64,000 nt of DNA from Candidatus Moanibacter sp. Its GTDB lineage: Bacteria; Verrucomicrobiota; Verrucomicrobiia; Opitutales; UBA2987. The DNA is taken from contig CBDDCD010000003.1 in assembly GCA_965226025.1 (NCBI GenBank), positions 985,227-1,049,226 of the forward strand. The letters run 5' to 3'. Under the pieces are notes generated by a model. That model was not told the origin of the DNA and ran no database searches. It saw only the letters and a list, made by a program, of their open reading frames with translations. The position numbers and the translations under genes were made by a program. Below, piece by piece: positions 1-64,000 of the stretch. Positions within the stretch are counted from its first letter, which is position 1, and each line of letters starts with the position of its first letter.

Positions 1-397
1 CGAATCGGTGGCTCATGGTCACCCCCATCTTGACGCCGCTCTTTCTCACCTTCTTGGCGATGCGTACCGATCCGGACATCGTATCCGCGATCGGCTTTTC
101 CGAGAGTATGTGCATCCCATGAGCGAGACTCACATCCACCACATTCTCATGGAATTCCGGGGGAACGACTACTGTGCAGAAATCAGCCGTGTTCTCATCG
201 AAGGCGCGGTCGATATCGGTGTAGCATCTGTCCTCGCTCAGTCCGAGATCCTCTCGAGCGTTAGAGAGGACTTCAGGGTTCAAATCCACTGCCGCGACGA
301 CTTCGATGAGTCCGTCTTCTATATTGGGCGGCAGGATCCGGCTGGTCCAGGCTTTACCCCGACCGCCGGTGCCTACTTGGATTACTTTGTATGGCAT
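1..397 (-). CDS. Gfo/Idh/MocA-family NAD(P)-dependent oxidoreductase, N-terminal part (gene runs off the left edge)
   Basis: Not in the ORF track because there is no stop in the window. Reverse complement from ATG at 397..395 reads MPYKVIQVGTGGRGKAWTSRILPP...VAAVDLNPEVL...VVVPPEFHENVVDVSLAHGMHILSEKPIADT. This shows a Rossmann GxGxxG and the family EKP motif. The + strand ORF 8..478 is its antisense shadow. Confidence 0.8.
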   Translation of the reverse strand, partial: MPYKVIQVGTGGRGKAWTSRILPPNIEDGLIEVVAAVDLNPEVLSNAREDLGLSEDRCYTDIDRAFDENTADFCTVVVPPEFHENVVDVSLAHGMHILSEKPIADTMSGSVRIAKKVRKSGVKMGVTMSHRF

Positions 398-465
398 AGG
401 TATCTGTCGGAATATCACATTCCACTGCTGCGCAAGAACCAGAACCCTTCCGACAGCCTCCTCGC
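397..465 (+). repeat. Dispersed inverted-repeat element, short form, copy 1
   Basis: TAGGTATCTGTCGGAATATCACATTCCACTGCTGCGCAAGAACCAGAACCCTTCCGACAGCCTCCTCGC. Termini TCTGTCGGA / TCCGACAG are reverse complements, and the core ..CTGCTGCGCAAG.. is shared with other copies. The left end touches the oxidoreductase start codon (395..397). Confidence 0.85.
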
Positions 466-548
466 AATAAGAAAATGAAAATGGTTTCTTTGGGAGTTGG
501 TCTCCACACTTCGTCGAATACACTTGGTCCTTACCGAACATAGTATTC

Positions 549-605
549 TACTAAGTGTGGGTGACTAAGCGTGGGGGACTAAGAGTAGCGACTAAGTGTG
601 CTGGG
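549..605. repeat. Four degenerate ~14-bp direct repeats, (G/T)ACTAAGnGTG...
   Basis: tactaagtgtgggt / gactaagcgtgggg / gactaagagtagc / gactaagtgtgctggg read directly. Lies between the end of the Sel1-TonB gene and the oxidoreductase start. Confidence 0.6.
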
Positions 606-639
606 TCCGAAGTAAACTACCCGAATCTGAATCTCACCA

Positions 640-1563
640 TCAGTTCAGTTTGAACGAAATCGGCTGAACTCGACGCACTTTGACGGGTTTTCCGTCTTTA
701 ATTCCTGGCTCGAATTTCCATTCCAGAACCGCCCTGATGGCCGGTTTAGTGAAATCTCGATGGGTTGCTTTTGGGGCCCTAGCATCGATTACGATACTTT
801 TCTCGTCTATTATAATGACCAGGCGGACCCATCCTTCGATGCTTTCACGTTTGAACTGATATGGGTATACAGGACGAGCGGCGTATATCCGTTTAGGGGC
901 TTTAAAGTTGCCGTCCATAGAATTCTTAGAGGGAAGCTCATGAGCCGTTGCGGTTTCGCCATCGCTTTCGGGTTTCGATCTTTCGAAGCATCCTTTTCGC
1001 ATCTCAGTCCAGCCTTCATGTTCATTTTCACGATACAATAATTCGAGGTCTTGCATGGATATTCCGATTCCCTGAGCTACAGCCTTGGAATACCATCGTC
1101 GTGCTTCCTCTAGGTTTTGGAATTCCGGTTGGCCGCATTCATAAAGTAGCGCGAGTCTGTTCTGCGCATCCTGGTTTCCAGATTCAGCCTCTGGCCGAGT
1201 ATACAATTCGGCCGCGAATTGATCCTCGATTAATTCGCCACCCCACCTAGGGTAGTACCTTCTACGAGAGTCATGACGACTAGGGTTTTCCTGTTCGGAC
1301 GCTTTCCCCAACAAAGAATCTGCATCGGTGTCGTCTTGGCCAACTCCCTTGCCAGATGAGTACCGTTCCCCAAGAGGGAATTGAGCATCGGCGTCTCCCT
1401 TCTCAGCGAGGTCGCGAATTTCCGGCAGCAGCTGAAAGGCTTCGATTGCCTTTCTTTCGGAGACACAGCCGATCGAGATGGCGAGGCAAATTGAAATGCT
1501 AAGAACCGAGAACCACGGTCCCAGATGTTGAATCGAGCAAATCCTCTTTTCAAATTGGGTCAA
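640..1563 (-). CDS. Sel1-repeat protein fused to a TonB C-terminal domain (signal/lipoprotein-like N-terminus)
   Basis: 307-aa ORF. N-terminal hydrophobic segment ...LAISIGC. Sel1-like repeats (AEKGDADAQFPLGERYSSGKGVGQD, GNQDAQNRLALLYECGQ...EEARRWYSKAVAQG). The last ~86 aa (RIYAARPVYPYQFKRESIEGWVRLVIIIDEK...KVRRVQPISFKLN) are about 2/3 identical by eye to the C-terminus of the TonB gene at 26958..27620. Confidence 0.75.
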   Translation of the reverse strand: MTQFEKRICSIQHLGPWFSVLSISICLAISIGCVSERKAIEAFQLLPEIRDLAEKGDADAQFPLGERYSSGKGVGQDDTDADSLLGKASEQENPSRHDSRRRYYPRWGGELIEDQFAAELYTRPEAESGNQDAQNRLALLYECGQPEFQNLEEARRWYSKAVAQGIGISMQDLELLYRENEHEGWTEMRKGCFERSKPESDGETATAHELPSKNSMDGNFKAPKRIYAARPVYPYQFKRESIEGWVRLVIIIDEKSIVIDARAPKATHRDFTKPAIRAVLEWKFEPGIKDGKPVKVRRVQPISFKLN

Positions 1564-1576
1564 GGCAGTGATACTA

Positions 1577-3415
1577 CTGGTAAACTAGAGGCTGTCCCAA
1601 ATCCGAGAGGATTTGGGTGGAAGCCTGATACCGATATCAATCTTCGTCACGTTATGTAGACCACGACATGCCTTCCGTCCTCGGTAGCTTACCTTTTATC
1701 CGTTATGCACCTTTCCAGCACCCTTCCTCTCGCTTTGAGTCGATAGTTCTCCCAAGGAAGCGCCTCTGACTCGATTCTTGGATCCCTATGCCGCCTGCGT
1801 TGCCTCTTTCTCATGTTCTTGCGCAAGTCTCTGCGCGATTTTCCATAGATTGTGGGACAGAACCGACCAGGCCACGCTAAGGTTACGGTTGTCAAAGCCT
1901 TTGCTGCGTATCTTGCCCCCGTGCCATCGGTTCTTGAGCACTCCGATCCGGCCTTCGGTGCTCCCTCGTCGTCGCTGCAACCGGACAAAGCGCGGCTCCT
2001 CCATCCGCTCCTTGAGCTCTTGTGGATTGCGGGGCGTAAGGGCGTCAAAAATCCCCTCTGCCTGGAGCCGCTTGCTGGCCGCCTTCGAGGCATAGCCCCG
2101 ATCCCCACTGATCGCTTCGATCTTCTCCTCTAAAGCGAAGCCCTTTTGCCTCTCCAGACTTTCCCAAAGCTGCTTCAATTCGCTCGGGGCCTGCCCCCCA
2201 TACAGTTTCCAGTCCAACAGATATCCCTCTGCGCTCTCGCATAAATAAAGGGTGTTGCCAAACTCCACCTCCCGATCTGCCTTGCCTCGCACGATGACGT
2301 CAATCTCAGGTTCGTAGGCGCTCAGGATCTTCTCCTCATTCTTCACCTGCCGCCCCCCTATGATCCGTTCGTGCGCCTGTTTCATGACCTGCGGTATCTG
2401 CTCTAACATACCATCCATTCGCTCGATGATTCGGCTCGCCTTCTTCTCGGTGTAATCGCTTTGCATCCACATAGCTTCCAATAAGTCACGGTGGCGAAGG
2501 GCATGGCCCTCAATCTTCTTGAGCAATAGCTTCATCCGCCGCAGGATCCCTTTACGCGCTTTGCCCGCCTCCCGGCGCCGACGCGCATGCGTCATCTCCA
2601 GGCACCGTTTGTTCATCTCCCGAGCCAATCCCTTTGCTCCCTGGGGCATGCGCTGTTTCATTCCCGCCTGCCGGATCAGACTGATCGCCTTGAGCAGCGT
2701 TGCTCCCACATCCTTGAGCAAGACCCAGTCCACGGGCCAGTGGATGTTCGCTTCCAGGCAAGTGGCGTCGATCAGGCATTCCCTCGTATCGATCGGCTTC
2801 TCTAATCCTGCCTCACCACAATGTTCAGCATTGCCCACCACCTCGGTCATCCTTGCATGCAGCTGTCTCAGATACGCTTCGTCGAAGAATTTCGAATCCC
2901 GTTCCAGACTGCTCTTCGATATTTTCCGGATCCCGTCTACCTCACGCACCCGGCAAAAATTAGCCAGAAGCTCACTGCGTGCCAACTCCTGCGACAGACA
3001 ACGAAAGGATATCCCTCCGAGTAAATGACGCACCACCTCCACCCGCAGCGCTTTTATCGCTCTTAGAGCGCGTCGCTCCCGATCCTTCCCTCCCGCTTCA
3101 TCCCATCCTTCCAAGGCTTTTACGATCGCCTCCCTTTCCAGCGAGGAGTCGATCAAAACCCGGTCAATCCGCTCCATTGTTTCCAGAAACACGGTGTAGT
3201 CTTTGCATCGAATGACTGGAGTTAGGGCTGGACGCAGGAAGCTTTGTACGGCAATATTTTTCATGAGAAGGGCGTGCTTTGTATTTGACTAACGCAAGCA
3301 TAAGCGCCCTTTTTCGCCGGATCGAGCTTTTTGCAGCTCTATCCGGCCTTTTTTTTGCCCATAACTCATTAAAAATCAATTGTTTCCACCACTGGGACGG
3401 GCTCTAAACTACCAG
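1577..3415 (-). mobile_element. IS5/IS1182-superfamily insertion sequence (~1.84 kb) with imperfect 23-bp terminal inverted repeats
   Basis: Left end CTGGTAAACTAGAGGCTGTCCCA (1577..1599). Reverse complement of right end (3393..3415) is CTGGTAGTTTAGAGCCCGTCCCA, 18/23 identical. Encloses a single DDE transposase ORF. No clear target-site duplication seen. Confidence 0.65.
1786..3264 (-). CDS. DDE transposase, IS4/IS5/IS1182-like
   Basis: 492-aa ORF with candidate catalytic triad contexts LIDATCLEANIHWPVD (D), AISGDRGYASK (D), RRRGSTEGRIGVLKNRW (E). Basic helical mid-region typical of these transposases. Confidence 0.85.
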   Translation of the reverse strand: MKNIAVQSFLRPALTPVIRCKDYTVFLETMERIDRVLIDSSLEREAIVKALEGWDEAGGKDRERRALRAIKALRVEVVRHLLGGISFRCLSQELARSELLANFCRVREVDGIRKISKSSLERDSKFFDEAYLRQLHARMTEVVGNAEHCGEAGLEKPIDTRECLIDATCLEANIHWPVDWVLLKDVGATLLKAISLIRQAGMKQRMPQGAKGLAREMNKRCLEMTHARRRREAGKARKGILRRMKLLLKKIEGHALRHRDLLEAMWMQSDYTEKKASRIIERMDGMLEQIPQVMKQAHERIIGGRQVKNEEKILSAYEPEIDVIVRGKADREVEFGNTLYLCESAEGYLLDWKLYGGQAPSELKQLWESLERQKGFALEEKIEAISGDRGYASKAASKRLQAEGIFDALTPRNPQELKERMEEPRFVRLQRRRGSTEGRIGVLKNRWHGGKIRSKGFDNRNLSVAWSVLSHNLWKIAQRLAQEHEKEATQAA

Positions 3416-3571
3416 CCTGTCGATTTCAAAAACCGGCAGGAGGTGGTCCGTGTCCTTTCCTCTTCGCCAACGCTACGCCGAGATGTACCGGGCGCGGAAC
3501 AGGCTTGATTCAATCTCAGAGGCTTCTGCCGTGTCCGGAGGCCCCGGCCCACCTTCATCGCTCATTCCAGG

Positions 3572-4549
3572 TTAGCGCCGGCCGCAAGCTATGTGGGCAA
3601 TCGGTTCGGGTGCCATCCAGGCGACAGTCCAATTAGCACCTCCATCCTCGCACAGGTAGAGATTGGTATCCACCGCCGCCCAAGCGCGACCCACCTGATC
3701 AAAGGCGATCTGGAAGGTGTCGATATTTCCCTCTGCAGAATTGGGAAAGCCATTGGTGACATGCGTCCAGGAACGGCCGCCGTCGGTTGACCGGCGGAGA
3801 GTGCCGCCGGAGTCGTCGCCCGGACCCCGGCTGACGGTAGCGAGTAGGCATTCCGGGTCTTCCGGATGAACAGCAATGGCACGGCCGTAGCGTTCCGGCA
3901 GACCGGCGGACCGATGGTTCCAAGTACGGCCTCGATCCCCACTCGTGTATACGGCGTTTGCGGTGTTGGCGAATACGAGATCATCGTCCGCCGGGCAGGT
4001 TGCGACCTGGTGGACATCCTCATGGAGGTCGGGTGTGACCATTTCCCAACCGATGCCTCCGTCCTCCGATCGAGCGATACTGCCGACGTGGATATCCGCA
4101 TAGACCATCCCATCGGAAGTTCGGGCGAAACTTCGGACTGACGCCGGGCCTCCCCACGGTGTGTACCATTCGGACCTCGCCTCGAGATTGGCAAAGGACT
4201 CGATTCGGGTAAGTCCGCTGACGCTGTACTCGAAGATATGGGGCCCCTCGGTTCCGATCAGAAAAGAGAGATCTGGACCATCTGATAGCATGAGGCACTC
4301 GATCGAGCCACTCTCCGTTTTCGCGATTGTTTTTCCGGTTTCGAGATCGATGATTTCTTCCTCGGTAGTAGCAACCGCGGTAGACTCGCCCTCCGCGATC
4401 GCGGTCGTGGCAACATCTTTCAGCATGAGGTCGGGCGAGTTCACCTCATCGTCCCATCGATAGACAGAGCTGGTTGTAGAAATGAGCATTGTTGCTTGAG
4501 TGACTGCCAGGTTCGAATTTAGGGACCATTGATTATCCCGTAAAGACAA
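3572..4549 (-). CDS. BNR/Asp-box repeat beta-propeller protein (sialidase/Ycf48-like fold family)
   Basis: 325-aa ORF with four SxDxGxxW Asp-boxes: SEDGGIGW, SGDRGRTW, STDGGRSW, CEDGGANW. Start uncertain (alternative Met 21 at 4489). Confidence 0.7.
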   Translation of the reverse strand: MSLRDNQWSLNSNLAVTQATMLISTTSSVYRWDDEVNSPDLMLKDVATTAIAEGESTAVATTEEEIIDLETGKTIAKTESGSIECLMLSDGPDLSFLIGTEGPHIFEYSVSGLTRIESFANLEARSEWYTPWGGPASVRSFARTSDGMVYADIHVGSIARSEDGGIGWEMVTPDLHEDVHQVATCPADDDLVFANTANAVYTSGDRGRTWNHRSAGLPERYGRAIAVHPEDPECLLATVSRGPGDDSGGTLRRSTDGGRSWTHVTNGFPNSAEGNIDTFQIAFDQVGRAWAAVDTNLYLCEDGGANWTVAWMAPEPIAHIACGRR

Positions 4550-4552
4550 ACT

Positions 4553-5212
4553 ATGAGTTTTGAAGGTGAAGGACCGATGGGGGAGAGTGCCTCGGAGGTC
4601 GAAGCTTCCCCTTGGAGGAATACGGCGATCTTCGTGATCGCGATTGTAGCGGCGCTGTTCTTCGCGGCAAAGTATACGGGTTGGCGGACCTTTTCACCGG
4701 ATGAAGGTGGCTTCGGTGTCCAGTTTCCAGAGAGTCCGTTGGAAGAAGATGGAAGCACGCGTATTTCGGCGAGGGTCAAGATAGGTGAGAATTACGAGAG
4801 GAGGAGATTCGGCGATGATGGGAAAGTGCCTTTTGTCGGATACAAGGCGGAACCGGCACGGGAGTCTTTCTTTGTGGGCAACAACCTCCTGCCTGACGAT
4901 CTGTTGGCCACGATGAAGGACGATGCGATTCTCGAGGAGGTTCTTGAAGGCAGCCACCTGGTGGGACAGATTGGCGTTAGGCATAAGCCAAAGGAGATTG
5001 AATCCCAATTCCCGCCAGCAGAAGTGAAATTCGGAGCCAGGGCCATGGGAGCAGATTACTTCGTAACTAAACGCGCCTATCTTTGTCGGGAACTGAAACG
5101 AGCCTATGTCGTCGAAAACGCCGTACACACTTCGGAATATAAGAAGAAGAAATACGTGAAGCGCCGGGATCGATTCTTCGATTCGTTCGAGATAAGACCG
5201 ACAGAGGACTAG
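4553..5212 (+). CDS. Hypothetical membrane-anchored protein
   Basis: 219-aa ORF with one N-terminal TM segment (AIFVIAIVAALFFAA). No recognisable motif. Start uncertain because it lies 3 nt from the divergent upstream ORF. Confidence 0.4.
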   Translation: MSFEGEGPMGESASEVEASPWRNTAIFVIAIVAALFFAAKYTGWRTFSPDEGGFGVQFPESPLEEDGSTRISARVKIGENYERRRFGDDGKVPFVGYKAEPARESFFVGNNLLPDDLLATMKDDAILEEVLEGSHLVGQIGVRHKPKEIESQFPPAEVKFGARAMGADYFVTKRAYLCRELKRAYVVENAVHTSEYKKKKYVKRRDRFFDSFEIRPTED

Positions 5213-5408
5213 CCTGAAGATCTTGCAACTTTCTCCGGGAAAACTCTTTCAGGCTCAGTCTTGGTTTCTAACCCGAGGGGAGCTTCGCGTCGACGCAGTT
5301 CCCCAGTATAATGAGGATGCCGGTGGGTGTGGAGCCTTCGGGTTAAAGCTGTGAACCTCATTTCCTAGCATCCTCCAGCGGACGAAAGAGCTGAGTAGCC
5401 AGTCCCAA

Positions 5409-5456
5409 CTACTGCAACTAAAAGTGATCCGATCGGATCACTTTTAGTTGCAGTAG
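5409..5456. repeat. Perfect 48-bp palindrome
   Basis: CTACTGCAACTAAAAGTGATCCGA|TCGGATCACTTTTAGTTGCAGTAG. The two 24-nt arms are exact reverse complements with no spacer. Lies ~100 bp upstream of the sugar-binding protein gene. Confidence 0.9.
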
Positions 5457-5557
5457 CTTTGGCTCAATGAACGTATACTCGGGGACCTGGGGCTCTGGTT
5501 GTGTAGAATTCCGAATTCGCGTTGCAAAAATCAGCCATCTGATCAGGGTGCGCATAG

Positions 5558-6559
5558 GTGAAAGCTTGTATGATTCCCTCTCTCCTGATCATCGGGATTG
5601 TGACGCTGATTTTCTCCCCTTGTGGCACTGCCGAGAATCTGGTTTTCGCACTGGTTCCGAAGGCAATGAACAACCCGTTCTTCGATTTGGCGAGGGATGG
5701 GTGCAAAAAGGCGGAGGCGGAAATCTCTGGGGTTGAATGCCTCTACATCGGCCCCGGTGAGCATACCGAGCAGGAGCAGATCCAGATCGTTCTGGACCTG
5801 ATCAGTCGGCGAGTAGGAGGTATCGCGGTCGCCCCATCCAATGCGCCGGCAATGGGAAAAGCGCTCAAGCGCGCCAAGAGGGCCGGGATTCCGGTCATCA
5901 CTTGGGATTCGGATCTTTTGGAGCGCGATAGGGGACTGCGTTCGACCTACGTCGGGACCAATAACTACGACATAGGAAAGAACCTGGCCAAAATCACTAT
6001 GGCACTCAGACCGTCGGGAGGCATAATCTGCATCCAGTCAGGGGGAGCAGCCGCGGCCAATCACAACGAACGGATGCAGGGGATCCGTGATACCCTGGGA
6101 GGCATGGAGAGCGACCATCCGCCCGGCGAGCGATTGACGGGACAGAATGGCTGGACGGAAGTGGCCGGCTGCCCACTCTACACGAATGACGACTTTCCTC
6201 TCTCCGTGCAGCAGATGGCGGATATCCTCGTAAAATATCGGAATCTGAATGCCTTTGTGGCCACGGGTGGTTTTCCCCAGTTCGTTGACAACGCTTACCG
6301 GCGAATCGTTCTAAAACATGAGAATCGGGTTCGTTCAAATGAGACCCTTTTGGTCATTGCCGATACTCTGCCTTTTCAGATGGCTATCCTCGGCGACGGC
6401 CTGAGTCACGGGCAAGTCGGACAGCGGCCTTTCGAGATGGGCTATCGGTCAATGTTCGTCCTCAAGGATCTGGTCGACGGAAAAGAGGTTCCTGACCCGA
6501 TTTTCACGGGACTGGATGTGTGCACCGAGGCGAATTATGTGACATGCTTGGGGGAGTGA
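5558..6559 (+). CDS. Periplasmic sugar-binding protein (ABC-type, RbsB/LacI-fold family), no adjacent permease/ATPase
   Basis: 333-aa ORF. Signal peptide, then LVFALVPKAMNNPFFDLARDGCKKAE...GGIAVAPSNA...AGIPVITWDSD...YVGTNNYDIG, typical of Peripla_BP_4-type sugar binders. Confidence 0.8.
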   Translation: MKACMIPSLLIIGIVTLIFSPCGTAENLVFALVPKAMNNPFFDLARDGCKKAEAEISGVECLYIGPGEHTEQEQIQIVLDLISRRVGGIAVAPSNAPAMGKALKRAKRAGIPVITWDSDLLERDRGLRSTYVGTNNYDIGKNLAKITMALRPSGGIICIQSGGAAAANHNERMQGIRDTLGGMESDHPPGERLTGQNGWTEVAGCPLYTNDDFPLSVQQMADILVKYRNLNAFVATGGFPQFVDNAYRRIVLKHENRVRSNETLLVIADTLPFQMAILGDGLSHGQVGQRPFEMGYRSMFVLKDLVDGKEVPDPIFTGLDVCTEANYVTCLGE

Positions 6560-6674
6560 TCTGAGGGACCCGGAGATGGGGAGACGGGGGGAGCGAGTTT
6601 CGAGTTTCGAGTTCGAGTTGCGCGAATAGGCTTTTCTACGAGCGTGACGCATCGACCCAGCGTCTGAACCAACA

Positions 6675-6758
6675 CCTTGAACCTTGAACCTTGAACCTTG
6701 AACCTTGAACCTTGAACCTTGAACCTTGAACCTTGAACCTTGAACCTTGAACCCTGAA
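6675..6758. repeat. Heptanucleotide microsatellite (CCTTGAA)x11 perfect plus one degenerate unit
   Basis: Read directly. 6675..6751 is 11 exact CCTTGAA units, followed by CCCTGAA. A second short repeat GAGTTTC GAGTTTC GAGTTC GAGTT lies at about 6594..6620. Both sit between two convergent gene ends. Confidence 0.95.
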
Positions 6759-6787
6759 CCCCGTGAGCTGGACAAGCACGCGAGCGA

Positions 6788-7669
6788 CTACCTCCCGACC
6801 AGATGCTTCAGCCAAATAGGCGGTCGGACCAGAGGCAGATCATGTTCCTCGCACCAGGGCCTCAGCGGAGACTCGCCACCGCTGGTTTGATATTCGTCCG
6901 TCTCTACCATCGGTTCACCGAGCAGGTACCGCTCGATCGGAGTGGCCTTATCGAGGAGCTCGTCCGGTTGCCTCTTGTAGTCGATGGGGGCCGTCCACCG
7001 ATAGCCGTAGCCGATCATCACCACCTTCCGCGTCCGATCCGAGAGATTGGCCCCTCCCGCATGCCAAGTTCGATTTTCGAAGAGCAGGCAGTCGCCTGGC
7101 TCGAGTTTAGGCTCGAGCGCACCTGCCGGGTCGCCCTCATCGGGAACCTCCAACACCTCGCGCAGCAGATTGCTTCCCGGAGCGACCAGGGTTTGACCTG
7201 AGTTTGATTCGGTCAGGTCCGTTAGGCAGTAAGCGCATTTAATCATGGCCCGGGGAACGGCGGCCTGACCTAGGTCGGCGGTCAAACGACCGTAGTCCCG
7301 ATGCCATGTTGGGTGCCTTCTGGCAGGGGGAGTGCCGGGAGGGTCCGGGTGTTTGAAGATGAGATGCGAAGTCAAGAGATGGAGGTAGGCGCCAAGAAAT
7401 TGCACGACCATGGGGAAGACGATTTCATTCAGTAATAGGGAGAGGAAGGTCTCATCCAGTGCCAGGCAGTTCCGAAACCCGTCGTAGTTGCCGCGGTCCC
7501 GAATCTGACGGCATGATTGCAGGTCGCTGTCAACGAGCCGATCCGCGGCCTCGGTGAGTCGATCGACCGCCTCACGATCGAGGGCGTGGCGGACAATGGC
7601 GTAGCCCTCTTCGTCAAATTTGCGGATCGTCTTCTTGGGGATTGTCTGCCAGGTCGTATTCGAGTTCAT
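6788..7669 (-). CDS. Phytanoyl-CoA dioxygenase (PhyH) family Fe(II)/2-oxoglutarate oxygenase
   Basis: 293-aa ORF. EEGYAIVRHAL, TWHRDYG (HxD), LFENRTWHAGGAN (distal His), typical PhyH family layout. Confidence 0.8.
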   Translation of the reverse strand: MNSNTTWQTIPKKTIRKFDEEGYAIVRHALDREAVDRLTEAADRLVDSDLQSCRQIRDRGNYDGFRNCLALDETFLSLLLNEIVFPMVVQFLGAYLHLLTSHLIFKHPDPPGTPPARRHPTWHRDYGRLTADLGQAAVPRAMIKCAYCLTDLTESNSGQTLVAPGSNLLREVLEVPDEGDPAGALEPKLEPGDCLLFENRTWHAGGANLSDRTRKVVMIGYGYRWTAPIDYKRQPDELLDKATPIERYLLGEPMVETDEYQTSGGESPLRPWCEEHDLPLVRPPIWLKHLVGR

Positions 7670-7799
7670 TGGAAGTGAATTTCTAATGATGATTCTTCAG
7701 AGCGAAGCGAAGAGGACAAAGTTCGGGATGAGGTTCGAGATAAGGTTGCCAGGGAAGTAGGAGTAACGTTCAGAGTTCGTTCAAGATTACTTTCGCAAC

Positions 7800-8927
7800 C
7801 TAGTTTCGTTCCAAAAGTAAGGCACCTGCCATGGCGCCGGCGGCGCAGATACTGACGAGGCCGTAATGAGCGTTCCTTCTCTTCATCTCGTAGGCCAGAG
7901 TCGTGACAATGCGCCCGCCGGTAGCTGACCAGGGATGGCCGACGGCGATGGAACTGCCGCCTACGTTGACGCGGTCCCAGTCGATGGGCCCGGTCGGCGC
8001 GCCCTTCCAGCCTTGTTCCCAGGCTTTTGCATTAGCGAGGGGAACGGCACCGAATGCCTCGTGGATTTCAATAAGATCGATGTCCGGCAACTTGAGTCCA
8101 GTGCATTCCACGAGACGCGGAACTGTAATTGCGGGTGCCATGAGAAGCCCTTCGCTGGGATGCAGGGCGCCGTATTCCATGGCGCGGATGAAGGCCAGAG
8201 GATTTCGGCTCTCTGAAACTGCCTTTGCTTCGCTCATCAGAAGAACGGCAGTGGCGCCGTCGGTAACTGGGGAAGAGTTTCCCGCGGTGAGGGTTCCTTC
8301 CTCTCCGAAGGCGGGCTGAAGTGCCGCCAGCGCTTCGAGGGAGGTGTCTGTCCTAGGTCCGGAATCGTGTTCTTCTCCGAGGAGAGGAAAGATCTGCTCG
8401 GAAAGGTGGTCCTGAGACGCGATCGCATTACGGTGGCTGGCGAGCGCGACTTTGTCCTGGTCGAGTCGCGAGACTTCCCAATCCTTAATCGTGAGTTCCA
8501 TGTGTTCTCCCATCAGGAGTCCCGTGCTCGGTTCTCTGAAGTGATTGATGTCCGCTTGAGAAAGTGATTCTGTGCCCGAGGCGATACCGGCATCGATTCT
8601 TCCGGCCGCGATGGCGTCGGCAATGATGGTGATCGATCGCAGTCCGGAGATGCAGTAAGAGGAGACCGTTTGTGCCTCAATCGCAGGGGGCAGGCCGGTC
8701 TCCAGCACCACCTCGCGGGCAATATTGGGTTTTCCGGCTTCCGGTACCACCGTACCCACTGCGATCGCCCCGATTCCGGAAGGGTCCACCTGATGCCTTT
8801 CCATCAAGCCCGCGACGGCGTGTTTAGCCAATGCCAGAGGGCCAAGGTCTTTGAAAGCCTTGCCGGACTTGACGAAGGGAGTTCGGCCTCCCGCTACGAT
8901 GGCTACGCGTCGTTGGTTCATTCCCAA
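7800..8927 (-). CDS. Thiolase (acetyl-CoA C-acyl/acetyltransferase family)
   Basis: 375-aa ORF. VAIVAGGRTPF, nucleophile context VSSYCISGL, C-terminal NVGGSSIAVGHPWSATG and SICAAGAMAGA. Confidence 0.9.
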   Translation of the reverse strand: MGMNQRRVAIVAGGRTPFVKSGKAFKDLGPLALAKHAVAGLMERHQVDPSGIGAIAVGTVVPEAGKPNIAREVVLETGLPPAIEAQTVSSYCISGLRSITIIADAIAAGRIDAGIASGTESLSQADINHFREPSTGLLMGEHMELTIKDWEVSRLDQDKVALASHRNAIASQDHLSEQIFPLLGEEHDSGPRTDTSLEALAALQPAFGEEGTLTAGNSSPVTDGATAVLLMSEAKAVSESRNPLAFIRAMEYGALHPSEGLLMAPAITVPRLVECTGLKLPDIDLIEIHEAFGAVPLANAKAWEQGWKGAPTGPIDWDRVNVGGSSIAVGHPWSATGGRIVTTLAYEMKRRNAHYGLVSICAAGAMAGALLLERN

Positions 8928-8951
8928 TACTTTTCGTAAATCCCCAGATTC

Positions 8952-10934
8952 CTATGCCGAATACTTCTCCCGGAGTTCGCGCCGCATCATCTTATTCGAC
9001 GCGGTGCGCGGCAGACTTTCTACTGTGATCAGATCGTGGATTCTGAATAGCGGGTTTAATCGTTTTCCAATCAAGGTCTGAAGTTCATTCAACAGACTGG
9101 CACGATCTGTTTCTCCTGTGAGGACGGCAAACACGACCAACGCTTCCGCTCCCTCTCCCTCCGGCTGCACTGCGACAGCGGCACTCTCATAGACTTCGTC
9201 ATGGGTATCGAGTATGCGCTCGAGTTCAAGGGAACTTACTTTGATACCGCTCAGGTTCATGGTATCGTCGGACCGCCCTTGGGCTCGGTAGAAACCGTTC
9301 GGCAATCGGGCAATAGTATCACCGTGGCGCCTTAGGACCTCACTGTTTGGTCCAGCCGGGCATCCTGTGTAGTATTCCTCTTCATGGTCCTTGTTCAGTA
9401 GGGTTTGGGACAGTCCGATGGATGGCGGGATGAGATAGAGCTCTCCCATTTCTCCCTCATCGACCGGCTGTCCATCTTCATCGAGGATAAGAAAATCGAG
9501 TCCGAGCGCGGGTGTAGTGAAGGTGGCGGGAGAAGCCGGTTGAACGATCGTTCCGGTGATATGGCCCCCACCGATCTCGGTGCCGCCGAGGTATTCAATT
9601 ACGGGCGCGCGGTATCCGGTCCTGCTCATCAACCAGAGGTAATCTTCGCGATTGGAGGGTTCCCCGGTTGAGCCAAAGAGTCGAATGCCGGTCAAGTCCA
9701 CGCCCTGCCTGGCGCCTGCCGCCCGCCAAGTGCGGACGAGTGAAGGAACCACTCCCAGAAAAGAGACCCCTGCCTTCTCAACGAAGCGGGTGAAGTCGGG
9801 CCCCAAAGGCGCACCCTCGTAGAGGGCCATGGCGGCACTATTCAACAGCGTAGCGTAAATCAGCCAGGGGCCCATCATCCAGCCGATGTTGGTCGGCCAG
9901 GCAGCGATGTCATCGGGACGGATGTCTCCATGGAAGTGACCGTCCATGGCACACTTGAGGGGTGTCAGATGGGTCCACGGAATCGCCTTGGGTGTTCCAG
10001 TTGTGCCGGAGGAAAAGAGGATATTCGAGGGCTCGTAGGGATCTCCCGTTACTGATGTGAAGGAATCTTCTGTGGCAAGAAATTCATCCCAACGAATATC
10101 GTTCTGTCTGAGTTTCTCTCCTTCCTCCGCCGCGATAACGATGGCTCGTTCGATCCCGGCCTCTTTCACCTTATCGTAGAGCCGGACATTTCGCCCCGCC
10201 CGGATATACTGATAAACCGTTAGGATTACCTTTGATCCGGCAATCTCCATCCGCGTCTTGACCTCGTCGGGTGAAAAACTGTCCGCGATCGAAACAACCC
10301 GGCATCCGGCGCGGACGATTCCCAGATAGGCGGCGACACAGGGCATCGTCATCGGCATGTAGATACCGATGGCATCGCCCCGTTCGATTCCGGATTCACC
10401 GAGACCGTTAGCGAATCGATTGGCAAGGGCTTCGAGTTGGCCGTAGGTCGTGATGGTCAAGGCTGAGGTGCCTTCCTTGCAGGAAAGGATAGCTGTCTTG
10501 TCGGCAGGGGCTTGGAAACAGCTGTCCACGATATTCATCTCCGCGCCTGGTAGCCAGCGAGGATTGCTCACGCCGTTGGTCAGATCGAGGATATGATTCG
10601 GTGGCCGAGCGAAGATGATGCCGAGTTTATCGACTACGTACTGCCAGAAGGCGGGCCGGTTTTCGACAGACCAGGCGTGGAGGTCGGCGTAATTGTCGAT
10701 GCCGAGATCCGACATCATTCGGCCGAGGTTGGATGCGGGGATTTCCTCTTTCTTGGGACGCCAGGCTGGGAGAGGGCCGGCGGAAGGGTTTCTCTCCCCA
10801 AAGATACGTTGGAATTCCGCCCAGTGTTGGTCGAACGGGATCGAGCGGTCCTCCCTGGCTTGGGCGATGAATTCAGTCCATTGGGCTTCGATGCCGTCAG
10901 GTGGAAGTAGGTATCCTATGGTGGCGTTGGGCAT
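8952..10934 (-). CDS. AMP-forming acyl-CoA synthetase (acetyl-/acetoacetyl-CoA synthetase-like)
   Basis: ORF 8952..10979. Most plausible start is Met16 (ATG at 10934, MPNATIGY). AMP-binding motif FSSGTTGTPKAIPWTH, plus GWMMGPW, YRAQGRSDDTMNLSGIKV, and C-terminal LPRTASNKMMRR. Confidence 0.85.
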   Translation of the reverse strand: MPNATIGYLLPPDGIEAQWTEFIAQAREDRSIPFDQHWAEFQRIFGERNPSAGPLPAWRPKKEEIPASNLGRMMSDLGIDNYADLHAWSVENRPAFWQYVVDKLGIIFARPPNHILDLTNGVSNPRWLPGAEMNIVDSCFQAPADKTAILSCKEGTSALTITTYGQLEALANRFANGLGESGIERGDAIGIYMPMTMPCVAAYLGIVRAGCRVVSIADSFSPDEVKTRMEIAGSKVILTVYQYIRAGRNVRLYDKVKEAGIERAIVIAAEEGEKLRQNDIRWDEFLATEDSFTSVTGDPYEPSNILFSSGTTGTPKAIPWTHLTPLKCAMDGHFHGDIRPDDIAAWPTNIGWMMGPWLIYATLLNSAAMALYEGAPLGPDFTRFVEKAGVSFLGVVPSLVRTWRAAGARQGVDLTGIRLFGSTGEPSNREDYLWLMSRTGYRAPVIEYLGGTEIGGGHITGTIVQPASPATFTTPALGLDFLILDEDGQPVDEGEMGELYLIPPSIGLSQTLLNKDHEEEYYTGCPAGPNSEVLRRHGDTIARLPNGFYRAQGRSDDTMNLSGIKVSSLELERILDTHDEVYESAAVAVQPEGEGAEALVVFAVLTGETDRASLLNELQTLIGKRLNPLFRIHDLITVESLPRTASNKMMRRELREKYSA

Positions 10935-11099
10935 GGGTGGACGGCAACGAATGAAAGCACGGCAGCGAATAGGGAGCAAGACAAGCGATTCGTAGTTCGA
11001 TTTTGGCTGAGAGGGCGGAGCCTCTGCTTCGATATGGTCCCGCCAATGAGAACTGTGTCACCGAGAAGGAGCTCTCCCTGGTTGATTATTTGGTTCTCG

Positions 11100-11145
11100 G
11101 AACGTCACATCCAGATGTGCGGCCGCACATCTGGATGTGACGTTC
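11100..11145. promoter_or_regulatory. Perfect 46-bp palindrome with nested 14-bp half-palindromes (candidate dual operator or 5' hairpin)
   Basis: GAACGTCACATCCAGATGTGCGG|CCGCACATCTGGATGTGACGTTC. Each arm itself contains CACATC-nn-GATGTG. Sits in the divergent region between the acyl-CoA synthetase and the TIM-barrel gene, ending 7 nt before the ATG at 11153. Confidence 0.6.
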
Positions 11146-11152
11146 TTGAAGA

Positions 11153-12163
11153 ATGGAGCTTCTAGAGATACTCCGTCTTCTTGCGAAGACGGCTACACTA
11201 CGAATGCGGTGGATAATCGGACGGCGAAGAGGGCCATGTCTTGACTTACGAAGGAATCTGAAATTCAACCTACTTGCTAGTCTCCTTAACCCAGGTACCT
11301 TCGTGAAAAGGAAATCAAAACCGAAGCCGAAGCTCATACTTACAGGCCCCACCTGGCCGCTGACGGGCTATCCGAATGCGAAGCGGGAGTGGACGATCGA
11401 TCGCAAGGTGCGCGAACTGAAAGCGGCCGGATTCGCGGCGTTCGGTGGGCGACTTACGGTTCCAGGAATAAAGGCGGCGAGCAAGACCCATGGGATGCCG
11501 ATTTTGGCCTATGAGGATATTGGGAGCATCAAGGAGATTCGCCCGAAAATGGAGGCGATTGCCAAGGCCGGGTCCCCCATGATCAACATCCAGCCGGGTG
11601 ATCACGACACGCCGACGGACCGGGCGGTACGAATCGTGGTTGCGGTGATGAGGGAAAGCAGGAAGTTGGGGATCAATTCGCACATTGAAGTCCACCGGGA
11701 CACCGCCACGGAAACGCCGGAGAAATCCTTCGCTATCATCGATGGATACAAGAAAGAGACGGGCGAGGACCTGCCGGTTTGCTGGGATCATTCTCACTTT
11801 GCCGTCGTCAAACACCTCAGCCCAGGCAACTACGTGGAGCGGCTCGTCGTGCGCAAGCCTTTGATCCAGCTATCTCGACAGTTTCATATGCGACCCTTTA
11901 ACGGCCACCACTGCCAGGTGCCGGTGACGGATGGGAAGGGTAGGTTGAGCCCGGAGTTCAAGGACTGGATTCCCTACGTTGATGCGATGTTCGACTGCTG
12001 GTTGGCCGGTCCCCGGCCAGGGAATGCACTCTGGGTCGTTCCCGAACTGGGCCCTCCAATCGGCTACGGACTGAGCTGCTTTCCGGATGTGTTCGGGGAC
12101 CTGAAGGTGTGTCGACGGGAGGTGCTGAAGTCTTGGAATAGGGCCTTGAAGCGGGCGAGATAG
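11153..12163 (+). CDS. Xylose-isomerase-like TIM-barrel protein (sugar phosphate isomerase/epimerase family)
   Basis: 336-aa ORF. The conserved-looking part starts near KLILTGPTWPL, with IEVHRDTATETPE and CWDHSHF metal-ligand-like contexts. True start uncertain (ATG 11153, ATG 11204 or GTG 11303). Confidence 0.6.
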   Translation: MELLEILRLLAKTATLRMRWIIGRRRGPCLDLRRNLKFNLLASLLNPGTFVKRKSKPKPKLILTGPTWPLTGYPNAKREWTIDRKVRELKAAGFAAFGGRLTVPGIKAASKTHGMPILAYEDIGSIKEIRPKMEAIAKAGSPMINIQPGDHDTPTDRAVRIVVAVMRESRKLGINSHIEVHRDTATETPEKSFAIIDGYKKETGEDLPVCWDHSHFAVVKHLSPGNYVERLVVRKPLIQLSRQFHMRPFNGHHCQVPVTDGKGRLSPEFKDWIPYVDAMFDCWLAGPRPGNALWVVPELGPPIGYGLSCFPDVFGDLKVCRREVLKSWNRALKRAR

Positions 12164-12400
12164 TCGAGCCTAGGGGAGAATAGACCGGAAGATTCCTAGA
12201 GCGGCGTAGCCGCAACCAATGGACAAGGTTCGAGACGAGGTTCGGGACCCGTCGTCGCTGTTCTTTGCCGAGGCAGGCGAGGTTTGCTGCGCTGGATTCT
12301 GAGCGGATCGACTGTTAGTACCTTCCTGATTGAAGCCAAAAGGCAACTCCGCATTCCCTGGTAACCTTGTCTCGGCACTTGGTCGCCACATTATTACACC

Positions 12401-13177
12401 ATGAAAATCCTCCTGACCAACGACGATGGGCCTGATTCGCCCTTGCTGAGGACGGCGATCCGGTGTGTTCGGTGCTGGGGAGAATTGACCGTGGTTGTGC
12501 CGAGCGAGGAGCAGAGTTGGATGGGGAAGAGGATGACTCGCCTGGGCGAGCTTCGCAGGAGGTCGGTCGAGATTGAAGGTGAGGAGGTCCATTGTTTCAG
12601 TGGAAGTCCGGCAGACTGCGCGAATTTCGGGATCTACCACCTCTTTGACAAGAAGCCGGATTTCGTCGTATCCGGAATCAACATCGGCAAGAACTCGGGT
12701 CTGGGTTATGTGCTTTCATCAGGCACCGTTGGAGCATGTCTGGAAGCCAACATCGCAGGCATACCTGGGATTGCCCTCTCCCAGGAACTGGCGAGAGAGA
12801 TTTTTCGGCATTGGAGCAAGCATCGGGAGTTTCCGGATATGGTGGGAGACCGTTTGGATTCCCGGTTGGAAGATTTTGTCCAGGGCGCCTATCAACTCCT
12901 GTCCGGCCGGTCGGATTTTCTGAATGATCCGGTTACCTGGAATTTCAACTTTCCCTACCAACCGGCGCCAGACTGCGAATTGAGACGGGCCTCCATCGGT
13001 CACACCTTTTACGGATCCTATTTTGATGGGAACGACGGTGTCTTTTCACATACGCGGCAGCTTGATCAACCGGCCTTTGACCGGCGGGAGACCGCTGACG
13101 GCCACCTGCTCGAACAAGGACACGCCAGCGTGACCAGGATCGATATCCGGGAGTTTGGGCAGGACACAGATTGGTGA
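12401..13177 (+). CDS. surE: 5'/3'-nucleotidase SurE
   Basis: 258-aa ORF starting MKILLTNDDGPDSP (SurE signature), plus VVSGINIGKNSG and SGTVGACLEA. Confidence 0.9.
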   Translation: MKILLTNDDGPDSPLLRTAIRCVRCWGELTVVVPSEEQSWMGKRMTRLGELRRRSVEIEGEEVHCFSGSPADCANFGIYHLFDKKPDFVVSGINIGKNSGLGYVLSSGTVGACLEANIAGIPGIALSQELAREIFRHWSKHREFPDMVGDRLDSRLEDFVQGAYQLLSGRSDFLNDPVTWNFNFPYQPAPDCELRRASIGHTFYGSYFDGNDGVFSHTRQLDQPAFDRRETADGHLLEQGHASVTRIDIREFGQDTDW

Positions 13178-13309
13178 GAATTCGTTCGCTCGCTTTTCAC
13201 GGCACAAGGCCGGGGGAGCCTCAGAAACGCTAAACAAGTGCACAAAGGGTCGGGCGGTCGAATTCTTCACTTGGCAAACGCGCGGTAGCTGTAACAATCG
13301 CCACCCGAT

Positions 13310-13645
13310 ATGTCTGAAACCAAGGACCTGGAAAACCGGGACTCAGGCGAGGCCGAAATCCTGATGCGCTACTGGCGCACGAACGTTTTCATTATGGCGG
13401 TGCTGTTGTTGATTTGGGCATTTCTCAGTCTCGGTTGCAGCATTCTGTTCGCCGACAGTCTGAATCGATTCTCGCTCTTCGGTAGCGGCTATCCCCTCGG
13501 TTTCTGGTTCGCCCAGCAAGGGAGCATTCTCGGTTTTGTGGTCATCATCCTTGTCTATGCGCTCTTCATGAATCGAACCGACACCAAACATCACCGAGAG
13601 CTGGTATCTGTGAGAAAAGCGGACCAGGAATCTGTCGGCCTTTGA
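13310..13645 (+). CDS. DUF4212 small membrane subunit of a solute:sodium symporter
   Basis: 111-aa ORF. YWRTNVFIMAVLLLIWAFLS...GYPLGFWFAQQGSILGFVVIILVYALFMNR matches the DUF4212 pattern, which always precedes a VC_2705-type SSS permease. Confidence 0.8.
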   Translation: MSETKDLENRDSGEAEILMRYWRTNVFIMAVLLLIWAFLSLGCSILFADSLNRFSLFGSGYPLGFWFAQQGSILGFVVIILVYALFMNRTDTKHHRELVSVRKADQESVGL

Positions 13646-13730
13646 ATCTTCGAACCTGTGCTGAGCTTGAGATCGACGGATGAAGGAAGTAGGTCTCGAT
13701 AAAGTTCATACCGACAGATTCCTTTTATTT

Positions 13731-13797
13731 GGAGTCTGTCGGACGAGCTCTGTCGCCTGCAAAGCAATCGAACCTCAGAGTCCGACAGAATCCTAGG
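13731..13797 (-). repeat. Dispersed inverted-repeat element, short form (preceded by a partial extra end at about 13700..13724)
   Basis: GGAGTCTGTCGGACGAGCTCTGTCGCCTGCAAAGCAATCGAACCTCAGAGTCCGACAGAATCCTAGG. Its reverse complement aligns with the other copies. Ends 1 nt before the symporter ATG (13799). An additional AAAGTTCATACCGACAGATTCC half-end lies at 13701..13722. Confidence 0.85.
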
Positions 13798-13798
13798 C

Positions 13799-15688
13799 AT
13801 GACAGTTCAGGCTTGGACTTACCTGTTTGTAGCCCTGACTTTTGGCCTCTACCTCGGTATCGCCTGGTGGAGCCGGGTGCGGGACACGATGGGCTTTTAT
13901 GTCGCGGGTCGCGGGGTACCGGCGGTGGCCAACGGTATGGCAACGGCCGCCGATTGGATGAGCGCCGCCTCATTCATTTCCATGGCCGGGTTAATCTCCA
14001 CCATGGGTTATGCCGGAGGGGTCTATCTGATGGGATGGACGGGGGGCTTTGTCTTACTTACCCTGTTGATCGCGCCCTATCTGCGGAAATTCGGCCACTA
14101 CACGGTGCCCGATTTTGTCGGTGATCGATTTCCCGCGGCGGGTGCGGTCGTTGAAGATTCGGCAGCCGTCACCACATCCGTATTGAGGCGGTTAAGCCGG
14201 AATCCTGCCCGGTTGGTCGCGGTGCTATGTGCGGTCTTTATCAGTTTCACCTATGTTGCCGGTCAAATGCGCGGAGTGGGGGTTGTTTTCTCTCGATTTC
14301 TCGAGGTCGACATCAAGATCGGCGTGATGATCGGGATGTCGATCGTCTTCATTTACGCCACCTTGGGTGGGATGAAGGGCATTACGTGGACTCAGGTGGC
14401 GCAGTATTGGGTCTTGATCACTGCCTTTCTCATTCCCGCCTTTGCCATATCGTTCAAATTGACCGGAACCCATTTGCCGCAGGCTGGGCTGGGAGGGACT
14501 CTCCTCGAAAACGGGGCCTTCTTGCTGGATAAACTCGATGCGGTTCAGCAGGACTTGGGATTCTCCAGCTACACGGAAGCCTTCACCGGAGGATGGACCA
14601 AAGCGAATGTTTTGCTGGTCACGTTTGCCTTGATGGCGGGAACGGCAGGCTTGCCTCACGTTATCGTTCGCTTCTACACGGTACGGTCGCCGAGAGCGGC
14701 GCGATGGAGCGGGTTCTGGGCCCTATTCTTCATTGCCTGCCTCTACCTCACCGCGCCTGCCATCGCCGGGTTTGCCCGAACCTACATGCTGCAAACGCTT
14801 AATGAGGCCACCGCCGGGAATCTCCCTCGATGGTTTCAGAGCTGGGAAAAGACGGGACTCATACTCTGGTTGGATGACGGCGACGGCCGTATCAAGTATT
14901 CGGCAGGTGACGAGAATGAGATATTTCGGCGCGGCGCCCTCGGAGAATCCGAATTCATCGAGGTTATCCGTCAGCATCTGCTCTGGATCGACACTGAAGG
15001 AGATCAAGGCGAGGATGGTCGGGCTGTCCTCAGATCTCGGGGGCTGAGTGGTCCCGATCGTGATATCATCGTTCTTGCGACGCCCGAGATGGCGGAACTC
15101 TCCAACTGGATAATTGCCTTTGTCGCTGCCGGCGGGCTGGCCGCCGCTCTTTCCACGGCGAGTGGTCTGCTCCTGGTCATCTCATCGTCCGTGGCGCACG
15201 ATCTCTACTACCGGGTCATTCGGCCCGACGCCAGCGAAAGGATGCGGCTCGGCGTTGGGCGAGGTGTCATTGGCGTGGCCGTAATCATAGCCGGAGTCTT
15301 CGGAATATACCCTCCCGGCTTCGTAAGCCAGGTGGTGGCCTTCGCCTTCGGCCTGGCGGCGGCCAGCTTCTTTCCCGTTATCGTACTCGGTATTTTCAGC
15401 AAGCGTGTCGGCACTTTGCCCGCGGTGTGCGGAATGCTGGTGGGGATCTCTTTCACCGCCTTCTATATTCTGGGCACGGTCTTCTTTGGAATGGAACGTT
15501 GGACCTTCGGGATATTTTCTCAAGGAATCAATCCGCAGGGCATCGGAACCATCGGAATGATCCTCAATTTTGCCGTCACTATCGCGGCCACGCAATTTAC
15601 CGCGCCGCCCAGTAAGGAAGTTCAAGCCATGGTCGACACGATTCGCGAACCCGAGGGCCTCCCACCCGCGGTCGATATCGATCACTAG
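13799..15688 (+). CDS. Sodium:solute symporter family permease (ActP / VC_2705-like large subunit)
   Basis: 629-aa polytopic ORF. GFYVAGRGVPAVANGMATAADWMSAASFISMAG is the SSF signature region. Follows the DUF4212 gene. Confidence 0.9.
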   Translation: MTVQAWTYLFVALTFGLYLGIAWWSRVRDTMGFYVAGRGVPAVANGMATAADWMSAASFISMAGLISTMGYAGGVYLMGWTGGFVLLTLLIAPYLRKFGHYTVPDFVGDRFPAAGAVVEDSAAVTTSVLRRLSRNPARLVAVLCAVFISFTYVAGQMRGVGVVFSRFLEVDIKIGVMIGMSIVFIYATLGGMKGITWTQVAQYWVLITAFLIPAFAISFKLTGTHLPQAGLGGTLLENGAFLLDKLDAVQQDLGFSSYTEAFTGGWTKANVLLVTFALMAGTAGLPHVIVRFYTVRSPRAARWSGFWALFFIACLYLTAPAIAGFARTYMLQTLNEATAGNLPRWFQSWEKTGLILWLDDGDGRIKYSAGDENEIFRRGALGESEFIEVIRQHLLWIDTEGDQGEDGRAVLRSRGLSGPDRDIIVLATPEMAELSNWIIAFVAAGGLAAALSTASGLLLVISSSVAHDLYYRVIRPDASERMRLGVGRGVIGVAVIIAGVFGIYPPGFVSQVVAFAFGLAAASFFPVIVLGIFSKRVGTLPAVCGMLVGISFTAFYILGTVFFGMERWTFGIFSQGINPQGIGTIGMILNFAVTIAATQFTAPPSKEVQAMVDTIREPEGLPPAVDIDH

Positions 15689-15788
15689 GAATCTGTCGGA
15701 CTTTGAATATCGCAACATCGCGGAGGTTCGGATTCAACGGTGAAGGGTGCAAATCTGACCAAGTCCGTGCCGACAGATTCCTGCTAGG
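15685..15788 (+). repeat. Dispersed inverted-repeat element, long (~104 nt) form
   Basis: CTAGGAATCTGTCGGACTTTGAATATCGCAAC...GTGAAGGGTGCAAATCTGACCAAGTCCGTGCCGACAGATTCCTGCTAGG. Its TAG (15686..15688) is the symporter stop codon. Confidence 0.85.
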
Positions 15789-15950
15789 TTCAGAGTGTCG
15801 CCCGAAGTGTGACAGAGAGTGAGACAGTATGTCAGAAATGGCGCATCAGAGTCAGCCTCCATCTAGTCGATTCAGATTCTTAAGATTTTGGTCTCAAGCG
15901 ACTTGTGGGGGTTGTGTCTCACCTGGCACGCTCTCTGCTTAACGCTGGGC

Positions 15951-17912
15951 GTGAGTAAAGTAATCGGAATCGACCTGGGAACCACCAATTCGTGCATGGC
16001 CGTAATGGAAGGGGGGGAACCGGTCGTGATTCCCAATTCGGAAGGGGCGAGAACGACCCCTTCGGTGGTGGCGTTCGGAAAGAACGGCGAACGTCTCGTC
16101 GGGCAGTCTGCAAAGAGGCAGGCCGTCACTAATCCGGAGAATACCATTTTTTCGGCAAAGCGGTTGATTGGAAGAAAGCACGAAGAGGTGCAGGAGGAGG
16201 CGAAGCATCTCCCTTACAAGATCGGGAAAGGGAAGAATGGCGACGCCTGTATTGAATGTGAGGCCGAGGGCAAGACCGAACAATATACGCCGGAGCAGAT
16301 CTCGTCAATGATATTGGCGAAACTGAAGGCGGATGCGGAGACTTATCTGGGCGAAAAAGTGACCGAGGCCGTGATCACGGTTCCAGCCTATTTCAACGAC
16401 GCTCAGCGCCAGGCCACCAAAGACGCGGGCACCATTGCCGGTCTCGACGTCAAAAGGATCATCAATGAACCCACCGCCGCCTCGCTCGCCTATGGCTTGG
16501 ACAAAAAGAGCGATGAGGTAATCGCGGTCTACGATCTCGGCGGCGGCACCTACGATATTTCCATTCTCGAAATTGGTGACGGCGTCTTTGAAGTCAAAGC
16601 GACCCATGGGGATACCCATTTGGGGGGAGATAACTGGGATGCCACCATAATCGATTGGCTGGTCGAGGAATTTAAGGGTGACAGCGGGATCGATCTGAAG
16701 CAGGACCCGATGGCTCTGCAGCGTCTTAAAGAAGAGGCCGAAAAGGCCAAGATCGCCCTCTCTTCGACGCAGCAAACAGATATCAATCTGCCCTTTATCA
16801 CGGCCGATGCGAGCGGGCCTAAGCATCTAAATGTGAATCTGACTCGGGCAAAGCTGGAGCAACTCTGTGATCGTCTCTTTGAGCGTACTGTGGCTCCATT
16901 TCGAACCTGTCTCGAAGATGCGGAGTTGAGTGCGGGAGATATTCACGAGCTCGTCATGGTGGGAGGGATGACCCGCAGTCCGAAGATCCATGATGTCGCC
17001 AAAGGGCTGGCAGGAAAAGAACCTCACAAGGGAGTGAATCCCGACGAAGTGGTTGCGGTGGGCGCCGCCATTCAGGGTGCCGTCTTACAGGGCGACGTGG
17101 ACTCCGTCCTGCTTCTCGATGTCACGCCGCTCACCCTGAGCATTGAGACCGAAGGGGGCATCTCGAATCCTATGATCGAACGGAACACGACCATTCCAAC
17201 GAAAAAGGCGCAGATCTACTCCACCGCCTCGGACAGCCAACCCAGCGTGGACATTCGCATCCTCCAGGGAGAGCGTCCCATGGCCAGAGATAACAAGGTG
17301 CTGGGTAACTTTCGCCTCGACGGAATCTCGCCGGCTCCGCGGGGTGTGCCTCAGATCGAGGTGACCTATGATATTGACGCCAACGGAATACTTCAGGTCA
17401 CGGCCAAAGACATGGGGACGGGACGCGATCAAAAGATCTCCATTACAGGTTCATCGGGGTTGAGCCAGGAAGAGATTGACAAGATGCGCGAAGAGGCCGA
17501 ATCGCATGCCGCCGAAGACAGCAAGCTGAAGGGGGAAGTCGAGACTCGCAACAAACTGGACACCCTCATCTACCAGACCGAAAAGCTGATTAAAGAGAAC
17601 GGGGATAAGATTCCTGACGACAAAAAGAGCGCTATCGAGGAGTTGATCACGGAGGCCCGTAAAGCGGTCGAATCGAATAATGTTGAACAGATGAATGCGG
17701 CCTTGGAGAAACTCCAGAACGACAAGACGCTCCAGGAAGCGGTAACGGAGATGTATGCCCAGGCCCAGGCAGAGGCCGGCGCTCCACCCGAGGAGGCTGC
17801 ATCCGGTTCCACACCTCCTCCCGAAACGGCTACCGGCTCGAGTGGAAATGCAGCCGACGAAAGTGTGGTCGATGCCGATTTTGAAATGGTCGACGACGAG
17901 AAAGAGAAGTGA
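15951..17912 (+). CDS. dnaK: Molecular chaperone DnaK (Hsp70)
   Basis: ORF 15888..17912. The canonical N-terminus (M)[13 protein letters not shown] starts at GTG 15951. Also shows [20 protein letters not shown] and an acidic C-terminal tail. Confidence 0.95.
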
Positions 17913-17992
17913 ATTTATCTCGGAGGCGAGGCCGCTTGTGCGGTGAAACTCTCCCCGGGAAAGTGATTACCCAAATTGAACGAATCTCACAA

Positions 17993-18059
17993 GAAATCTG
18001 TCGGAGAAGCTTTGGCACTTGTAGAGCAATCGAATGACAAAGTTCGACAGACTCCTAGC
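17993..18059 (-). repeat. Dispersed inverted-repeat element, short form
   Basis: GAAATCTGTCGGAGAAGCTTTGGCACTTGTAGAGCAATCGAATGACAAAGTTCGACAGACTCCTAGC. Lies between dnaK and groES. Confidence 0.85.
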
Positions 18060-18096
18060 TTGAGATAGATTAACCCAAAAAAAGGAAGAAGCACGT

Positions 18097-18390
18097 ATGA
18101 AACCTAAGATCAAACCTCTCGGAGACCGCGTTTTGATATCGGCGGTCGAAGAAGATGAGCAAGTTAAGGGCGGAATCATCATTCCCGATACGGCCAAGGA
18201 AAAGCCTCAAGAAGCTGAGGTTATTGCTTTGGGAACGGGAAAGACAGATGACAATGGAAAGGTCATCAAATTCGCCGTAAAAGTTGGAGATCGAGTGATC
18301 GTCAGCAAGTATGGAGGTACCGAAGTCAAATTTGACGATCGGGAATACTCTCTGGTACGCGAGGACGATATCCTCGGAATAATCGGTTAA
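18097..18390 (+). CDS. groES: Co-chaperonin GroES
   Basis: 97-aa [13 protein letters not shown]...[22 protein letters not shown]...[14 protein letters not shown]. Confidence 0.95.
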
Positions 18391-20055
<1,665 letters not shown>

Positions 20056-20088
20056 GCCCCGAATCCAATCTTTAACGATTAACGCAAG

Positions 20089-20123
20089 AACGCTTCCCTC
20101 AAAAGGGGAAGCGTTTTGCTTTT
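20089..20123 (+). terminator. Rho-independent terminator after groEL
   Basis: Stem AACGCTTCCC / GGGAAGCGTT (20089..20098 and 20106..20115) with a 7-nt loop, followed by TTGCTTTT. Confidence 0.75.
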
Positions 20124-20145
20124 GAGGACTAGTACAATGTCCCGT

Positions 20146-20958
20146 CTAAATATTCGGATATAGTTTCTTGAGTTTGATCCTTGCATCATCGGTCGTAAAG
20201 CGCGAATCAATCTTGGACTGGCGTCCGTTGCGATCCCTTTCCCATGCTGAGATTTCTCTGCACATGCTAGCCACGTCCGGAATTCTTCGGTCCAGGCACT
20301 GGCTATTCAGGGCACTGAGTTCGATCTCTGCGATATTGAGCCAACTACCGTGTTTGGGGGTATAATGGATCTCCAATCGCTCGGCCAATGCTCTGGCTTC
20401 GGGGGCCGCAAAGGTCTCGTAGAGAGAGGTAATTGAATGGGTATTGAGATTGTCCATCACAAGAATCACCTTTGCGGCCTCGGGATAGTGCACAATCAAC
20501 AGTTCCCTGATCTGCAGGGCCCAGTCTTTGCGGGTTCTTCTTGCGGTGACGCTGACGTGGCGCCAGCCTCCCAACGGTTCAACGAACAAGAAGATTTCAG
20601 CGACCCCCTTTCGGGCGTATTCATGGTCGTAGCGCATTGGCTTTCCGGGGGCCGTTGGAATAGGCACCTTGACCTCATCGACGAGCTGCTTGCACGATTC
20701 ATCCATGCATATTTGAGGATACATCGGATCGTAGGGAAGATGATATACCGCCAAGATGTCTTCCATGCACGCGACAAAAGCCGCACTCTGTTTTGGCGGA
20801 ATTTTCCAGCACTTCCTCAGGTGAGGCTTAAGTTCGTTGTTTTTAATGCCTTCTGCACTGATGACTTTGAGATCTGCTCGAAGATATCCAAACGCACCAG
20901 TTCTTCGGCCAGAAGCCGCACTGTCCATCGTTTGCGCCCCGGCGGTGGCGAGGAACAA
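20146..20958 (-). CDS. IS630 transposase OrfB (DDE catalytic part, expressed by -1 frameshift from OrfA)
   Basis: Contains ICMDESCKQ (D), VILVMDNLNTHS (D), HGSWLNIAEIE (E). A -1 slip on TTAAAAAC (complement of 20839..20846) joins ...VQKALK to NNELKPHLRKCWKIPP, the usual IS630 junction. Confidence 0.8.
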   Translation of the reverse strand: MFLATAGAQTMDSAASGRRTGAFGYLRADLKVISAEGIKNNELKPHLRKCWKIPPKQSAAFVACMEDILAVYHLPYDPMYPQICMDESCKQLVDEVKVPIPTAPGKPMRYDHEYARKGVAEIFLFVEPLGGWRHVSVTARRTRKDWALQIRELLIVHYPEAAKVILVMDNLNTHSITSLYETFAAPEARALAERLEIHYTPKHGSWLNIAEIELSALNSQCLDRRIPDVASMCREISAWERDRNGRQSKIDSRFTTDDARIKLKKLYPNI

Positions 20959-21278
20959 GCCAAGGCCAGCAACCTTGCCTCTTTTTCACCGTCGAAGATC
21001 GACGGCACCGGGGGCGTTTCCCGTTTCTTGCGGTCCAGCGCCGCTGTCATCCCGCCTTCGACGAAACGCCGTTTCGTATTCTCTACCGTGCGCGACGTTA
21101 CCCCGAGTGCTTGGGCAATGCGGGCACTCGTCCACGCTGGACCCTCATGACCACTGTCACACAACAGCAATGTTCGTGCGCGAACGAATTTCTTCGCTCC
21201 GACTCTGTCCCTCCTGGTCAACAATTCGAGCTCAAACCGTTCTTCGGCGATAAGCTCAATCCGATATCGCTTTGCCAT
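20817..21278 (-). CDS. IS630 transposase OrfA (HTH DNA-binding part)
   Basis: Starts MAKRYRIELIAEER at ATG 21278, preceded by AAGGAGG. Winged-helix / HTH-like sequence. Ends just after the A-run frameshift site. Confidence 0.8.
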   Translation of the reverse strand: MAKRYRIELIAEERFELELLTRRDRVGAKKFVRARTLLLCDSGHEGPAWTSARIAQALGVTSRTVENTKRRFVEGGMTAALDRKKRETPPVPSIFDGEKEARLLALACSSPPPGRKRWTVRLLAEELVRLDIFEQISKSSVQKALKTTNLSLT

Positions 21279-21401
21279 GGCAACCTCCTTTCCTAAGAGT
21301 TGCCAATAATACAATACGAATATTTAATGCGGACAATGTACTAGGTAAGAATCTATCGTTGAGGCTTGCGACAAGGGAGGGATCGGTAGTTTGGTTGCCC
21401 A

Positions 21402-23030
21402 ATGACTACCCCCAAAGTTCGCGTTTATCTCGCCTGGCTTCTCTGGGGTTCCGGTTTTGTCGTCGCCGGAACAGACTACGCGGTGCGGGCAATATGGCCG
21501 AGCCTTGTCGCCCTTGGTGTAGTCCTGCTGATCCGTCGCGTCTTAACCGGTTTGATGGCGGGAGGATCAGCCGGAGTGATCATTCTCGAAGAAGGGAATC
21601 CCTTTTCCGCGTTCACTGCTTTCTTTTCTGAACACCTGGTTCCGTCACTTCAGGATAGTTGGAAAGTCGGTGCTCTCATCTTCACGCTCTTACTTGGAGG
21701 TTTCGTTTCCCTGGTTGAGAGAGGAGGTGGGTTCCATGGGCTGGTTACGGGATTTCTCCTCCGTGGGAAGCGTCCGGCGAGTAGGCTTCAATGGTCTACC
21801 ATGGCAGTCGGTCTGGTCCTCTTCTTCGACGGTCTGGCCAACAGTATGCTGGTGGGAAGGATGATGCGAAGTCTGGCCGATCGTTGTGGAGTTTCGAGGG
21901 TCAAGCTGGCCTATCTGGTCGATTCAACGAGTTCCACCGTGGCTTGTATCGCTTTTGTATCCACCTGGATCGCGACCCAGCTGGCAATGATTCGGGAGGG
22001 GTATGTGATGGCGGGAAGATCCGAAGAGGCGGCACCCTACGCCCTTTTCTTCGAATCAATACCCTACAACTTTTATTGCCTCTTCACTCTCATCCTGCTG
22101 GCTGTTGCGATCGGGAGAAACTTCAACCCCGGCTCGATGGGTGACTTCGAAAATCCCGGAGCGGCAGATAATAATGAGGTGCTCGGGCGGCGTCGGGTTT
22201 CGTTGGGAGAAGACGGCGACATCGCTCTGGGCGAAGTTCGAGCGTCCCACTGGATTCGAGCCCTATTGCCGATCGGCGTTCTGGTCTGTTCGCTCTTGGC
22301 GGGGGTCTACCTGTCGGGCCCGGAGAGGGCCTGGCCGATCACGGCGGAGAAGATCGTGGCCGCTTTCGGGGGTAATCAGGTCGTCGATGTGTTGCTCTGG
22401 TCCAGCGCCTTCGCTTCGTTGGTCGCATTTTCGCTTTTTCCACGAGGTGAGGATCGGGAATCGCCCTCGGTTGTTTTCCTGGAGGGGGTTCAATCCCTCT
22501 TTATCCCCATCCTGATCCTGGTGGGCGCATGGATCCTCAGCAGTACGCTCGACCAGCTTCAGGCCGCGGAAGTGATCTCCGGTCTCTTGCGAGGGCATCT
22601 CCCCATTTATGCTATTCCCGCTTCCGTTTTCGTTCTTGGGGCCTTCATCTCCTTCTCCACCGGTTCCGCTTGGGGAACGATGATCATTCTCATGCCGCTA
22701 GCGATTACGGTTCTCTTTGGGTTGAGTGTGGAATCGGGCTTCGATCCGGACCGCGAAATTCTCGCCGCAGTTGTCGGAGCCGTGTTCAGTGGGGCTGTCT
22801 TTGGGGATCATTGCTCTCCCATCAGCGATACGACCATCGTCTCCTCAATCTCCTGTGACGTAGAGCCACACGACCATATCCGGACTCAATTGCCCTACGC
22901 ATTGATTGCAGCGATGGCCGCCCTGGTATTGGGCTTTCTACCCGCTGGTTTCGGACTCAGCCCGTGGATTTCTCTGGCGATTGGCCTGACTATCCTTTGG
23001 TGTGCGCCTAACTTCCTTCGGCGTCTCTGA
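21402..23030 (+). CDS. nhaC: Na+/H+ antiporter, NhaC family
   Basis: 542-aa polytopic ORF. GALIFTLLLGGFVSLVERGGG and SGAVFGDHCSPISDTTIVSS are typical NhaC-family motifs. Confidence 0.8.
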   Translation: MTTPKVRVYLAWLLWGSGFVVAGTDYAVRAIWPSLVALGVVLLIRRVLTGLMAGGSAGVIILEEGNPFSAFTAFFSEHLVPSLQDSWKVGALIFTLLLGGFVSLVERGGGFHGLVTGFLLRGKRPASRLQWSTMAVGLVLFFDGLANSMLVGRMMRSLADRCGVSRVKLAYLVDSTSSTVACIAFVSTWIATQLAMIREGYVMAGRSEEAAPYALFFESIPYNFYCLFTLILLAVAIGRNFNPGSMGDFENPGAADNNEVLGRRRVSLGEDGDIALGEVRASHWIRALLPIGVLVCSLLAGVYLSGPERAWPITAEKIVAAFGGNQVVDVLLWSSAFASLVAFSLFPRGEDRESPSVVFLEGVQSLFIPILILVGAWILSSTLDQLQAAEVISGLLRGHLPIYAIPASVFVLGAFISFSTGSAWGTMIILMPLAITVLFGLSVESGFDPDREILAAVVGAVFSGAVFGDHCSPISDTTIVSSISCDVEPHDHIRTQLPYALIAAMAALVLGFLPAGFGLSPWISLAIGLTILWCAPNFLRRL

Positions 23031-23258
23031 CGGCCCGAACATTTCACAGATCTTCTACTACGATCCCGGCAGGCCGGGACGACCTCAGAGGGTCTTAACT
23101 CTCTTTCACCCGCTGCGCTGCGGAAAGGCGTTGGCACGTAGCGATTCCCGGCGTGCCGGGATCTCGCGACGAAGCAATGTCCGGGCCGCGGGTGGCCTTT
23201 TTACAGGACGAAACACTTGTCTTTCAGGTGGGTTCGCGGCGTGCTTCGACCGCAGTCC

Positions 23259-23420
23259 ACGATTGAGTGAACGACGGGAGTGGAGGCATCAGTAAGGTCG
23301 CCGAAGTCGTTCACTGAGTCGTGCCCTAAAGTCGATTCGGAGTTCTCGATTACAGTGGACGATTGGGTGGACGACGGGAGGAGATACCGGAAGGGATGTC
23401 GCTGTCGTTCACTGAATCGT
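23259..23420 (+). ncRNA. Candidate structured RNA: two tandem 17-bp hairpins exactly 100 nt apart
   Basis: Unit A pairs ACGATTGAGTGAACGAC (23259..23275) with GTCGTTCACTGAGTCGT (23306..23322). Unit B pairs ACGATTGGGTGGACGAC (23359..23375) with GTCGTTCACTGAATCGT (23404..23420). Arm differences are tolerated as G-U pairs only if the + strand is transcribed. Both loops start GGGAG. Confidence 0.3.
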
Positions 23421-23535
23421 GCACTGCGATCGGATTCGTCTAATCTCGGAAGATTCAGGAGAGTGTGTGAAATATCCGGTCTAAGGAATACGTTGACATG
23501 CAGAAAAGGGCAGTCCATTAATCCGTTTTTTGAGG

Positions 23536-23605
23536 CTAGGAGTCTGTCGGACTTTGTGAATCGATTTCTGTGCAAGAATCAGAGCTCGTCCGACAGACTC
23601 CGAGC
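23536..23605 (+). repeat. Dispersed inverted-repeat element, short form
   Basis: CTAGGAGTCTGTCGGACTTTGTGAATCGATTTCTGTGCAAGAATCAGAGCTCGTCCGACAGACTCCGAGC. Confidence 0.85.
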
Positions 23606-23623
23606 CTCATGCAAACAGAGTGC

Positions 23624-23651
23624 TTGACCACAACGGGGACAGATTTACATT
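23624..23651 (+). promoter_or_regulatory. Possible sigma70-type promoter of the TonB cluster
   Basis: TTGACC (23624..23629), 16-nt spacer, TACATT (23646..23651), ~80 nt upstream of the first gene. This is pattern match only. Confidence 0.25.
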
Positions 23652-23731
23652 AACCGCCTCGTGAGCAATAAAGGTAGAGTCTGGTATCTCTTCCTCAATG
23701 TAGGGGGCTTTATTCTGGATCGTAATTGAAG

Positions 23732-24505
23732 ATGGTTATACGTTGTCTTTTTCTTAAGTTTGGACTGTTGGGTTTAGGGATAGCTGTATTCCTCCCTGGA
23801 CTATCGGGCCAGTCAAAATTCGAGGATACTCGCGCAACGCTACTGAAATGGATCGAAACGGAAGGTGAGATCGCCAAGGCGAATAACGAGTGGACGGAGG
23901 AAAAGGAGACTCTCGACGATATCCTCAGTGTTCTCGAATCTGAAAAAGGGATGCTTCAGGAGGCCCTCGACAAGAGTGAGGAAGAGATTTCTCAGGTCGA
24001 TGCTAAGAGAGCTAAACTCGGCGCCAAGAGAGATGGTCTGAAGGAGGCTTCGGGCGTCATTAGCCAGGTTATCGGGGGCCTGGAGAAAAAGCTCCATGAG
24101 CTCCATCCCTATTTCCCGGGGCCACTGCAGAACACGATCGCTCCTCTTTACTCGAGGGTTCCGGAGGCCGGGGAGGATACAAACGCCTCGCTTTCAGCGC
24201 GAATGCAAAACGTAGTCGGCATTTTGACGCAGGTGGACAAGTTTAATGGTGGAATCACTCTGCACAGCAGCCCCAAGAAACTCGACAGCGGGAAGACGGT
24301 TCAAATTAAGACACTCTACCTCGGGCTCGGATGCGCCTTTTTTATCGACAAGGTTGGTTCCTATGCCGGTCTCGGAGTTCCGGGACCTGATGGTTGGGAT
24401 TGGAAGGAACGTGCCGATCTAGCTCCTGTGATCGCGGAAGTCATCGATGTATACGAAGACCCGCAAAAGGCTAGCTTCGTCCAGCTGCCGATCAGTGTAA
24501 AGTGA
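23732..24505 (+). CDS. DUF3450-type periplasmic coiled-coil protein (TtpB-like, first gene of TonB2-type clusters)
   Basis: Signal peptide, then coiled-coil (TLLKWIETEGEIAKANNEWTEEKETL...) and C-terminal TLYLGLGCAFFIDKVGSYAG. ATG at 23732 (the track starts at TTG 23726). Confidence 0.7.
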   Translation: MVIRCLFLKFGLLGLGIAVFLPGLSGQSKFEDTRATLLKWIETEGEIAKANNEWTEEKETLDDILSVLESEKGMLQEALDKSEEEISQVDAKRAKLGAKRDGLKEASGVISQVIGGLEKKLHELHPYFPGPLQNTIAPLYSRVPEAGEDTNASLSARMQNVVGILTQVDKFNGGITLHSSPKKLDSGKTVQIKTLYLGLGCAFFIDKVGSYAGLGVPGPDGWDWKERADLAPVIAEVIDVYEDPQKASFVQLPISVK

Positions 24506-24519
24506 CTTTGGATTGTTAA

Positions 24520-25908
24520 ATGAAAAAGCTAATCATCTTTCTTCTCGTTTCCTGCGCCGTCCCTGCCTTCGGCCAGAACTATCAGCGTGCCGCATCTTCC
24601 GCCAAGAGAGATCTCACCCAAGCTTTGAAGCGCGTCGAGACGGCCAGGCAAGAGATCGTCGACGCCAAAATCCCGATTTCGCAGGAGCGGACCCGGTTGA
24701 TCGGTGAAGTGATCAAAAAACGCCGTCAGGTGGAGGAATCGCTGCGAACCCGGGACAATCGAACGGTCGATCTCCAATCCATCGAGAAGGAGATCAAGAA
24801 AAGAGAGGATGAGGTAACCTATCTGGCGAGTTTGCTGGGTGACTATGTGCAGCGATTCGAGAGCCAGATCCACATCGGTGAAGTACAGCTCTATGAAGAG
24901 ATATTGAATGAAGCTAAACACTTGCAAGAGAATCAAACCATCAGCGAAAGGGAGAAGCTTATTCGGCAGGTCAAGGTCGTGGAGCTGGGCCTTGACCGTA
25001 TCAAAAGATTGGCCGGTGGCGACTCGTTTGAGGGTTTCGCCCTTTCACCTGCGGATGTTCGGGAAGAGGGAACCTACGTCATGATGGGACCGGTCACTCT
25101 TTTCGCAAGCAAGGTAAGTAACACGGCCGGGTTGGTCGTTGTCGAGACCGGATCGGCGCTTCCATCGGTGGTCGAAATCGATGATATCGCCTCGGTTGCG
25201 ATCAGGGAAGTGGCGGCAAAGGGAGAGGGGACGGTTCCGGTCGACGCAACCTTGGGCAATGCTACAAAGGTCATCGATGCGAAGGACACACTTGTAGAAC
25301 ACGTAAAAAAGGGACAGATCGTCGGCTATTTCATTCTTGGTTTGGCCGCCTTGTGCCTACTCATAGCGCTCTACAAATGGATCGAAATTTCGGGAGTGAG
25401 GCGGGCCCGACCGCAGGATCTTCAAGAGATTCTTCGACTCCTGCGAGACGGTAAGAGGGATGAGGCGCTTAACAAAGCGAAGGGAATCAAGGGTCCGGTT
25501 GGGCTTCTTTTGACGGATGGCGTTGAACATTCGGAAGACAGTAAGGACCTTCTCGAGGAAGTGCTTTACGAACGGCTGATTCAGACTCAGCCCCAACTCG
25601 AACGTATGATTCCTTTTATCGCGGTCGTTGCCGCGACCGCTCCTCTGATGGGTCTGCTCGGCACCGTCACCGGGATGATCAAGACCTTTAAATTGATAAC
25701 CGTCTTCGGGACGGGTGATGCAAGGTCGTTGTCGAGTGGCATTTCCGAGGCCCTGGTCACGACCGAGTTCGGACTCTGTGTTGCGATTCCTGCTCTCATA
25801 ATCCATGCCCTCCTCCTGCGCAGGACAAAAGGCGTTCTCGCGAGTATGGAACAAACCGCGGTTGCCTTTAAGAACGGTTTGGAAACGGAGGCGGAGGCAG
25901 GAACGTGA
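24520..25908 (+). CDS. Long MotA/TolQ/ExbB-family protein with large periplasmic N-domain (TtpC-like)
   Basis: 462-aa ORF. N-terminal signal plus coiled-coil. C-terminal third has the proton-channel motif APLMGLLGTVTGMIKTF...GISEALVTTEFGLCVAIPALI. Confidence 0.8.
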   Translation: MKKLIIFLLVSCAVPAFGQNYQRAASSAKRDLTQALKRVETARQEIVDAKIPISQERTRLIGEVIKKRRQVEESLRTRDNRTVDLQSIEKEIKKREDEVTYLASLLGDYVQRFESQIHIGEVQLYEEILNEAKHLQENQTISEREKLIRQVKVVELGLDRIKRLAGGDSFEGFALSPADVREEGTYVMMGPVTLFASKVSNTAGLVVVETGSALPSVVEIDDIASVAIREVAAKGEGTVPVDATLGNATKVIDAKDTLVEHVKKGQIVGYFILGLAALCLLIALYKWIEISGVRRARPQDLQEILRLLRDGKRDEALNKAKGIKGPVGLLLTDGVEHSEDSKDLLEEVLYERLIQTQPQLERMIPFIAVVAATAPLMGLLGTVTGMIKTFKLITVFGTGDARSLSSGISEALVTTEFGLCVAIPALIIHALLLRRTKGVLASMEQTAVAFKNGLETEAEAGT

Positions 25909-26516
25909 TTCCCGTCGCAACCCTGTGGGACGACATCTGGGAGGTGTGGGGCGCCGGTGGGATGCTCATGGTGCCCTTGTTTCTTCTCGCCTTGATGATC
26001 TATTTCTACGCCCTGCAGTTGCTTTTCTTTTTTCGAAAGTCTGATTACAACACTGTCGAAGAGTCGAAATGGACACGTTGGATTGAAGAGCCCAGTGAGA
26101 GCAGCGGAAACATCGGTGAGATGATTCGGTACAGCCAGGACGGCGTCAAAACGGTCCGGGATGTTCAGAGTCGCTTTGATGAAATCAAAGCTGCCAATAT
26201 TCCTCCCATCGAGAGCAGGATTATCTTTCTCAGCATACTGGTGACTGTTGCGCCCCTGATGGGTCTCCTCGGTACGGTGATGGGGATGCTGACCACGTTT
26301 AGGGGATTGGCTCTGAGTTCCGGCCAGATTATCGATGTCGTGGCGAAGGGAATATCGGAGGCTCTCATCACTACCCAGACGGGACTGATCATCGCCATTC
26401 CGGGTTACATTCTGGTCTATATGCTCAACCGGAGACGCCAGGAGATGGCCGCCTTTCTCGGGCGATTGGAGAGCAGTAGCCTCCAGCATTTCACGGTCAA
26501 ACTGGCAACGGCCTAA
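25905..26516 (+). CDS. exbB: ExbB (MotA/TolQ/ExbB proton channel)
   Basis: 203-aa ORF. GTG start overlaps the upstream stop (GTGA). APLMGLLGTVMGMLTTF...GISEALITTQTGLIIAIPGY. Confidence 0.85.
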   Translation: MIPVATLWDDIWEVWGAGGMLMVPLFLLALMIYFYALQLLFFFRKSDYNTVEESKWTRWIEEPSESSGNIGEMIRYSQDGVKTVRDVQSRFDEIKAANIPPIESRIIFLSILVTVAPLMGLLGTVMGMLTTFRGLALSSGQIIDVVAKGISEALITTQTGLIIAIPGYILVYMLNRRRQEMAAFLGRLESSSLQHFTVKLATA

Positions 26517-26530
26517 GGCGAATTGAAAGC

Positions 26531-26938
26531 ATGAGCGCAGCCCACAGAAGACTTTCCGGGGAGAGTGATCGAGTCGAGATCAACATCTCGCCGATGATCG
26601 ATTGCGTGTTCATTTTGCTGATCTTTTTTATCGTGACCACGGTTTTCGTGGAGGAGGAGGGATTGAATGTGAACAAACCCCAACCCGCCGCGACCCAGAG
26701 TCTCGACAAAGACCTGATCACCATCAAGATCACGCAAAAGGGCCAGATCTTCCATGAGGGAAGAAGCATCGGATTGAGTGGCGTTCGGCGGGAAGTCCGC
26801 AATAAGCTCTCCCGCGAAAAACTCCCGGTCGTGCTCCAGGTGGAGAATGATGCCCCGGCCGGAATCCTCGTTCGTGTCATGGATGAGGCGAAACTGGGAG
26901 GGGCGGAGGAGATCAGCATAAACTCGGCCGGAAGTTGA
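26531..26938 (+). CDS. exbD: ExbD/TolR biopolymer transport protein
   Basis: 135-aa ORF. INISPMIDCVFILLIFFIVTT followed by a periplasmic domain. Confidence 0.9.
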   Translation: MSAAHRRLSGESDRVEINISPMIDCVFILLIFFIVTTVFVEEEGLNVNKPQPAATQSLDKDLITIKITQKGQIFHEGRSIGLSGVRREVRNKLSREKLPVVLQVENDAPAGILVRVMDEAKLGGAEEISINSAGS

Positions 26939-26957
26939 AACACTCTAAACTCGAATC

Positions 26958-27620
26958 ATGAGCAAGAACGTATACCTCCCACCTCGATTTGACAGGATTC
27001 CGATCGGACCAGTTGCCGGCGCCGGCGTGCTCGCCGTCCTCATTTTTCTCGCCCTTCCTTTGACCCAGCTGCTTTCGAATCTGCAGAAGGATGATAAGCT
27101 CATACGAGTCGCGGACGTCAATATCCCGCCGCCTGATGCTCCGCCCCCGGAGCCGCCTCCCCCTGAAGAGGAAGAGGTAGAGGAGGAGAAGCCGGAATTA
27201 GAGGAAGAGATGCAGCCGCTCGACATCTTCCAGCTTGACGCGGCGCTCAATCCCGGATTCGGCGACGCCCTCAATGTCGGCCAGGCGGTGTGGGGTTTCG
27301 GGATAACTCCGGATACCATCGCGCAGATGGATATCTTCGAGCTGAAGGATCTCGATAATAATCCAAGGAGGATTTTTGCTGCACGGCCCGTCTACCCTTT
27401 CCAGTTCAAACGCGAGGGCATCGAGGGGTCGGTACGATTGATCATCATTATTGATGAGAAGGGAAACGTAATCGACGCTAAGACCCAGAGGGCGTCTGAC
27501 AAGGAATTTATCAAGCCGGCGGTTGATGCCATTCTGCAGTGGAAGTTCGAGCCGGGCACGAAGAATGGAAGGGCCGTCAAGGTTCGGCGGATTCAGCCTA
27601 TCTCATTCAAGCTCAATTAA
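26958..27620 (+). CDS. tonB: TonB energy transducer
   Basis: 220-aa ORF. N-terminal TM anchor, Pro/Glu-rich spacer (PPPDAPPPEPPPPEEEEVEEEKPELEEE), and a C-terminal TonB domain ending KVRRIQPISFKLN. Confidence 0.85.
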   Translation: MSKNVYLPPRFDRIPIGPVAGAGVLAVLIFLALPLTQLLSNLQKDDKLIRVADVNIPPPDAPPPEPPPPEEEEVEEEKPELEEEMQPLDIFQLDAALNPGFGDALNVGQAVWGFGITPDTIAQMDIFELKDLDNNPRRIFAARPVYPFQFKREGIEGSVRLIIIIDEKGNVIDAKTQRASDKEFIKPAVDAILQWKFEPGTKNGRAVKVRRIQPISFKLN

Positions 27621-27645
27621 CAGGCAGCAACCGGGATTCAAGTTT

Positions 27646-29043
27646 ATGAAGTTACAGGTTAGATCAGGTTTGGTTTACTTTTCACTCGCCCTCATTCTGA
27701 GTTGCCCGGGAATGGCTGCGGCTCAGGAGTCCAGCTGGATATCGATTCCATTACGCGATACTTTCTTTGAAGATCCGGATTTCCAGAAACGCTTTCTCTA
27801 TTCCTACTCTCCCGACCTGAAGACGGAACCCACCATCACTTCCGAGGAGAAAGAGCTCTTCGACATATTGATCGAGCAGATCAAGCAGGATCAAAGACTC
27901 GCCATCGAAACGCTTCGGGCCACGATCACGCCCGAGTCGAGCGCTGCCCTCGACTTCACCCTCGGGAATCTCTACTTCGAGCAGAACCAACATGCGGCCG
28001 CGATTCGGAGTTACAAGACCGCCATCGGTAAATTCGCAAACTTTAAGAGGGCTCATAACTTGATGGGAAACATTCACGTCCGCACTGGAAAATACGAAAC
28101 TGCGATCGAACACTTCGTGAAGACCATCGAATTGGGAGATGCTTCCGGGGACCTTTTCGGATTGCTGGGCGTGTGCTACTTGAACCTCGGTAAAATTGAT
28201 GCCGCTTTGGCCGCCTATCAGCAGGCCCTGATGTTCTCGCCGGACAGCAAGGACTGGAAAATCGGCAAGGTTCAGTGCCTCCTCAACCTCCAGAAGTGGG
28301 ACGAAACGATCGTGCTTTTTGAGGAACTTCTGAAGGAAGATCCTGATAAGCACGAATTCTGGTTACTTCAGGCCAATGCTTTTCTCGGTTTGGGGCGGAC
28401 CATGCAAGCGGCGGCAAACTACGAGATCTTGCGGAGGTTGGGAAAGGCGCCGCCGGACAGTCTCTTCTCGCTTGGTGACATCTATATTAACGAAGATCTT
28501 TCGGACCTCGCCTACCGGGTCTACTTGGAGGGATTGAAAGCGAAAGAGAAGGTCGATGTCCGGCGGCCCATCCGTGTCGCCGGCATTCTCGCTTCACGGG
28601 CGTCGTGGGAAGAAGCGACGAGGTACATCGCCTCCATCCGTCGGGCCTACGGGAGCAAATTGAAAGATGATAATGAGCTCGAACTCCTCTCCCTGGAATC
28701 GGAGATCGCATTGGCCACCGGAGATACGGAAAATGCGGTGAGGATCTTGAAACAAATCATCAAAAGGGATCCTCTCAATTGTAAATCACTTCTGCTCCTC
28801 GCCGGATTTCAAGGGAAGAGCGATGAAGTGGAAGAAGCCATCTTTAACTATGAGGCGGCTCAGGAAATTGACGATTGCAGGTATCGCGCCTTAGTAGAGC
28901 AGGCCCAGATGCACGTATCCAGAGCCGAATTCTGCGATGGCGTTTCCCTATTGAAGGATGCGTTATACATCGATAGTACCGAAAACGTCGAAAAGTACAC
29001 CGAGGCGGTTAATCGGGCATGTATTTCCTCGTCTATCGAGTAG
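27646..29043 (+). CDS. Secreted TPR-repeat protein (TtpD-like last gene of TonB2-type clusters)
   Basis: Start at ATG 27646 (MKLQVRSGLVYFSLALILSCPGMAAAQE signal peptide). Multiple TPR-like repeats (LGNLYFEQNQHAAAIRSYKTAI, LGVCYLNLGKIDAALAAYQQAL...). Confidence 0.8.
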   Translation: MKLQVRSGLVYFSLALILSCPGMAAAQESSWISIPLRDTFFEDPDFQKRFLYSYSPDLKTEPTITSEEKELFDILIEQIKQDQRLAIETLRATITPESSAALDFTLGNLYFEQNQHAAAIRSYKTAIGKFANFKRAHNLMGNIHVRTGKYETAIEHFVKTIELGDASGDLFGLLGVCYLNLGKIDAALAAYQQALMFSPDSKDWKIGKVQCLLNLQKWDETIVLFEELLKEDPDKHEFWLLQANAFLGLGRTMQAAANYEILRRLGKAPPDSLFSLGDIYINEDLSDLAYRVYLEGLKAKEKVDVRRPIRVAGILASRASWEEATRYIASIRRAYGSKLKDDNELELLSLESEIALATGDTENAVRILKQIIKRDPLNCKSLLLLAGFQGKSDEVEEAIFNYEAAQEIDDCRYRALVEQAQMHVSRAEFCDGVSLLKDALYIDSTENVEKYTEAVNRACISSSIE

Positions 29044-29074
29044 CCCCCATCATTTTAGAAACAACGGGGATCAG

Positions 29075-31687
29075 TTAGAAATTGTAGGTCAAAGTCGCTT
29101 TCCACTCCGCCCCGGGAGCCTTCGTAACGATCGCATTGGAAGCGAAACTATCAGAGGGGTAGAAGTAGTCTTCTCCAAATAGATTCGTTCCCGACAGAGC
29201 CATTTCCCATTCTCCTGACGAAAAGGAGACCCTACCGTTCCAGACCAAAGAGCTGGGGAGGCGTACGGTTCGGTCGGCATTCAGGAATTGGCTGCCGATA
29301 AAGACGGGCCCGATACCGAAAGTGAGTCCATTTTGTGTTCTAACGCGCACATAGAAGTTGCCCGTCCATTCCGGAATCGAATGCCGTGGTCCGTCGCCTG
29401 CGATTCCGTCTTTCCCCCTCCATTCCTGGAGACCAAAATCCAGGTAAGTGGCGCCGGCAAACATAACCATTTGGTCCGGACTTAAGGGGACAAAACCTCC
29501 GATCAGTTTCCTGGTGCGGAAAAAGTGTTCCTGCCAGGAAAGGGCGCCGGAGAGAGACAGCCACTCGTTTGGCTCCCAGACAAAGTCGCACTCAACTCCG
29601 CGTCCGCGCTGATCGGTGGCGAATCCGCCACGATCGTCGAATTCCTGCAGGTCGATGTGATAGATATTAAGGCTTCCGTATAGATTCAGCTCCTGGGAAA
29701 CTACTTTGAGGCCCAACTCCGCGAGCGCGTTCTCCATGAAATTGGTTTGGCCCAGGTTGTTCGCAATCCCGCCCGAGACGTAGTAGCCTTGGAAGGAGGT
29801 GCCGCGATGATAGGAAACATAGCCTGAAAACGTATCCGAAAATCTCCTGACTCCGCTGACACTCCAATTGAAGTAGGATTTGCCACCGTTCCCTTCGTCG
29901 CCGTCGCCTTGACTGCCGATCACATCGCCCGGTTTGGGAGTGAAGGGATTGTAACTGATATCGTTGGGACGCCTGCGGTCGAACCAGCTAGCGTGGTCAA
30001 AGCGCCCGTTGAAGATGAGGCTGACGCGGTCGGTCGGCTTCAGGTCCGCCGTGACAAAGATTCCGTAGGTAATCATCTTTGTCCGGTTGGAACCGAACGG
30101 ATCCCAGAAAGTGAGTCCATTGAGATTGCGATCTCCGCCGGCCGGAAGGATTGTGTTGGGATCCTCCGGTTTCGTTATGTCGCGCCGGCTGAATGGTTCG
30201 GCCGTGAAATCGGTCCTCGCGAAGGCGTCTTCAAAACGTATGGAAGTCCCGTAGATGAGGGAATCGACCATAGGCCTATCGGGCATCGCGTGCTCGACGA
30301 TTGTCTTGTTTTCGATCGTGGTGTTCTCCCCGTCCTCGGCGTAGCCGTAGGTTGAATGTTTGCTTCGGCTGTATGACTCGAAGTAGAGCTTATTGGTGAT
30401 GACGAATGCGTCTGAACCTTTGAGAAGGGTGTCCCAGAAAAAAAGGAAATTGTCGGTATCGGCGAAGTCATCGAGACTCGAGAGGTTTTGCTTTCCTGAG
30501 ATCTTGACTGTTTCGATTGAGTCGGAGGTGCAACCACTCTCCGGCATCTGATGGAAGAAGGGATTGCCGCAATTCCTCAGTCCTCCGACGAAGGCATAGA
30601 ATTTCACCGCATCTTCGGATAGGTCATTCGGGTTGAACTTGGTCCGGCGGTTGAAGTTTCCCAGTATGCCTCCAAACGGTGCGGTGGATTCGACCGCCTC
30701 ACGGCTGACCCGGCCCGGCGTTCCATTGGTAACCATCTGGGTGCCTCCGAAGGCGCTGGGCATTTCGATCATCTCTCCCGTTAGATCATTCAGCGGGTTG
30801 CCCACGATGTAGTTGCCGTTGTCGATTAGATCCTGGGTGACGCGGTTCCAACCGACTCTCTCGTCTCCTCGGTATAGATAGTACTCCCCACCAAAGAAGA
30901 GGGAGATCTTGTCGGTCAGTTTCACTTTGGCGGAAGCGTAGGCCGACAGGTAGTCGTTCCTAATTCGATCGTAGTAGGTTTCAGAGTCTTGGTAGGTAAG
31001 GGACATGCGCCAGGCGGAGGGATTCCCAAAGAGAAGGGTGGGTCCTCCGAGGTCCACTTGGGAATTGAAGTGTTGGTAAGAGCCGTAGGTAAACTTGATC
31101 GAGCCTCGAAACTCATTGAAGTAGGGAGACTTCGGGACGAAGTTTACATAACCGCCGGGAGAGGACGCACTGTAGAGAGCTGGGGTTGGACCCTTGACGT
31201 AGTCGAGTGACTCGAGGGAACCGAAGGACGTCGGATACCCGTTTCGATTCCAGACTCTCTGCATGCCGTTGAAGTAATTCGAGGTGTAGAGCCCCCGGGT
31301 GTGGGGAATGCCGGCAATCCCGTAAAAGTTTACCACCGTCGCCCCTGCTACCCGTTCCGCCAGTTCGTAAACGTTATCGAGGTCGTGCTCTTTCAGAGCC
31401 TCGGGGTTGATCACGGTAACGGATCGAGGAGTCTCCAGAAGTGACCGGGCCGAGCCGTAAATCGAGCTCACCTCCCGTTCCGTTGGCAGAAGGGTCTCTG
31501 TCTCTTCGAGGGACGTCTCCTCGGCGATAAATACGTCGAGTTCGACTAGGCTGTCACCTTCCTCCGCTCTTGACAGCGGGACCGTGGCCAGGACAGCGAG
31601 TGCCAAGATTAGAATGTGTGTTTTGGATCTCAATGCAGCGAGTTCGGGTGAAGATTCATCCATTCTCTTCTTGGCAACCCGTAGCAT
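29075..31687 (-). CDS. TonB-dependent outer-membrane receptor
   Basis: 870-aa ORF. Signal peptide, plug region (RSVTVINPEALKEHDLDNVYELAERVAG), long beta-barrel, terminal aromatic ...TLTYNF. Confidence 0.9.
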   Translation of the reverse strand: MLRVAKKRMDESSPELAALRSKTHILILALAVLATVPLSRAEEGDSLVELDVFIAEETSLEETETLLPTEREVSSIYGSARSLLETPRSVTVINPEALKEHDLDNVYELAERVAGATVVNFYGIAGIPHTRGLYTSNYFNGMQRVWNRNGYPTSFGSLESLDYVKGPTPALYSASSPGGYVNFVPKSPYFNEFRGSIKFTYGSYQHFNSQVDLGGPTLLFGNPSAWRMSLTYQDSETYYDRIRNDYLSAYASAKVKLTDKISLFFGGEYYLYRGDERVGWNRVTQDLIDNGNYIVGNPLNDLTGEMIEMPSAFGGTQMVTNGTPGRVSREAVESTAPFGGILGNFNRRTKFNPNDLSEDAVKFYAFVGGLRNCGNPFFHQMPESGCTSDSIETVKISGKQNLSSLDDFADTDNFLFFWDTLLKGSDAFVITNKLYFESYSRSKHSTYGYAEDGENTTIENKTIVEHAMPDRPMVDSLIYGTSIRFEDAFARTDFTAEPFSRRDITKPEDPNTILPAGGDRNLNGLTFWDPFGSNRTKMITYGIFVTADLKPTDRVSLIFNGRFDHASWFDRRRPNDISYNPFTPKPGDVIGSQGDGDEGNGGKSYFNWSVSGVRRFSDTFSGYVSYHRGTSFQGYYVSGGIANNLGQTNFMENALAELGLKVVSQELNLYGSLNIYHIDLQEFDDRGGFATDQRGRGVECDFVWEPNEWLSLSGALSWQEHFFRTRKLIGGFVPLSPDQMVMFAGATYLDFGLQEWRGKDGIAGDGPRHSIPEWTGNFYVRVRTQNGLTFGIGPVFIGSQFLNADRTVRLPSSLVWNGRVSFSSGEWEMALSGTNLFGEDYFYPSDSFASNAIVTKAPGAEWKATLTYNF

Positions 31688-31786
31688 AGGAAACAGGGCG
31701 TGTCTAGATATTCCCGTACCGACTTCCAGGCTGTCGGCCTTGCGCCGGCAGGACGCTAAAGGCGTACTCGGATTTTTTCCTACAAT

Positions 31787-33103
31787 CTAGAGGTCCAGCA
31801 CGAAGAAGAGCAAAAACACGATCGCGAGAGCGGTGGTCAAGAGGGAGACCTGTCTCCATCGACCGACCAGGAGCATGGTCCCGACGTAGACGAGAAAACC
31901 AACCGCGAGTCCGTCACTGATGCTGAATGCCAGCGGCATCACCATCATTGTGAGGACGGCCGGCGCGAGATGAGTGAGATCGCCAAAGTTGAGCTTGCTG
32001 ATTCCCTGCATCATGAAGATCCCGACCATGACGAGAGCGGGTGCGGTCGCCTCAGGAGGAATGATGATGATAACGGGACTGAAAAGCAGGGCCAGGAGGA
32101 AACAGGCGGCTACGGTGGTGGAAGTCAGTCCGGTTCTTCCTCCCGCCTGCACTCCGGCCGCCGATTCTATATAGGATGTTGTAGTGGACGTTCCGAGGCA
32201 TGCGCCCACTACCGTTGCACATGCGTCCGAGGTTAAAGCGCGGCCCATTTTGGGGAGGCTGTCTTGTTCGTCCACCAAGCCGGCTTGGCGAGACACCCCG
32301 ATCAGGGTTCCAATGGTGTCGAACAGGTCGACGAAAAGGAGTGCAAGAATTACTTTCCAAGCTTCCGCCAGATGGGTGAGTGGATAGAGAATGTCGAGAG
32401 CGAAGAATGTCTCTCCGATTCCCGAAGGTAGGCTCCAAAGAGAATCGGGAGCCGTAGTTACCATGCCTTCATTGTGGGGAACTCCCAGTCCGATCAGAGT
32501 GATGGCGAGGATCGAAATAATGATCCCACCGAGGACTTTTCTTTGCACCAGGGCGAAGGTGGCGATGACTCCGAAAAGAACGAGGAGGGCGGAGGGCTCG
32601 GAGAGGTCGCCGAGCCTCACGAATGTGACATTGTCTCTTACGATTATGCCTCCGTTCCGCAAACCGATGAAGGCGATGAATAATCCGATTCCACATTGGA
32701 CTCCGATCTTGAGGGCGGTCGGAATCGCCTCGGTGATCCTCGTTCGAAGACCTGTTATGGAGAGCAGAAGAAAGATGATCCCGTTCCAGAAAACCATCGC
32801 TAACGCACCCTGCCAAGGTACCCCGGCGGCGGCGCAGACCGTAAACGCGAAATAGGCGTTGAGGCCCATTCCCGGAGCCAGGGCGATCGGATAGTTTGTG
32901 AGGAAGGCCATCAGCAGAGTCCCGATCACGGCGGCCAGAGCTGTGACCGTTATCAGACCCTCTTTCCCCATACCCGAGGCAGACAAAATTTCCGGATTTA
33001 TCACGAGGATATAGGACATCGCGGCAAATGTGGTCAGTCCGGCGATAATCTCTCTCCGGGGATTCGTCTTATTTTCCGTGAGGTGGAATAGTTTCTCTAG
33101 CAT
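31787..33103 (-). CDS. NCS2-family purine (adenine/guanine/hypoxanthine, AzgA-like) permease
   Basis: Start at Met110 of the track ORF (ATG 33103): MLEKLFHLTENKTNPRREIIAGLTTFAAMSYILVINP, the typical N-terminus. The upstream 109 codons read through a repeat element and are not credible. Confidence 0.85.
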   Translation of the reverse strand: MLEKLFHLTENKTNPRREIIAGLTTFAAMSYILVINPEILSASGMGKEGLITVTALAAVIGTLLMAFLTNYPIALAPGMGLNAYFAFTVCAAAGVPWQGALAMVFWNGIIFLLLSITGLRTRITEAIPTALKIGVQCGIGLFIAFIGLRNGGIIVRDNVTFVRLGDLSEPSALLVLFGVIATFALVQRKVLGGIIISILAITLIGLGVPHNEGMVTTAPDSLWSLPSGIGETFFALDILYPLTHLAEAWKVILALLFVDLFDTIGTLIGVSRQAGLVDEQDSLPKMGRALTSDACATVVGACLGTSTTTSYIESAAGVQAGGRTGLTSTTVAACFLLALLFSPVIIIIPPEATAPALVMVGIFMMQGISKLNFGDLTHLAPAVLTMMVMPLAFSISDGLAVGFLVYVGTMLLVGRWRQVSLLTTALAIVFLLFFVLDL

Positions 33104-33106
33104 GGG

Positions 33107-33146
33107 GAATCGATTTACGAAGTTCAAAGTCCGACAGATTCCTAGG
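33107..33146 (-). repeat. Dispersed inverted-repeat element, truncated copy
   Basis: The minus strand reads CCTAGGAATCTGTCGGACTTTGAACTTCGTAAATCGATTCC. This is the left half only, and it ends 3 nt before the permease ATG. Confidence 0.75.
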
Positions 33147-33354
33147 CAACGAACTGAATTTCGGTTCAGGATCAGGTATTGAACAGATGCTTGGAGGATA
33201 AGTAGGTTCCTGCATTCCCATATGGCAATCCCAATTGAATTGCGGATTGCGTGGAGTTTGGTTCTTTTTTCGGAGAGTCGGCAGTTACGGAGTACAAGGA
33301 TGGCGCATCCTTGGCGATGGAGGGCAACAATCACGAGAAGGCAATAGGACAACG

Positions 33355-34128
33355 ATGACCCAAATCGCCAATATTGATAAGGACACCTTTTGGGGCCATC
33401 ACTCCTGGGTCGAATTTGCCGAACTTTCAAACAAGGAGAAACATTTGGCCATCGTGCCGATCTGCGGTTTTGCAGATTGGGGACTGGGGCATCCCCTCGA
33501 TATCGAGGAGACGGTCAGCATGGCCGTCTTGAGATTCGCGGTGGAACAGTCGAAAGACACGGTTCCGATAAGGGTGCTGCCTCTCCTGCGGTTTGTCCTC
33601 GGACCGTATCCGAACTGCTTTTTCTCGATCGATCCGGAGACCGCCTATCGCTTTTTCGAGGAAATCGTCCACTCGATACACCTTTCAGGTTTTAAAAGGG
33701 CCCTCCTATTCAACAGCAGTCCTTGGAATGAGGAGATCACTGAGAAGGCATGTGCCCGGGATCTGCGGATAAAATTCGGAATGCAGATATTTTGCATAAA
33801 CCTCAGCGCTCTCGGTCTCGATTTTCACCCTGAACGCAGCACTTCGCGCCGGGAGCTCCAGACTTTGGGGTCATTTCTGCTCGGCCGAGGACCGGACCTC
33901 GCGGGTAATCATTCAAAGCAAATTCCGGCGGATGGCCTGGCGCCGGGCGAAGTCGGAGCCGCACCCGCTCTCACCGAATGCGATTCACTCGCGGTGGCTC
34001 GGAATCTGGGCCCCCGGATTCTGAAAGAGTCCGGTCGGCATCTGGCGCGGCTCTTTCTCGAGATTTTTAGGCGGAAACCGCTGCCCCATGACGGTAGGAT
34101 CTTGCCCATGGAAAGCGGGCTGGTATGA
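33355..34128 (+). CDS. Creatininase-family paralogue lacking the metal-ligand motifs (probably non-catalytic)
   Basis: Start ATG 33355 (MTQIANID). Collinear with the next gene, but EQHGPHLP is replaced by ADWGLGHPLD and NTHGGN by FNSSPWN. Its stop overlaps the next ATG (ATGA). Confidence 0.5.
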   Translation: MTQIANIDKDTFWGHHSWVEFAELSNKEKHLAIVPICGFADWGLGHPLDIEETVSMAVLRFAVEQSKDTVPIRVLPLLRFVLGPYPNCFFSIDPETAYRFFEEIVHSIHLSGFKRALLFNSSPWNEEITEKACARDLRIKFGMQIFCINLSALGLDFHPERSTSRRELQTLGSFLLGRGPDLAGNHSKQIPADGLAPGEVGAAPALTECDSLAVARNLGPRILKESGRHLARLFLEIFRRKPLPHDGRILPMESGLV

Positions 34129-34898
34129 CAGATTACCGAAAGTTCTACCTACCGGCAAAGTCCCGAAACGAGATCGAGCGGATTCCCAACAAGGGGAGGG
34201 CGGTCGTGATTCTGCCGACCGGCGCCATTGAGCAACATGGGCCCCACCTTCCGGTGGGAGTCGATTCAATCTTGGGCCAGAGCTGGCTCAATTTTGCCCT
34301 TCCCCTGGTTTCCAGGGAAGTTCCTGTTTTCGTCGCCCCACCTCTCACAATTGGAAAGAGCGACGAACACAAGGGATTCCCAGGAACGCTTTCCATTTCT
34401 ACAATGACCTTTGGCAGGCTCTTACGGGCTATCGCGCAACAGGTGAATTCGTGGGATTTCCGCAATCTGGCCGTTCTTAACACCCATGGAGGAAATAGTT
34501 CTGTCATCCGCTACACCTTGAGAGAGATCCAGACCGAATTCGGTATGCGGACGTTTCTTCTCCGGTCGAGTTGGAGACCTCCATTGTCCATACAGGAGGA
34601 TACCTACGGTTTTCATGCCAATGAATTTGAGACCAGTTGTATGCTCGAGGTCACGGACGGTATGGTCGATATGTCAAAGGCGGTCTGCGAATACCCGTCT
34701 CATATCAGCGACCCCGGCGAGCTGCGTCCGGAAGATGCTCCTGCCACTTTCGCCTGGGCTACTCACGACCTCTCCCGAACTGGTGTAATCGGGGATGCCT
34801 CCGCCGCAACTCCGGAAAAAGGTAGGGAGTGGGTTGCGAAATACGCCGAAAGCCTCGCCCGCGAAATCGAAAAACTCTACTCTTCGCTGTCCAGCTAA
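34125..34898 (+). CDS. Creatininase / creatinine amidohydrolase family protein
   Basis: 257-aa ORF. ILPTGAIEQHGPHLPVGVDS, VLNTHGGNS, GFHANEFETS are the family metal- and substrate-binding motifs. Confidence 0.8.
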   Translation: MTDYRKFYLPAKSRNEIERIPNKGRAVVILPTGAIEQHGPHLPVGVDSILGQSWLNFALPLVSREVPVFVAPPLTIGKSDEHKGFPGTLSISTMTFGRLLRAIAQQVNSWDFRNLAVLNTHGGNSSVIRYTLREIQTEFGMRTFLLRSSWRPPLSIQEDTYGFHANEFETSCMLEVTDGMVDMSKAVCEYPSHISDPGELRPEDAPATFAWATHDLSRTGVIGDASAATPEKGREWVAKYAESLAREIEKLYSSLSS

Positions 34899-34906
34899 TT
34901 CACGCA

Positions 34907-35887
34907 CTAAAGGAGCTCTTGAACCAGGCTGCGCTCCTCCGCCAGCTCGGCAATACTGGCGTCGATCTTTTCGCGACTGAATTCGTTGATCGTGAGTCCC
35001 GGCACAACTTCCCAATCCTCTCCATCGCTCCTGGTGGGAAACGATGTAATGAGCCCTTCTTGGGTACCGTAGCTACCATCTGAACAGACTGCCACGCTGT
35101 GCCAATCGGATCCCTCGGTAGGCTCGTTGAGAGATCTCACTGTATCGATCACGGCATTGGCGGCGGAGGCCGCGGAGGAGAGTCCGCGTGCCTTGATCAC
35201 GGCCGCTCCGCGTTGTTGGACCGTGGCCAGAAAATCCGACTTGAGCCACGCTTCGTCGGAGATCACTTCCGGCGCCGGGACCCGGTTGACTTGTGCATTG
35301 TAAAAGTCCGGATATTGAGTAGCTGAATGGTTCCCCCAAATCGTGACGTTGGAGACCGATGTGATAGGCACCCCCGCTTTCCAGGCGAGTTGATACTTGG
35401 CCCGGTTCTCATCAAGTCTGGTCATGGCGAACCAACGATTAGAAGGGACCGCCCTGGCGTGATTCATCGCGATGAGGCAATTGGTATTACACGGGTTCCC
35501 CACCACGAGTATGCGAACGTCTCCCGCCGCATTACCCGCGATGGCTTCGCCCTGCTCGATGAATATCTTGCCGTTGATTCCAAGTAGATCGCTCCTCTCC
35601 ATTCCCGCCTTGCGGGGAACGCTGCCCACCAGCAGGGCCCAGTTCGCATCCTTGAATCCCTCGTTGATGTCTGAGGTCGGAATCGTTTCCTGGAGAAGAG
35701 GAAAAGCGCAGTCATTCAGCTCCATGATGACCCCGTCCAGGGCCTCCATCATCGGTGGAATCTCTATCAGTCTGAGCTGGACCGGCTGGTCTGGTCCGAG
35801 CAAGGCGCCGGAGGCGATGCGAAAGGCCAGGGCGTAGCCAATTTGACCTGTCGCTCCGGTTAATGCTATTCGAATTGGTTCTTTCAT
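34907..35887 (-). CDS. mdh: Malate dehydrogenase (LDH-unlike, Thermus/cytosolic-type)
   Basis: 326-aa [43 protein letters not shown]. Confidence 0.95.
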
Positions 35888-35888
35888 G

Positions 35889-35958
35889 CTATGAGTCTGT
35901 CGGAATTTGTAATTCGATTGCTGTGCAAGTGTAAGAGCAAGACCGATCGACTCCTAGC
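35889..35958 (+). repeat. Dispersed inverted-repeat element, short form
   Basis: CTATGAGTCTGTCGGAATTTGTAATTCGATTGCTGTGCAAGTGTAAGAGCAAGACCGATCGACTCCTAGC. Starts 1 nt from the mdh start codon (35885..35887). Confidence 0.85.
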
Positions 35959-36106
35959 AAAAAGAAAATGAAACTGGGTTTTGTGGAAAAGAGCATTTCT
36001 TACTCCTCAGGTGTCCGGTGTCAGTCTACAGAATCTCATTGCAAAATTTCACGATTGGATAGCTCGGTTTGTTTCAGTTTCCACGGGCACCACTTCCACC
36101 TCGGTT

Positions 36107-37189
36107 TTACAAACTCGCTTCGGCGAAACGAGGCTCCAGCTTTTCGTAGGCGTTTAGAATCAGAGTCTCCGTTTCCTCCCAGTCTATGCAGCTGTCGGTA
36201 ATGGATTGACCGTAGGTGAGAGCTTCTCTTGAGCCGGATACCGATTGACTGCCCGCCACCAAATTGCTCTCCAACATTATACCGAAGATCGAGTCGCGTC
36301 CCTCCAGAATTTGACAGAGTACGCTATTGAAAACACTAGGTTGGCGGCGGTGGTCTTTTTCGCTGTTTCCATGGCTGCAGTCCACCAGAATTCTCGCCGC
36401 CAGGCCGTGATTCTCAAGCTTCGTTTCAGTGGCTTCGACTTTGTCGGTTGTGTAGTTCGGTCCATCTTCTCCACCTCTTAGAACGATGTGGCAGTTCGGA
36501 TTGCCCCGAGTCGTCACCACGGATGCTAATCCCTGCTGACTCACCCCGAGGAATGTCTGTGGTTGCATGGCCGCCTCTATCGCGTTTACCGCCGAACTAA
36601 TGTCTCCCGAAGTGCCATTCTTGATTTCCAATGGCATGGATAAACCCGAGGCCATTTGGCGATGCGTCTGAGACTCTGCCGTCCTTGCTCCGATTGCTGA
36701 CCAGCAGATCAGATCGGAGATGTATTGGGGGGTGATCGGATCCAGGAGCTCAGTTGCGGTGGGCAGTTCGAGATCAACAACGTCTCGCAGAAAACGGCGT
36801 GCCAATTTGAGACCCTTTGGGATGTCATAGCTTCCGTCGAGTTGCGGATCCATGATCAAGCCCTTCCATCCCACCGTGGTGCGCGGTTTTTCGAAATAGA
36901 CTCGCATTGCCAGAACCAGCCGATCCTCCACTCTTCGATAGAGTGCGGACAGCCTCTCTGCGTATTCTCGTCCCGATTTGATATCGTGGATTGAACAGGG
37001 ACCGGAGGGACCGGATATAACTAGAATGCGCCGATCGTTTCCGAAAATGATGTCGCTTATCTGTTCCCTCGATCGGATGACAAAGTCGGCTTGTCCTTCA
37101 CTGCGCACTACCTGTCGGCAGAGGTACTCCGGGGCCGGTAATACCGCATTGTCGACGATGTTGACGTCAGTTACCCGGCGCATCTTCAT
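36107..37189 (-). CDS. 3-deoxy-7-phosphoheptulonate (DAHP) synthase, class I (AroF/G/H type)
   Basis: 360-aa ORF. RILVISGPSGPCSIHD, VYFEKPRTTVGWKGL, WSAIGARTAESQTHRQMASGLSMP, VDCSHGNS. Confidence 0.9.
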   Translation of the reverse strand: MKMRRVTDVNIVDNAVLPAPEYLCRQVVRSEGQADFVIRSREQISDIIFGNDRRILVISGPSGPCSIHDIKSGREYAERLSALYRRVEDRLVLAMRVYFEKPRTTVGWKGLIMDPQLDGSYDIPKGLKLARRFLRDVVDLELPTATELLDPITPQYISDLICWSAIGARTAESQTHRQMASGLSMPLEIKNGTSGDISSAVNAIEAAMQPQTFLGVSQQGLASVVTTRGNPNCHIVLRGGEDGPNYTTDKVEATETKLENHGLAARILVDCSHGNSEKDHRRQPSVFNSVLCQILEGRDSIFGIMLESNLVAGSQSVSGSREALTYGQSITDSCIDWEETETLILNAYEKLEPRFAEASL

Positions 37190-37279
37190 TCCTGTAGATT
37201 GTTGGTGCCGAAAGAGCGAATTTCTGGTTCAATCTGTGACGATTGTAAATTTGATTCTGCACTTTGCGTCGAGAATTTG

Positions 37280-38227
37280 ATGAACAGCGCTGCTTTCTAC
37301 AAAACCAGCCCGGCGGTATCTGTGTTTGCAAAGGGAGGGGACGCCTTCCAATTTCTGCAGAGCCAATTCAGCAACGATCTGCCTGCCGCGAATCCAGGTT
37401 CGGTAACCTATGGGCTCTGGTTGGACCGTCGAGGAAAAGTCGCGGCGGATAGTTTCGTTCTGCAAGAGGACCCCGATCAATTCCTCATTCACAGCTATTT
37501 CTGTCCGGCATCTGAGATTATCCGAAAGCTCGATGAGAATATTATTGCTGACGACGTCGAGCTGATAGACCAATCCAGTGGCTTCACCGCATTTTCTTGC
37601 TGGGGTTTGAACAATTTGGAGCCATTGGCCTTTGCCGGATTGGATGAGCCGGAAACGGGCTCTTTTAAAGAACAAGGGGGGCTCTTCTGGTGGGAGGGTA
37701 GGCGTTCCCGATCGAGGGCCTTTGACTTCCTCGCGCAGGGAGAAACCGCGGGAGACCTGGAAGGGAAAATTGAAAGATTCATCGTTGCATCCGGTGGCCG
37801 GTGGGTCTCCGAGGCTGAAATGCACGTCGAACGTATCGTTTCGGGCATCCCCTGGATTCCCGTCGAAATCGGACCGAACGACCTGCCCCAAGAGGGTGGT
37901 TTGGAGGAGGACGCGGTGTCATTCTCCAAGGGTTGCTATCTCGGTCAGGAAGTGATGGCGCGGATTTTTTCCCGCGGTAACGTGAAGCGGGGGCTCTATC
38001 GCGTGGCTGTTGATGCTTGGGATGATGAGTTGGATATCCCATGCGAACTGTACCAGGAAGAAGCACCCGTAGGCCAATTACGTAGCATCGTTCAAGCTGG
38101 AGGCGAGACTTTTGGGCATGCCCTACTAAGGTACGGCGCGGTCGAGAATCAGGCCTCTTTTTCTCTTCGTCCTGCTGGTGAGTCCGTCGTCAGAATCATG
38201 GGTCCTCGATTGGGGGCCACCTCATAG
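37280..38227 (+). CDS. ygfZ: YgfZ/GcvT-like folate-binding protein
   Basis: Start ATG 37280 (MNSAAFYK). GDAFQFLQSQFSNDL and the YgfZ signature KGCYLGQEVMARI. Confidence 0.75.
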   Translation: MNSAAFYKTSPAVSVFAKGGDAFQFLQSQFSNDLPAANPGSVTYGLWLDRRGKVAADSFVLQEDPDQFLIHSYFCPASEIIRKLDENIIADDVELIDQSSGFTAFSCWGLNNLEPLAFAGLDEPETGSFKEQGGLFWWEGRRSRSRAFDFLAQGETAGDLEGKIERFIVASGGRWVSEAEMHVERIVSGIPWIPVEIGPNDLPQEGGLEEDAVSFSKGCYLGQEVMARIFSRGNVKRGLYRVAVDAWDDELDIPCELYQEEAPVGQLRSIVQAGGETFGHALLRYGAVENQASFSLRPAGESVVRIMGPRLGATS

Positions 38228-38397
38228 ACTGCGAAGAGGAGGGTCCAGAATCGGGAATTTTGAGTGGATAAAAGGGTGTGTTTTTTTATTCTCAGAGAAC
38301 GTATTATTTGGTTGACGGGATTTCTCCTAGCCAGTTCTTATCTCTCTGTTGGTTTCTCAACACTTCGTCGAATATTACCACACATAAAGGAGACTCA

Positions 38398-38673
38398 ATG
38401 AACAAGGCCGAATTAGTGACTGTAGTGCAGAATTCAATTGGAGGTGAAATAACAAAATCCTGCGCGGAGAAAGCAGTGGAAGCTGTCCTCGATGGTATAA
38501 AAAGTGGTGTCAGTAATGATAAGTCTGTCCAGCTTGCCGGGTTTGGATCTTTTTCCGTTACCCAACGCGCCGCAAGGATGGGAGTGAATCCACGGACGGG
38601 CGAGAAAATCCAAATTGCGGAATCTCGATCTGTGAAGTTTAAGCCCGCGGCCGCTTTCAAGAATCTCGTCTGA
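38398..38673 (+). CDS. HU family DNA-binding protein
   Basis: Start ATG 38398, preceded by AAAGGAG. MNKAELVTVV...VQLAGFGSFSVTQRAARMGVNPRTGEKIQI. Confidence 0.9.
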   Translation: MNKAELVTVVQNSIGGEITKSCAEKAVEAVLDGIKSGVSNDKSVQLAGFGSFSVTQRAARMGVNPRTGEKIQIAESRSVKFKPAAAFKNLV

Positions 38674-38693
38674 GTACTCTTTCTACCCCAATC

Positions 38694-38723
38694 TCCGCAG
38701 GCTTCGGCCTGCGGATTTTTTTT
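38694..38723 (+). terminator. Rho-independent terminator after the HU gene
   Basis: TCCGCAGGC TTCG GCCTGCGGA followed by TTTTTTTT. Confidence 0.85.
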
Positions 38724-38738
38724 GGAACAGCCGAAGTC

Positions 38739-41051
38739 ATGTCCAGTTCAGCGGCCGAGTATCAACCCAACGCGGTCCTCTCAAGCGTCGAGTATCGTGT
38801 CGTAGGAAAACGCCCCGTGCGCCACGACGGGGGTGACAAGGTCACGGGCAAAGCTCGCTACGGGGCTGATACCGTCCTCCCTGGAATGCTTTACGGTGCG
38901 ATCCTCCGCAGCCCTCATGCCCACGCGCAGATCCGTCGACTGGACACCAGTCGGGCGGAGGCGGCGCTCTCCGTGAGGGCGGTTGTGACCGCGGCTGATT
39001 TCTCCGACCCAGGACCGCCTCCGGACAGCTTTCAGCTGCTCAACTTGATGGCCCGGGATAAGGTGCATTACAAAGGGCACGCGGTCGCCGCGGTGGCGGC
39101 TTTCAATCAGCATGAGGCACAGGAGGCATTGGATCTGATTGAAGTGGAATATGAACCGCTGCCCGCTGTGTTCCAGGCCGAGGACGCAATGGCCGACGAT
39201 GCGCCGACCTTGTTCGACGATCTCCAGGCTACGATGGATCCGGACAGCGTCGAGTTGGAAACCTGGCCGCCTAATGTGGCCAACCACTTCGAGCATGAGC
39301 TCGGCGATATCGAAGAGGGATTCGCGCGGGCCGAGATCATTGTAGAGAGGCGCACCGATACGTCCGCCGTGCACCAGGGATATTTGGAGCCGCACGCCGG
39401 GACCGCCATGTGGAACGAGGATGGGAGACTTACCATCTGGAGCAGTGGTCAGGGACATTTTTCGGTTCGAGAGTTGACGGCCAAAGTGTGTGCCGTGCCG
39501 GTTTCTCGGGTGTTGGCGGTACCCCTCGAGATCGGCGGTGGATTCGGGGCCAAGCTCCGTGCTTATGTTGAGCCAGTTGCAGCTCTCTTGGCGAGGAAGG
39601 CCAGAGCACCGGTTAAGATCGCGATGACGCGGAAAGGAGTGTTCGAAGGCACTGGGCCGACCTCGGGTACTCACGTCGATATCAAACTCGGTGCCACAGG
39701 GGACGGGCGGCTGATCGCGGCAAAGGCACGTTTGGTCTACGAAGCAGGCGGTTTTCCAGGATCCTCTGTGGGGGGAGGGGCACGCTGCATGTTCTCACCC
39801 TACGACATCCCCAATGCATTGATCGAGGGGTTCGATGTTGTCGTGAACCGCCCCAAAACATCCGCCTATCGAGCGCCTGGTACTCCCGCAGCGGCCTACG
39901 CTATGGAGACAGCCATCGACGAACTGGCCGAGAGACTCCAGGTAGATCCGCTCGAGTTGCGTATGAAGAACTGCGCTCGCGAAGGAACACGGCTCGTCTC
40001 CGGGGTGACTCTGCCCAAAGTCGGATTCCTCGAGGTCCTTCAAGCTGCCCGGTCCCACCCACATTATTCTTCGCCATCGAAAGGAGGCTGGCGCGGTCGT
40101 GGAGTGGCAAGCGGGTATTGGGGAAACGGCAGCGGCCCCTCCTGTGCCGTTGCCGTGGTCCATCCAGACGGGACCGTCCACCTTTCCGAGGGTTCGCCTG
40201 ATATCGGCGGCACACGTACCGCTGTGGCCCAACAATTCGCCGAGACTCTAGGTATTGAGATCGACGCCGTTCATCCCGACGTGGTGGACACCGATTCAAT
40301 CGGAGTCACATCAAATACCGGTGGCAGCGGAGTGGCTTTCAAGACCGGTTTCGCCGCAATCGCGGCAGCGGAGGACGTAAAAAGGCAACTTATCAAACGG
40401 GCCGCCGTCCTCTGGGAATGTGGTGCCGACCAGGTTGAATTCTCTAATGGCATTCTGCGTCACTTGGATGACGACGATCGGCAGTTTACGATTGCAGAGA
40501 TTGCCAAGCGGGCAGCCAAGACCGGCGGAGCTATCGTCGGCCGTGCCGGAGTCAATCCCTCAGGTGCGGGTCCCGCCCTGGCAACCCACATCGTTGACGT
40601 CGAAGTCGATCCTGAAACCGGCAAAGTGACTGTCTTGCGCTATACTGCGGTGCAGGATGCCGGCAAAGCCATCCATCCCAGTTACGTGGAGGGGCAGATT
40701 CAGGGCGCGGTTGCTCAAGGTGTGGGCTGGGCCTTGAATGAGGAGTATTTCACTAACGACCTCGGTGTGATGGAGAACTCTACCTACCTCGACTACCGCA
40801 TGCCCACCAGCCTGGACCTCCCAATGATCGATACCGTCATCGTTGAGGTGGCCAATCCCCTTCACCCCTTTGGCATTCGGGGCGTCGGTGAAGTGCCTAT
40901 CGTTCCTCCTCTTGCTGCCATGGCCAACGCTATATATGCCGCAATCGGTGTGCGAATGAACGAGCTGCCCATGAAACCCAATGTAGTTCTTGCCGCCATC
41001 GCAAATCACCGGCCTGCTCATACCACCGAAGCTGCCGGTGGCGCTGGTTGA
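38739..41051 (+). CDS. Xanthine dehydrogenase / aldehyde oxidase / CO-dehydrogenase-family molybdopterin-binding large subunit
   Basis: 770-aa ORF. N-terminal a/b-hammerhead region (VGKRPVRHDGGDKVTGKARYGADTVLPGMLYGAILRSPHAHAQI), GGGFG, C-terminal FGIRGVGEVPIVP. No FeS or FAD subunit genes are adjacent. Confidence 0.9.
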   Translation: MSSSAAEYQPNAVLSSVEYRVVGKRPVRHDGGDKVTGKARYGADTVLPGMLYGAILRSPHAHAQIRRLDTSRAEAALSVRAVVTAADFSDPGPPPDSFQLLNLMARDKVHYKGHAVAAVAAFNQHEAQEALDLIEVEYEPLPAVFQAEDAMADDAPTLFDDLQATMDPDSVELETWPPNVANHFEHELGDIEEGFARAEIIVERRTDTSAVHQGYLEPHAGTAMWNEDGRLTIWSSGQGHFSVRELTAKVCAVPVSRVLAVPLEIGGGFGAKLRAYVEPVAALLARKARAPVKIAMTRKGVFEGTGPTSGTHVDIKLGATGDGRLIAAKARLVYEAGGFPGSSVGGGARCMFSPYDIPNALIEGFDVVVNRPKTSAYRAPGTPAAAYAMETAIDELAERLQVDPLELRMKNCAREGTRLVSGVTLPKVGFLEVLQAARSHPHYSSPSKGGWRGRGVASGYWGNGSGPSCAVAVVHPDGTVHLSEGSPDIGGTRTAVAQQFAETLGIEIDAVHPDVVDTDSIGVTSNTGGSGVAFKTGFAAIAAAEDVKRQLIKRAAVLWECGADQVEFSNGILRHLDDDDRQFTIAEIAKRAAKTGGAIVGRAGVNPSGAGPALATHIVDVEVDPETGKVTVLRYTAVQDAGKAIHPSYVEGQIQGAVAQGVGWALNEEYFTNDLGVMENSTYLDYRMPTSLDLPMIDTVIVEVANPLHPFGIRGVGEVPIVPPLAAMANAIYAAIGVRMNELPMKPNVVLAAIANHRPAHTTEAAGGAG

Positions 41052-41056
41052 AAATT

Positions 41057-41326
41057 ATGGCTCAAGTCTGGATCCCTCGCCGACTTCAATCCCTCACCGG
41101 CGGCCGCAAAATGGTGGAAGTCACCGGTTCCACGGTGCGACGCTTGATCGACAGTCTGGAGAACCAATATCCCGGACTCAAAGCCAGACTCTATGACGCT
41201 GAACGCGACAGTCTCGCCCCCGGTATCGCCGTCACCATTGATGGCGTAGTCCGCGAGATGGGCCTCCTCGAGAAGGTCCAAGAAGAAAGCGAAGTCCACT
41301 TTCTCCCCGCCATTTCCGGCGGCTGA
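41057..41326 (+). CDS. MoaD/ThiS-family ubiquitin-like sulfur-carrier protein (C-terminal GG)
   Basis: ~89 aa from ATG 41057 (the track uses TTG 41048, overlapping the upstream stop). Ends ...EVHFLPAISGG, the beta-grasp family hallmark. Confidence 0.65.
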   Translation: MAQVWIPRRLQSLTGGRKMVEVTGSTVRRLIDSLENQYPGLKARLYDAERDSLAPGIAVTIDGVVREMGLLEKVQEESEVHFLPAISGG

Positions 41327-41401
41327 ACCCTGCTTCGAGTATAATGGGGACAGAAAAAAAGACGTTGACAATTGTTTTGTATGGAGAAAGCGTAGGAGAA
41401 G

Positions 41402-42409
41402 ATGAGAAGGGCGAGATTAAAGATACGGGGTCGGAGGGCGGTGTATCATTGTATATCGAGGACAGTAAATCGGGAGAAGCTGATGGATGGGGTAGCGAAG
41501 GAGGTGCTTAGGAAGCAGCTTTGGCAGATTGCCGATTTCTCGGGAGTGGAAGTGATCACCTACTGTCTGATGAGCAACCATTTCCATCTGCTGATAAGAG
41601 TTCCGGACAAGGAGAAAATTGAGGTGAAGGACGAGGAGTTGATGCGTCGGTACCGGGTTCTCTATCCAAGGAGGACTGAGCACGCACCAGCCGATCCTAG
41701 GGTATTGGAGGAAAAGCTGAAGGAGGGAGGAGAGGAAGGGGAGGCTATCAGAAAGCAGTTGTTGGCAAGAATGCATGATATTTCTGAGTTCATGAAGAGT
41801 CTGAAGCAGAGGTATACGATCTGGTATAACCGAACGCGAGGCCGGGTGGGGACGTTGTGGTCGGAGCGGTACAAGAGTGTGCTGGTTGAGGGGCGCGAGG
41901 CGGCGCTCCGAGTAACAGCGGCCTACATTGAACTGAACCCGGTTCGGGCTGGGTTGGTGGAGGATCCGAAAGAATATCGATGGAGCGGCTACGGGGAGGC
42001 GGTAGGGGGCAGTGAGCAGTCGCGAAGGGGGATCATCGATGCGGTGCAGGGGATTCAGATGGGGAGCTTGAGCTGGATCAGAGCGGCACGGGAGTATCGA
42101 ATACTGTTGTATTGTAAGGGCTCGGGCGTAAGGCCGGCATCGGAACGTGAGGGTAGCTTTCCGAGGGAGGAGTGGGTAGGAGTGATGGAAGCCGGGGGCA
42201 GGATTCCGGTGGCGGAAGCGCTGAGGTGTCGGGTGCGGTATTTCACGGATGGGGCAGTACTTGGATCCCAGACTTATGTTGAAGAGTTTTTCGAGGAGCA
42301 TCGAGATCAATTTGGAAAGAAGCGGAGGAGTGGCTCACGGAAAATGAAGGGGTGCGATTGGGAGGGATTGAGAGTGCTGAGAGATCTGAGGAGGGAAATT
42401 TTCACGTAG
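41402..42409 (+). CDS. REP-associated tyrosine transposase (RAYT, IS200-like HUH/Y1 family) with C-terminal extension
   Basis: 335-aa ORF. YHCISRTVN, HUH motif LMSNHFHLLI, catalytic-Tyr region AAYIELNPVRAGLVEDPKEYRWSGY. Confidence 0.8.
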   Translation: MRRARLKIRGRRAVYHCISRTVNREKLMDGVAKEVLRKQLWQIADFSGVEVITYCLMSNHFHLLIRVPDKEKIEVKDEELMRRYRVLYPRRTEHAPADPRVLEEKLKEGGEEGEAIRKQLLARMHDISEFMKSLKQRYTIWYNRTRGRVGTLWSERYKSVLVEGREAALRVTAAYIELNPVRAGLVEDPKEYRWSGYGEAVGGSEQSRRGIIDAVQGIQMGSLSWIRAAREYRILLYCKGSGVRPASEREGSFPREEWVGVMEAGGRIPVAEALRCRVRYFTDGAVLGSQTYVEEFFEEHRDQFGKKRRSGSRKMKGCDWEGLRVLRDLRREIFT

Positions 42410-42553
42410 CCCGAATTTCCAAGAAGATTCCAGCCAACCTTAGGTGGCAATATCTATCTACCTTAGCATTGTTGCTCCGCGGCCAAGAAAAGCTGGGTAA
42501 TGGCTCGGCCTTTCGAGGCCAGTTCGGAGTAGACGGAGAGGTTGCGAGGGTGA

Positions 42554-43075
42554 TTACCTTTTGTACTTCAGCAAGAGGGTATCCTTGCTGAGGTGGCTGA
42601 CCGATATCAATGCGAGGGTTCGGTTCCAACTTCCCGGGCTGAGAGGTAAGCCGGATCCAAATACGACTGGTTCCACTGTAATCCACCATTCGTTGATCAG
42701 GTCGTGGGCCAGAAAGAGGGTATTTATCTGGCTACCGCCCAGCAAAGCACATTGTTGGTAGCCGCGAGCCTCAAGTCCCTCTACCAAAGAGCGAGGATCT
42801 TGGTCAGTGAACTCGAGTCGTTCTTGACAGGCCTCCTGTGAAAATTTCCCTGCATTCCTCGTCAGGACCACCCGAAGGCGTTGGGCGTCGATTCCTGCCA
42901 AGATCTGTTCGCGTGACTGGCGGTAGGTGTTCGCCCCGAGAATGCTGCAGTCGAATTCAAGGAGAGTCCGGCGAAAATAGTCCTGGTCCGCATGGGATGC
43001 GAAGGAAGTGCCGGGAAACTGATGGCGAGTAATAAAACCGTCGACGGAGACCACGGCAATCAAAGTCACCTTCAT
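42554..43075 (-). CDS. RibD C-terminal-domain / dihydrofolate-reductase-like protein
   Basis: 173-aa ORF. MKVTLIAVVSVDGFITR...ILGANTY...LLGGSQINTLFL...WWITVEPVVFGSG. Confidence 0.75.
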   Translation of the reverse strand: MKVTLIAVVSVDGFITRHQFPGTSFASHADQDYFRRTLLEFDCSILGANTYRQSREQILAGIDAQRLRVVLTRNAGKFSQEACQERLEFTDQDPRSLVEGLEARGYQQCALLGGSQINTLFLAHDLINEWWITVEPVVFGSGLPLSPGSWNRTLALISVSHLSKDTLLLKYKR

Positions 43076-43499
43076 TTGATATGGAGGAGCTGATCGATCG
43101 GGAAGAGTGCTTGAGCTCTGTTCATTTCCTAGGAGTTCCAGTCCAATAGATTACTCTGCTAGTCTTGTACAGATCTGATTCGGTCGAGCCGAAGTCTTTC
43201 ACGGTCATCGAAGAGTCGTCTCCCGGTTAACGAAATTGCGATTATCATGCCGAGGCCGACGATAAGCAGCTGGAGGGCCATGCGAAAGGAATTTACCAAT
43301 AGAGGCCTCGATCGAATGGCTGGGGATCCCGTCGAGCAAGACTTTGCCGGAATGTGGATCCACCAGAGGGGAATCTTTCTCAAACGCAGAGCGTTTGCAA
43401 TGACCGACGCGGAGCTTTCGAGGCAGAGGAAGACGAAGAGAAAGAGGAAGATCGATTCGTATCCGATGATACGATTCTATCTCCGGTCGATCGGTTGTC

Positions 43500-45260
43500 T
43501 TAGGGATCGGACGTCTCCCATTCATTGGAGGAGAGATTGGAGAACCAGCGAGGGTTAGTCGAATCCACTAAATAGAAAAGCCAGGCGCCGTCGGAGTGTC
43601 GATAGAGGCTTGGGTAGAGAGAAGAACTGGTCCAGAGCCAGCCCATATCGAGGGCGTAGAACCAGATATTGTCGATGCTTACGGCAGAGGTGAAGAGCCA
43701 GCCGTGCTGGAGGTGAAATATCCAGGGATCGAATTTTACATTGAATAGGCCGAGCCAGTCTGACTGGCGCCAACCTTGACCGAGGTCGAGGGCTGATACC
43801 CAGAAGCTGTCGGCTACGGTGAGGACAGCGTCCTCGCTGACGGCCGATCCGCCGTTGTTTACAATTGAGACCGAATAGGTGCCGGAGTCGGAAAATTGTA
43901 GATTTGTCAGACTGAGGGAGGAGGTAGTTTCTCCGGAAAGCGGAGTAACATCCTTAAACCATTGAAAGGAGAGAGGTTGATATCCAAGGACGTCAACTTC
44001 CAGGGTAACGGAGCTGCCCACCGGGCGAGTGAGCGATTGTGGTTGAGTGGCTACTACAGGCGGATCGGGGAGCACATCCATTCCAGAATTCATCGGGTCT
44101 CTCTTAAACTTGGGCCAAGCGCTGTTAGCCAAAGGAATCCCGGCATAAACTGCGTAGAGGTTACCATCGAATCCTCCCAGGTAGAGGACTCCATCGTTGC
44201 TTATGGAAGGAGAAGAATCAATCGAGGTAGAGAGGTCGAGTTGCCAGCGAGTGTTGCCCGACGAATCGAGGCTGAAGAGGCGACTGAGCCCTCCGCCGGC
44301 GGAAGAAGCGACATAGGCATTGCTCTCATTATCAATCGCAGGCGAACTGAAGAAAACGGTCCCAATCTCGACTGCCCACTGCTCCACTCCGTTTTCGTCA
44401 AGAGAGTAGAGAAATCCATCGCGCGATGCGATATAGATGGTTCCTTCCGGACCGATGATCGGTGATGAGTCAATCTTATCGCCGGTTTCGAAAGACCAAT
44501 TGAGAAGACCTGTCGGACTGAGCGAGATGATACTTCGATTGTGGGAGCTGAAGAGGATGTTCCCCTCGGAATCGATCGCAGGTGAGGAAGTGATCTGATT
44601 CTCCCCGTCGGCTCCCGCGGCGGCTACATACTCCCAACGCAAGGTGCCGTCCGGGTTGAGGGCGTGAAGCCTGCCGTCACCCGATCCGAAGTAAATCACA
44701 CCATTGAGATCGATGGCAGGAGATGAATCGATTACGTCGGTAGTAGGAAAGACCCATTTTCGAGTCCCGTTCGAATCGAGGGCATAAAAGAAGCCGGCGA
44801 AGGAGCCGAAATAGATGTCGCCGTCTTTATCGACGGACGGGGAGGCGAAAATCAGGCTGCCGGTTTCGAATTTCCAATTTTGAATGCCTGTGACAGAATC
44901 GATGGAGTAGAGATTGTTGTCGAACGAACCGACATAGAGAGTGCCGTCGGGTCCGATTGTTGGAGACGAGTCAATCCAATCTGCAGCCGCGAATTCCCAT
45001 TTTATGGTTCCGTCGGGGTTTACGGCGTAGATTCGACCTCCGGGGTTCTCACCGTTGAGGCCGACGCGAGAACCGAAGTATATCGTACCATTATCACCCA
45101 CGGAAGGAGAGGAGATAATCTTCCCCGCTGATTCGAATCGCCATCGTTCGTCACCCGGCTCTTCGGCCGAAAGACCGATCGCTACGGTGAGCAGCAAGAG
45201 GGCTGAGACGGAATAGAGAATCAGAGGATGTCGTTCCGTTGCCATCCGCCTAAATAACAA
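43500..45260 (-). CDS. Secreted PQQ-like beta-propeller protein with Ig-like domain and Trp-rich C-terminal repeats
   Basis: 586-aa ORF. Signal peptide, then at least 8 repeats of the type SSPxxxxDGTIYFGSxDGxLYALxxxGxxxW. An I-set-like Ig domain (SVTLEVDVLGYQPLSFQWFKD...SGTYSVSIVN). C-terminus with HGWLFTS / MGWLWTS / GAWLFYL. Confidence 0.75.
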   Translation of the reverse strand: MLFRRMATERHPLILYSVSALLLLTVAIGLSAEEPGDERWRFESAGKIISSPSVGDNGTIYFGSRVGLNGENPGGRIYAVNPDGTIKWEFAAADWIDSSPTIGPDGTLYVGSFDNNLYSIDSVTGIQNWKFETGSLIFASPSVDKDGDIYFGSFAGFFYALDSNGTRKWVFPTTDVIDSSPAIDLNGVIYFGSGDGRLHALNPDGTLRWEYVAAAGADGENQITSSPAIDSEGNILFSSHNRSIISLSPTGLLNWSFETGDKIDSSPIIGPEGTIYIASRDGFLYSLDENGVEQWAVEIGTVFFSSPAIDNESNAYVASSAGGGLSRLFSLDSSGNTRWQLDLSTSIDSSPSISNDGVLYLGGFDGNLYAVYAGIPLANSAWPKFKRDPMNSGMDVLPDPPVVATQPQSLTRPVGSSVTLEVDVLGYQPLSFQWFKDVTPLSGETTSSLSLTNLQFSDSGTYSVSIVNNGGSAVSEDAVLTVADSFWVSALDLGQGWRQSDWLGLFNVKFDPWIFHLQHGWLFTSAVSIDNIWFYALDMGWLWTSSSLYPSLYRHSDGAWLFYLVDSTNPRWFSNLSSNEWETSDP

Positions 45261-45308
45261 GCTCCGCTCTGGGATGCGCGGTCGTTCGTCTTTATTCCTT
45301 GATCGGCG

Positions 45309-45348
45309 AAAAAAAAAGCAGGCAACCTTGGCGCGGTTGCCTGCTTTT
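45309..45348 (-). terminator. Rho-independent terminator (minus-strand reading; A-run/T-run on both sides)
   Basis: AAAAAAAAA GCAGGCAACC ttggcgc GGTTGCCTGC TTTT. On the minus strand the hairpin is followed by T9. Lies downstream of the 45382..45999 gene. Confidence 0.75.
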
Positions 45349-45381
45349 CTAAAATGGATCTTTTCTCAAGAGGAATTGCCA

Positions 45382-45999
45382 TCAACCAGCGGCTTCGTCT
45401 GCTCCCTCGTGCGCCTCTCGTACTGCATCGTGGAGCTGCCTCCGGAGGTCCTTGAGTTCGTTGTGATCTATTGCATGATCCTGGTGGAATTGCTCGATCA
45501 GAGCAGCTTTTCCCTCGTCCGACAGACCGTCGAGTTGATCGCGGAGGGTTCTGCGAGCCTGAGCGAGGTCAGACCTCTTGTCGCGCAGAGTGTCGCGAAG
45601 ATTGACCACGGCGGGATCGTCCGAGATGGGGCCGTGGCGAGGACGATCGTTCTTGAGATTATGGAGAGCGTGACGGATGTGCCTCGCGGCCTGATGGTGC
45701 TCCTGGATGAGATCCAGGTTGTCGGAACGAAACTGCACCCTCACTGCCCGAATTTCGTCCACAGTCGGATTGTCAAGATTGTGGAGCAAATCGCGTAGCG
45801 CAGACCGCAACTCTTGCTGTGTGGCACGGTAGTCTTGGATCCTGTCTCGGAGGGCCTCCGGTATGTTGTGATCGGGCCGATCGAAGGCGGGACGATCGCC
45901 GGCAGGACGGTTCGGAGCGTCGGACTCCGCGTGAGACTTCACTCCAAGGTAGAATGTACCTACCGCGATGATGAATGCTATTTTGAAAAGTCTGTTCAT
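45382..45999 (-). CDS. Secreted helical His/Arg/Asp-rich protein (possibly Spy/CpxP-like), hypothetical
   Basis: Start at Met100 of the track ORF (ATG 45999): MNRLFKIAFIIAVGTFYLGVKSHA signal peptide. Repetitive helical sequence (RDRIQDYRATQQELRSALRDLLHNL...). Family assignment is tentative. Confidence 0.45.
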   Translation of the reverse strand: MNRLFKIAFIIAVGTFYLGVKSHAESDAPNRPAGDRPAFDRPDHNIPEALRDRIQDYRATQQELRSALRDLLHNLDNPTVDEIRAVRVQFRSDNLDLIQEHHQAARHIRHALHNLKNDRPRHGPISDDPAVVNLRDTLRDKRSDLAQARRTLRDQLDGLSDEGKAALIEQFHQDHAIDHNELKDLRRQLHDAVREAHEGADEAAG

Positions 46000-46294
46000 T
46001 GTTCTTCCTTCTATTCTTGTAGTTTTCGGTTTCGGATTTGTTTCACATATAGCAAATCGATTGCCAATTGCTAGTATCGTTGTTAACGCTTTGTTAATTA
46101 ACAGGTTGCGATTAGAATGCAATCTCAGAGAGCTCTTCGAAGACCTCGTGTCAGGGGAATATTCCCCATCGATAGCGATTGCTTTTGAAGTCGTTGGGGA
46201 ATATTTCGCATACAGGCTCAAACAATGATAGGGCCAAAAAGTTTCACCAATTGACATCGAATTCGCGGTCGCCCGACTAGAGCAGAAAATAGAC

Positions 46295-46993
46295 ATGGGA
46301 ATCGACTACAGTCAATTTGAAGAACGAGTTGGCGACGTGAAGTCGCGAATCAAGGCGGCTTGTAAAGTTTGTGGGCGCGATCCTAAGGAAGTTGAAATCC
46401 TGGCAGTGACAAAGTCGCACACCACGGAAGCGATTGAGTATGCCGCCCGTTATGGGCTGAAAAGAATCGGTGAGAATCGTGTTCAGGAAGCGGCCTGGAA
46501 GTCAAGGGAAACGAATGCTCGGGTCGATTGGGAACTGATTGGTCATCTGCAGACCAACAAAGTCCGGTTGGCCGTTTCTCTATTCGACCGTATTCAATCG
46601 GTCGATCGAACAAAGTTGGTGGGAGCGCTCGATCGTTGTTGCGAGGAAGCGGGTAGGTCGCTTCCCGTGCTTCTCCAGGTAAACTCGGGAGAGGATCCGA
46701 GAAAGTTTGGAGTGAGCTGCGAGAAAGCCCCGGGATTGTTGGAGGCAGCGCAGGAGGCCCAGCATCTCAGAGTGGAGGGACTGATGACGATCGCCCCTTT
46801 GAGCTCAGATAAAGATGTGGCCAGATCGGCATTTGATCGGCTGCACGAATTGCGACTTCTGCTCGCTGAGAGATCCGGTCTTCCTCTAAGCGTTTTGTCC
46901 ATGGGCATGACGGAAGACATGGAGGCGGCAATTCAAGCAGGAAGCACGTGCATCCGTGTGGGAACAGCTCTTTTCGGGAGCCGCGCGGGCTAG
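46295..46993 (+). CDS. yggS: YggS-family pyridoxal-phosphate homeostasis protein
   Basis: 232-aa ORF. ILAVTKSH (PLP Lys), IGENRVQEA, IGHLQTNKV, SMGMTEDMEAAI, IRVGTALFG. Confidence 0.9.
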   Translation: MGIDYSQFEERVGDVKSRIKAACKVCGRDPKEVEILAVTKSHTTEAIEYAARYGLKRIGENRVQEAAWKSRETNARVDWELIGHLQTNKVRLAVSLFDRIQSVDRTKLVGALDRCCEEAGRSLPVLLQVNSGEDPRKFGVSCEKAPGLLEAAQEAQHLRVEGLMTIAPLSSDKDVARSAFDRLHELRLLLAERSGLPLSVLSMGMTEDMEAAIQAGSTCIRVGTALFGSRAG

Positions 46994-47053
46994 GAATTTC
47001 CCGGGTTGAATTTTGAGAAATTGGGGATTGCGCAGGAGGAGGAATTGGATTCA

Positions 47054-47935
47054 ATGGAAACCGCAGTGGCAGAAGGAGGTATGGGTTCACTGAGGGAGCG
47101 TTCGCTCATCCGGTTGATCGACGACGAATCACCTGTCGTTCAGGCAGCGGTTCGCGATGAACTGAAGCGACAGGGAGATAAAGGGATTGCTTTCCTGAAA
47201 AGATTGAGCCAGCGACGCAACAGAATTCTCGCCTCACACGCCCGTCAATTTCTCGAGGAGTTGGAAGGACCGGATCCGGTTGCGAGTTTCATCCAGTTCA
47301 TACGGTCGCTCCAGTTTGAACTTGAGACTGGATGCCTTTTGCTCGATCGAACCGTGTATCCCGAGTTGGACACATCCGAATGCTGTATGTTGCTCGATGC
47401 GATCGGCGCCCGATGCCGCGAACTAATGGTCTTGCCGAGTACGCCTTGGGAAAAGTGCAAGGTTCTCAACCGCGTAATCTTTCACGAGTATGGTTTTCGG
47501 GGAAACGTAGAGAACTACGACGATCCGTTGAATAGCTTTATCGGCCATGTTCTTCGTCGACGGAAGGGGCTGCCGATTACCCTTTGCATCGTCTACATCC
47601 TTGCGGCTCAGCGCTGCGGATTGGACCTGGAACCGGTCGGGATGCCCTTCCATTTTCTAGTTGGCTGTTTCTTGGATAAGACTCCCTTTTACATCGATGC
47701 CTTCGAACGGGGAAAATTTCGCACTACGGAAGAGCTCAAGGCAGTCTTGGAGAGGAAGAACATCGAGCCCTTGACGGAATACCTCGCACCATCACCAGTT
47801 TCGGATGTACTGCGTCGATGCTGTGAGAATCTGGTGGACGACTACAGGCACGAAGGTGACCCGGAGCGGGCTCGCCTCTTCGAGAGATTCGTTTTTGAGT
47901 TCGAGGGCACCTATCGTCGGCACGCCAATCCTTAG
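47054..47935 (+). CDS. SirB1/transglutaminase-like-fold protein with C-terminal helical repeats
   Basis: YDDPLNSFIGHVLRRRKGLPITLCIVYILAAQRCGLDLEPVGMPFHFLV matches the SirB1 / Transglut_core2 pattern. Start uncertain (ATG 47054 or TTG 47006). Confidence 0.6.
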   Translation: METAVAEGGMGSLRERSLIRLIDDESPVVQAAVRDELKRQGDKGIAFLKRLSQRRNRILASHARQFLEELEGPDPVASFIQFIRSLQFELETGCLLLDRTVYPELDTSECCMLLDAIGARCRELMVLPSTPWEKCKVLNRVIFHEYGFRGNVENYDDPLNSFIGHVLRRRKGLPITLCIVYILAAQRCGLDLEPVGMPFHFLVGCFLDKTPFYIDAFERGKFRTTEELKAVLERKNIEPLTEYLAPSPVSDVLRRCCENLVDDYRHEGDPERARLFERFVFEFEGTYRRHANP

Positions 47936-48001
47936 GAATCTGTCGGACTTTGACGTTCGATTGCTTCGCAAGTGACCGGGTTCGTCCGACAGCCTCCTAG
48001 C
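47932..48001 (+). repeat. Dispersed inverted-repeat element, short form
   Basis: TTAGGAATCTGTCGGACTTTGACGTTCGATTGCTTCGCAAGTGACCGGGTTCGTCCGACAGCCTCCTAGC. Its TAG (47933..47935) is the stop codon of the upstream gene. Confidence 0.9.
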
Positions 48002-48051
48002 GATAGAATTGGCTCGAAGGGGGGGCATAGTTCCAGGGTAAAGAATCAGCG

Positions 48052-48954
48052 ATGGCTACTTTCTCTCTTACTGAGTTGAAGCGGTGGCGTTTTGAGGCCA
48101 CTGCTTTGGCTGTTATCGGTCATCCGATTGAGCATTCAATCAGTCCCGAAATGCACAATGCCGCTCTCACTGCGATGGCAAAAAAAGATGGCGCTTTTGA
48201 GAGTTGGGAATATTTCCGATTTGATATTCCACCCGAACTGCTGCCTGACGCGATTCCACTATTTCACCGCCACCGCTTTAGAGGAATCAATCTGACCCTG
48301 CCCCACAAAGTGCAGGTGATGGACCTGCTGGAAAAGATCGACCCGGTAGCTCGTAGCATGGGAGCGGTCAATACTCTCCTTTGGAGTCCGGAGGGATACC
48401 ATGGATACAATTCAGACGGCTATGGACTGAAACGTGCGCTTGAGGTGGACCTTGACGCGAGTCTACAAGGAGCAGACGTCATCCTCCTTGGGGCGGGAGG
48501 CGCTGCTCGCGCCGCGGCTGTTCAGTGTTTGGAGAGTGGTTGTAAGGAATTGTGGATTGGTAATCGAACGGCGTCTCGCCTTGAGGCTATGCTTGCAGGA
48601 TTGAGAAAATGTAAAGATGCGAATCGGGTTACGGGTTTCAGTTTGTCGGAAATCCCTCGGGAACTCCCGAGGTCGGGAGTTCTTATCAATGCGACATCGC
48701 TCGGCCTGAGGGAGGATGATCCAGCTCCGATCGATACGGCAAGATTCGACCGTTCGCTGAGGATTTTTGATATGGTCTATACCCCGCCAAGGACGACTCT
48801 CATGAAATCCGCTGAAGAGCGAGGTATGCGGACCGCCAACGGACTCTCCATGTTAGTCTGGCAGGGTGTCCGATCCCTGGAGATCTGGAGCCAAGCAGAG
48901 GTTCCGGACGAGACTATGTTCGGGGCCGTAAGAAAGGCGATGTCAGAATCCTAG
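48052..48954 (+). CDS. aroE: Shikimate dehydrogenase
   Basis: 300-aa ORF. VIGHPIEHSISPEMHNAAL, INLTLPHK, GAVNTL, GYNSDGYG, LLGAGGAARA. Confidence 0.9.
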   Translation: MATFSLTELKRWRFEATALAVIGHPIEHSISPEMHNAALTAMAKKDGAFESWEYFRFDIPPELLPDAIPLFHRHRFRGINLTLPHKVQVMDLLEKIDPVARSMGAVNTLLWSPEGYHGYNSDGYGLKRALEVDLDASLQGADVILLGAGGAARAAAVQCLESGCKELWIGNRTASRLEAMLAGLRKCKDANRVTGFSLSEIPRELPRSGVLINATSLGLREDDPAPIDTARFDRSLRIFDMVYTPPRTTLMKSAEERGMRTANGLSMLVWQGVRSLEIWSQAEVPDETMFGAVRKAMSES

Positions 48955-49052
48955 GAATCTGTCGGAATGAACCTTATTGCAATTTAGGCCCTTCAACTTC
49001 CGATGTAACGTCCACGCCGGTTGCGAAGCTCAAAGTCCGACAGATTCCTAGG
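48951..49052 (-). repeat. Dispersed inverted-repeat element, long (~102 nt) form
   Basis: CTAGGAATCTGTCGGAATGAACC...GGTTGCGAAGCTCAAAGTCCGACAGATTCCTAGG. The reverse complement of its interior (TTTGAGCTTCGCAAC...TTGAAGGGCCTAAAT...) aligns with the long copy at 15685. Its TAG (48952..48954) is the aroE stop. Confidence 0.85.
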
Positions 49053-49062
49053 ATTCCTCTAA

Positions 49063-49560
49063 TCATTCAAGCATGGGCTGGAAATCATCATCGGGTCTAG
49101 GTTTAAGTTTGCCGTGCTGAATGATTCGTACGCAGGTGTTCCATCGTAGGATCGCTTCGTCGTTTTCTTCAGGACGAATCGCTTCCGCCTTTTCGTACCA
49201 TTCCATGGCCTGTCGCAGCCATTCGAAGGCGTCGAAGGAGGAGCCGGGCGAGGGTCTGTTGAGGTGAGTCCGGGCGCGCCGTTCGCAGACGATACCGCGA
49301 TAATAGCAGCGTTCGTATTGGTCGTCGAGACGATTGAGCAGCTGCTGTATTCTATTCTTACTAACGGTGTGTGCTTCACTGAATTGATCGGTGAGCGAGA
49401 GCAAGAGGGCGACCAGTGCTTCCTGGTTGTCGGGTTCGATTTCGAGGATATCCAGGCAAATGCTTTCAGCGGCACGGGATTCGTTGAGAAGCCGGTAGCG
49501 CATCGCTCTCTGGAGGGCGGCTGGAACGGCCTCTATGCGTAGGGGTTTGAGTTTAATCAT
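49063..49560 (-). CDS. Conserved-looking helical (TPR-like) hypothetical protein
   Basis: 165-aa ORF with no competing frame. No motif I can name. Confidence 0.45.
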   Translation of the reverse strand: MIKLKPLRIEAVPAALQRAMRYRLLNESRAAESICLDILEIEPDNQEALVALLLSLTDQFSEAHTVSKNRIQQLLNRLDDQYERCYYRGIVCERRARTHLNRPSPGSSFDAFEWLRQAMEWYEKAEAIRPEENDEAILRWNTCVRIIQHGKLKPRPDDDFQPMLE

Positions 49561-49629
49561 GGCCGCGACAGTTCGATTCTCTTTCTCAATCTAGAGTGGT
49601 GGCGTCGGAAGGCAAAGATCTTTTCCAAC

Positions 49630-50958
49630 CTAGAAGCGCTCCCAAAGATCTCGCGCTAATTCCCTCGCTCGCGCCGCGATTCGTTCTTCGTCGATCTCGA
49701 CGAGTTGGTGGTCCCGCATCAGGATACGTCCCTCTGCGATCGTGGTGCGAACGGAGGTGTGTGCGATTCCGAAGTAAACATGGCCATAGAACGTCTCCTC
49801 ATTGAAGGGAGTGGGTGGTGCGTAATCCAGAATCGCGAGATCGGCTTTGCATCCTGCGCCGATTTCCCCGATGCCTTCGTCCCAGTAGCGACTTGTGATC
49901 TTCCGGTTGTTGACGAAAAGCGCGTCCAATACTTCGTTGAAGGCGATGCTTGGGTTGCTCCCGCTAAGGTGCTGCGCCCAGAGAGCGACTCGGGCCTCCT
50001 CGAGCATATTGTTGGTCATGGAATCGGTCCCGAGGCCGTAGAGAATGCCCTTCTCACCTAACCGGACCAGGTCCGCCACTCCGACAGCGTTGTTCAAATT
50101 TGACTGGGGCAGATGGACGCCAATCGTATCGGTTTCGGCGAGAAGATCCATTTCTTTATCGTTCACATGAATGCAGTGGGCGCAGATCGTCTCTGGGCCG
50201 AGCACTCCGAATCGGTGCAATCTCTCAATCACCCGGATTCCGTGATTATCCATACTATGATTCTGGTCGGCCAGATCTTCCGCGCAGTGAATGTGAAACC
50301 CCGAATCGAGTTCCTTTCCCCTCTCTACCGCTTTTGTGAGTGTCTCGTCATTGATCGTAAATGCGGCATGGAGACCGAAGAGCGCCCTTACCCGGCTCGA
50401 TTCCATAGTTTTCTTTTCGGAGATAAACTCCGCATTTTCTTCGATGCCTTGATTGGCAATCTTGGTGCCTTCACGGTCGGTCACTTCGAAACAGAGAGAG
50501 GCCCTCAGCCCGGTCTCAATGACGGCCTTCTCTATTTCTCGAAGGGTGCCGCGCACATGCCCTTCGCTGGCATGGTGATCGATCAGAGTGGTGGTGCCGT
50601 GCTTGATCGCGTCGATGCAGCTCACCAAGGCGCTGTAATAGCAGTCTTCGGGGGTGAGCTGGCGATCCAGTCTCCACCAGAGATTTTCGAGGACTTCGAC
50701 AAAATTGCGCGAAGGAGGCACTTTGCCCAGACCACGGGAAAGAGCGCTGTAGAAGTGAGTATGGGCGTTGATGAAGCCGGGGAGAATCAACTGACCGGAT
50801 GCGTCGATTACGGTGTCCGCAGGGGTGGATTCCAAATCCACGGTGGGAGCTAAGCGACGGATGCTATCGCCCTCTATAAGAATCGAATGGTCGAGTAAGA
50901 GGCGATTGCGCTCCCCGAGAGTTGCAACGGTACCATGATTGATCAGGATGGTAGACAC
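49630..50958 (-). CDS. Amidohydrolase-superfamily aminohydrolase (SsnA / chlorohydrolase / nucleobase-deaminase-like)
   Basis: 442-aa ORF. LILPGFINAHTHFYSAL (HxH metal motif), GTTTLIDHHAS, GFHIHCAED, CAHCIHV, GLGTDS. Confidence 0.8.
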   Translation of the reverse strand: MSTILINHGTVATLGERNRLLLDHSILIEGDSIRRLAPTVDLESTPADTVIDASGQLILPGFINAHTHFYSALSRGLGKVPPSRNFVEVLENLWWRLDRQLTPEDCYYSALVSCIDAIKHGTTTLIDHHASEGHVRGTLREIEKAVIETGLRASLCFEVTDREGTKIANQGIEENAEFISEKKTMESSRVRALFGLHAAFTINDETLTKAVERGKELDSGFHIHCAEDLADQNHSMDNHGIRVIERLHRFGVLGPETICAHCIHVNDKEMDLLAETDTIGVHLPQSNLNNAVGVADLVRLGEKGILYGLGTDSMTNNMLEEARVALWAQHLSGSNPSIAFNEVLDALFVNNRKITSRYWDEGIGEIGAGCKADLAILDYAPPTPFNEETFYGHVYFGIAHTSVRTTIAEGRILMRDHQLVEIDEERIAARARELARDLWERF

Positions 50959-51330
50959 GGTTGAATCGAATCTAACGTCTCAAACGGCTTCACCAGGATG
51001 GAGGATCATCACTTCCCGGATTCTTGAACCAATGGAGTTGGTGAGCCTGAAACATACCTGGAACTGATCTTCTGCTACGACGACGGATCTCACCCCGTGC
51101 CAATCCCTCGTTAATCTTAGCTCGATTCGGACGTTTCAGTAAACTTGAAATCTGGGCAGATTGCGAGGTCCGAGATTGAACAGCTTTCATTCTTAATTGA
51201 AAAGTTTGATTGCCAAGCGTCTACCAATTGTGGTATGTAAACAATCGCAGGGAACCTTAGGGGATGGGAAGAGGAATCTGGCATTCACCCGTCCCTCGTC
51301 CGACGGCTACTTCATTAGATCGTTGAATCT

Positions 51331-52824
51331 ATGAAGTACGAATACTCACGAATGCCGGCGGCGAGTCGGCTGACAAAGGGCGTTCTATTTTCGTTTTGCA
51401 TAGGCGCCGCTTTTTTAAACGGGGGCCTGACTCCGGTGCTGGGGCAACAGCTGAATCTGGTTGTCCTGGCTGAGGTGTCGGGCGAAGTCTCGGTGGTGCA
51501 GGAAGACACCGGTGAAAGCTTTGCGGCGGAGAAAGGGCTCCAGATGTTTGAGGGCTACAGTGTGACCAGTGGAATCAACGGAAACGCGGTTCTTGTATTC
51601 TCGAATGGATCAACCGTGACGGTTCGCGAGAACACCCATCTTTTGATTTCGCAATTCTTCCAAGATCCCCATGAGGAGACTGAGCCGATCGACTCTTGGA
51701 CGCAGGAACCGGGGCGCTCGAATACGGTCCTGAATTTGGACTACGGGAAGATAGTTGGGAGCACGCGCAAGCTCTCGAGCCGCTCCATTTACAGGATCGA
51801 AACACCAGTGGGAATTGCTGGAATCCGCGGTACCGATTGGTTCATTGAAGTCGCAGTTATCACCGCTGATGTCCTGGACGGAGTCTTTGGCGTCACTCAG
51901 GGACTCATGGAGGTAACTCCTCTCGGCGCTCGTTTCACTACCATTGGAGGCAATCAACAGGTGATCGTAAATTTCAGGCAGAAGGACACGGGTATTCCCG
52001 AGGTTGATGTCACGGTCGAGAATGCCCTGACTACCGAGCAGAAGGAGAAAATCCTAGCCATCGTGCAGGCCGCCAATCGAGCCTTGAAGGAAGTGGCCAA
52101 GGAGATGCGCAAGGAGGAAGTCAAGTCCAGGAGAGACGATCGCCGAAGCACGGAAGAAGAGGAGGAAGAAGAAGAAGGCGAACCGAAAAAGATCGATGTG
52201 CAGAAGGAGGAAAAGCGGGATGAGCGGACGGAAGAACGGGATGCTCGTCGAGAAGGTGATGCTACGGCGCAGGAAGAGGGCGACAACAGGGGAGTGGAAG
52301 GTGACTCCGAAGGAGGGACTGAGCCCGTTGCAGCTTCATCCGATTCGCCGCAAGATACGGCGGGATCAGAGGGTGGAGATGATTCGGGCACAACCTCCGC
52401 CGAATCCCGTTTGGAGGCCGCCTTGGACGCCGAAAGTGAAACGCTTTCCAGCGATTCCAATCAGACGGAGACTTCGGGTGATACCTCCTCTGGCGATCAG
52501 ACGGGGGAATTGACGCGGGCCGAAATTGTCGCCGATCGGGTAGAGACCGTGATCGACGCTCAAGAACTGAGTCTTGTCGATGCCGATCGGGATAGACGGG
52601 AGACCATCGTGCGGCGGGCGCGCGAGCAGGAAGTGGGAACGACTGAGAGACTTCGAAGCGAACAGAGATCACAGGTCGGCGGTGCAGAGACGACTGTTAC
52701 TGTCGACCTGGGTCAGTTCGATCTGGAAAATGTCATCGACGCGGTCGGCGAACAGCTGCAAGACCCGACCGAGACGCTGGGCGCGAGAGCGGACGCCGAT
52801 TCGCGGCGGCCCAGGACGCCGTAG
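51331..52824 (+). CDS. FecR-domain protein with long hyper-acidic low-complexity C-terminal half
   Basis: 497-aa ORF. Signal-like N-terminus. FecR-like beta region (SGINGNAVLVFSNGSTVTVRENTHL...IETPVGIAGIRGTDWFIEV). Then EEEEEEEGEPKK... and D/E/S/T-rich sequence. Confidence 0.6.
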   Translation: MKYEYSRMPAASRLTKGVLFSFCIGAAFLNGGLTPVLGQQLNLVVLAEVSGEVSVVQEDTGESFAAEKGLQMFEGYSVTSGINGNAVLVFSNGSTVTVRENTHLLISQFFQDPHEETEPIDSWTQEPGRSNTVLNLDYGKIVGSTRKLSSRSIYRIETPVGIAGIRGTDWFIEVAVITADVLDGVFGVTQGLMEVTPLGARFTTIGGNQQVIVNFRQKDTGIPEVDVTVENALTTEQKEKILAIVQAANRALKEVAKEMRKEEVKSRRDDRRSTEEEEEEEEGEPKKIDVQKEEKRDERTEERDARREGDATAQEEGDNRGVEGDSEGGTEPVAASSDSPQDTAGSEGGDDSGTTSAESRLEAALDAESETLSSDSNQTETSGDTSSGDQTGELTRAEIVADRVETVIDAQELSLVDADRDRRETIVRRAREQEVGTTERLRSEQRSQVGGAETTVTVDLGQFDLENVIDAVGEQLQDPTETLGARADADSRRPRTP

Positions 52825-52879
52825 GAATCTGTCGGGTTTCGCTAATCGATTTCGCAGCGCTCTCGGATTATCTGGAAGC
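52821..52879 (+). repeat. Dispersed inverted-repeat element, short form with degenerate right end
   Basis: GTAGGAATCTGTCGGGTTTCGCTAATCGATTTCGCAGCGCTCTCGGATTATCTGGAAGC. Its TAG (52822..52824) is the stop codon of the FecR-domain gene. Confidence 0.7.
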
Positions 52880-53039
52880 ATGCGTGGATTGCGGCCGATC
52901 CCACCACCGACATCTTCCATATCGCTCTACCGAGCAAAGTTGGGGCTCAAGGTAATGGGGCGAGAAATCCGTTTCGGCAGCGGCGGCTCGGTATGAACGA
53001 CATTGACCCGCAGGGAGCGGTCGACAACCTTTCGAGGGG

Positions 53040-54194
53040 ATGGAAGACTCGACCGGCAAGTTTCTCAACCCGCTTCAGCGCAGGATCGTCGCCGCCTCCC
53101 TTACCCTCGTCGCTGTCGTTTTGATCATATGGCTGGTGATCCGAATCTTTGTCGCCTTTCAGAATCTCGTTGCTCTTTTCTCCGGAGTCATCTGGCCCCT
53201 CGCTATGGCGGGCATCTTGGCCTTGCTGCTGCGACCGCAGGTCCAACTGCTGGAGGGCAAGCTCCGACTCTCGCGGGTCAAAGCGATCGTCGTACTCTAC
53301 TCTTTGGTTGTTCTTCTTTTCGTCGGGCTCCTCTCCCTCATCCTACCCACCATTATCATCCAGTGTATGGAGCTCATCGAGTTCCTTTCCCAGACAGATT
53401 TTCAGGAGTCGATCGGCAAGTTGAGAGCAAAGATTCCGACCGCTCTTTACAATCTCATCGAGCAGATCACCGAAAATGAGAGACTTCAGGAGTACCTGAA
53501 TGGGTCGTTGGGGAGCCTGGATCAGGTGCTGGCGGCCTCTCTTCCAGCGATCAAAGGAACGGGTGCTTGGTTTATGGGACTCTTCGGGATGGCGGTAGCG
53601 GCTGCCATTATTCCGGTTTACCTTTTCTTTTTCCTGGAGACGGATGCAGATCTAACCAAGGAACTGAAGGAGCATCTCTCCTTCTTGAAACCTGTGCTCG
53701 TGGAAGATCTCCTCTTTCTCGTCCGCGAGTTCGCGAACATCATGGTTGCTTTCTTCCGAGGACAGCTACTGATCGGCCTGATCATGGGAATCTTGCTGGC
53801 AATGGGTTTTTCCCTGGTCGGTTTGAAATTCGCGCTCTTTCTCGGCCTTATGATGGGGTTGCTGAATATCATCCCATATCTCGGGACTATACTCGGTATC
53901 GCCTCAGTTCTACCGATCGCATACTTCGATCCCGACGATGGCGGTCTTATGCTGGTCGGTCTTTGCGGTCTCGTTATCGTTGTTGTTCAAATAGTCGAAG
54001 GTTATCTCTTGACACCGCGAATCATGGGCAAACAGACCGGGCTTCACCCGTTGACTGTCATCGTCTCCATTTTTTTCTGGGGGACCGCACTGGGGGGCCT
54101 GCTGGGAATGATTCTGGCTATTCCTCTGACGGCCTTTTTCATCATCGTCTGGCGTTTGCTCCGCAAGAAATACCTCGAACCGTTTTGGGCGTAG
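53040..54194 (+). CDS. AI-2E family transporter (PerM/YhhT, UPF0118)
   Basis: 384-aa polytopic ORF. LLNIIPYLGTILG and VVQIVEGYLLTPRIMGKQTGLHPLTVIVSI are family hallmarks. Confidence 0.85.
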   Translation: MEDSTGKFLNPLQRRIVAASLTLVAVVLIIWLVIRIFVAFQNLVALFSGVIWPLAMAGILALLLRPQVQLLEGKLRLSRVKAIVVLYSLVVLLFVGLLSLILPTIIIQCMELIEFLSQTDFQESIGKLRAKIPTALYNLIEQITENERLQEYLNGSLGSLDQVLAASLPAIKGTGAWFMGLFGMAVAAAIIPVYLFFFLETDADLTKELKEHLSFLKPVLVEDLLFLVREFANIMVAFFRGQLLIGLIMGILLAMGFSLVGLKFALFLGLMMGLLNIIPYLGTILGIASVLPIAYFDPDDGGLMLVGLCGLVIVVVQIVEGYLLTPRIMGKQTGLHPLTVIVSIFFWGTALGGLLGMILAIPLTAFFIIVWRLLRKKYLEPFWA

Positions 54195-54337
54195 CTGTTT
54201 GGAGTGACTGCCACAACGACGATCGTTCGTTTGCGCTTAGACGCCAGTGATGTTGCATTTGCCGGTCCATGGTGTATGTCTGGCGCAGTTGTTTTCGAAT
54301 CCATGCTGCTTCAAATCCGGAGAACAAAGGCATATTT

Positions 54338-55765
54338 ATGAGCACAGCTACGGACCAAGTAACTCCCGTCCAAAACTATCCTTCTTGCCCGCTGAATCTT
54401 GAAGGTTCCTCTTTGGTGGAGGCTTATTGTCGCAAAACGCGCGGATCTGCTGAGTTGGCGGAATGCGCGCGGCAGATCTTTCCTAGCGGCATCACCCATG
54501 ATGCCCGCTATATTGAACCGTACGGCATCTATGTAACCCGGGCCGAGGGCTCCAGGAAGTGGGATGTGGACGGCAACGAATATGTCGACTATTCAGGTGG
54601 GCACGGAGCCCTGCTCTTGGGGCACAACCATCCGGCCGTCGTCGAAGCGGTTCGCGAGCAACTGGCCAAGGGCACTCATTACGGCGCCGGTCATGAACTC
54701 GAAATCGAGTGGGGCCAGTTGATTCAGCAGATGGTCCCCTGTGCCCAAAGGGTGCGATTTACCAACTCTGGAACCGAGAGTACCATGCTTGCCCTCCGCC
54801 TCGCTCGCGCCTATACAGGACGCAGCAAGTTCCTGCGTTTTAAGGGTCACTTTCACGGTTGGCACGATTATGTAACGGGTGGCGTGGATTCCCATTTTGA
54901 CGGCTCTCCAATCTCCGGTGTGCCCAGCGGGACATCCTCGACGATGGTGATCGCCCCTCCCAACGATCTTCAAACGACAGCCGACATTCTGCGTGGTGAT
55001 GCGGACATTGCGGCCATAATCCTGGAACCAACGGGATCAACTTGGGGGCAGGTGCCGATCAGGACCTCGTTCCTCGTGGGTCTGCGCAAGTTGGCGGATG
55101 AATGCGGGGTGGTGTTGATTTTCGATGAAGTGGTGAGCGGATTCCGCTGCTCTCCGGGAGGCGCTCAGGAGGCGGTCGGCGTGACGCCCGACCTCACGAC
55201 GTTGGGCAAGATTGTCTCGGGCGGATTGCCCGGCGCGGCTCTGGTTGGGAGAAAAGAGATTCTCGACCTCCTCGATTTCCGTCAATCCCGTGCCGACGGC
55301 AGGGAAAAAATCTCTCACAAGGGGACTTTCAACGCCGCACCCGCCAGTAGTGTAGCCGGTATCGCAGCGTTGAAACTTGTGCGAACGGCTGGAGTATGCG
55401 ATCAGGCGATCGACTTTGGCGATCGATTAATTCGTGAGTTGAACGCTATGTTTTCCGTCGAGAGCCTGTGTTGGGTAGCCTACGGTACCTACGGGGGATA
55501 CCATGTCTTCCTCAATCCACAACAGGTTTCGACCGATCGTGAGCAAATTGAGTCCGGCGAATTCGGTTCTGAAAACCTCACCACACCCAACGATCCTTCG
55601 CTGGTTATGAAAGTGCGTGTCGGCGCCCTCCTTCACGGTGTGGATATTCAAGGCTGGCCTGGTGGGACGGTGTCCGCCGTTCATAATGATGAGGATCTGG
55701 AGCGAACGGTTGACGCGTTCCGGCAGACCATTCGGTTGTTACGCTCGGATGGAGATATTGAATAG
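54338..55765 (+). CDS. Class-III (PLP) aminotransferase, glutamate-1-semialdehyde aminomutase-like
   Basis: Start ATG 54338. GGHGALLLGHNHP, FTNSGTESTMLALRLARAYTG, IFDEVVSGFR, TTLGKIVSGGLP (PLP Lys). Confidence 0.85.
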   Translation: MSTATDQVTPVQNYPSCPLNLEGSSLVEAYCRKTRGSAELAECARQIFPSGITHDARYIEPYGIYVTRAEGSRKWDVDGNEYVDYSGGHGALLLGHNHPAVVEAVREQLAKGTHYGAGHELEIEWGQLIQQMVPCAQRVRFTNSGTESTMLALRLARAYTGRSKFLRFKGHFHGWHDYVTGGVDSHFDGSPISGVPSGTSSTMVIAPPNDLQTTADILRGDADIAAIILEPTGSTWGQVPIRTSFLVGLRKLADECGVVLIFDEVVSGFRCSPGGAQEAVGVTPDLTTLGKIVSGGLPGAALVGRKEILDLLDFRQSRADGREKISHKGTFNAAPASSVAGIAALKLVRTAGVCDQAIDFGDRLIRELNAMFSVESLCWVAYGTYGGYHVFLNPQQVSTDREQIESGEFGSENLTTPNDPSLVMKVRVGALLHGVDIQGWPGGTVSAVHNDEDLERTVDAFRQTIRLLRSDGDIE

Positions 55766-55826
55766 TCTTCTTGATATTCCTTCAGATTGAAAAAGTATCG
55801 ATGAACAGAGGCAAAAAGGGCGCAAG

Positions 55827-56678
55827 ATGCTGAAAACTAGAATAGGCGAATTCTCGATCGGCTTTCGCGAGTGCTTTGATGGTTCAGTTTTGTGGGCGAA
55901 AGAAAACGGATTCGGAGTCGTCGATCTCCAGGGCTTGGATGTTGAGAAAGTCCGCGAAACGAGATCGGAGGGCCTGCGAATTGGTTCTCTCGACTTGCCG
56001 GATTCTAAGGGAATAATCACGGCGGATAAGGAGAAGAGAGAGGCAATGATTAAAGAGAGCGCGGACTTCATTCGAGCTTCGAGCGAAGGAAACCCCACAA
56101 ACTACTTCGTCGTTGCGGTGCCTGAAGATCCCGAACTGGAAAGAAAAGAGAATTTCGAATTTATGGTCGAGGGTTACGGCGGCTTGGAGAGTGCATTGGC
56201 GGATTCCGGTTCTCATCTTGTCATTGAGGGTTGGCCGGGACCAGCTGTGGTATGCTCCACGCCCGAGGTCTTTCGAGCCTTTTTCGATCGGTGCTCGCAC
56301 GAATGTTTCGGGGTCAACTACGATCCCTCTCATTTGATTCGATTGGGAATCGATCCCTTGCGCTTTCTCCATGAATTCGTTGATCGCGTTCATCACGTCC
56401 ACGCCAAAGACACCGAGATTCAGACGGAAGGAGTTTACGAATACGGTTGGGAGTCGCCCGCGACCTTTGCAGAGAAAATCCCCTATGGTGGATTCACCTG
56501 GCGCTACACCATTCCCGGTCATGGAGAGATGCGCTGGTCGGATGGCTTTCGAATTCTAAGCGAATCGGGCTACAAGGGCGCCGTCTCCATCGAGATGGAG
56601 GACGCCAATTACTGCGAGACCACGGAGTTGATACAGGAAGGGCTGACTTTGGGTGGGCAGTACCTAACGGGGTGTTGA
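55827..56678 (+). CDS. Xylose-isomerase-like TIM-barrel protein (sugar phosphate isomerase/epimerase)
   Basis: 283-aa ORF. LVIEGWPG, GVNYDPSHLIRLGIDP, VHHVHAKD, VSIEMED. Confidence 0.8.
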   Translation: MLKTRIGEFSIGFRECFDGSVLWAKENGFGVVDLQGLDVEKVRETRSEGLRIGSLDLPDSKGIITADKEKREAMIKESADFIRASSEGNPTNYFVVAVPEDPELERKENFEFMVEGYGGLESALADSGSHLVIEGWPGPAVVCSTPEVFRAFFDRCSHECFGVNYDPSHLIRLGIDPLRFLHEFVDRVHHVHAKDTEIQTEGVYEYGWESPATFAEKIPYGGFTWRYTIPGHGEMRWSDGFRILSESGYKGAVSIEMEDANYCETTELIQEGLTLGGQYLTGC

Positions 56679-56849
56679 GATCGGGTTAGGGCTATGATGG
56701 TTACGGACCAATCCTGGTGAGTAGGGCGACCCGACCCTGGCCCCTCCCAGGAGGGGATCTAACAATACAGCACCGATTCTGGAACATCCCTTCCTTGGAG
56801 GGGTGCCCGGAGGGCGGGTGGGTTGTTCGAGTTTAGGAAACCGGCAGAA

Positions 56850-58334
56850 TCAGCGATCCGGAAGCGAGAATTCCCTATCGCCGTTGTTGTAGTAGACATG
56901 ATTGGAACCATCCGCACAGTTCAGCACGAGATCGGGAATACCATCCTCATCGATGTCGTCGATCCCAGCCGCCTGTATTCCGGAGGACGATCCCGCCAGC
57001 CGGTGGACGTCGTCTGCTGGAAATCGTGAACCGGCGTTAAAAAATACGGCTGCATCACTTCCGGTGGCGCCGATTAGAAGGTCCGTCAAGCCATCGAAAT
57101 CGAAGTCATAGGGATAGATGAAATCGGGTTTTCGACTCTCTTGAACCAGGCCCGTTTCGATCGGCGTCTCCGTTTCCAGAAATACGAGGTGTTGACCGGT
57201 TGTCCTTCCCCGGGCGTTAAGGAGGATTTTCAAAGAACCGTTGGGGTTGCCGTTGTAGAGAACGAGGTCGGGTTGGTTATCGGAATTGACATGGACAACG
57301 GCGACGAACCCGGACTCCCGCACTTGCTGACCGGGAAAAACATCGCGTGACAGAGGTTCTGGTGAAGAATTTAGTTGCATCGCGCTCAACGCCATTCCGT
57401 CGGAATCGGCCAGATTATTCTCGAAGGCCCACCACTGTGCCATCCCGTCAGGACGTCCAACCGCGACGATGAGATCGAGATCGCCATCCAAGTCGAGGTC
57501 CGAAGAAGTGATGTGATGCCAAGGCTGTCGCGTTGGATCCGGCCACGCCCTCTTTGGAAGTGCCTGAAAGATCGACGAAGAGACTTCCACACCCCCATCC
57601 TCAACATTTTCAGGGCCAACGGAGACGACCGCTGAGCCACGAAGTATCTCCTCCTTTTCTGGGATCTTAGCGATAGGACCGAGACTATTTCTCTGCGCCT
57701 GTTTCTTCGGGTAGAAAGAGGGAACCTGAGCGATGGAGGAAATAGAAAATTGCGGCGGGAGACTCTTCCGAGACGTTTCGGGCTTTGTGACGGTCGGAAC
57801 GATGATTCCGAATTCGATTCCCTCTTGGGCATGTTCGCCGCAGCCGAAATAGATCAGCCGATCAAAGTTCTCTTTGATCAAAATGGTAACGATGCGGGTG
57901 TTTCCGTAAAATGTCTTCGTAGTAAGGGCCTCCCGGTCAAAGAGACGATTTGAGAGGCGTTCGAGTTTGTGCTCGTTGGGCGGCAGTTCGAAATTGCGAT
58001 CTACTTCAACCCGTCGGCCGAGTTCCGATTCATCGGGTCGGGTGACATAGAAAAACACACTGTGGGTTCCCCCGGTCTGTCGGAACTCGATCGAATCGCC
58101 TTCAACGGCCGGGATACGTACCACTCCCCGGGACTCGCCTCGGCCCGAGTGTTTACCTCGATAGTGCCAGGTTTCATTCGATGCGGTAACTATGTGGCGA
58201 TGGGAAGTACCGGGTTGCGAAGTTTGGTTTGCGTTTAGGGAGAGAGGGATGAATTGAAGCAAAATCGTCAGGCATGAAATCAAACATCCAAGTTGGGATC
58301 GGCCTGCTCCCGAATTCTGAAACCAACTATGCAT
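56850..58334 (-). CDS. Secreted cupredoxin-like domain fused to FG-GAP/VCBS beta-propeller repeats
   Basis: 494-aa ORF. Signal peptide. N-domain (about 57795..58202) with candidate type-1 Cu ligands GGTH91SVFF and YFGC165GEH168AQEGI. C-half has four DxDxDGxxDL-type repeats (SSDLDLDGDLDLIVA, NSDNQPDLVLYN, DFDFDGLTDLLIG, DIDEDGIPDLVLN). Confidence 0.65.
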   Translation of the reverse strand: MHSWFQNSGAGRSQLGCLISCLTILLQFIPLSLNANQTSQPGTSHRHIVTASNETWHYRGKHSGRGESRGVVRIPAVEGDSIEFRQTGGTHSVFFYVTRPDESELGRRVEVDRNFELPPNEHKLERLSNRLFDREALTTKTFYGNTRIVTILIKENFDRLIYFGCGEHAQEGIEFGIIVPTVTKPETSRKSLPPQFSISSIAQVPSFYPKKQAQRNSLGPIAKIPEKEEILRGSAVVSVGPENVEDGGVEVSSSIFQALPKRAWPDPTRQPWHHITSSDLDLDGDLDLIVAVGRPDGMAQWWAFENNLADSDGMALSAMQLNSSPEPLSRDVFPGQQVRESGFVAVVHVNSDNQPDLVLYNGNPNGSLKILLNARGRTTGQHLVFLETETPIETGLVQESRKPDFIYPYDFDFDGLTDLLIGATGSDAAVFFNAGSRFPADDVHRLAGSSSGIQAAGIDDIDEDGIPDLVLNCADGSNHVYYNNGDREFSLPDR

Positions 58335-59614
58335 TATCTCGACGAAAGTGGAAGAATGCTGTCGTTTCCTTTAGGAAGAATAGAAAAGAGTCCCCACTCG
58401 CCGCCTTCGAGATGTTCTCCGACATGACAACCATAGAGGTATTGCTGTTCCGAATTCACATTCGGCTGGGGGCGCAATCGGAGGTTGAAAGTGGCGGTTG
58501 AGGCGAGAGCGATGGCCGAAATTCGGTTGGAGGACTCGCTTTGAAAATCGAAGGGCCATCTCTGGCCATCGATGAAAAAGGAATGCTCCGCGGCGGTGCC
58601 TTCTCCCACCGCATGGATGAGACGAATGAGGATGCGATCTTCCTCGAGGACCATTATTTTCGGAGTTGGCGGTTGATCTTTTTCGCCGGCGGCCGAGAAG
58701 AGGTTGATTGCATTCAGTCTCTGGTTTGACCACCCGGAGTGAGTAAAAATTGCGAACTCCCGGAAGGACTCTTTTGGATCGTCCTCTAAGAGGATGCGGG
58801 CCGACCATCCCGGCTGTGCGTCACTCTGGAGAGAGGAGGACTCGCTCGATTCAAATCGGGCCCCCGGAGGTTCTACGATTAGGGCGCCGAAGAGTCCAAA
58901 TCGTTGGTGAGTGGGGTCGGCCATATCCCTCAGGTAACAGGCGCCTAACTCCCGATTCACCGACCAGTGGTAGTCTCTCGAGTCACCTCTGAGAATGATC
59001 GATGGATCATTGAGTCCGATCGCCGCTCCATCTGAGGAGGTCACGTCATAACTGACGAGGCCGGCATGAATCGCCGTAGTCGATGTCCAGGACGTCCCAA
59101 AACGATCGGGATTGGGGTCGTTCAAAGGTATCTCAGGGAGGAGATTAGATAACCGAAGGCAGACCAGAACAGGTTTATTCGTACCATCGGTGGCTTTCTT
59201 ACCGGCAGCGACACGCAGGACGAGGGGATGCGGATCGGCTGCGAAGCGCGGCCGCAATTCGCCGAGTAGATCCCCAATCCTCAATTCGATTTCCTGACCC
59301 AAAAGGAACGCTTTCTCTGTTTCATTTCGACCGAGCGCCCTTCCTTTTTCCCTGGTCAGCTTCGTAATTTCGTTTGCCGCGGCCTGGTCCTGCCGGTTCT
59401 TGAGCTCAAGATAGACTAGGGCCGGAACATCGCCTACTGCGGAGGAGCGGGAGGGAACGGTGACCTCGAGGGCGGCGATGTGGAAGCAGACCACCTTCCC
59501 TTTTGGGCCGCTGCCGGCTGGGGGCGGGATGCAGACGCTTTTGCAGCCGCTGACGAGACCGAGCAGGGAGAGAAGGAGAGTGGCTCTCAGTGTCAGCTTT
59601 TCAATGGTCGTCAT
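58334..59614 (-). CDS. Lipoprotein, multicopper-oxidase-like paralogue of the C-terminal module of the upstream giant protein
   Basis: 426-aa ORF. Lipobox LVSGC24. AIHAGLVSYDVTSSDGAAIGLN and HQRFGLFGALIVEP align with GMHTHLVQYDVQSSDGAVAGLN and PHGLFAATIVEP of the giant protein. C-terminal YGCHVGEHLEGGEWGLFSI (58391..58432) is HCHxxxH-like. The stop shares one nt with the next ATG (TAATG). Confidence 0.65.
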   Translation of the reverse strand: MTTIEKLTLRATLLLSLLGLVSGCKSVCIPPPAGSGPKGKVVCFHIAALEVTVPSRSSAVGDVPALVYLELKNRQDQAAANEITKLTREKGRALGRNETEKAFLLGQEIELRIGDLLGELRPRFAADPHPLVLRVAAGKKATDGTNKPVLVCLRLSNLLPEIPLNDPNPDRFGTSWTSTTAIHAGLVSYDVTSSDGAAIGLNDPSIILRGDSRDYHWSVNRELGACYLRDMADPTHQRFGLFGALIVEPPGARFESSESSSLQSDAQPGWSARILLEDDPKESFREFAIFTHSGWSNQRLNAINLFSAAGEKDQPPTPKIMVLEEDRILIRLIHAVGEGTAAEHSFFIDGQRWPFDFQSESSNRISAIALASTATFNLRLRPQPNVNSEQQYLYGCHVGEHLEGGEWGLFSILPKGNDSILPLSSR

Positions 59615-62600
59615 TTTCCAGAAGTTGCTGTTTGAGTGATGTCCGTTGACTGCAAATCCTGCAGCGGTGTAAGACCTCCGACGAATCTCTCCTTACTTGC
59701 CATTTCAAGTATAGTCGGCTCATCACCGTCTTCGGTTTCAAATTCAATTCCATCAAGTTCGGTAGCAAAAAGCATGTTCGCGGGGATATTCCCCTGATCG
59801 CCTCGAATCTCCGCAACGAGAGGGATTTCAAAGAACAATGCAGGCGGATCAAATCGCCTCGCAACGTTGTTCTCTATTGTCTCCGAATCCACTGAAGTCG
59901 TCTCGCGGGTGAGAAATCGGACGCCGGAAGCGGAAGTGAAAAGATGACCCTTGGAGACGTTAACGTTGGAGGGCGCGTCGATGAATATTCGAATCGTGCC
60001 GTTTGCCCGGGAGTCGGCGTCGGTAGTGTCGGTTTCCGGTTGAATGCGCAACAGACCCCACTTCCCCCGTTCGATCAGATCGTCTTCGCTTGGATCGGAG
60101 TAGAGGTAGTCTCCCTCTGGCGCCCGGACCATGGGATCGGTCGTGAAGCTGAATGCTTCCGATACTCCCGCGAGCACGAAATCACGAAATGTAGAGTTTG
60201 GGTTGTTGTGTTCATAGCGCCAGCGATGTCCGTGCAGATTCAGGGTGTGAATCTCGTCGGGTCCACTACCCTCGACTCGAATTCTTATGGGATCACCCTC
60301 AAACGCTCGCCAGATCGGGGTTACAGGATCCCCGTGGAGTATCGAACTGAAGCGCATTTCGTTACCTCCAAGGATCTGTGGTCGCCCCGCTCTATCCCAC
60401 CTCACATCGAAAGGTGTAGTGCGAGCTTTGAGCGGTTTCTCCCGCCGGACGAGGGGCTCACTTCGCAGGTTGATCGATTTACGGTTTCTCCTGCCATCGT
60501 TGAAGAGCGGCACGACTTCGCGAAAAGAGGATTTACCGCCGCCATTCACCCCGATCCTAATGTCAGCCAAAGCCAGACCATTTCGACTTGAGGTCCTGCT
60601 GATAATATCCTCGGAGTTTCGAATGTAGAGCTGGCTGCCGGTTTGAGGATCGTGGTAGGTGGAGTCACGCGGTTCGACAATGGTAGCCGCAAAAAGCCCG
60701 TGGGGAAGGCTGTCTTTGAGTAGCGAATGATCATGCCAGTAGACAGTTCCCAATTCAACGTCGCACCACCAGCGATAGTGGACCTGCTCGTCATGGGTCT
60801 GCGCTTCGTCGATCGGAATAAAACGCTCTTCATTCCGGTCCCATCGCAAGGAAGGTCGAATCGATGTCTCGTAGTTCAACCCAGCGACCGCACCATCGGA
60901 TGATTGCACGTCGTACTGAACCAGGTGGGTGTGCATACCAACCTTGCTCAGAAATTCATTCTCGGTTGTATCAACCAGGGCGCTTGTCAAAGTGATATCT
61001 ACGACATCGCCCGTATTGGCGCGGATGACCAGCGGCTCCGCCCTCTTGCGACCGGCGAAAATGTCCTTTGCGTCATCGCGGAGCACGAAGATCTGGCCTC
61101 GCGGGTCGATGAAATCCGGCTCCGGGGCCCGGGGGGGCGGGCTGAGCGCCAGGCGGCCTCTCATCTGCACTCCGTCTCCGCCATGAACTTTGCAGAGGAA
61201 ATCGATCGATTCGGATTCAGAGATACCCACTTTGACGATGGCGCTGGCGAGAAGGGTCCCGGGCCCAAAACCGGTGGTGCCGAATGCACCGGTCCCGAAA
61301 CCACCAAAATTGGGGTCGTCTTCGAGGGGTTGACCGACTGCGGGGTCGAAATCGAGGATGCTTTCTGTAGTCGCTCGGTCGGAAAAGACCAATCCGTGAA
61401 AGCCTCCTTCCACTTTCCATGAGATCGAGTCACCGGGACGGATCACACTGTCGGTGGGATTGACGGCGGGTTCTTGAGGAACGCCGTCGACTCGGAGATG
61501 CCAGTTTTCTGTGTCGCTGGCGATGGCGAAGAATTCAAAGGAAGTTTCCGCATCCGGTTCGGTGGTGTCCAGAACCACCAGGCGGGCATTCATTCCGGCG
61601 GGGCCGTGGACGCGGCAAGTAAAGTCGACGATTCTTTGAGGGGTACCTAGAGGATCTGACTTGACCGAGGCACGGGCGAGGATGGTGGGCGCTGGAAAAC
61701 CGCCGGTGCCGAATGCTTCCGCTCCAAAGTTGCCGAAATTGGGAAGATCGTCGAGAGACTCGCCGACCGTCTGGTCGAATAAAAGGATGGATTCGGCTGT
61801 GGTCCGATTCGCAAAGACCAAGCCGTGAATATTCGCCTCGACCTTCCAGATAATTGTGTCTCCTGGAAGGACTGCAATTTCGTCCGTATTCTGCCCAATG
61901 CCATCAATTCGTATCTGCCACGCGTCCGTGTTCGGCCCTCCGATGATTTCAACGAGCCGGGGACCAGGCACCGGTCCCGGTGGGTCGGGCGAATCCGGCT
62001 GGTCTGGGAGTGTTCCAAAAGATCCTGAAATACGGGCGCCATTGTGAGTCGAGTAGTTGATCGGGAGTTCGACCGCGACGATGTCGTAGTGTCTCACCTT
62101 CGACGGTTCTGAATCGGCCTCTTCAGGAGCCAGACCGCTCCCGAAGGGAACGCCGAGTGGTTCCAGTTGAGGGCCGACGCGACCCGGATCGTTCCTCCCA
62201 AAGGTGGGACCCAGGTATGCTGTTCCTTGGACCTTCGCATCTTCCTGGAGAAGCCATTGCTCGTCGGTGCTGTTTGGAGGAGAGAGTCGGTGTTTGGGAG
62301 CAAATGGAGGGCGTCGTCCGGCATGGGGGAGGAGGAAGGGGTAGGCGAGGCGGCCGTCGATCGGATTGAAAAGAAGGCGAGGGGCTTCAAGTTCCTCTCT
62401 CTCCCCATCGACTTCAACGAAATCCATCCTGTTTGCCCCGACACCTTCACCGACGGTTGGGAACCCCAGACCGAAATCAACCAGACTGTGAGGAAGGGAA
62501 TCGGCGCCCGCGGCAGAAGGCTCGCCTAGGTAGAGCCGCCCTTCGGACAGATCGAGGGCATCCCACGGCCACAGGTCGGCACGATTGATCAGGGAATTGG

Positions 62601-64000
62601 CGGAAACCGGAGAACGGGAATCGAGTTCTTCGAGATCGGGATCCCCTCGGCGGGGCAGCTGAGAATCGATGAATGGATACAGTTCGTTTTCGATCTCCTC
62701 AAGACGCCTACCCGCGAAAGCTCCGGTAACCGGAATCGGTCCCTGGCCGCTTTCGACGAGCTGGGCAAGAGTGATAGAATCGACTGCCTGTGGGGGACGA
62801 AATCCAGCGCTGAGCCGATCGGGGAGGGGTGCGAGGCCGGGACGAAAAGAGGTTCGCGTCTGAAGGGTATTGAAAATCCGGGCATAGGTCCACATCCCGC
62901 GTACGACATGGTCGATGATGTGGCAGTGAAAGAGTACGTCGCCGACCGTGCGCTGTACTCCGCCCGCTCCGCCTTCCATGAAGACGTCGAAAGTCTCGGC
63001 CGGGCCGAGCGTTTGGGAGTCGACACGAGTCGAGATTGATTCGGTCAGATCGGGTTGGGCGGCAAATTCCGGGAGGCCGAGTTTCGACGGACGCGTCAGG
63101 TTCGCTTTTTCTTTTGGGGCGCCAGTCTCCGTGACTCCATTCTGGAAACGCCAGCGGTGGGCGTGATGGTGAAAAACATGAAACTGGTCACCGGTGCCTC
63201 CGTGGACGATGCGATACCGCATGGGATCTCCCACGTAGAATCTCGGATGAGGAGTGGATGAATCACCGTAGGTGTAGGCGCTGTAAGCCATCGAGTGGTC
63301 GTTGACGGCGAAGGGGCGCTTACCCTCGAGGCGGGGTCGTGTGTCGGCAATTTCCCGCTCGAGAATGTCCGCGAAGGGTTCGGTCCGGTAGTTGAGGGCC
63401 CTGGGATCAACTTCGATGAGTCCTTCGACTTTTCCCCCAAGGTCGTCGTGGAAGAAGATCACATATTCGCGGTAGGCAGGAATGTCGGGATCCTTGTTGT
63501 CGATGATCGCGCCCCATCCGCTTCGGATCGTTTTGTAACTCTCTTCGGCAATACGGTAATCGCCGAAGCCGTCGTCGTCTGAAATCTCGAAGGCTTCCGT
63601 ATCATAGTAGATCGAACCCTTCGGCTCGACGATGAGGGCGCCGAATAGCCCGTGTGCAATTTGGGTTCGAGTTCGCCTCAATCCATGGGCGGTGTCGCTC
63701 GGTAGAACCGGCTGACTGTGAAAGTAGTAGGTTCCTTCGCTTTCCGGATTCGCTCCGATGGTCAGGATGTAACGCAGATGGTAGTTAGAAGCATTCGGAT
63801 GAGGGAAGGGGGCGGATTCCTCGGTCCCATTGAGTGCGTGAAAATCATAGGGGACGCCGTGGAGAGTTAGATTCGCGCGATGGTCGGTTCCGTCTTCGCC
63901 CCCAGGAACCGTGAGTCGATTGGTGAAGTCGATGACGACTGTGTCCCCTACGTTGGCTCGGATCACCAGAGGTTCAGAGGTCAGAACCGGCACCCGTTTT
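59611..64000 (-). CDS. Giant multi-cupredoxin multicopper-oxidase-like protein (>1460 aa; N-terminus lies beyond the right edge)
   Basis: Frame is open to position 64000. Canonical MCO motifs HVFHHHAHRW (63151..63180) and HCHIIDHVVRGM (62893..62928). Two tandem plastocyanin-like domains with CRVHGPAGM (61591..61617) and CKVHGGDGVQM (61162..61194). A second MCO-like module with GMHTHLVQYD (HTH at 60925..60933), YWHDHS and HTLNLHGHRW. The stop overlaps the next ATG (ATGA at 59611..59614). Confidence 0.8.
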   Translation of the reverse strand, partial: KRVPVLTSEPLVIRANVGDTVVIDFTNRLTVPGGEDGTDHRANLTLHGVPYDFHALNGTEESAPFPHPNASNYHLRYILTIGANPESEGTYYFHSQPVLPSDTAHGLRRTRTQIAHGLFGALIVEPKGSIYYDTEAFEISDDDGFGDYRIAEESYKTIRSGWGAIIDNKDPDIPAYREYVIFFHDDLGGKVEGLIEVDPRALNYRTEPFADILEREIADTRPRLEGKRPFAVNDHSMAYSAYTYGDSSTPHPRFYVGDPMRYRIVHGGTGDQFHVFHHHAHRWRFQNGVTETGAPKEKANLTRPSKLGLPEFAAQPDLTESISTRVDSQTLGPAETFDVFMEGGAGGVQRTVGDVLFHCHIIDHVVRGMWTYARIFNTLQTRTSFRPGLAPLPDRLSAGFRPPQAVDSITLAQLVESGQGPIPVTGAFAGRRLEEIENELYPFIDSQLPRRGDPDLEELDSRSPVSANSLINRADLWPWDALDLSEGRLYLGEPSAAGADSLPHSLVDFGLGFPTVGEGVGANRMDFVEVDGEREELEAPRLLFNPIDGRLAYPFLLPHAGRRPPFAPKHRLSPPNSTDEQWLLQEDAKVQGTAYLGPTFGRNDPGRVGPQLEPLGVPFGSGLAPEEADSEPSKVRHYDIVAVELPINYSTHNGARISGSFGTLPDQPDSPDPPGPVPGPRLVEIIGGPNTDAWQIRIDGIGQNTDEIAVLPGDTIIWKVEANIHGLVFANRTTAESILLFDQTVGESLDDLPNFGNFGAEAFGTGGFPAPTILARASVKSDPLGTPQRIVDFTCRVHGPAGMNARLVVLDTTEPDAETSFEFFAIASDTENWHLRVDGVPQEPAVNPTDSVIRPGDSISWKVEGGFHGLVFSDRATTESILDFDPAVGQPLEDDPNFGGFGTGAFGTTGFGPGTLLASAIVKVGISESESIDFLCKVHGGDGVQMRGRLALSPPPRAPEPDFIDPRGQIFVLRDDAKDIFAGRKRAEPLVIRANTGDVVDITLTSALVDTTENEFLSKVGMHTHLVQYDVQSSDGAVAGLNYETSIRPSLRWDRNEERFIPIDEAQTHDEQVHYRWWCDVELGTVYWHDHSLLKDSLPHGLFAATIVEPRDSTYHDPQTGSQLYIRNSEDIISRTSSRNGLALADIRIGVNGGGKSSFREVVPLFNDGRRNRKSINLRSEPLVRREKPLKARTTPFDVRWDRAGRPQILGGNEMRFSSILHGDPVTPIWRAFEGDPIRIRVEGSGPDEIHTLNLHGHRWRYEHNNPNSTFRDFVLAGVSEAFSFTTDPMVRAPEGDYLYSDPSEDDLIERGKWGLLRIQPETDTTDADSRANGTIRIFIDAPSNVNVSKGHLFTSASGVRFLTRETTSVDSETIENNVARRFDPPALFFEIPLVAEIRGDQGNIPANMLFATELDGIEFETEDGDEPTILEMASKERFVGGLTPLQDLQSTDITQTATSGK

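Follow-up and report, generated by a model that had tools for sequence, protein, structure and literature searches.

A probable exported MnxG-type multicopper oxidase in two polypeptides, encoded with a clade-specific partner in Candidatus Moanibacter sp.

Introduction

The Mnx complex of Bacillus sp. PL-12 (MnxG with MnxE3F3; PDB 9bxa) is found on the spore surface and is an experimentally established Mn(II) oxidase, in which MnxG needs the additional subunits (PMC5622069). MnxG is built of six cupredoxin domains (D1-D6), with a single type-1 Cu in D2 and a trinuclear cluster between D2 and D3. This ligand layout has been reported for all bacterial six-domain multicopper oxidases, while the trinuclear cluster of ceruloplasmin lies between D1 and D6; a Planctomyces (Gimesia) maris member of the family described here was catalogued in 2013 as a six-domain multicopper protein (PMC3600357). 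The Mn oxidases of the Pseudomonas putida MnxG and Leptothrix MofA type fall within this superfamily too, that of the bacterial multicopper oxidases of more than 1400 aa. Two-domain laccases (SLAC, Ssl1) and the six-domain proteins ceruloplasmin and hephaestin arrive at the same pseudo-threefold ring from three two-domain units, the laccases as homotrimers with three interface trinuclear clusters. Some copper nitrite reductases carry an extra, fused cupredoxin domain, and this added type-1 Cu domain is thought to be a built-in electron-transfer partner; these enzymes are of another family and chemistry, with electrons passing to nitrite and not O2, and the analogy is one of design only.

Results

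A three-gene operon with overlapping junctions

The window, the whole 64,000-nucleotide stretch analyzed, contains three minus-strand genes that overlap at their ends.

59611..>64000, minus strand: gene 1, open to the window edge, 1462 codons within the window
59611..59614, minus strand: ATGA stop/start overlap of gene 1 and gene 2, 4 nt shared
58334..59614, minus strand: gene 2, 426 aa
58332..58336, minus strand: TAATG stop/start overlap of gene 2 and gene 3, 1 nt shared
56850..58334, minus strand: gene 3, 494 aa

The minus-strand junctions read GGAAAATGACGACC and GAGATAATGCATAG, which give the 4-nt ATGA and 1-nt TAATG overlaps, and the coordinates and overlaps in the initial annotation match the sequence exactly. 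The overlaps are not kept in the nearest relative; in a split relative (51-60 % identical) the same three genes are separated by gaps of 118 nt (gene 1/gene 2) and 209 nt. Pfam searches found Cu-oxidase_3 in genes 1 and 2, and FG-GAP_3 (E=6.7e-13) and FG-GAP in gene 3. By sequence pattern, export signals in the form of a hydrophobic N-terminus were present in g0, gene 2, and gene 3.

Gene 1 encodes domains D1-D4 and a complete catalytic ligand set

The sole PDB match of gene 1 was MnxG (9bxa_A, E=9.4e-90). The alignment was colinear, pairing gene 1 residues 88-620 with MnxG 3-421 (D1-D2) and residues 1142-1500 with MnxG 461-783 (D3-D4). The resemblance to MnxG noted in the initial annotation is therefore true homology, and the motif quoted there, HTHLVQYDVQSSDG, pairs with GFHIHFVKFDVLACDG of MnxG. 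Gene 1 is D1-D4 of an MnxG-type six-domain multicopper oxidase, with a single catalytic centre straddling D2 and D3 rather than the two oxidase-like modules first proposed. The domains and inserts are as follows.

63550..63999, minus strand: D1, C-terminal part (its start lies outside the window), with only remnants of Cu ligands (LTLHG, YYFHSQ)
62848..63525, minus strand: D2, catalytic cupredoxin domain, with HVFHHHAHRW at 63151-63180 and HCHIIDHVVRGM at 62893-62928
61954..62847, minus strand: family-specific D2-D3 linker (LAPLPDR...RPPFAP), found in MnxG too
61573..61953, minus strand: insert type-1 Cu domain 1 (Pc1), amicyanin/plastocyanin-like, His...CRVHGPAGM
61141..61521, minus strand: insert type-1 Cu domain 2 (Pc2), amicyanin/plastocyanin-like, His...CKVHGGDGVQM
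60613..61119, minus strand: D3, with HTH (60925-60933) and HDH (60727-60735)
60028..60555, minus strand: D4, without Cys, with an acidic loop (SDPSEDD) at the would-be type-1 site
59614..60027, minus strand: C-terminal extension, with a weak Baseplate_J-like match (E=0.03)

The sequence has all 12 ligand positions for the type-1 Cu in D2 and for the trinuclear cluster between D2 and D3. From the two D2 motifs come the type-1 ligands (His, Cys, His, and Met) as well as four His of the trinuclear cluster, and HTH and HDH of D3 give the remaining four, so that of the trinuclear ligand sets expected earlier (at least one) there is one, and it is complete; the earlier reading as copper proteins is supported. 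About 119 of 120 homologues, or every aligning sequence, keep these positions, and the motifs HxxHxH, HCHxxxHxxxxM, HxH, and HxH are shared with Bacillus MnxG. Sequence identity to the Bacillus protein is low, an observation that speaks against the reading proposed below, and the NCBIfam MnxG equivalog NF041487 scored gene 1 at 126 bits against a cut-off of 3100, which means that gene 1 is not an equivalog. Compared with MnxG, the window oxidase is enlarged by two inserted type-1 domains of the amicyanin kind and by about 300 additional inserted residues. Apart from these inserts its domain order is that of MnxG, and the earlier claim that the order matched no known system does not hold; the parallel claim for the partner genes does (see below).

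The N-terminus beyond the window contains an in-frame stop

Following gene 1 past position 64000 uncovered a premature in-frame stop in this genome. The open reading frame as called is 1643 aa (P0001) and has no hydrophobic N-terminus. Two sister genomes carry an intact allele (P0122 and P0124). Its product is an 1818-aa precursor that, unlike Bacillus MnxG, has a Sec-type signal peptide and an N-terminal region rich in Met and Cys (WMLMMQGMAG..PMPCC..EHQCC). Codon 164 of the precursor is Trp in both sisters and TGA here. As sequenced, D1-D4 would therefore be made without a signal peptide, and the enzyme may be inactive in this strain.

We considered it possible, although improbable, that the locus is nonfunctional in this strain, the nonsense codon cutting D1-D4 off from its signal peptide and N-terminal region in a decaying operon. 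TGA serves as an ordinary stop codon elsewhere in the window, and near-identical assemblies have frameshifted or truncated alleles of genes 1 and 3; together with the TGA, these alleles mean that the locus may be decaying or that the assemblies are error-prone. Against decay, the 1643-aa frame, gene 2, and gene 3 are otherwise intact and every ligand is kept, identity to the intact alleles is about 99.9 %, and the lesions may have arisen by error when long contigs were sequenced or assembled. In any case, such a loss bears on the activity of one strain and not on the identity of the system.

Gene 2 is the detached D5-D6 module

Gene 2 also matched MnxG in the PDB (E=8e-33), and its best stretches fell in D5 (927-1037) and D6 (1103-1207).

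59543-59614, minus strand: signal peptide, with a basic n-region and a hydrophobic h-region followed by the lipobox VSGC at residues 21-24
59237-59395, minus strand: helical hairpin
58829-59236, minus strand: D5
58337-58807, minus strand: D6
58583-58585 (His344) and 58412-58429 (CHVGEH), minus strand: possible type-1-like site, Glu replacing the axial Met

Its AlphaFold2 model (pLDDT 83, pTM 0.86) shows two cupredoxin domains, the fold of the two-domain laccases. Foldseek ranked 9bxa_A first (E=2.8e-24), ahead of factor V and of two-domain laccases (E about 1e-14). Gene 2 is colinear with the extreme C-terminus of the fused oxidases P0003-P0010 (2047-2546 aa; 31-40 % identity). The gene is orthologous to the C-terminal D5-D6 module and has been detached from the same enzyme; the lipoprotein assignment in the initial annotation stands with the lipobox, but the protein is not a mere paralogue of another module.

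The fused giant oxidases, from Planctomycetota-type genomes, are the closest relatives, 41-61 % identical to gene 1. In every more distant clade member D5-D6 is fused to the oxidase, for example in that of Gimesia maris (the 2057-aa P0005; ZP_01851853.1 in PMC3600357). Theirs is a single polypeptide, whereas D5-D6 of the window oxidase is a separate lipoprotein, a difference from Bacillus MnxG as well. They share with the window the N-terminal region, the inserts, the C-terminal extension, which precedes the D5 linker in them, and degenerate D5-D6 domains; the number and position of the insert domains vary. Because gene 2 is a domain pair fused elsewhere, the dependence on accessory subunits suggested earlier is largely gene fission.

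That the more distant members are all fused might suggest a frameshift error in a really fused gene, but we regard an artefact as very improbable. Several near-identical assemblies show the same split, as does a relative of 57-60 % identity that comes from independent metagenomes and has its own signal sequence and a 118-nt spacer. Moreover, a start codon, basic n-region, hydrophobic core, and lipobox replace the linker of the fused proteins in gene 2.

No trinuclear-cluster ligands were found in gene 2, which sets it apart from the two-domain laccases; a ring formed by the window proteins would be a 4+2 heterodimer and not a homotrimer. D5-D6 is degenerate across the clade, and its role may therefore be purely structural.

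Gene 3 encodes a rare partner that follows the oxidase throughout the clade

58227-58334, minus strand: signal-like N-terminus
57780-58205, minus strand: degenerate cupredoxin domain (His91/Cys165/His168)
56853-57527, minus strand: about four FG-GAP repeats with three DxDxDG loops

The proposed cupredoxin-FG-GAP fusion was borne out by the Pfam matches and this degenerate domain. By hhalign the N-domain is related to the insert domains (probability 95 %, E=2.7e-8), the alignment placing His, Cys, and His in register. Its type-1 ligands are absent in four of nine orthologues, and the structure model was poor (pLDDT 52). The family is rare, forming about 20 clusters (50 % identity) in a set of 1.84 billion representatives. 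A gene 3 orthologue adjoins the oxidase in every locus of the clade, lying directly downstream in L003, L005, L007, L008, L009, L010, and L011, the fused oxidases included, while none was found among 78 other MnxG-family loci.

MnxE/F-like proteins were looked for at the operon and none were found; the 494-aa cupredoxin/FG-GAP protein is there instead. As MnxE/F is needed for active Bacillus Mnx, its absence speaks against the reading proposed below. The P. putida MnxG and Leptothrix MofA-type enzymes are not known to have cupredoxin inserts or an FG-GAP partner.

Two type-1 Cu domains are inserted between D2 and D3

We aligned 14 copies of the insert domain from the gene 1 protein and its relatives (21-50 % identity). 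Exactly His, Cys, His, and Met were invariant in all 14, and the profile matched almost solely amicyanin and plastocyanin in the PDB; the two extra plastocyanin-like domains described earlier are thus real. Of the five type-1-like sites that had been counted as an upper limit, those of D2, Pc1, and Pc2 are fully conserved, whereas the putative sites of genes 2 and 3 are without the axial Met and are not kept in the wider clade. D6 and the partner domains of the fused planctomycete-type systems do not have the Cys found in the window genes.

Conservation of the insert ligands might indicate a copper-only terminal oxidase for electron transfer, which would reduce O2 at the end of a chain in the periplasm or outside the cell and would receive electrons from partner redox proteins through the two amicyanin-like domains and not directly from a metal ion. 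The gene 3 partner bears a related domain, and in relatives the insert-type domain also occurs in stand-alone two- and three-domain proteins and at the N-terminus of glyoxal-oxidase-like enzymes of the same cluster. The clusters of the fused oxidases hold such multi-cupredoxin and glyoxal-oxidase-like proteins and an AhpC/Redoxin protein, but none of these genes adjoins the window operon. There are also no cytochromes or quinol-linked proteins near the locus, the gene 3 ligands are not constant among orthologues, and characterized MnxG-family members oxidize Mn(II) directly (PMC5622069). We consider a terminal oxidase of this kind unlikely.

Discussion

We propose, with somewhat better than even confidence, that the product of the locus is a six-domain multicopper oxidase of the MnxG type, exported, made of two polypeptides and accompanied by a clade-specific partner, and that this enzyme is most likely a metal oxidase. 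Export would be in a Gram-negative-type cell rather than on a spore surface. The gene 1 protein would carry the whole catalytic apparatus, the D2 type-1 Cu being wired through a His-Cys-His triad to the D2/D3 trinuclear cluster, where O2 would be reduced to water. From the covalent D5-D6 of MnxG and the fused relatives, we infer that the gene 2 lipoprotein closes the pseudo-threefold ring and tethers the oxidase to a membrane. Pc1 and Pc2 most likely serve within the enzyme as points of electron entry or relay to the D2 type-1 Cu. The gene 3 protein, a conserved secreted partner with a degenerate cupredoxin domain and Ca-type FG-GAP repeats, probably docks on the oxidase and there serves as a scaffold, presents substrate, or handles mineral.

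By homology, the substrate is most likely a reduced metal. Mn(II) would be the leading candidate, at somewhat under even confidence, followed by Fe(II)/Cu(I) at distinctly less; organic substrates or a protein donor would account for the remainder. Many family members are named 'manganese oxidase' at JGI. An envelope enzyme of copper/iron homeostasis or a phenol (laccase-type) oxidase, like CueO, CotA, or the two-domain laccases, seems decidedly unlikely. The Met/Cys-rich precursor N-terminus does recall Cu(I)-binding segments, a likeness based on Met motifs of the CueO/PcoC type; multicopper oxidases are promiscuous, and two-domain laccases are among the structural matches of the gene 2 model. 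However, MnxG is the closest solved and characterized relative, far ahead of the laccases in the Foldseek comparison and alone among PDB sequences in matching gene 1, and no copper-resistance genes lie near the locus.

The locus is an uncharacterized variant of a known enzyme family and not a new kind of system, and its most likely function is that of an exported, membrane-tethered metal oxidase, perhaps for Mn(II), with built-in electron-relay domains.

Organization of the operon

ORF calls and Pfam searches returned three consecutive minus-strand genes with copper-oxidase or FG-GAP content, as the initial annotation had proposed, and the genes overlap at both junctions exactly as it described (ATGA at 59614-59611 and TAATG at 58336-58332).

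Genes of the operon (window coordinates)
59611 to beyond 64000, minus strand: gene 1, MnxG-like oxidase domains D1-D4; 1462 codons in the window, frame open to the edge
58334-59614, minus strand: gene 2, domains D5-D6, predicted lipoprotein; 426 aa
56850-58334, minus strand: gene 3, cupredoxin/FG-GAP protein; 494 aa

Gene 1 matched the Pfam families Cu-oxidase_3 and Cu-oxidase_2, and gene 2 matched Cu-oxidase_3 below the threshold. The GC content of the operon (0.54-0.58) is within or slightly over the range of the window and its composition is unremarkable, so horizontal transfer of the operon is not indicated. Promoter and terminator scans were uninformative. Outside the window and upstream of the operon, a perfect 25-nt inverted repeat lies on the recovered source contig region (L001 3380-3404 and 3475-3499; arms TAGCCCGAAGATACCACGCACCTCC and GGAGGTGCGTGGTATCTTCGGGCTA, about 70 nt apart), between a VTT-domain gene and the point where the oxidase precursor begins; a terminator, a regulatory hairpin, and a small mobile element are all conceivable.

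Gene 1 encodes D1-D4 of an MnxG-type oxidase

Among biological Mn(II) oxidases, those of the MnxG type are understood best. To our knowledge, the Bacillus complex, which depends on two small and enigmatic subunits, is the only one to have been purified and solved. When gene 1 was compared with all PDB sequences, a single match was obtained, the MnxG chain of the Bacillus sp. PL-12 Mnx complex (9bxa_A, E=9.4e-90), and the alignment was colinear: residues 88 to 620 of the ORF as called (P0001) correspond to MnxG 3-421 (D1, D2, and the first part of the D2-D3 linker), and residues 1142 to 1500 to MnxG 461-783 (D3-D4). The motif that the initial annotation had also likened to this group, HTHLVQYDVQSSDG, aligns with MnxG GFHIHFVKFDVLACDG. 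A database search gave 1295 homologues of gene 1 among 8000 scored candidates; those listed are mostly 1200 to 2500 aa long, and several carry the JGI name "manganese oxidase."

To locate the copper sites, we mapped the canonical ligands onto the 120 best homologues of gene 1. The D2 motifs HVFHHHAHRW and HCHIIDHVVRGM provide the type-1 His, Cys, His, and Met together with four cluster histidines, while the D3 motifs HTH and HDH provide the remaining four histidines of the trinuclear cluster. All of these ligands are present in gene 1 (H455, H458, H460, H539, C540, H541, H545, M550, H1204, H1206, H1270, and H1272), and the twelve positions are kept in about 119 of the 120 homologues, or in every sequence that aligns. 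D1 and D4 retain only remnants of ligands, with no Cys in D4. This layout, with a single type-1 copper in D2 and eight cluster histidines from D2 and D3, is that described for the bacterial six-domain multicopper proteins, all of which have one type-1 site in D2 and a trinuclear cluster between D2 and D3 (PMC3600357); the list in that 2013 study already included a member from Planctomyces (now Gimesia) maris. Because the only catalytic centre straddles D2 and D3, gene 1 does not consist of two independent oxidase modules, and the two multicopper-oxidase-like modules of the initial annotation are instead D1-D4 of one enzyme.

The NCBIfam model for the MnxG equivalog (NF041487, Pseudomonas-type basis) has a cut-off of 3100 bits, far above the scores of gene 1 (125.8) and gene 2 (31.5). 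By this score, gene 1 belongs to a distant subfamily and is not orthologous to any characterised enzyme. At its C-terminus, gene 1 has an extension (59614-60027) that gave a weak Baseplate_J-like match (E=0.03), and the same family is precomputed as "weak" for one relative (P0010).

Gene 2 is the detached D5-D6 of the same oxidase

The closest full-length relatives of gene 1 (P0003-P0010, including the Gimesia maris protein; 2047-2546 aa, 41-54 % identity) run beyond its end into one further module, and gene 2 is colinear with this C-terminal module, at 31 to 40 % identity, to the last residues. In the PDB, gene 2 matched MnxG (E=8.2e-33), with the best stretches in D5 (927-1037) and D6 (1103-1207). 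An AlphaFold2 model built from 54 family sequences (pLDDT 83, pTM 0.86) contains two cupredoxin domains and a helical hairpin (residues 74-126), and a Foldseek search with this model returned 9bxa_A at the top (E=2.8e-24, TM 0.64), followed by factor V and two-domain laccases. From the C-terminal colinearity, the match to MnxG D5/D6, and the fold of the model, we conclude that gene 2 is D5-D6 of the same oxidase, split off by gene fission. It had been described as a lipoprotein paralogue of the second module of gene 1; the lipoprotein assignment stands, while the paralogue is in fact the missing end of the enzyme.

Where the fused proteins have their linker, gene 2 instead has a stop/start overlap together with a signal peptide and a lipobox (MTTIEKLTLRATLLLSLLGLVSGC). 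The lipobox VSGC (residues 21-24) follows MTTIEKLTLR and a hydrophobic core and fits the pattern [LVI][ASTVI][GAS]C, and gene 2 is thus a predicted bacterial lipoprotein. The more distant members of the clade are all fused (L005 and L007-L011), and one might suppose that the split in the window is an artefact of what is really one gene. This explanation is almost excluded since the same split recurs in several near-identical assemblies and, from independent metagenomes, in a 57 to 60 % identical relative (L003/L006/L002), where the two genes are separated by a 118-nt spacer and the second has its own hydrophobic N-terminus. The fission is therefore real. Colinear similarity over all six domains, as in the MnxG-type six-domain oxidases, is found when gene 1 (D1-D4) and gene 2 (D5-D6) are taken together; in those oxidases, however, the six domains form one polypeptide, whereas here D5-D6 is a separate ORF with a signal peptide of its own. 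We infer that D5-D6 would close the ring of the oxidase.

The trinuclear-cluster ligands have been lost from gene 2, where HxG, RxM, FxD, and GCH are found in place of HxH, HxH, HxH, and HCH. In this respect it differs from the two-domain laccases, in which each unit carries trinuclear His ligands for inter-subunit clusters. At the type-1 position, gene 2 has His344, Cys396, and His401 with a Glu at the axial place, and most relatives have Ser, Ala, or Asp in place of the Cys. A copper site in D6 of gene 2 is possible, though it would not be a conserved feature.

Two amicyanin-like domains are inserted between D2 and D3

Two type-1 cupredoxin-like domains interrupt gene 1 between D2 and D3.

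Inserted domains of gene 1 (window coordinates)
61573-61953, minus strand: insert 1, about 125 aa, type-1 cupredoxin-like
61141-61521, minus strand: insert 2, about 125 aa, type-1 cupredoxin-like

We aligned 14 copies of this domain from gene 1, its relatives, and the stand-alone proteins of related clusters (21-50 % identity to the first copy). One Trp, two Gly, and one Leu are invariant in all 14 copies, as are His45, Cys115, His118, and Met123, and no other residue is. The latter four form a complete type-1 ligand set of the plastocyanin/amicyanin kind (His ... Cys-x2-His-x(4-6)-Met), with the spacing C-x2-H-x(3-5)-M in the alignment. A profile of the inserts matched amicyanin and plastocyanin almost exclusively in the PDB, at marginal E values (0.01-0.5) and with the ligand His and the CxxH..M segment aligned. 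Pfam gave no match on the isolated inserts, and PF00127 is precomputed for the relative P0003. Judged by their ligands and profile, we accept the inserts as probable genuine type-1 cupredoxin domains. Their number (one to three) and position differ among the relatives.

The N-terminus of gene 1 lies beyond an in-frame TGA

The part of gene 1 beyond position 64000, which the initial annotation had noted as missing, was recovered on L001. The ORF as called (1643 aa) begins at a Met and has no hydrophobic segment; 34 nt upstream of its start, and in the same frame, is a 163-aa ORF closed by a single TGA.

In-frame stop codon
L001 4127-4129, about 0.6 kb outside the window edge at 64000, window minus strand: TGA that splits the 163-aa ORF from gene 1

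The product of the 163-aa ORF has a signal peptide and a region rich in Met and Cys (WMLMMQGMAGI ... PMPCC ... EHQCC), and its counterpart forms the N-terminus of the oxidase in all fused relatives. As sequenced, D1-D4 of gene 1 would have no signal for export in this strain, and inactivity of the oxidase here is a rival to the reading of an exported enzyme. In two near-identical genomes, the codon is TGG (Trp) and a single 1818-aa protein results (P0122 and P0124); other sister assemblies show a frameshift within insert 1, a truncation, or a truncated gene 3. These lesions can be read in two ways, as long-contig assembly errors or as a locus that is decaying in the population. Selenocysteine insertion or another recoding of the TGA was also considered and rejected as unlikely, because the two intact sister alleles encode Trp and TGA serves as a regular stop in the window.

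The Met/Cys-rich N-terminal region (L001 3638-4126 and the N-termini of P0003-P0017; motif W/F-MLMMQGMAG ... PMPCCG.PGSK..EH.CC) is kept across the clade and is partly present in acidobacterial homologues. Its 163 residues had no Pfam or PDB match, and it is possibly a Cu(I)-handling segment.

Gene 3 is a cupredoxin-like/FG-GAP partner that is constant within the clade

Gene 3 consists, in order, of a hydrophobic signal-like N-terminus, a 140-aa N-domain, a low-complexity linker, and about four FG-GAP repeats (Pfam FG-GAP_3 at 49.5 bits, cut-off 26.9; FG-GAP at 33.7 bits, cut-off 22.1) with three Ca-type DxDxDG loops. About four repeats fit in the 225 residues, compared with the seven blades of a complete propeller. 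Although Pfam gave no match on the isolated N-domain, hhalign related it to the insert family (probability 95 %, E=2.7e-8), with His91, Cys165, and His168 aligned to the type-1 His, Cys, and His and a Glu replacing the Met. The type-1 Cys is present in five of nine orthologues, and the N-domain, as judged from these residues, would be a relative of the cupredoxins that has no conserved copper site. The structure model of gene 3, built from only five homologues, was poor (pLDDT 52); a fold search with it gave weak propeller matches (TM about 0.27) to CRTAC1 and the fungal FG-GAP-type lectin PVL, which we take as consistency only.

Proteins of the gene 3 family are rare. When 1.84 billion representatives were scanned exhaustively with HMMER, about 20 clusters matched either the N-domain or the whole protein, the remaining matches being generic FG-GAP proteins, which also swamped a deeper profile search. 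We also scanned the window and all 89 fetched loci with a local HMM. An orthologue stands directly downstream of the oxidase in seven loci of the clade (L003, L005, and L007-L011), including that of Gimesia maris (L007; 27 % identity, E=3e-27), and none was found in the 78 other MnxG-family loci (Acidobacteriota, Bacillota, Actinomycetota, and others). The initial annotation had likewise remarked that the partner genes match no characterised system known to it. Two records of the clade have unexpected titles: L010 (Nitrospinae bacterium) contains a fused oxidase and its partner, and L011 (uncultured Nitrosomonas sp.) is a near-duplicate of the Gimesia maris locus in gene order and ORF sizes. 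These taxonomic labels may reflect mis-binning or horizontal transfer.

While Bacillus MnxEFG has the small subunits MnxE and MnxF, the operon in the window does not: it contains no small ORFs, and gene 3 and the upstream 163-aa ORF matched no PDB chain, a negative result for MnxE/F on the assumption that their chains are part of the 9bxa "Mnx complex" entry.

The amicyanin-like domain recurs in the clusters of relatives

The neighbours of the operon in the window are housekeeping genes (xylose-isomerase-like, aminotransferase, AI-2E transporter, FecR-like, DnaK, GroEL, TonB/ExbB, and others). All larger ORFs of the window were scanned, and none was found to encode a copper chaperone, a cytochrome, a peroxidase, or a glyoxal oxidase; the window also has no rRNA or tRNA. 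Elsewhere in the window are two transposase-type ORFs (41402-42409 and 20146-20958), one IS200-like (Y1_Tnp) and one a DDE_3 endonuclease, and two tandem creatininase-family ORFs (33235-34898), the first of which matches the family weakly. GroEL (18412-20055) is the sole member of its 90 % identity cluster among about 15 billion proteins, so the source lineage, a Gram-negative-type bacterium with Planctomycetota-type relatives of its operon, appears poorly sampled.

Larger clusters, with extra genes after the oxidase and the FG-GAP partner, occur in Gimesia and two metagenomic relatives.

Cluster extensions (locus coordinates)
L007 (Gimesia maris), 15966-20774: stand-alone amicyanin-like-domain proteins, glyoxal-oxidase-like proteins, AhpC/Redoxin
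L008, 16420-21401: stand-alone amicyanin-like-domain proteins, glyoxal-oxidase-like proteins
L009, 17262-20795: stand-alone amicyanin-like-domain proteins, glyoxal-oxidase-like proteins, AhpC/Redoxin

The stand-alone proteins are composed of two or three amicyanin-like domains of the insert type, and the glyoxal-oxidase-like protein starts with such a domain in the Gimesia-type loci (L007 and L011) and in L008. The AhpC/Redoxin gene is present in two of the three larger clusters (L007 and L009). An animal-haem-peroxidase gene is also nearby in Gimesia. The amicyanin-like domain is thus a module common to the system, and this is the main argument for a role in electron transfer.

Discussion

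The identity and architecture of the locus are established here with very high confidence. What the sequences show is the homology, the domain map, the conserved ligands, the fission, the synteny, and the signal sequences; that gene 2 closes the ring, the path of the electrons, the part played by gene 3, and the substrate are our inferences. Our best-supported reading of the whole, which we consider somewhat better than an even bet, is that the operon would encode an exported six-domain MnxG-type oxidase built as a 4+2 heterodimer of gene 1 and gene 2, with the lipidated D5-D6 subunit as its anchor. Electrons would enter at the type-1 copper of D2 and O2 would be reduced at the cluster between D2 and D3; relay or entry sites may be provided by the two type-1 inserts, and gene 3 may be a partner for docking or scaffolding.

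The only relatives that have been characterised, the Mnx enzymes, oxidise Mn(II) and Mn(III) (PMC5622069), and by this homology the substrate is most likely a metal, with Mn(II) as the first candidate. A rival reading of the function is a Cu/Fe-homeostasis or phenol oxidase. A second rival, a terminal oxidase fed by protein partners, would draw on the sharing of the amicyanin-like domain among the proteins of the relatives' clusters.

A bolder hypothesis, which we regard as improbable, is that the clade has a modular copper-only extracellular electron-transfer system, in which an MnxG-type oxidase captured amicyanin-like domains as docking or relay sites and partners with the same domain feed it electrons. 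The putative donors would be the cupredoxin/FG-GAP protein here and, in the relatives, also the multi-cupredoxin and cupredoxin-fused glyoxal-oxidase-like proteins. If it were true, such a system would allow, for example, energy-linked or ROS-coupled oxidation of Mn(II)/Fe(II) in Planctomycetota-like bacteria, and the natural division into 4+2 domains would illustrate, in a living system, how six-domain oxidases can be put together from smaller units.

Neither the enzyme family nor its copper layout is new, and the Gimesia member was catalogued in 2013. In the literature searched, we found no description of amicyanin-like inserts in an MnxG-type oxidase, of a constant cupredoxin/FG-GAP partner replacing MnxE/F, of a natural fission by which D5-D6 becomes a lipoprotein, or of the shared-domain cluster of the relatives. 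The gene in this genome may be broken, which tempers the relevance of the locus to the multicopper oxidase and microbial manganese cycling fields, and its value is at the level of the clade. There, a different solution is seen, in which D5-D6 can stand apart as a lipoprotein, type-1 domains are inserted beside the catalytic centre, and the constant companion is a cupredoxin/FG-GAP protein in place of MnxE/F, and this bears on how giant multicopper oxidases are assembled and anchored and on whether extra blue-copper sites can feed the catalytic type-1 site. In one study of Mn-oxide biofilms, "manganese oxidase" genes were present in 15 of 29 MAGs, and the Planctomycetota MAGs often carried them (PMC10732223); the findings also bear on which enzyme might explain the recurrent dominance of Planctomycetota in such biofilms.

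Follow-up and report, generated by a model that had tools for sequence, protein, structure and literature searches.

Genes and domains at the locus

The window, the whole stretch of 64,000 nucleotides that was analysed, ends within a gene for a giant multicopper oxidase of the verrucomicrobial bacterium Candidatus Moanibacter sp.; two genes follow on the same strand, one for a predicted lipoprotein and one for a secreted protein with FG-GAP repeats (Table 1). The full giant protein (P0001) comprises 1643 amino acids, of which the window contains residues 182-1643, equivalent to residues 357-1818 of the intact form P0125. The TGA of the giant gene overlaps the ATG of the lipoprotein gene (ATGA, 59611-59614), and the stop codon of the latter shares one base with the start of the FG-GAP gene (TAATG). 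Judged from these overlaps, the three genes appear to be coupled, with translation of the lipoprotein coupled to that of the giant gene. The neighbors of the oxidase are a 163-residue N-terminal fragment, the lipoprotein and the FG-GAP protein. Cupredoxin domains are abundant across the operon, and the FG-GAP protein too has a cupredoxin-like domain at its N-terminus (GGTHSVFF...YFGCGEH). Its gene comes after the oxidase gene both in lineages with a split oxidase and in those in which the oxidase is a single, fused polypeptide.

The locus encodes six cupredoxin domains in three two-domain modules, modules 1 and 2 in the giant protein and module 3 in the lipoprotein; the six domains do not all reside on one polypeptide here. 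Pfam alone barely detects them. The two plastocyanin-like domains inserted in the giant chain are 49% identical to one another and both have the full His / Cys-x-x-His / Met ligands (IHGLVF...FTCRVHGPAGM and FHGLVF...FLCKVHGGDGVQM); a PF00127 match on relative P0003 backs their assignment. The homology given for the tail domain is based on the alignment of residues 1034-1630 of the giant protein with residues 1014-1615 of the fused relative P0006.

The giant protein matches MnxG in the PDB (9bxa_A, 4.8e-89) and the NCBIfam MnxG profile (4e-36), with a score of 123.4 bits against the cutoff of 3100 for the MnxG equivalog NF041487. It is thus a distant member of the MnxG family and not an equivalog of Pseudomonas MnxG. 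A search of the available literature found no paper on the 9bxa structure, and the study of Romano et al. (2017) holds nothing on the domain layout.

Table 1. Features of the oxidase locus in window coordinates
Feature	Position	Strand	Remark
Giant multicopper oxidase gene	59611..64000	-	runs past the window end
Module 1 (cupredoxin domains 1-2)	62623..63999	-	
Domain 2 H455-x-x-H458-x-H460	63163..63180	-	type 1 His and two cluster His
Domain 2 H539-C540-H541-x3-H545-x4-M550 (HCHIIDHVVRGM)	62893..62928	-	
Two tandem plastocyanin-like domains	61123..61905	-	between modules 1 and 2
Module 2 (cupredoxin domains 3-4)	60013..61122	-	
Domain 3 H1204-T-H1206	60925..60933	-	two cluster His
Domain 3 H1270-D-H1272	60727..60735	-	two cluster His
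Domain 4 HTLNLHGH	60226..60249	-	vestigial
Domain 4 YLYSDPSEDDLIERGKWG	60055..60108	-	where HCHxxxHxxxxM would be
C-terminal tail domain of the giant protein	59614..60012	-	homologous to the module 2-3 linker of fused relatives
Detached module 3 (domains 5-6), predicted lipoprotein, 426 aa	58334..59614	-	
Module 3 signal peptide and lipobox (LVSG-C24)	59543..59614	-	
Domain 6 H344	58583-58585	-	
Domain 6 C396-H397-x3-H401-x4-E406	58397..58429	-	
Third operon gene, secreted protein with FG-GAP repeats	56850..58334	-	

Copper ligands of the giant chain

In domain 1 the ligand motifs are degenerate (LTLHGV, YYFHSQ). The first motif of domain 2, H455-x-x-H458-x-H460, is invariant in 95/95 relatives, and so is the second, which provides the type 1 Cys, His and Met together with two cluster His. 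The two His pairs of domain 3 are equally conserved: H1270-D-H1272 is found in all 96 relatives and H1204-T-H1206 in 95 of the 96, the remaining row being a gap. By these motifs the type 1 copper site consists of H455, C540, H545 and M550, all in domain 2, and the trinuclear cluster of H458, H460, H539 and H541 from domain 2 plus H1204, H1206, H1270 and H1272 from domain 3. By sequence, the giant chain accordingly holds a complete ligand set, 12/12 positions, and contains the sole complete catalytic set of the locus. This domain 2/3 layout of the active site has already been published for bacterial six-domain oxidases (Vasin et al. 2013, PMC3600357).

The preliminary description of this DNA had credited module 2 with three intact motifs of the trinuclear type, GMHTHL, YWHDHS and HTLNLHGH (residues 1202, 1268 and 1432 of the giant protein). 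The first two are indeed intact. In the third, the second His is replaced by Asn, and only the final Gly-His is conserved across 96 relatives (Gly in 95, His in 90), so that HTLNLHGH does not qualify as an intact motif by its sequence. Further downstream, domain 4 reads YLYSDPSEDDLIERGKWG (residue 1479); a Cys at this position occurs in 0/96 relatives and is likewise absent from Bacillus MnxG (YLWAFEDEEDVWLGTWG).

Origin of the lipoprotein and of its ligand residues

The lipoprotein contains AIHAGL at residue 181, YLRDMAD at residue 227, IHAVGEGTAAEH with H344, and GCHVGEHLEGGEW with C396, H397, H401 and E406; these strings and those quoted for the giant protein were all found in the translations where they had been placed previously. 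Five of the 12 ligand positions are kept (H183, H344, C396, H397 and H401), and the other seven are occupied by G, R, M, F, D, G and E. Since the HxH, HxH, HxxHxH and HCHxxxHxxxxM sets are incomplete, the lipoprotein was rejected as a two-domain oxidase of the SLAC type. When the lipoprotein (LYGCHVGEHLEGGEW) is aligned with module 1 (LFHCHIIDHVVRGMW), its Cys, the adjacent His and the His at +5 fall in register, and a Glu stands at the position of the axial Met, as had been proposed. H344, C396 and H401 lie where a type 1 copper site has its His/Cys/His. The N-terminus MTTIEKLTLRATLLLSLLGLVSGC comprises an n-region, an h-region and a lipobox-like VSGC; inspection by eye finds the lipobox pattern [LVI][ASTVI][GAS]C in MTTIEKLTLRATLLLSLLGL-VSG-C24. 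In the alignment the fused relatives have no counterpart of this signal peptide, and module 3 therefore seems to have acquired it along with the lipobox.

Residues 44-421 of the lipoprotein align with the C-terminal module of fused relatives of 2050-2550 residues at 31-39% identity (E 4e-37 to 4e-72), and in every fused relative this module is the best match. A module 3 profile matches residues 874-1215 of Bacillus MnxG 9bxa_A with an E value of 3.4e-69; it also matches two-domain oxidases, at 4e-08 to 1e-03. Modules 1, 2 and 3 follow one another in this order on a single chain in 94 of 118 relatives, residues 61-1630 of the giant protein are collinear with residues 214-1615 of the fused proteins, and all three modules map collinearly onto the fused relatives and 9bxa_A. 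The AlphaFold model of module 3 is of medium confidence (pLDDT 69.8, pTM 0.71), with the Cys-His loop (398-404) at a pLDDT <50; its top Foldseek match is 9bxa_A (E 4.8e-17), and factor VIII chains are also among the matches. These comparisons identify the lipoprotein as an orthologue of domains 5-6, the third module in an old family of proteins with three modules. Two further proteins were considered. P0124 was rejected as an orthologue of the lipoprotein, being part of a common protein with three modules, and P0123, a candidate third split orthologue, is closest to module 3 of the fused P0003 (57% identity). A contig scan based on the module 3 alignment, in which the back-translated GLFGALIVEP served as a generic pattern, gave chiefly MnxG-like loci of the ordinary kind; the genome of the window was missing from them, and L002 alone was informative.

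These relationships bear on the earlier proposal that module 2 and the lipoprotein arose by duplication, degenerated in reciprocal fashion and today pair up in a heteromer that combines the His pairs of module 2 with the Cys/His/His cluster of the lipoprotein. In its favor, the motif strings match their description, the two genes lie side by side and are coupled, both split lineages keep the Cys/His/His cluster, and the two polypeptides are detectable paralogues: residues 135-415 of the lipoprotein align with residues 1161-1503 of the giant protein at 24.7% identity (E 3.5e-12), which points to a significant but weak paralogy. However, the ligand census of the relatives disclosed no paired His motifs in domain 5, and the missing domain 4 Cys and the missing domain 5 His pairs are family-wide and older than the split; the pattern was described for bacterial six-domain oxidases by Vasin et al. 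(2013, PMC3600357). The supposed complementarity is also incomplete, as two of the eight cluster His and the axial Met are missing even when module 2 and the lipoprotein are combined. Moreover, the HxH and HDH pairs of module 2 have a complete, invariant partner on the same chain, domain 2 of module 1. Domain 3 would face domain 2 and domain 6 would face domain 1 in the ring geometry (PMC3600357), so that the half-sites would not lie at one interface. Finally, the orthologue comparison that had been suggested as a check already contradicts the proposal, since the Cys is replaced by Ser or Ala in P0003-P0010 and P0123, the closest fused orthologues included. Reciprocal degeneration with shared sites is therefore highly improbable, and the mismatched motifs that gave rise to it are the ordinary published pattern of the enzyme family.

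Among these proteins, only the two split lineages retain the domain 6 Cys/His/His cluster. In a neighbor-joining tree without bootstrap, it is equally parsimonious that the Cys reverted from Ser and that it was retained from an ancestor with HCH (as in P0011-P0017). The two split lineages keep both the Cys of domain 6 and the Cys-x-x-His in the cupredoxin domain of the FG-GAP partner, and four fused ones have lost both; in the fused P0007 lineage the partner Cys is kept and the domain 6 Cys is lost, and this discordance leaves no clean correlation between the two. One additional mononuclear copper may sit at the His/Cys/His trio of the split lineage; the trio is not needed to complete the module 2 site. 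The lipoprotein could instead be an independent small copper protein, an electron carrier or copper chaperone with an H344/C396/H401 (Glu406) site, that acts outside the ring. It has its own export signal, keeps the three type 1 ligand positions in both split lineages and is encoded in an operon rich in cupredoxin domains. Yet the invariant residues that split and fused forms of module 3 have in common are structural ones (GLFGALIVEP, GGEWG, NLLP), with neither the Cys nor the +5 His among them. In 9bxa and the single-chain relatives the ring has module 3 as one of its three integral parts, and the two-domain size with retained interface-type motifs favors docking. We regard an independent role as unlikely. 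The non-catalytic scaffold offered as an alternative in the preliminary description suits the lipoprotein.

The split oxidase and its relatives

Fused relatives are about 400 residues longer than the giant chain. In a second split lineage (L083), the giant gene encodes 1844 residues and is followed by a 124-nt spacer, a 442-residue module 3 and then the FG-GAP gene; its module 3 also has a hydrophobic N-terminus, in which the lipobox is not conserved (FGLRC). In the window genome, an in-frame TGA located 576 nt past the end of the window (L001 4127-4129) separates a 163-residue N-terminus that bears the signal peptide from the giant protein; this codon is TGG in sibling assemblies, and in other siblings the giant gene is interrupted elsewhere by frameshifts. 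The TGA and the interruptions in the siblings suggest that the enzyme may be non-functional in the window genome. The same defects could be taken to mean that the split itself reflects a decaying or mis-assembled gene, with the lipoprotein frame being the tail of a broken oxidase gene. Against this, the same break point, the spacer and a new hydrophobic N-terminus recur in the L083 lineage, which is only 56-61% identical, the module 3 frame is intact at 426 residues on six contigs of the window's species, and a lipobox signal peptide has been added. A broken gene is a very unlikely explanation, and the fission between the giant gene and module 3 is, to judge from these sequences, real and conserved.

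Taken together, the locus likely encodes a verrucomicrobial multicopper oxidase of the MnxG type with six cupredoxin domains, whose ancestral single gene was split such that the giant gene retains modules 1 and 2 and the next gene specifies module 3. The lipoprotein and the giant chain probably form a heteromer, since the former is a part split off from one and the same ring; in this sense the predicted association stands, but not as a sharing of sites. Electrons would enter at the type 1 site of domain 2, perhaps via the fused plastocyanin-like domains and the cupredoxin/FG-GAP partner, and would pass over the Cys-His bridge to the cluster, where O2 would be reduced to water. Module 3, exported separately, would bind to domains 4 and 1, complete the pseudo-threefold ring in the way in which domains 5-6 complete it in single-chain MnxG, and anchor the enzyme to a membrane. 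The ligand-like residues of domains 1, 4, 5 and 6 are vestiges of ancestral sites. In a more elaborate version, the 4+2 split is functional and not neutral: the lipid-anchored domains 5-6, with their type 1-like His/Cys/His and the Glu in the axial register, would form a relay with the FG-GAP cupredoxin and the inserts into the domain 2 site and the domain 2/3 cluster. We consider this version rather improbable; if true, fission would permit modular assembly at the membrane.

The unusual point is the conserved natural fission into a four-domain chain and a two-domain chain predicted to be membrane-tethered. We know of no description of such a fission for MnxG-type enzymes. Six-domain oxidases are thought to derive from trimers of two-domain units, and the locus resembles a living intermediate that runs in the reverse direction. 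It could be used to test the assembly of the ring and the contribution of domains 5-6. For annotation, a lone "degenerate two-domain oxidase" beside a giant oxidase may be a detached module and not a new protein family.

Among the closest known systems are Bacillus sp. PL-12 MnxG, from the Mnx complex (PDB 9bxa), and the bacterial MnxG-like six-domain oxidases (PMC3600357). They share with the locus the three two-domain modules, the type 1 site in domain 2 with cluster ligands from domains 2 and 3, a domain 4 without Cys (YLW...GTWG in MnxG, YLY...GKWG here) and the DMAD motif of domain 5 (MWDMADL in MnxG, YLRDMADP here). They differ in that module 3 is here a separate gene with a lipoprotein signal, that the giant chain carries two plastocyanin-like domains and a tail domain as insertions, and that the similarity falls far below the NCBIfam equivalog cutoff. 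The fused oxidases of Gimesia (Planctomyces) maris with 2047 and 2057 residues (P0005, P0006) are collinear with the split proteins (46% identity in modules 1-2, 39% in module 3) and have in common with them the N-terminal MLMMQGMAG...PCC region, the plastocyanin inserts and the downstream FG-GAP gene, but they are single polypeptides with Ser or Ala for the domain 6 Cys. The small laccases of the SLAC type have the same two-cupredoxin size as the lipoprotein; unlike it, they have complete ligand sets and form homotrimers with three clusters. Of the six-domain multicopper blue proteins known from eukaryotes, ceruloplasmin and the coagulation factors VIII and V likewise arrange six cupredoxin domains in a ring, without a close sequence relationship to the locus. 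The cluster of ceruloplasmin lies between domains 1 and 6. Factor VIII consists of two chains held together non-covalently as a heterodimer, a heavy chain of four domains (A1-A2) and a light chain in which the last two-domain unit (A3) is joined to membrane-binding domains. It thus displays the same 4+2 partition with the two-domain piece at the membrane, brought about by proteolysis in factor VIII and by gene fission here.

Identity of the lipoprotein

The range 58334-61041 comprises the lipoprotein ORF and the last third of the giant oxidase ORF, both on the minus strand. P0001 of the protein database is the full-length giant protein; of its 1643 aa, the window encodes aa 182-1643. At its N-terminus the lipoprotein has a signal peptide that includes a lipobox (MTTIEKLTLRATLLLSLLGLVSGC). 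The ORF shares bases with both neighbours: its ATG with the TGA of the giant gene (ATGA), and its stop codon with the ATG of the third gene (TAATG).

Features of the oxidase locus and of other parts of the window
Feature	Position	Strand	Remarks
ISNCY/IS5-family transposase ORF	1786-3264	-	NCBIfam, 1.4e-60
DnaK and GroEL genes	15888-20055	+	within the window
Third gene, FG-GAP protein, 494 aa	56850-58334	-	overlaps lipoprotein stop
Lipoprotein ORF, 426 aa	58334-59614	-	ORF translation
Giant oxidase gene	59611 to beyond 64000	-	ORF running off the window end
Two tandem plastocyanin-like domains	61123-61905	-	between modules 1 and 2 of the giant; complete type 1 ligands
In-frame TGA	L001 4127-4129	-	contig L001; 576 nt beyond window position 64000

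The preliminary description regarded module 2 of the giant protein (domains 3-4) and the lipoprotein as paralogues, and lipoprotein aa 135-415 are indeed detectably paralogous to giant aa 1161-1503 (24.7% identity, E 3.5e-12). When the lipoprotein was compared with 120 relatives of the giant protein, its best match in each was the C-terminal module, not the middle module. Identity to the closest one-chain relatives, P0003-P0010, is 31-39% (E 4e-37 to 4e-72), and the best alignment joins lipoprotein aa 44-421 to aa 1660-2040 of the 2057-aa Gimesia maris protein P0005 (39% identity, E 3.6e-72). Giant aa 61-1630 are collinear with aa 214-1615 of these fused relatives, which are themselves about 400 aa longer, and 94 of 118 relatives have modules 1, 2 and 3 one after another on a single chain. 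Altogether, 1295 relatives of the giant protein were scored; most are 1400-2500 aa long and carry annotations as multicopper or manganese oxidases. NCBIfam relates the giant distantly to MnxG, and among solved structures it matches one alone, MnxG of Bacillus sp. PL-12 (9bxa_A, E 4.8e-89). A profile built from the lipoprotein together with its orthologues matches residues 874-1215 of the same structure (E 3.4e-69), which is also the top structural match (E 4.8e-17) of the AlphaFold model of the lipoprotein (pLDDT 69.8, pTM 0.71); laccases, two-domain oxidases and factor VIII rank next. Based on the C-terminal module matches, the collinearity and the matches of profile and model to 9bxa_A, it is concluded that the lipoprotein is orthologous to domains 5-6 of a six-domain oxidase, split off by gene fission and equipped with an export signal. 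The resemblance to module 2 is that of the old internal repeat of the family. A long helical hairpin inserted in domain 5 (lipoprotein aa 74-126) is confidently predicted (pLDDT 94-97) and is common to the module 3 sequences of the fused PVC-type proteins.

Copper ligands and their arrangement

Each module was aligned across about 95 relatives. Every motif string quoted in the preliminary description is present in the giant and lipoprotein translations.

Copper-ligand motifs by domain (domains 1-4, giant protein; 5-6, lipoprotein)
Domain	Quoted motifs	Ligand positions	State in relatives
1		LTLHGV and YYFHSQ, 2/4 His	distant members HxHG and HSH; P0003-P0009 degenerate as in the window
2		H455-x-x-H458-x-H460 and H539-C540-H541-x3-H545-x4-M550	invariant, 95/95
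3	GMHTHL (aa 1202), YWHDHS (aa 1268)	H1204-T-H1206 and H1270-D-H1272	invariant (95/96, one gap; 96/96)
4	HTLNLHGH (aa 1432), YLYSDPSEDDLIERGKWG (aa 1479)	HTLNLHGH and YLYSDP...	only final Gly-His of first motif conserved (G95, H90)
5	AIHAGL (aa 181), YLRDMAD (aa 227)	H183 only	R/N-D-x-A/G motif widespread; MWDMADL in Bacillus MnxG
6	AAEH344, GC396H397VGEH401LEGGE406W	H344, C396, H397, H401, E406	Cys396 position: Asp 47, Ser 16, Asn 16, Cys 9 of 97

By this census, all 12 canonical ligand positions, as read from the sequence, are on the giant chain, between domains 2 and 3, where the sequence shows a single type 1 site and a single trinuclear cluster. The His pairs of module 2 do not depend on an HCH motif from the lipoprotein; module 1, on the same chain, provides it. 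A set combined from module 2 and the lipoprotein would remain short of the axial Met and two cluster His residues (Asn1435/Phe347 and Ser1482/Gly395). In the published six-domain ring, domain 3 would touch domain 2 and domain 6 would touch domain 1, which argues against the two halves meeting at one interface. Leftover ligand residues persist at the remaining domain interfaces. Reciprocal degeneration after duplication does not account for the pattern because both losses extend across the whole family and long predate the fission: the domain 4 Cys occurs in 0 of 96 relatives, and paired His residues in domain 5 were found in none of the approximately 95 aligned relatives. On the refutation test set in the preliminary description, the Cys/His/His cluster of the lipoprotein is not conserved among orthologues; the domain 6 Cys is limited to the window protein, its split sister P0122/P0140 and the P0011-P0017 subfamily. 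The observation of mismatched ligands was confirmed, but its interpretation was largely wrong. As to the suggested heteromer, the two chains probably associate, because the lipoprotein is the detached third of the giant's ring, but a shared set of copper sites is not borne out. The alternative that the lipoprotein is a non-catalytic scaffold fits.

In the proposed mechanism, electrons from a substrate or partner would enter the type 1 copper of domain 2 and pass to the cluster, where O2 would be reduced. The two plastocyanin-like inserts, 49% identical to one another and each with a complete His / Cys-x-x-His / Met set, may serve as built-in electron shuttles. Module 3 would be exported and lipidated separately and would then close the ring by docking. 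Domain 6 of the split lineage has kept three strong type 1 ligands and might bind an extra copper; this is possible rather than probable because its loop is poorly modelled (residues 398-404, pLDDT <50) and the residues are lost in the fused relatives. At the Cys position the closest fused proteins, P0003-P0010, have Ser or Ala, and so does P0123. A neighbour-joining tree does not tell retention of this Cys from reversion.

The P0011-P0017 proteins are of Acidobacteriota type (1550-1720 aa). Their domain 6 has HxxHxH and HCHxxxHxxxGM motifs of its own, forming another complete set (HHVFHLHGH and HCHIMDHKKMGM), and domain 1 shows HxH and YSH. These motifs suggest that the domain 6/1 interface holds an additional type 1 site and a further trinuclear cluster that is nearly complete.

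Fission, interruptions and neighbouring genes

The gene fission is real. In a second split lineage (contig L083), the giant and module 3 are 61% and 56% identical to those of the window, and 124 nt separate the 1844-aa giant gene from module 3, which has 442 aa and a new hydrophobic N-terminus. The FG-GAP gene comes next, after a further 208 nt. Both giants have the same G-x-TPL stretch just before their C-terminal ends. Module 3 has 426 aa on six contigs of the window's species. When 1.84 billion representatives were searched exhaustively with phmmer, the lipoprotein had 550 relatives. Of the 150 best matches listed, nearly all lie within much longer proteins or are short fragments, and among these 150 a full-length stand-alone form was seen only in the lipoprotein's own 50% cluster. 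P0123, which is nearest to the fused P0003 (57% identity), and a few fragments are at most candidates. GroEL of the window shares 81-94% identity with its top matches, identical sequences set aside, the few named ones belonging to Verrucomicrobiae, Puniceicoccaceae and Opitutaceae. It places the host in Verrucomicrobiota (Opitutales-like), although the closest relative of the oxidase to carry a name is planctomycetal.

Over 9349 nt, contig L001 has the same sequence as the window, and it continues beyond the window's end. Just upstream of the giant gene, and in frame with it, is a 163-aa ORF encoding a signal peptide and a Met/Cys-rich region (MLMMQGMAG...PCC...CC) also found N-terminally in the fused relatives. 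A single TGA separates the two, whereas two sibling assemblies have TGG at this position and encode one 1818-aa protein (P0125, P0128), which would mean either that the giant chain of this strain lacks an export signal or that the base call is wrong. In other sibling assemblies (P0126, P0129-P0132) the giant gene is broken elsewhere, by a frameshift in the first plastocyanin-like domain or a gap between aa ~774 and ~1158, and module 3 is intact. Such interruptions may reflect a recurrent inactivation that the oxidase is undergoing in the species, or errors of assembly; the reading of the motifs is the same in either case.

At each of the six loci examined, whether split or fused, the FG-GAP gene comes after that of the oxidase, and we infer that its product is a conserved partner of the oxidase. 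Its N-terminus is a cupredoxin-like domain (GGTHSVFF...YFGCGEHAQEG) related to the plastocyanin-like inserts, with Cys-x-x-His kept, among these loci, only in the window, L083 and L087. The inserts themselves are common to the PVC-type fused relatives P0003-P0010 and are absent from the shorter P0012 and P0017, whose alignments skip the region.

The arrangement of ligands in domains 2 and 3 of the giant agrees with that described by Vasin et al. 2013 (PMC3600357). The mismatched ligand pattern is the layout already known for MnxG-type oxidases; the genuinely unusual feature is the conserved 4+2 fission with a lipoprotein-type third module.
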